Source of the DNA: Coleofasciculus chthonoplastes F2-STO-03
GTDB lineage: Bacteria > Cyanobacteriota > Cyanobacteriia > Cyanobacteriales > Coleofasciculaceae
Reading direction: 5' to 3'
Assembly: GCA_040222015.1 (NCBI GenBank)
Contig: JAVJWO010000075.1
Span: forward strand, 1 to 13,356
DNA length: 13,356 nucleotides
The translations under genes and the position numbers were made by a program. The notes under the pieces are model-generated. The model made no database searches. It was given only the letters and a program-made list of their open reading frames with translations, and was not told where the DNA came from. Numbering within the stretch: position 1 is the stretch's first letter; every line of letters starts with the position of its first letter. This document shows, piece after piece, positions 1-13,356 of the stretch.

Positions 1-56
1 TGGACGGGTAAAATTCCAGCAGCTACATTGGTGTTGAACATTTTTGTATTGTTCCG

Positions 57-172
57 GCGCGGTGGGGCATCCCGTGCCGTTAATAAAGCTCAGTTAATGT
101 CCCGTCCCAATAGGTGGAGTCGCTGAGAAGCCCACATCATAATCTTTTTGATTTGATGTGGGAGTATGTCAC
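57..172 (+). mobile_element. Remnant IS200/IS605-family right end (tnpB 3' tail/omegaRNA-scaffold region) without an intact tnpB frame
   Basis: GAAG (127-130) directly precedes the hairpin CCCACATCA-t-AATC-ttttt-GATT-TGATGTGGG (131-162), followed by AGTATGTCAC ending in TCAC (169-172). This fits the guide/cleavage tetranucleotide pairing known for IS608-type right ends. Bases 59-76 translate to AVGHPV, reminiscent of cyanobacterial TnpB C-termini, but that frame has a stop at 35-37 and no DRDxNAA motif. Confidence 0.6.
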
Positions 173-226
173 TCAAGTTAGCGACGGGAGCTGTCAAGGA
201 TGTCTCCCTCTGCTCCCCCAGCTTCC

Positions 227-1081
227 CTATCTCCCCTCGCGGCGAAAGAGGTGGGAGTGTTCTGGATGATAGAGGCGGGAACGTGTCGCTGTCTTATTAT
301 CTTGGCTCGATATTTTCTCTGGTAAAGACCAAGGTGTTCTCAAGGCGGGGCTAATTATATAAAGTGTTGTCCGAATTAGATTTTCCTGGTGAGTTAGTGC
401 TGCCATTTCTTCTAATGGGACAAGCCACATTTTCTCATCAGACCAACTAATCCGGAAACAGACAGCAACCGGGGTATTTGCTGGATAATGTTGCATCAGT
501 TTGGCTTGGGCGGCGTCTACATGACGAGCGCTCAGATAAAGACAAAGACTGGCTTGATGGGCGGCTAGAGACGCTAATTCTTCCGACTCAGGTACGGCTG
601 AGGCTCGACCACTAATGCGCGTCAGGATAATGGTTTGTACCACGTCCGGCACAGTGAGTTCAACCCCTAGTTTAGCTGCTGCCGCTTGGTAAGCACTAAT
701 GCCAGGAATCACTTCAAAGGGAATTTCTGCCTCGGTAAGGGCTTGCATTTGCTCGTGAATGGCGCTGTATAGACTCAGATCACCCGAATGCAGACGAACT
801 ACAGATTTTTGCGATCGCACTCGTTCAATCATCAGGGGTAAGATGTCTTCTAGGGTTTTATTCCCAGTTCGGATAATTTCTGCATCAGGACGGGTTTCCT
901 GCAAAATTTGTGATGGCACTAAGGAGTCGGCAAATAAAATAACATCTGCTTTTTGCAGGATTTTCAACGCTTTAACGGTTAATAACTCCGGATCTCCAGG
1001 TCCAGCACCAATAATGTAGACGGCTGGGGCTAGAGAAGGGAGAGAGCTTTGAAGTTGAGTAGAGTCAGAACTTTGATACAT
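227..1081 (-). CDS. cobM: Precorrin-4 C11-methyltransferase (cobalamin biosynthesis)
   Basis: Motifs VYIIGAGPGDPELLTVKA, VRLHSGDLSLYSAIHEQ, ELTVPDVVQTIILTR and C-terminal SRLYHPEHSHLFR. Start placed at ATG 1081 (MYQSS), because the ORF-track extension to 1135 runs into the non-coding 104-bp repeat. Confidence 0.93.
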   Translation of the reverse strand: MYQSSDSTQLQSSLPSLAPAVYIIGAGPGDPELLTVKALKILQKADVILFADSLVPSQILQETRPDAEIIRTGNKTLEDILPLMIERVRSQKSVVRLHSGDLSLYSAIHEQMQALTEAEIPFEVIPGISAYQAAAAKLGVELTVPDVVQTIILTRISGRASAVPESEELASLAAHQASLCLYLSARHVDAAQAKLMQHYPANTPVAVCFRISWSDEKMWLVPLEEMAALTHQENLIRTTLYIISPALRTPWSLPEKISSQDNKTATRSRLYHPEHSHLFRREGR

Positions 1082-1088
1082 ATAAATT

Positions 1089-1094
1089 TCCGGA
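1089..1094 (+). promoter_or_regulatory. DIF1-like TCCGGA motif at about -35 of sRNA copy 1 (also at 1193-1198 and 1297-1302)
   Basis: TCCGGA lies at -36..-31 relative to GGTAGATGCACC in all three units. This is the position of the DIF1 motif in HetR-dependent promoters such as those of nsiR1. Confidence 0.65.
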
Positions 1095-1124
1095 TCAGGT
1101 TCATAGGGATAGGAAGAAAGAAAT

Positions 1125-1176
1125 GGTAGATGCACCCTGATTTAGTCCTAGAGATTTTTTCTCTGGGGCTTTTGTT
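1125..1176 (+). ncRNA. NsiR1-like small RNA, copy 1 (about 50-58 nt)
   Basis: The 5' sequence GGTAGATGCACCCTG matches my recollection of the NsiR1 5' end. It is followed by a terminator hairpin and U-tract and preceded by TCCGGA at -35. Confidence 0.68.
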
Positions 1177-1182
1177 ATTTTT
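1144..1182 (+). terminator. Intrinsic terminator of the sRNA unit (repeated at +104 and +208)
   Basis: AGTCCTAGAGA-TTTTT-TCTCTGGGGCT forms an 11-bp stem with two G-U pairs, which work only for a + strand RNA, followed by TTTGTTATTTTT. Confidence 0.75.
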
Positions 1183-1228
1183 AGACGACTTTTCCGGATT
1201 AGGTTCATAGGGATAGGAAGAAAGAAAT

Positions 1229-1280
1229 GGTAGATGCACCCTGGTTCAGTCCTAGAGATTTTTTCTCTGGGGCTTTTGTT
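1229..1280 (+). ncRNA. NsiR1-like small RNA, copy 2
   Basis: Same architecture: TCCGGA at 1193-1198, GGTAGATGCACCCTG from 1229, terminator hairpin plus U-tract. Confidence 0.68.
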
Positions 1281-1332
1281 ATTTTTAGACGACTTTTCCG
1301 GATCAGGTTCATAGGGATAAGAAGAAAGAAAT

Positions 1333-1384
1333 GGTAGATGCACCCTGGTTCAGTCCTAGAGATTTTTTCTCTGGGGCTTTTGTT
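1333..1384 (+). ncRNA. NsiR1-like small RNA, copy 3
   Basis: Same architecture: TCCGGA at 1297-1302, GGTAGATGCACCCTG from 1333. Repeat homology ends just after the terminator U-tract (1387). Confidence 0.68.
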
Positions 1385-1487
1385 ATTGCCTACCTCACGG
1401 TATCTTGGAGTTTGTGAAGAGTGCGGCACATCTCAGTTTAAACTTGTAGATGGTATTCTAGCGTTAAATTGACACCAATGAACCTTG

Positions 1488-1608
1488 TAAGTAGGTTGGT
1501 GGAAATAAACTTAACTAGATTAAGTTATGTAAACAAGTTTCAAACCCTTACTGTTCCCTGTTCCCTGTTCCCTAATCTCCACCGCTAACTTTAATGTCCA
1601 CCTACTTA
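1488..1608. mobile_element. MITE-like element with terminal inverted repeats
   Basis: GTAAGTAGGT (1487-1496) is the exact reverse complement of ACCTACTTAC (1600-1609), and the match continues imperfectly inward. There is TA at both ends. The interior carries AACTTAA-CTAGA-TTAAGTT and (CTGTTCC)x3. Confidence 0.6.
1551..1571. repeat. STRR-like heptamer (CTGTTCC)x3; related GGGAACA units at about 11036-11052
   Basis: Read directly from the sequence. Short tandem heptamers are typical of filamentous cyanobacteria. Confidence 0.8.
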
Positions 1609-2487
1609 CTACTCAGATACTGTATCCCATTGCTGATTTTCCGGTGGTACAACATCCGGGAGAGGACGACGGAACCAGTAGAGCCATGCTAAACCTGCCA
1701 ATCCCAAGAGAATTGACACTAAACTGACAATTTGAGCAATGCGTAAAGGTCCTACCATCAGGCTATCCGTTCGTAATCCTTCAATCCAAATTCGACCTGC
1801 ACTATAACCCACCAGATAAATTAGCGCCAATGTACCAACTTTCAGGTGCGGTTTTCGTTTCAAATCCCGAAAGAATAAGGTTATCAGTACCGCAAAAATC
1901 AATAAATTCCACAGCGACTCATAAAGAAACGTGGGATGGAAATATTGATAATTTATGTACGCTGGAGGGCGATGTTGGGGCGGAATATACAGTTTCCACG
2001 GTAAATTTGTGGGACTGCCAAAGGCTTCTGAATTAAAGAAATTACCCCAACGTCCAATAGCTTGCCCCAAAATCAGCGAAGGAACAACCAAATCAGCTAA
2101 TAACCAAACCGATAGTTTCTGAATCCGGGCAAAAATGATTGTGGCGACAAGTCCACCCAAAATAGCACCGTGAATCGCGATACCCCCTTTCCAAATCGCA
2201 ATAATATCTTCCGGGCGTTGGGCGTATTGTTGCCATTGAAACAAGACATAGTAAAGTCTGGCACAGGGAATTGCCCCAATCACCAACCAGATTGCCAAAT
2301 CTGCGATCGCGTTTGGATCAACGTTACGGCGCTTGGCTAAATATTGGGATAAACTGACTCCAATTAATACGGCTGAAGCAATTAATAAACCGTACCACCG
2401 GATAGTCAGTGGTCCTAGCTTCACCAGAATCGGTCCTGGAGAGGCAAATTGAAACGCCAGGATCAGGGAAGGTATGGCTTGCAGCAT
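1609..2487 (-). CDS. lgt: Prolipoprotein diacylglyceryl transferase
   Basis: Motifs [42 protein letters not shown] and HPTFLYES. Start placed at ATG 2487 (MLQAIP). Confidence 0.95.
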
Positions 2488-2513
2488 TTGGGTATAGCGG
2501 AGATTAAAAATGG

Positions 2514-2569
2514 TCAACGTTACTCGCGAGAATCTCCGACTTCCGTGAACAAGTCGGAGAGGGATAGCG
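2514..2569 (+). repeat. Perfect 10-bp hairpin; possible orphan IS200/IS605 left end or REP-like palindrome
   Basis: TCTCCGACTT-CCGTGAAC-AAGTCGGAGA (2533-2560), with GAAT at its foot (2530-2533) and TCAA upstream (2514-2517). Confidence 0.45.
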
Positions 2570-2577
2570 GATGAACT

Positions 2578-3072
2578 CTACCATCCCATTGTTCCGGGTT
2601 CACCCTTGAATGGTCCAACAATATCCTTGGTGATCCATCCCCCGTAGAAGTCCCCCGGCTGGGATTGGACTAACTCATCATCGACATAACAGGCGTCTAT
2701 TTTACTGGCATAAAAGCTAACATGGTCTTTAATCGAAGCAAACTCTGGAGTTGGCTGAGGATAGTACCAGGCGGCATTGGCAGCCCGCTTGTCACCCACC
2801 ACAACGTCGGCATACCCAGCCATTCCCTTCCATTCGCAAAAACTTTTACGCCCTGTCTTCGGAAGGTGTTCTAGCTTGATGTCTTCTGGCGGGATGTAAT
2901 AGGAGGGAGGATGGCTGGTTTCCAATACCCGTTTTGCCCGTCGGGTATCTGCGATCGCGATCCCGTTAAAGATGACCCGAATATGCTTTGTTGTCTCCTC
3001 TAGGCGAGGAGGACGTGGGTAATCCCAGACAGATTCTTGACCAGGTTCAGGGGTAATACGATTGGGTTTCAC
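2578..3072 (-). CDS. DUF427 domain protein
   Basis: Motifs QESVWDYPRPP, VLETSHPPSYYIP, SFCEWKG, AAWYYP and GDFYGGWIT. GTG start. Confidence 0.88.
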   Translation of the reverse strand: MKPNRITPEPGQESVWDYPRPPRLEETTKHIRVIFNGIAIADTRRAKRVLETSHPPSYYIPPEDIKLEHLPKTGRKSFCEWKGMAGYADVVVGDKRAANAAWYYPQPTPEFASIKDHVSFYASKIDACYVDDELVQSQPGDFYGGWITKDIVGPFKGEPGTMGW

Positions 3073-3204
3073 GGTTTAGCTGTTTTCTCTAATGAGACGG
3101 CAGATTAGATGCGGTAGGTCTATGTATGTTTTGATAATGTTACCAGTTTCTGGGAAAATTTTCTAATCAATGCTCAACCTCATCAATTCTGATCAGTTTT
3201 ATAC

Positions 3205-3232
3205 TCAATCAATCAATCAATCAATCAATCAA
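3205..3232. repeat. (TCAA)x7 microsatellite
   Basis: Seven perfect TCAA units followed by a degenerate TTAA, between kaiB and DUF427. Confidence 0.95.
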
Positions 3233-3268
3233 TTAATCGACTCCTGGTGTTAAAAATCTGTTTATTGA

Positions 3269-3622
3269 TCAAATACTCAAGCAAATCTTAACCTTTTCCT
3301 TATCTGTCATATCCCCAATTAAACGCTGTAAAGGAGGAGGAAGTTCTTTGATCAGAGTTGGTACAGCAAAAATTTGCTCTTTTTCTAAACGTTCTGGATT
3401 CTCGTAAATGTCGATTATTTCTAGTTCATAACGCCCTTTCAGGTGTTCTTCACAGATGCTTTTTATATTTTTAACAGCTTGAATTGACTTGAAGTTATTA
3501 TGGGCAATATACAAACGAAAAACGTAGGTTTCTACTTCCAAATTTTCAAGGGAATCGAAACTTAATTGAGAGTCTTCGAGGAACTCCGGCGAATTCTCCT
3601 GTTTTTTTTCAAAATCATTCAT
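3269..3622 (-). CDS. kaiB: KaiB-family (non-canonical paralog) circadian clock protein
   Basis: YVFRLYIA...ICEEHLKGRYELEIIDIYENP...EQIFAVPTLIKELPPPLQRLIGDM. GGGAGG lies upstream of the ATG. Confidence 0.88.
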   Translation of the reverse strand: MNDFEKKQENSPEFLEDSQLSFDSLENLEVETYVFRLYIAHNNFKSIQAVKNIKSICEEHLKGRYELEIIDIYENPERLEKEQIFAVPTLIKELPPPLQRLIGDMTDKEKVKICLSI

Positions 3623-3767
3623 TACGATTCTGTTTTGCCTCCCTATACCTATGATAGTAATCTAGTCATTGTACCGTGACTTCCTCGAAAACTGCTCCGC
3701 TACAGTATTCACTATTTTTTATTACGCATTACATATTACTATATTGTTTATTATTCTCACGTCTCCT

Positions 3768-4097
3768 CTAGGGAATCAGAATGTGCGTTTTAAAGAAATC
3801 AACCAGACGCATCATAAAGGATTTGATTTGCATGTAGTTACCAATATCCGTCAAATTCGATATCGGGTCGATGATAACCACGGTGGGTTTAAATTCATTA
3901 ATAAAACGATAAATTTTGACTAAATGCATCTCTAACCCATAAAAAGTGGGACGCATCGCTTGAATTTTCAACAAACCCTTGTGTACGGATGGTTCTAAAT
4001 CGATGCCAATTGATCGCATATTGCGGATGATCTGGCTAGCCGATTCCTCGAAGGCAAAGTAGAGACATCGTTCTCCCCGCAAGCAAGTCGCATTAGC
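3768..4097 (-). pseudogene. kaiC: Internal fragment of a KaiC2-type CII domain
   Basis: ANATCLRGERCLYFAFEESASQIIRNMRSIGIDL...RPTFYGLEMHL...VVIIDPISNL. An in-frame TAG lies at 4110-4112. There is no CI domain, no CII Walker A and no phosphosite region, and the similarity ends at DFFKT. Confidence 0.85.
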
Positions 4098-4297
4098 GCT
4101 TCTAAAAACCTAGACAAATCTACCCATAAGTAATTCTGTCTTGGTATAAGTCCACGGTGTAACTTTTGGTCGATAACCCCAACTCTCACTGAGGCGGTAG
4201 AATTAGATCTGGACTCGACTGCCTCAATCTCACCTCTAGTCCCGCTAATCGTCTTGACAAAAGCAACAATCTGTGAAAATAAAGAATCATCAGACTT

Positions 4298-5377
4298 ATG
4301 GCTTACTCCGTCACCCCGTCCTCCCATTCTCCTGTCTCTCCAGAAAATAGTCAGCTAAATGAAACCAAAACACCGCTATTAGGGGCAAGTTTGGCTGAGT
4401 TAACCCAGTGGGTGGAACAGCAAGGACAACCTGCCTATCGGGGACGCCAGCTTCATAACTGGATTTATCAAAAAGGGGCGCGACGCCTTAGTGAGATTTC
4501 AGTCTTTTCCAAGTCATGGCGGCAAGCCTTAGTTGATGTCCCCATTGGTCGCTCTACTCTACATTATCGTTCTCAGGCTCCCGATCGCACGGTCAAATAT
4601 TTGCTGCGGTTGGCAGATGGTACTATTATCGAAACCGTCGGGATTCCCACCGCTAATCGGTTAACGGTTTGCGTCTCCTCCCAAGTCGGTTGTCCGATGG
4701 CGTGTGACTTTTGTGCGACGGGGAAAGGCGGATTTACCCGGAATCTCCACCGTTATGAGATTGTTGATCAAGTTTTGACGGTTCAGGAGGATTTTGGGCA
4801 ACGGGTAAGTAATGTTGTATTTATGGGCATGGGAGAACCTTTACTGAATTTAGAGGGGGTTCTGGCTGCTGTGCGTTCCCTGAATCAGGATATTGGCATC
4901 GGTATGCGATCGCAGACGATCTCCACCGTAGGCATTCGCGATCGCATCCGTCAACTAGCAGAACATAAACTGCAATTGACATTTGCTGTTAGCCTTCATG
5001 CGTCTAATCAGCAACTACGCGAACAACTGATTCCCAGTGCCAAACGCTATCCGTTAGCTGATTTACTACAGGAATGTCGGGATTATGTCAAGATAACCGG
5101 ACGCCGAGTTACCTTTGAATATATTCTATTGGCAGGTCTCAATGACCAACCCGAACATGGAATAGAATTAGCTCAACACCTACGCGGATTTCAGAGTCAC
5201 GTTAATTTGATTCCCTACAATCCGATTAGCGAAGTGGATTATCAGCGTCCTAGTCCCCGCCGGATTCAAGCCTTTGTTGAGACATTAAAACAGCATCACA
5301 TTGCCGTCAGCGTGCGTCGTTCTCGCGGTTTAGAAAAAGACGCCGCCTGTGGACAATTAAGGGCTTCGACAGTTTGA
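4298..5377 (+). CDS. rlmN: 23S rRNA A2503 C2-methyltransferase (radical SAM)
   Basis: Motifs [22 protein letters not shown] (CxxxCxxC), [20 protein letters not shown] and AACGQL. Confidence 0.96.
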
Positions 5378-5501
5378 GCAAAGAAAGGCAGAGGGTAGTG
5401 GAGTGGTTCGACAGGCTCACCAACCGGTCAGAAGACAGAAGGCAGGGTAAGTAAAATATAAAAAACTTGCGATCGCCATCTAAGACACAATCCTTAAAAT
5501 T

Positions 5502-6050
5502 ATGCAAACAGTAGAAAGCTGCCAGTCAATTCTGAATGCTGGTCAAACGAAAACAGAAACCGCGCTACAATTATTTGACGCGCTTGAACCCGTGGATTTA
5601 GACTTTATGATCGGTCGTTGGCAAGGCTCTGGACTTCATACCGATCACCCGATGGATGGCTTATTAGAGACATCGAATTGGTATGGCAAAGAATTTGTTG
5701 ATCCTGAGACAGTTCACCCGCTATTATTTGCAGATGGTCATGGAAAAATTTTTAAGGTGGCGCCCAATCCCACAGCAATGAACTGGGTTCTTAAGGTGCC
5801 TATTTTTAAAAATGAGTCTCTGAAACCTTTGTTGATGCTGATAAATTCCTTACTAAAAACCGAGGCAAGTCAAGCCCGACTCCGAATGATGGACTATCGA
5901 GGAAAAGTTAGTGCCACGATGATCTATGATTATCTGCCGATTAATGACTCGTTTCGGAAAGTGGATGAAAATACTGTGTTAGGAATTATGGACTGGAAAA
6001 ACTCACCCAAACCGTTCTTTTTTGTTCTCAAGCGCAGTGTCACCCCTTAA
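5502..6050 (+). CDS. GXWXG / DUF4334 domain protein
   Basis: MIGRWQG (GXWXG), WYGKEF, ARLRMMDYRGKVSATMIYDYLPINDSFRKVD. Confidence 0.82.
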   Translation: MQTVESCQSILNAGQTKTETALQLFDALEPVDLDFMIGRWQGSGLHTDHPMDGLLETSNWYGKEFVDPETVHPLLFADGHGKIFKVAPNPTAMNWVLKVPIFKNESLKPLLMLINSLLKTEASQARLRMMDYRGKVSATMIYDYLPINDSFRKVDENTVLGIMDWKNSPKPFFFVLKRSVTP

Positions 6051-6067
6051 CCTTATGTCCAGAAACC

Positions 6068-6091
6068 GTAGGGGCGCACAGACGTGCGCCC
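6068..6091 (+). repeat. GTAG-type REP palindrome
   Basis: GTAG followed by GGGCGCAC-AGAC-GTGCGCCC. Confidence 0.8.
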
Positions 6092-6137
6092 GATTCAATG
6101 GTAAAATCTGTTCCACCATTTTAGCTGTGCCATGCCA

Positions 6138-6186
6138 GTAGGTTGGGTTCACCTTTTGGGTTTCGCTTACGCTCTATCCAACCTAC
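6138..6186. repeat. Inverted GTAG-REP pair (REPIN-like) between convergent genes
   Basis: GTAGGTTGG...CCAACCTAC. The minus-strand copy reads GTAGGTTGGATAGAGCGTAAGCGAAACCCAA. Confidence 0.7.
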
Positions 6187-6250
6187 TTGAGATCTATGTG
6201 CCGTTACGTAAAACTTACACATACCTACACCTCCATGTTTCCGAAATTAT

Positions 6251-6694
6251 CTAACTAGGATTCGTTGCTAGTTTAAATCCCAGGGCTTTTTTCTTCATCG
6301 TCTGGAAAATATTGTAGAAACCATTGGCACGAGAGGGAGTTAAGCTGACATTTAACCCAGTTTCTTGGATAAACTCTGGAGACACGTCCACAATTTCTTC
6401 TGGGGGGAGTCCATTTAACCCTTCAATTAGCAGCGCCACTAGCCCTTTAACTAACTGGGCATCTGAATCCCCTTGATACCATACCTTTCCGTCTTCGAGG
6501 TTGGCAGTGATGTAAACCTGGGAAACGCAGCCTTGGACTTTATTTTCCGGTGTTTTGTCCGCTTCTGGCATATCCTGAAGCTTCTTGGCATACCAGAGAA
6601 GCTGTTCATACCGTTGTTTAGGATTCGTCCGTCGCTTAAATCGCTGCACAATTTTGGCGAGGGAATCAGGTAGAGGGGTTGAGGTTGATGACAT
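6251..6694 (-). CDS. sufE: SufE-family cysteine desulfurase activator / sulfur acceptor
   Basis: Motifs ENKVQGCVSQVY, GDSDAQLVKGL and SLTPSRANGF. Start placed at ATG 6694 (MSSTST). Confidence 0.93.
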   Translation of the reverse strand: MSSTSTPLPDSLAKIVQRFKRRTNPKQRYEQLLWYAKKLQDMPEADKTPENKVQGCVSQVYITANLEDGKVWYQGDSDAQLVKGLVALLIEGLNGLPPEEIVDVSPEFIQETGLNVSLTPSRANGFYNIFQTMKKKALGFKLATNPS

Positions 6695-6790
6695 ACCCAG
6701 TATTCCAGACCTACTGTTCAACATTTATCCTAACAAGACTTATGCAATTCTACTCATGCAACCCAGAAAACAGAAGTCAATCCTTAGTCA

Positions 6791-6850
6791 GGGCGGGTTT
6801 AGTTACATCTGGGTGAGGTCAAAAACGATAGTAGTGAAACCCGCCCCTAC
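6791..6850 (-). repeat. Long-loop GTAG-REP in the divergent sufE / PEP-protein intergenic region
   Basis: GGGCGGGTTT (6791-6800) ... AAACCCGCCC-CTAC (6837-6850). It has the same about 60-bp architecture as the array at 12578-13294. Confidence 0.8.
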
Positions 6851-6926
6851 ACACTCAACACTGTTAGCTAATCGAGTTTCCGTTATTCTAGATCACTTAA
6901 CCGCGAGTGGTATTCCAAAGCAAATT

Positions 6927-9293
6927 GTGGACAATCTCTACTGGCTGGATCAGATTAAACCGTCACAACGTTCCCTGGTGGGAGAGAAAGCCTTTGGCTT
7001 AAGTCAACTTGGGCAACAAAGTTATCCAGCTATTCCCGGCTTTGTGATTCCAGCGATCGCGTTTTGGCAAGTCATCGCTGATTTAAGTCAATCTGAACCG
7101 TTGTTAGCCGATTTACCGCAGTCCTCGTTGTACGTGAATGTTGATAATCCCCGTCAGTTGCAACAGGTTGCTCAACATATTCGCCAAGTGATTACCTCTG
7201 CCACTGTACCAGAAGGTTGGCGATCGCATATTCTGGAGGCAGGGTCAACTCTAGACGCCCCCGCCCTGATTTTACAACCATCTCTATCACTTCCTGAGGT
7301 GCGATCGCTCCTGCCGATGTCTACTCATCCGGTTAACCGCGAGGATTGGGCAGAATCTATGCCGATTCCAGAACTTTTGGCATCTCATTATTGCCGTAAA
7401 CAGCCGGATGCTCTGATCCAGACTTTAAAGCAGGTGTGGGCAGAACTGTTTCGAGCCAAAAGCTTATTTTACTGGCAACGGGTTGGCATGGGACTAGATC
7501 AGATTAATTTAGCGGTTCTGGTACAACCGATCTATGATACTTTAGCCTCTGGCGTTCTTCAGGCGACATCTGATTTCTGTCAGATCCAAGCCACCTGGGG
7601 ACTAGGGATAGCGATTACTCAGGGTAAAGTCTTACCGGATACCTATCAAATCGCGATTCCCACCGATCAACTTTTGCGAAGTCAACCAGGAAACAAAACC
7701 CTCGCCTATCGGCTGAACCCGGAACCGACAGGAAATGCCGTGCAAGCTTATCCCCTCAATCAAGGAGAACAGCAGCAGTCTGTTTTGGACGATAACGCTT
7801 GGCAACAGATTATGGCGTTATCCAGAAAACTGCAAACCCAATTCAATCCCCCCTTTTCTTTTGACTGGACTCTTTGTAAAATTCCCAACACGACAGAACC
7901 TCAGCTATACGTGACTCAATTTCGCCCTCAGTCTGCTTCTTCTGCTGAATCATTCCCATCCCCACCTCAGTTACTGCGAGGATTATCGGCGGCGTCTGGA
8001 CAAGTAACAGCCGTGGCGCAAGTGATGGTTGGGGAGGAGCAAAATTGGCAGGCTATCCCCCCAGATCGGATTTTAGTGACTCAAACGATTGCTCCCGATT
8101 GGTTACCTATATTAAGACAAGCCGCAGGGGTGGTGACGGAACAGGGGGGAATGACTTCTCATGCGGCAATTGTGGCGAGGGAATTGGGGATTCCGGCGGT
8201 GGTTAATGTCCCTGGGATTACCCAATTGGTACAAACGGGGGAGGTACTGTTGGTGGATGGCGATCGCGGCGAAATTCAACGTTTAGCCCGGGATGGAGAA
8301 GCCGTAGATGTCGCTATTGAGCAGCGGAAAACCCTTGCCGATGCCCCATCACAGAGGCAGTATAACCGATTTCCGATCGCGACTCAATTGTTGGTGAATC
8401 TCAGCCAAACCCAATCTCTGGAACGAATTCAGGATTTACCCATTGATGGGATTGGCTTATTGCGATCGGAATTGATGATTTTGGATGTATTGGATAATCA
8501 ACCCCCCCAGGAATGGTTGCGACAGGGGCGGAAACAGGAGTTAATCACCCGGCTTGCCCAATTGATCATGCAGTTTGCGGCGGCGTTGATGCCACGACCT
8601 GTATTTTATCGTTCCCTGGATTGGGGTGAAGCGGAATTGATCCATGGGGATACGTCGAATGTGAACGGTTCAACCTTATCGGTGGTGAATGCGATGTTGG
8701 GGCGGCGGGGGACTTATCGCTATTTACATGATCCGACGAGTTTTGATTTGGAACTGGCGGCGTTACATCAACTTTATGCTCAGGGGTATAGTAATGTTCA
8801 GTTAATGTTGCCGTTTGTGCGGACTGTTGAAGAGTTTGCCTTTTGTCGCCGTCGGGTGGAACAAGCGGGATTAATGGATAATCCTCAGTTTCAACTTTGG
8901 ATTATGGCAGAAGTGCCATCGATACTGTTTTTACTGCCGGATTATGTGAAAGCGGGGGTGCAGGGAATCTCGATTGGTACGAATGATCTGACGCAATTGT
9001 TATTAGCCGCCGATCGCAATTTGGGGGAGTTAGGTTCAACTTTAGATGGGCGCCATCCCGCCGTCATGGGCGCGATTAAGCAATTGATCGATATGGCAAA
9101 GGGGGCGGGGATTCCTTGTGCAATATGTGGTCAAGCCCCAGCCCAGTATCCGGAAGTAGTAGAATCCTTGGTGAAATGGGGGATTCAATCGATTTCTGTA
9201 GATGTCAGTGATGTGGAATCGACTTATCATGCGATCGCTCGCGCAGAACAACGGTTACTTTTAGATGCTGCACGGCGCTCATTAGAAGGGTGA
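6927..9293 (+). CDS. PEP synthase/PPDK-like PEP-utilising protein (degenerate nucleotide-binding domain, phospho-His swivel domain, PEP-binding barrel)
   Basis: GGMTSHAAIVARELGIPAVV, GIGLLRSE, MLGRRG, IMAEVPS, SIGTNDLTQ and ICGQ. The probable start is GTG 6927 (VDNLYWL), because the longer ORF overlaps sufE and a REP. Confidence 0.85.
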   Translation: MDNLYWLDQIKPSQRSLVGEKAFGLSQLGQQSYPAIPGFVIPAIAFWQVIADLSQSEPLLADLPQSSLYVNVDNPRQLQQVAQHIRQVITSATVPEGWRSHILEAGSTLDAPALILQPSLSLPEVRSLLPMSTHPVNREDWAESMPIPELLASHYCRKQPDALIQTLKQVWAELFRAKSLFYWQRVGMGLDQINLAVLVQPIYDTLASGVLQATSDFCQIQATWGLGIAITQGKVLPDTYQIAIPTDQLLRSQPGNKTLAYRLNPEPTGNAVQAYPLNQGEQQQSVLDDNAWQQIMALSRKLQTQFNPPFSFDWTLCKIPNTTEPQLYVTQFRPQSASSAESFPSPPQLLRGLSAASGQVTAVAQVMVGEEQNWQAIPPDRILVTQTIAPDWLPILRQAAGVVTEQGGMTSHAAIVARELGIPAVVNVPGITQLVQTGEVLLVDGDRGEIQRLARDGEAVDVAIEQRKTLADAPSQRQYNRFPIATQLLVNLSQTQSLERIQDLPIDGIGLLRSELMILDVLDNQPPQEWLRQGRKQELITRLAQLIMQFAAALMPRPVFYRSLDWGEAELIHGDTSNVNGSTLSVVNAMLGRRGTYRYLHDPTSFDLELAALHQLYAQGYSNVQLMLPFVRTVEEFAFCRRRVEQAGLMDNPQFQLWIMAEVPSILFLLPDYVKAGVQGISIGTNDLTQLLLAADRNLGELGSTLDGRHPAVMGAIKQLIDMAKGAGIPCAICGQAPAQYPEVVESLVKWGIQSISVDVSDVESTYHAIARAEQRLLLDAARRSLEG

Positions 9294-9312
9294 GAATTCA
9301 ATTGGATAGGAT

Positions 9313-11028
9313 ATGAGATGGTTATTTTCCAGATTCAATGATCAACAGGAACCCATTCCCTCGGTTCACCCAGGTTGGTTGTTAGCCTGGGGGAAATTTT
9401 GCGCTGAACCCCCCGATTGTACGTTTTTGATTCCCAACCAGTTAGCGGTAACTCAGATTCAACCCGCTTTTAGTCCTCAAGGAGATTATGGGGTGGTGGG
9501 GGATATTTGGTTAAGTAATTCTGCCAGATTATTGCAACAGGTGGGAATTGAACCTGGGGATTGGCGGGGAACCGATCAAGCGTTGGTGGCGCTGCTGTGG
9601 GAACGCTGGGGACAAGATTGTTTAGAGTACCTGGAAGGGGTATTTGGACTAGCGATTTGGCATCAACCGAGTCAGAAGTTGTGGTTGGTGCGCGATCGCG
9701 TCGGCGGTCGGACGTTATATTATACGACTGTGGGTTCCTCTTGCTGGATTGCGCCTCGGTTGAGAACCCTGCGCCCCCACCATTCAGCCGACTTGGATTT
9801 AGTTGCGTTGCGGGATTATTTATGTTGTGCTTTTGTCCCTGGAGAACGCACGCTTTGGCAACAGGTGCGGGAATTGCGCCCAGGTACGGTGTTGCAGTTA
9901 CCTGATGGACAACCAGAACCTTACTGGCAACCACAAGAGCAAATTACCCATCCTCAGCAAAGTTTATCATGGCATTCTCAGCAGTTGCGATCGCGCCTCG
10001 ATCAGGTGGTTCAAGAGTACTTACCCATCAATGAACCGGTGGGGGTTTATTTATCGGGGGGATTGGATTCCAGTTGCATCACCGCACTCGCGGCTAAGTT
10101 TCATTCCCATCCAGTTCATACCTACTCGATTCATTTTGGCGCAGATTGTCCCAATGAATTAGAATTTTCCAATTTAGTTGCCCACCATTGCCACACGCAA
10201 CACCATATCTTAGAAATTACCCCAGAACAGATGTGGCAGCAATTACCGATAACCATGGCACAGTTGGATGATCCGATTGGTGATCCGTTAACAGTTCCCA
10301 ATTATTTGTTAGCGCAACTGGCAAAGGAAACGGTTAAAGTTATTCTCAATGGTGAAGGAGGAGATCCCTGTTTTGGTGGACCGAAAAATCAGCCAATGTT
10401 ACTCAAGCAGTTATATGGTTCTCCGGAAAATAATCCTAATTTAGTAGCGGCTTATTTGAACTCCTTTAAAAAATGCGCTCCAGATTTGCCGAGGTTGTTT
10501 CAAGCTGAAATATGGGACGCCGTTAACTCTGTGCCATCTGTCTTTGAGACGGATCTGTTTTCCTCGGCGCAATATTTGAATCGGTTAATGGGACTGAATA
10601 TTAAATTTAAAGGCGCGGATCATATTTTAACCAAAGTGAATAATCTGACTCGTGCCGCTGGATTAGATGGGCGTTCTCCCTTATTTGACCAGCGAATTGT
10701 GCAAATGGCAATGGAAATTCCGCCGGACTATAAACTCGCAGGTAATCAGGAGAAAGCCGTTCTCAAGCAAGCGGTTGCGGATATCTTACCTAGGGAAATT
10801 ATTCAGCGTCCCAAAAGCGGGATGATGGTGCCAGTGCAGTTTTGGTTTCGTTATTATTGGCAACGGCAAACTAAGGCATTGTTGTTGTCGAAAAAATCTG
10901 CAATATCGCCGTATTTGAATAAGTCATTAATTCGCGATTGGATTGAGTATCGTGGAGATACCTGGATGCGGTATGGAGTTAAACTTTGGTTACTTGTAAG
11001 TTTGGAATATTGGCTTAAGGGTAATTGA
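9313..11028 (+). CDS. Asparagine synthetase B-like ATP pyrophosphatase / amide ligase
   Basis: LEGVFGLAIW, LVRDRVG, YLSGGLDSS (PP-loop), GEGGD, RSPLFD, EKAVLK and RPKSG. It lies 19 bp after the upstream stop codon, so an operon is likely. Confidence 0.85.
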   Translation: MRWLFSRFNDQQEPIPSVHPGWLLAWGKFCAEPPDCTFLIPNQLAVTQIQPAFSPQGDYGVVGDIWLSNSARLLQQVGIEPGDWRGTDQALVALLWERWGQDCLEYLEGVFGLAIWHQPSQKLWLVRDRVGGRTLYYTTVGSSCWIAPRLRTLRPHHSADLDLVALRDYLCCAFVPGERTLWQQVRELRPGTVLQLPDGQPEPYWQPQEQITHPQQSLSWHSQQLRSRLDQVVQEYLPINEPVGVYLSGGLDSSCITALAAKFHSHPVHTYSIHFGADCPNELEFSNLVAHHCHTQHHILEITPEQMWQQLPITMAQLDDPIGDPLTVPNYLLAQLAKETVKVILNGEGGDPCFGGPKNQPMLLKQLYGSPENNPNLVAAYLNSFKKCAPDLPRLFQAEIWDAVNSVPSVFETDLFSSAQYLNRLMGLNIKFKGADHILTKVNNLTRAAGLDGRSPLFDQRIVQMAMEIPPDYKLAGNQEKAVLKQAVADILPREIIQRPKSGMMVPVQFWFRYYWQRQTKALLLSKKSAISPYLNKSLIRDWIEYRGDTWMRYGVKLWLLVSLEYWLKGN

Positions 11029-11430
11029 ATAGATTAGGAACAGGGAACAGGGAGAGGTTTTTCCATTTCTATTTCCTGTCCTCCACCCTGGAACTAGCGC
11101 CTGGGTGCAAATCTGATCGTCGCCTAATCCTAAACAGCCATCAGACCAGGTTTGGCGGGCGACGTTGAGGATTTTTAGCTGGGATGTATTCAGGTTGTGG
11201 CGACGGCTGATATCATCAAGGACAGCATTAGCGATCGCGTCAGGTAAAGATTCAACGGTATCCGCTTCTACCGAGGGGGTTTGGGCAAGTTCCATCCCCT
11301 GAATTACCTCCAGAGGAGATGTTGGTATAGGATTAGCTAGGGAAGGAGTGGCTGTTGCGATCGCGAATCCAGCAACGGCGATGATTATCCTACCGCCTGA
11401 CGCAAATAATGGTTGACTCATAAATCTCAT
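10990..11430 (-). pseudogene. Secreted cyanobacterial hypothetical protein, apparently C-terminally truncated
   Basis: Signal-peptide-like N-terminus (IIIAVAGFAIATATPSLA) and the motif TWSDGCLGL...CTQALVPGWR. After about 11080 the frame reads through GGGAACA repeats and overlaps the asnB-like 3' end. Confidence 0.55.
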
Positions 11431-11502
11431 ACCAAACACAAACAAAAGGAACCTAAAGACAGAACTGATGGGGAAACTGTTCCCATTTATTCAAACGTGG
11501 CG

Positions 11503-11566
11503 ATTCTCAATAAACAGGAATCTAGGCAAAAACTATTCTCAATAAACAGGAATCTAGGCAAAAACT
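11503..11566. repeat. Perfect 32-bp tandem duplication in a divergent promoter region
   Basis: ATTCTCAATAAACAGGAATCTAGGCAAAAACT at 11503-11534 and 11535-11566. Confidence 0.95.
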
Positions 11567-11631
11567 TCGCATAATCTGGCTCAATCCCGGTATCATAGAA
11601 CAAAACACTTAAACAATCTTCATAAAGCGCC

Positions 11632-12540
11632 GTGATTACCCAACCGCGAATCCAGAACAACCCCTTAGAAAAGCAGGTTTGGACTTGGCAAGGTCACTCA
11701 ATTCAATACACCGTCCAGGGAACCGGTCAACCCTTGGTATTGATTCACGGCTTTGGTGCATCCATTGGACATTGGCGCAAGAATATCCCGGTGTTAGCGG
11801 ATGCAGGATATCGGGTGTTTGCGATTGATCTGTTAGGATTCGGCGGATCAGATAAACCCGCCTTAGACTACAGCTTAGAGGTATGGCAGGAACAGATCAA
11901 AGACTTCTGGGACGCCCATATTAACGAACCAACGGTATTTATTGGCAACTCGATTGGGGCGTTATTGAGTTTAATGGTAGTTACCCAAGACCCAGATATC
12001 GCCGTTGGTGGTATTTTAATTAACTGTGCAGGGGGACTAAATCACCGTCCCGATGAGTTAAATTTACCCTTGCGGCTAGTAATGGGAACCTTTACCAAAT
12101 TGGTCAGTTCTAAAACCGTTGGTCCATTTTTATTTAACCGAATTCGCCAAAAAAACCGCATTCGCAACACCCTGCGTCAGGTTTACTGTGACCCCCAAGC
12201 GATTACAGAAGAATTAGTCGATTTACTCTACCAGCCCTCCTGTGATCCGGGTGCACAACAGGTGTTTGCATCCGTCTTAACAGGTCCGGCAGGTCCTGCG
12301 CCTAGGGAATTATTACCCAAATTAAACCGTCCTCTATTAGTTCTTTGGGGCGAAAATGACCCTTGGACACCAATTAATGGGGCGGCGATTTACCAGCAGC
12401 AGCGCCAGATGGAGAAGGATGTCGAGTTTTTTGCCATCCCCCAGGCGGGTCATTGTCCTCACGATGAGAAACCAGACAGGGTTAATTCCTTAATTCTCGA
12501 TTGGCTGAGTCAGCAATATAGCGGAACTAATCGCCCCTGA
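11632..12540 (+). CDS. Alpha/beta-fold hydrolase (pheophytinase-like family)
   Basis: LIHGFGAS, DLLGFGGS, GNSIG nucleophile elbow, WGENDPW and AGHCPHDE. Confidence 0.9.
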   Translation: MITQPRIQNNPLEKQVWTWQGHSIQYTVQGTGQPLVLIHGFGASIGHWRKNIPVLADAGYRVFAIDLLGFGGSDKPALDYSLEVWQEQIKDFWDAHINEPTVFIGNSIGALLSLMVVTQDPDIAVGGILINCAGGLNHRPDELNLPLRLVMGTFTKLVSSKTVGPFLFNRIRQKNRIRNTLRQVYCDPQAITEELVDLLYQPSCDPGAQQVFASVLTGPAGPAPRELLPKLNRPLLVLWGENDPWTPINGAAIYQQQRQMEKDVEFFAIPQAGHCPHDEKPDRVNSLILDWLSQQYSGTNRP

Positions 12541-12559
12541 GCCAATGTTGTGTTAGATA

Positions 12560-13356
12560 TTACCAATACCCGACAGGGGGCGACCCGGTAACATTAAGGG
12601 TTGGGTGATGTTAATTGAATGAGGCGGTTCACCCCTACGAGAACACCAAAGGTTTCGGGCTTAGCGTCGTGATTGTCAGGATGATTGGGATTATCACAGT
12701 TGTAGGGGCGAGTCGCTGCATCAATTTTCGGTGTGAGAATTAACCTATATCGACTCGCCCTTTTCTCAATTCGGTGTCAGATTATCGATACCCGACAGGG
12801 GGCGACCCGATACCATTAAGGGTTGGGTGGTGTTAATTGAATCCGGCTATTGCCCCTACCATTGTTGTTGTGTACCCGGTGTTAGATAATTCCCCATACC
12901 TGACGGCGGGCGACCCGATAAAATTAAAGGTTAGGTGGTGTTAATTGAATGCGGCGGGTCGCCCCTACCATTGTTTTTATGGATGCGATGTCCGATAATT
13001 CCCCATACCTGACGGAGGGCGACCCGATAAAATTAAAGGTTGGGTGATGTTGATTGAATGCGGCAGGTCGCCCCTACCATTGTTTTTATGGATGTGATGT
13101 CCGATAATTCCCCATACCTGACGGAGGGCGACCCGATAAAATTAAAGGTTAGGTGGTGTTAATTGAATCCGGCGGGTCGCCCCTACCAGGGTTTCAATGT
13201 ATCTGATTCCTGATTCTTCCCCATATCTTATACCGGGCAACCCAATAAAATAAAGGTTGGGTAATGTTAATTGAATGAGGCTATTCGCCCCTACGAAAAC
13301 ACCAAAGGTTTCGGGCTTAGCGTCGTGATTGTCAGGATAATTGGGATAATTGGGAT
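12560..13356. repeat. Array of long-loop GTAG-REP units (BIME/REPIN-like), truncated by the window edge
   Basis: About 60-bp cores GGGCGACCCG-N37-CGGGTCGCCC-CTAC at 12578, 12800, 12908, 13017, 13126 and 13235 (period 108-109 for the last five), plus an inverted variant at 12702-12760. Confidence 0.9.

Follow-up and report, generated by a model that had tools for sequence, protein, structure and literature searches.

Tandem NsiR1-family small RNA genes with predicted sigma-HetZ promoters between lgt and cobM of a Coleofasciculus-like cyanobacterium

NsiR1 is a small regulatory RNA and a known early marker of heterocyst formation. In Anabaena 7120 it is encoded by 12 tandem copies upstream of hetF (PMC9045159 and PMC4030482, each in part), and it has been treated as a hetF-linked array of heterocyst formers (PMC6596454 and PMC4030482, in part). 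The action described in Nostoc is base pairing, by which two targets are blocked: the overlapping hetF leader in the case of NsiR1.1 and, in trans, alr3234 in that of NsiR1.4 (PMC9045159, in part). The occurrence of NsiR1 outside heterocyst formers is already known in outline. Table S3 of PMC4734099, from 2016 and available in part, gives homologues in 38 of 89 genomes, 27 of the 38 being heterocystous, which means that an initial annotation of the DNA described below had overrated its novelty; and RNA162 of Limnospira indica is described as an NsiR1-like RNA (PMC8400943, in part).

The window, meaning the whole 13,356-nt stretch of DNA that was analysed, contains three tandem matches to the Rfam NsiR1 model RF02399 (Table 1). 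Tandem Repeats Finder delimits the array at 1087-1387, with a period of 104 bp, 2.9 copies and 97% matches, and the first 93 nt of the units differ at just 2-3 positions. Every unit has the order TCCGGA, 30 nt, NsiR1 5' segment, 11-bp stem and interrupted U-tract; the gap from TCCGGA (at 1089, 1193 and 1297) to GGTAGATGCACCCTG is exactly 30 nt each time. Unit 3 is 93 bp long, ends with its U-tract, and the repeat stops there. The initial annotation had read the array as three 104-bp units, each equal to one transcription unit and each homologous to NsiR1 in its 5' segment, and this reading is borne out: the copies cover model positions 1-60 and score above the gathering score of 39, and the 14 nt at the 5' end of the published 7120 RNA equal window positions 1126-1139, with the agreement extending further in copy 1.

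Table 1. Features of the array and its flanks in the window, with the other NsiR1-type genes of the host genome (G000)
Feature	Position	Strand	Basis or remark
cobM/cbiF, precorrin-4 C11-methyltransferase	227..1081	-	TIGR01465 323 bits, NCBIfam cut-off 260
Unit 1: promoter, sRNA gene, terminator, short spacer	1087..1190	+	
Unit 1 predicted -35 element TCCGGA (DIF1, sigma-HetZ)	1089..1094	+	Sequence; consensus of PMC13342950
Unit 1 predicted -10 element GGAA	1112..1115	+	17 nt past TCCGGA, 8 nt ahead of T1124
NsiR1 copy 1	1124..1177	+	RF02399 44.7 bits
Predicted intrinsic terminator, copy 1	1144..1182	+	11-bp stem, 5-nt loop, interrupted U-tract
Unit 2, GGUU variant	1191..1294	+	TCCGGA 1193-1198, -10 GGAA 1216-1219, terminator
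NsiR1 copy 2	1228-1281	+	RF02399 42.2 bits
Unit 3, GGUU variant	1295..1387	+	TCCGGA 1297-1302, -10 AGAA 1320-1323, terminator
NsiR1 copy 3	1332-1385	+	RF02399 42.2 bits
lgt, prolipoprotein diacylglyceryl transferase	1609..2487	-	TIGR00544 262 bits, cut-off 119; 3' end towards sRNA genes
hetF-linked nsiR1, single, TCCGGA-type	L001:1501-1560 = G000 C31:39921-39980		74.1 bits
Six palindrome-type seed genes with terminators	C85:282, C113:19831, C129:11494, C129:11355, C167:11220 (L005), C181:3840	-, -, -, -, -, +	

Because cobM and lgt both lie on the minus strand, the RNAs would be antisense to the spacer between them. The likely cobM ATG, as read from the sequence, is at 1081, leaving 7 bp to the first TCCGGA on the opposite strand. 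On the minus strand of 1082-1094 the palindromic TCCGGA also sets GGA 7 nt ahead of this ATG, and the TCCGGA of unit 1 may double as the cobM ribosome-binding site. Short minus-strand ORFs across the array were taken to arise from the repeat itself, and S15-leader and Spot 42 rows from the Rfam search of the window, being weak and under the cut-off, were dismissed. Elsewhere the window carries TCAA repeated 8.5 times (3205-3238), a 32-bp exact tandem duplication (11503-11566) and an array of 109-bp units (12559-13356; 4.7 copies at 85% matches), which contains GC-rich inverted repeats, extends to the contig end and has no Rfam match. A kaiB-like gene with a short kaiC fragment ahead of it (3269-4082; 104 aa against KaiC positions 300-397) is apparently a decayed kai paralogue.

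The predicted RNA has a 5' seed and a terminator. In copy 1 the seed occupies 1124-1139 (predicted 5' end at 1124-1126), and the stem pairs 1144-1154 with 1160-1170 (11 bp), the interrupted U-tract following. Against 200 shuffles, the folds of copies 1-3 have z scores of -3.6, -2.5 and -2.5. An alignment was made of 44 of the 104 lgt/cobM-linked copies found, hand-picked for spread at about one per locus. All 16 seed columns are invariant in it, and in the terminator stem both partners have changed in 9 of 10 pairs. For the structure as a whole, pairing holds in 94.9% of cells, compared with 87.2% in shuffles and no more than 60% in slid controls. Because the window copy supplied the structure and kinship is not accounted for in the shuffles, the comparison is supportive and does not amount to a probability. 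Just after the seed core, where copy 1 has GAUU, a GGU variant is present in 80 of 103 lgt/cobM-linked copies and in 0 of 31 hetF-linked ones. It occurs in 7 of 151 genomes, six of them from the host's order, within which it appears to mark the lgt-cobM locus.

The TCCGGA element had been taken as HetR-dependent. Its direct reader is the sigma factor HetZ, which acts downstream of HetR (PMC13342950). The window promoters read TCCGGA-N17-GGAA-N8-T in units 1 and 2, with AGAA as the -10 element in unit 3, and by sequence all three fit the sigma-HetZ consensus, whose -10 element is TGnA, the first position also accepting A and, in part, G (PMC13342950). This geometry predicts starts at about 1124-1126, 1228-1230 and 1332-1334; the published 7120 RNA begins at the base equivalent to 1126 (PMC4734099 Table S3, in part). 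The pattern TCCGGA-N16-17-nG[AT]A-N7-9-T fits 145 of 169 distinct TCCGGA-type copies versus 131 of the 3319 TCCGGA sites of the host genome, the final T coming partly from the seed and many of the 169 copies being close relatives.

The proposal of a non-heterocystous filamentous host has held up. The CobM sequence is 94-98% identical to that of seven Coleofasciculus assemblies and at most 82% identical to the other 73 loci (among the best 80 of 180), which indicates a Coleofasciculus-like host. Coleofasciculus is mat-forming and is not known to form heterocysts. In keeping with this, the pfaD/hglA-type gene (TIGR02814), present in 12 of 12 genomes of a second family (f7), is absent from the 99.99% complete host genome; the marker also occurs in some unrelated families, and hence just its absence is informative. 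With a non-heterocystous host genus and no pfaD/hglA-type gene in the host genome, heterocyst-specific expression is inapplicable as defined.

The genes that had been named as worth looking for, namely hetR, hetZ, hetF, patX and nif (as nifH), are all in the host genome. There hetR stands beside patX, hetZ scores above its cut-off and is accompanied by a hetZ-like paralogue, and there is one HetP-family gene; hetF was scored over its N-terminal part (398 aa against NF045509, E 1.7e-188). The patX gene (RGSGR) is directly upstream of hetR (L006:2380-2646 and 1207-2106, on G000 C85), and a one-mismatch sigma-HetZ-type site, TCCTGA, lies 58 nt ahead of it. No hetF-like ORF was found among the ORFs of the window or by profile search of it, as initially remarked, but this does not extend to the genome: hetF is on contig C31 with a canonical, divergent nsiR1 about 310 nt upstream. 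Since the host has hetF and its own canonical copy, the window array is a second locus and not a displaced one, and its copies are paralogues of the classical hetF-linked gene. Near the latter, L001:1928-3060 holds a NifU-N-like ORF that is truncated and, after it, an ORF with a leader resembling an IscB/HNH element of the IS200/IS605 type. Altogether the host genome has ten copies of the seed, four of them TCCGGA-type and six with a GGG-N5-CCC palindrome.

The lgt-cobM address is widely shared. Among the best 80 of 180 named cobM loci, lgt is the neighbour in 54, and 50 carry the 14-nt seed (at most one mismatch) upstream of cobM on the opposite strand, in 1-8 copies. By reading of the output, 36 of these 50 seed-bearing loci have an exact TCCGGA; the remainder have TCCTGA, TCCGGG, CCCGGA, CCCTGA or TTGCGGA. 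The 30 of the 80 without a seed include Moorena, Halothece, Pleurocapsales and Gloeocapsa types. Copy number is 8, 6, 4, at least 3, at least 3, 2 and 1 in Coleofasciculus loci and 5-7 in three further members of the host family, and there is one copy in Symploca, Caldora, Allocoleopsis, Oscillatoria, Laspinema, Phormidium, Kamptonema, Oculatella and others. An isolated TCCGGA-type copy in the same orientation also lies between lgt and cobM in all 10 genomes fetched of the 12 in f7. That family probably represents heterocyst-forming Nostocaceae, because at hetF it has a tandem repeat of 135 bp almost identical to the published RNA, and it also has the pfaD/hglA-type gene. The idea that the locus is special to non-heterocystous hosts is ruled out by these copies, and the different context that had been claimed for the array is real only in that it is not at hetF, for the lgt-cobM context itself is shared with Nostocaceae-type genomes. 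The site thus seems to be an old, conserved second NsiR1 locus and not an oddity of this host.

The TTGCGGA version is found at the cobM-linked copies of loci L093, L094, L101, L102 and L106 (named Aliterella, Chlorogloea, Tatlockia and Chroococcus), which suggests rewiring to another sigma factor. Among Aliterella/Chlorogloea-type genomes with a cobM-linked copy, hetR was found in 0 of 4 (genomes whose completeness is not shown) and hetZ in 0 of 3, arguing that the RNA can persist outside the circuit.

Published data for Anabaena 7120 bear directly on the orthologous site. There lgt and cobM are adjacent, and the cobM unit runs from 5603850, carries a leader of 161 nt and lacks a mapped start (PMC10287535, in part), a coordinate that identifies 7120 cobM as all4698. 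A HetZ ChIP peak at 5603520-5604643, assigned to all4698, is enriched 18.0-fold in the wild type and 1.7-fold in a hetZ mutant, and the known nsiR1 array is enriched 8.4-fold; all4698 mRNA does not change significantly in the hetZ mutant (all from the datasets of PMC13342950). A strong peak with unchanged cobM mRNA would be expected if a HetZ promoter drove an antisense small RNA. The 7120 transcription-unit table, in the part available, has NsiR1 copies at hetF and no forward-strand unit between cobM and lgt (PMC10287535), and the available part of the 2016 sRNA table has one seed-bearing row and none at the lgt-cobM coordinates (PMC4734099). It is nevertheless likely that 7120 has an nsiR1 copy between lgt and cobM, an overlooked sibling of the known ones.

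The six other seed copies of the host point to a second promoter class. The minimal HetR site is GGG-N5-CCC within a 17-bp inverted repeat of the hetP operator (PMC4192349, in part), and in the host a GGG-N5-CCC palindrome precedes the seed by about 35 nt, with a TATAAT-like -10 element in five of the six copies. The arrangement recurs in 134 of 301 genomes (0 with a reversed-pattern control), 133 of which have hetR. Its arms are imposed by the search pattern; the centre varies, and spacing is mostly 53 nt among the matches listed. Only 4 of the 12 f7 genomes contain the strict pattern. Of 30 palindrome loci fetched, 10 lie after gatB, 9 before ffh and 5 before argJ. Two genomes without hetR differ in what they retain: G040 (L198, contig C36) keeps the gatB-argJ sibling and its -10 element and has lost the palindrome, and G051 has kept it. 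The form GGGG-N5-CCC[CT] with -10 spacing occurs at 16 sites in the host genome, four of them ahead of a seed. By eye there is no exact GGG-N5-CCC upstream of host hetZ, and so there is no internal positive control; the HetR ChIP supplement of PMC4192349 has no gatB, argJ or nsiR entries.

Across the family, the seed and hetR go together. RF02399 matches were found in 34 of 41 relatives; all 24 from the host family are among them, each with between 4 and 24 matches. Of 301 genomes sampled evenly from the class, 163 have the exact seed 13-mer (12 single matches with a reversed control) and 143 have TCCGGA-type copies (control 0). All 155 genomes with hetR, 12 of them from f7, have at least two exact seed copies (median 5, maximum 16), and among the 146 without hetR, 138 have no copy, six have one, G047 has two and G051 four; these last two have a hetZ-like gene or hetZ. 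The genomes are kin, and the counts therefore reflect few independent events. The possibility that the single matches in hetR-less genomes are all chance is ruled out for G040, with its retained gatB-argJ sibling. The initial surmise that the module reaches beyond heterocyst formers is upheld by these counts. Beside hetF, the best Rfam match was found in 25 of 29 fetched loci, as a single copy in 24. Two Moorena genomes (L064 and L067; loci L209-L221 and L214-L220) have 27 and 46 seed 12-mer matches; a Moorena array consists of about 17 units of about 145 bp, and in the Moorena genome G337 the hetR match is in two pieces with a stop. Judged from these distributions, there are three old NsiR1 loci (hetF, lgt-cobM and gatB/argJ/ffh), with lineages differing in which one is amplified.

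The array is probably best explained as three self-contained NsiR1-family sRNA genes of about 55 nt, driven by sigma-HetZ, amplified for dose and acting in trans through the seed. HetR would switch on hetZ, as is known from Anabaena, and sigma-HetZ polymerase would then bind the TCCGGA-N17-nGWA promoter of each unit, in line with the sequence fit here and with the binding demonstrated at the orthologous 7120 interval. Each RNA would be ended by its own terminator, the structure of which is backed by covariation, and the single-stranded 5' seed would block translation of a target mRNA in trans. An invariant seed beside a freely varying terminator fits trans action of the kind described in Nostoc. 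The lgt-cobM site would be the old inherited address of a normally single copy, at which Coleofasciculus gains and loses whole transcription units by tandem duplication, raising the RNA dose to a presumed benefit, and the array gene would be one of three old loci in a HetR/HetZ/PatX circuit run without heterocysts. Provided that the hetF transcript extends as far as in 7120, its leader is a candidate target: window copy 2 and the host hetF upstream region form a duplex of -36.3 kcal/mol, with an 18-nt complement that exists by construction, because the region is the antisense of the hetF-linked copy. When the 5' 22 nt of copy 2 were compared with 5775 crude start regions of the host, this cis complement was the sole outlier, the other top rows resting on uncertain start codons, and pairing with the single HetP-family gene was no better than in shuffles (18-56% of shuffles as good). 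Ten public runs contain part of the stretch, all as assembled contigs of metatranscriptomes, and four were examined; in three, depth over cobM and lgt is flat as for DNA and higher over all repeats, which is uninformative on the sRNA, and in the fourth the stretch is barely covered.

Other readings of the array have to be weighed against this one. The RNAs could act in cis, as antisense RNA or by transcriptional interference on the lgt-to-cobM transcript, so that active sigma-HetZ would damp the synthesis of cobalamin or the maturation of lipoproteins. This is modelled on NsiR1.1 and the overlapping hetF leader, and it gains from the antisense orientation to the cobM leader in all 66 cobM-linked loci with a copy, from the distance of 106-155 nt to a fixed CobM codon in 44 of the 66, from the closeness of the first window TCCGGA to the cobM ATG and from the 161-nt leader of 7120 cobM, for which no start site is mapped. 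However, the distance reaches 614 nt in other loci, and where the two genes have separated the RNA has stayed with cobM in Symploca and Caldora and with lgt in L207 (a Moorena genome) and L039. No conserved sequence is required for pairing in cis, yet unrelated loci share an invariant seed, and the steady cobM mRNA of the 7120 hetZ mutant also speaks against a cis role, although an effect that is cell-specific or translational would go unseen in RNA from whole filaments. Action in cis on cobM is a possibility, weaker than trans action and, as the whole explanation, improbable. The seed might instead be a protein-binding motif through which the siblings titrate or guide an RNA-binding regulator by copy number and not by mRNA pairing. 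A segment of 13-16 nt that is exact across distant families and three promoter contexts would suit such a role, as would the wide variation in copy number (up to the 46 matches of one Moorena genome), the lack of a conserved mRNA target in the host start-region scan and the HetP-family comparison, and the enrichment of NsiR1 in PatR CLIP data (PMC11797042, in part). But PatR binds many sRNAs and terminators and so may be a chaperone, and regulation of hetF and alr3234 by base pairing has been demonstrated experimentally in Nostoc; this alternative is quite improbable.

A different kind of objection concerns the triplication, which could be neutral slippage in a repeat-rich genome, with one functional copy and no regulatory meaning. 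The scatter of copy numbers among Coleofasciculus loci, the single copy in most other genera and the further tandem arrays in the window would all be expected from slippage. Against this, the repeat equals one transcription unit in separate lineages with periods of 98, 101, 102 and 104 bp, the same is true of the repeats at hetF (135 bp) and in Moorena (~145 bp), and promoter, seed and stem are intact in all three window copies. Neutral triplication is rather unlikely, and it is in any case compatible with the preferred explanation as regards the single gene. Finally, the unit might be a DNA-level element, such as a protein site with a terminator or a small mobile repeat, and not an RNA gene at all, a reading that can point to the 7120 map (PMC10287535, in part), which has no unit at the site. 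The fixed order and strand polarity of promoter, seed and terminator, the covarying stem, the sigma-factor peak at the orthologous 7120 site (PMC13342950) and the homology to an RNA seen by northern blot make it very hard to credit.

The presence of NsiR1 at a shared site in a non-heterocystous host suggests that the circuit is older than heterocysts. A broader proposal, put forward tentatively and with somewhat more doubt than belief, is that NsiR1 is a core ancestral part of the HetR/sigma-HetZ/PatX circuit in essentially all HetR-bearing cyanobacteria, with one seed and two promoter classes forming a two-input layer of sibling sRNAs. If so, sigma-HetZ would serve the copies at hetF and lgt-cobM, those near gatB/argJ/ffh would have a housekeeping-type promoter with a HetR operator across its -35 region, and the two inputs together would mark a patterned cell state that is hidden in filaments lacking heterocysts. 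In 7120 one would then expect an nsiR1 sibling upstream of cobM, strongly bound by HetZ and untouched by studies of the 12-copy array, and this sibling, with the HetR-box class, would alter the reading of NsiR1 depletion and overexpression results. What hetR and patX do in filaments that lack heterocysts has been said to 'remain a mystery', and Leptolyngbya BL0902 has a predicted DIF1 promoter before patX-hetR (both PMC11298460, in part). A short, self-contained sigma-HetZ promoter of the earliest-heterocyst-marker type could serve as a single-cell reporter for hidden patterning, and a conserved RNA, as a downstream effector open to deletion, makes the role of HetR and HetZ outside heterocyst formers testable.

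In the NsiR1 literature no account was found of the locus between lgt and cobM, of the HetR-box class or of the correspondence with hetR; earlier papers or supplements may cover parts of this. The reports of the family in non-heterocystous filamentous cyanobacteria (the available parts of PMC4734099 Table S3 and PMC8400943) agree with the array in that respect, but give presence alone, without locus, copy number, promoter class or a link to hetR/hetZ. The predicted promoters resemble the sigma-HetZ promoters of hetR, patS, patX and nsiR1 (PMC13342950; PMC7377430, in part) in the TCCGGA -35 element, the 17-nt spacer, the nGWA -10 element and the T 8 nt further on, and differ in the first -10 base, which is T in the consensus and G or A in this non-heterocystous host. 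The hetP operator bound by HetR has the same arms and spacing as the six dispersed siblings of the host, candidate sites by sequence; this likeness concerns the siblings outside the window and not the array. The closest known system is NsiR1 of 7120 itself. It shares with the array the 5' seed, a length of about 55-60 nt, a DIF1 promoter and terminator for each copy, a repeat equal to one transcription unit and a placement antisense to a neighbouring gene's leader. In contrast to 7120, the array lies between lgt and cobM and not in tandem at hetF, has a different and shorter terminator, shows GGUU behind the seed core of copies 2 and 3, and belongs to a host without heterocysts that has one copy at hetF and six copies preceded by GGG-N5-CCC and not by TCCGGA.
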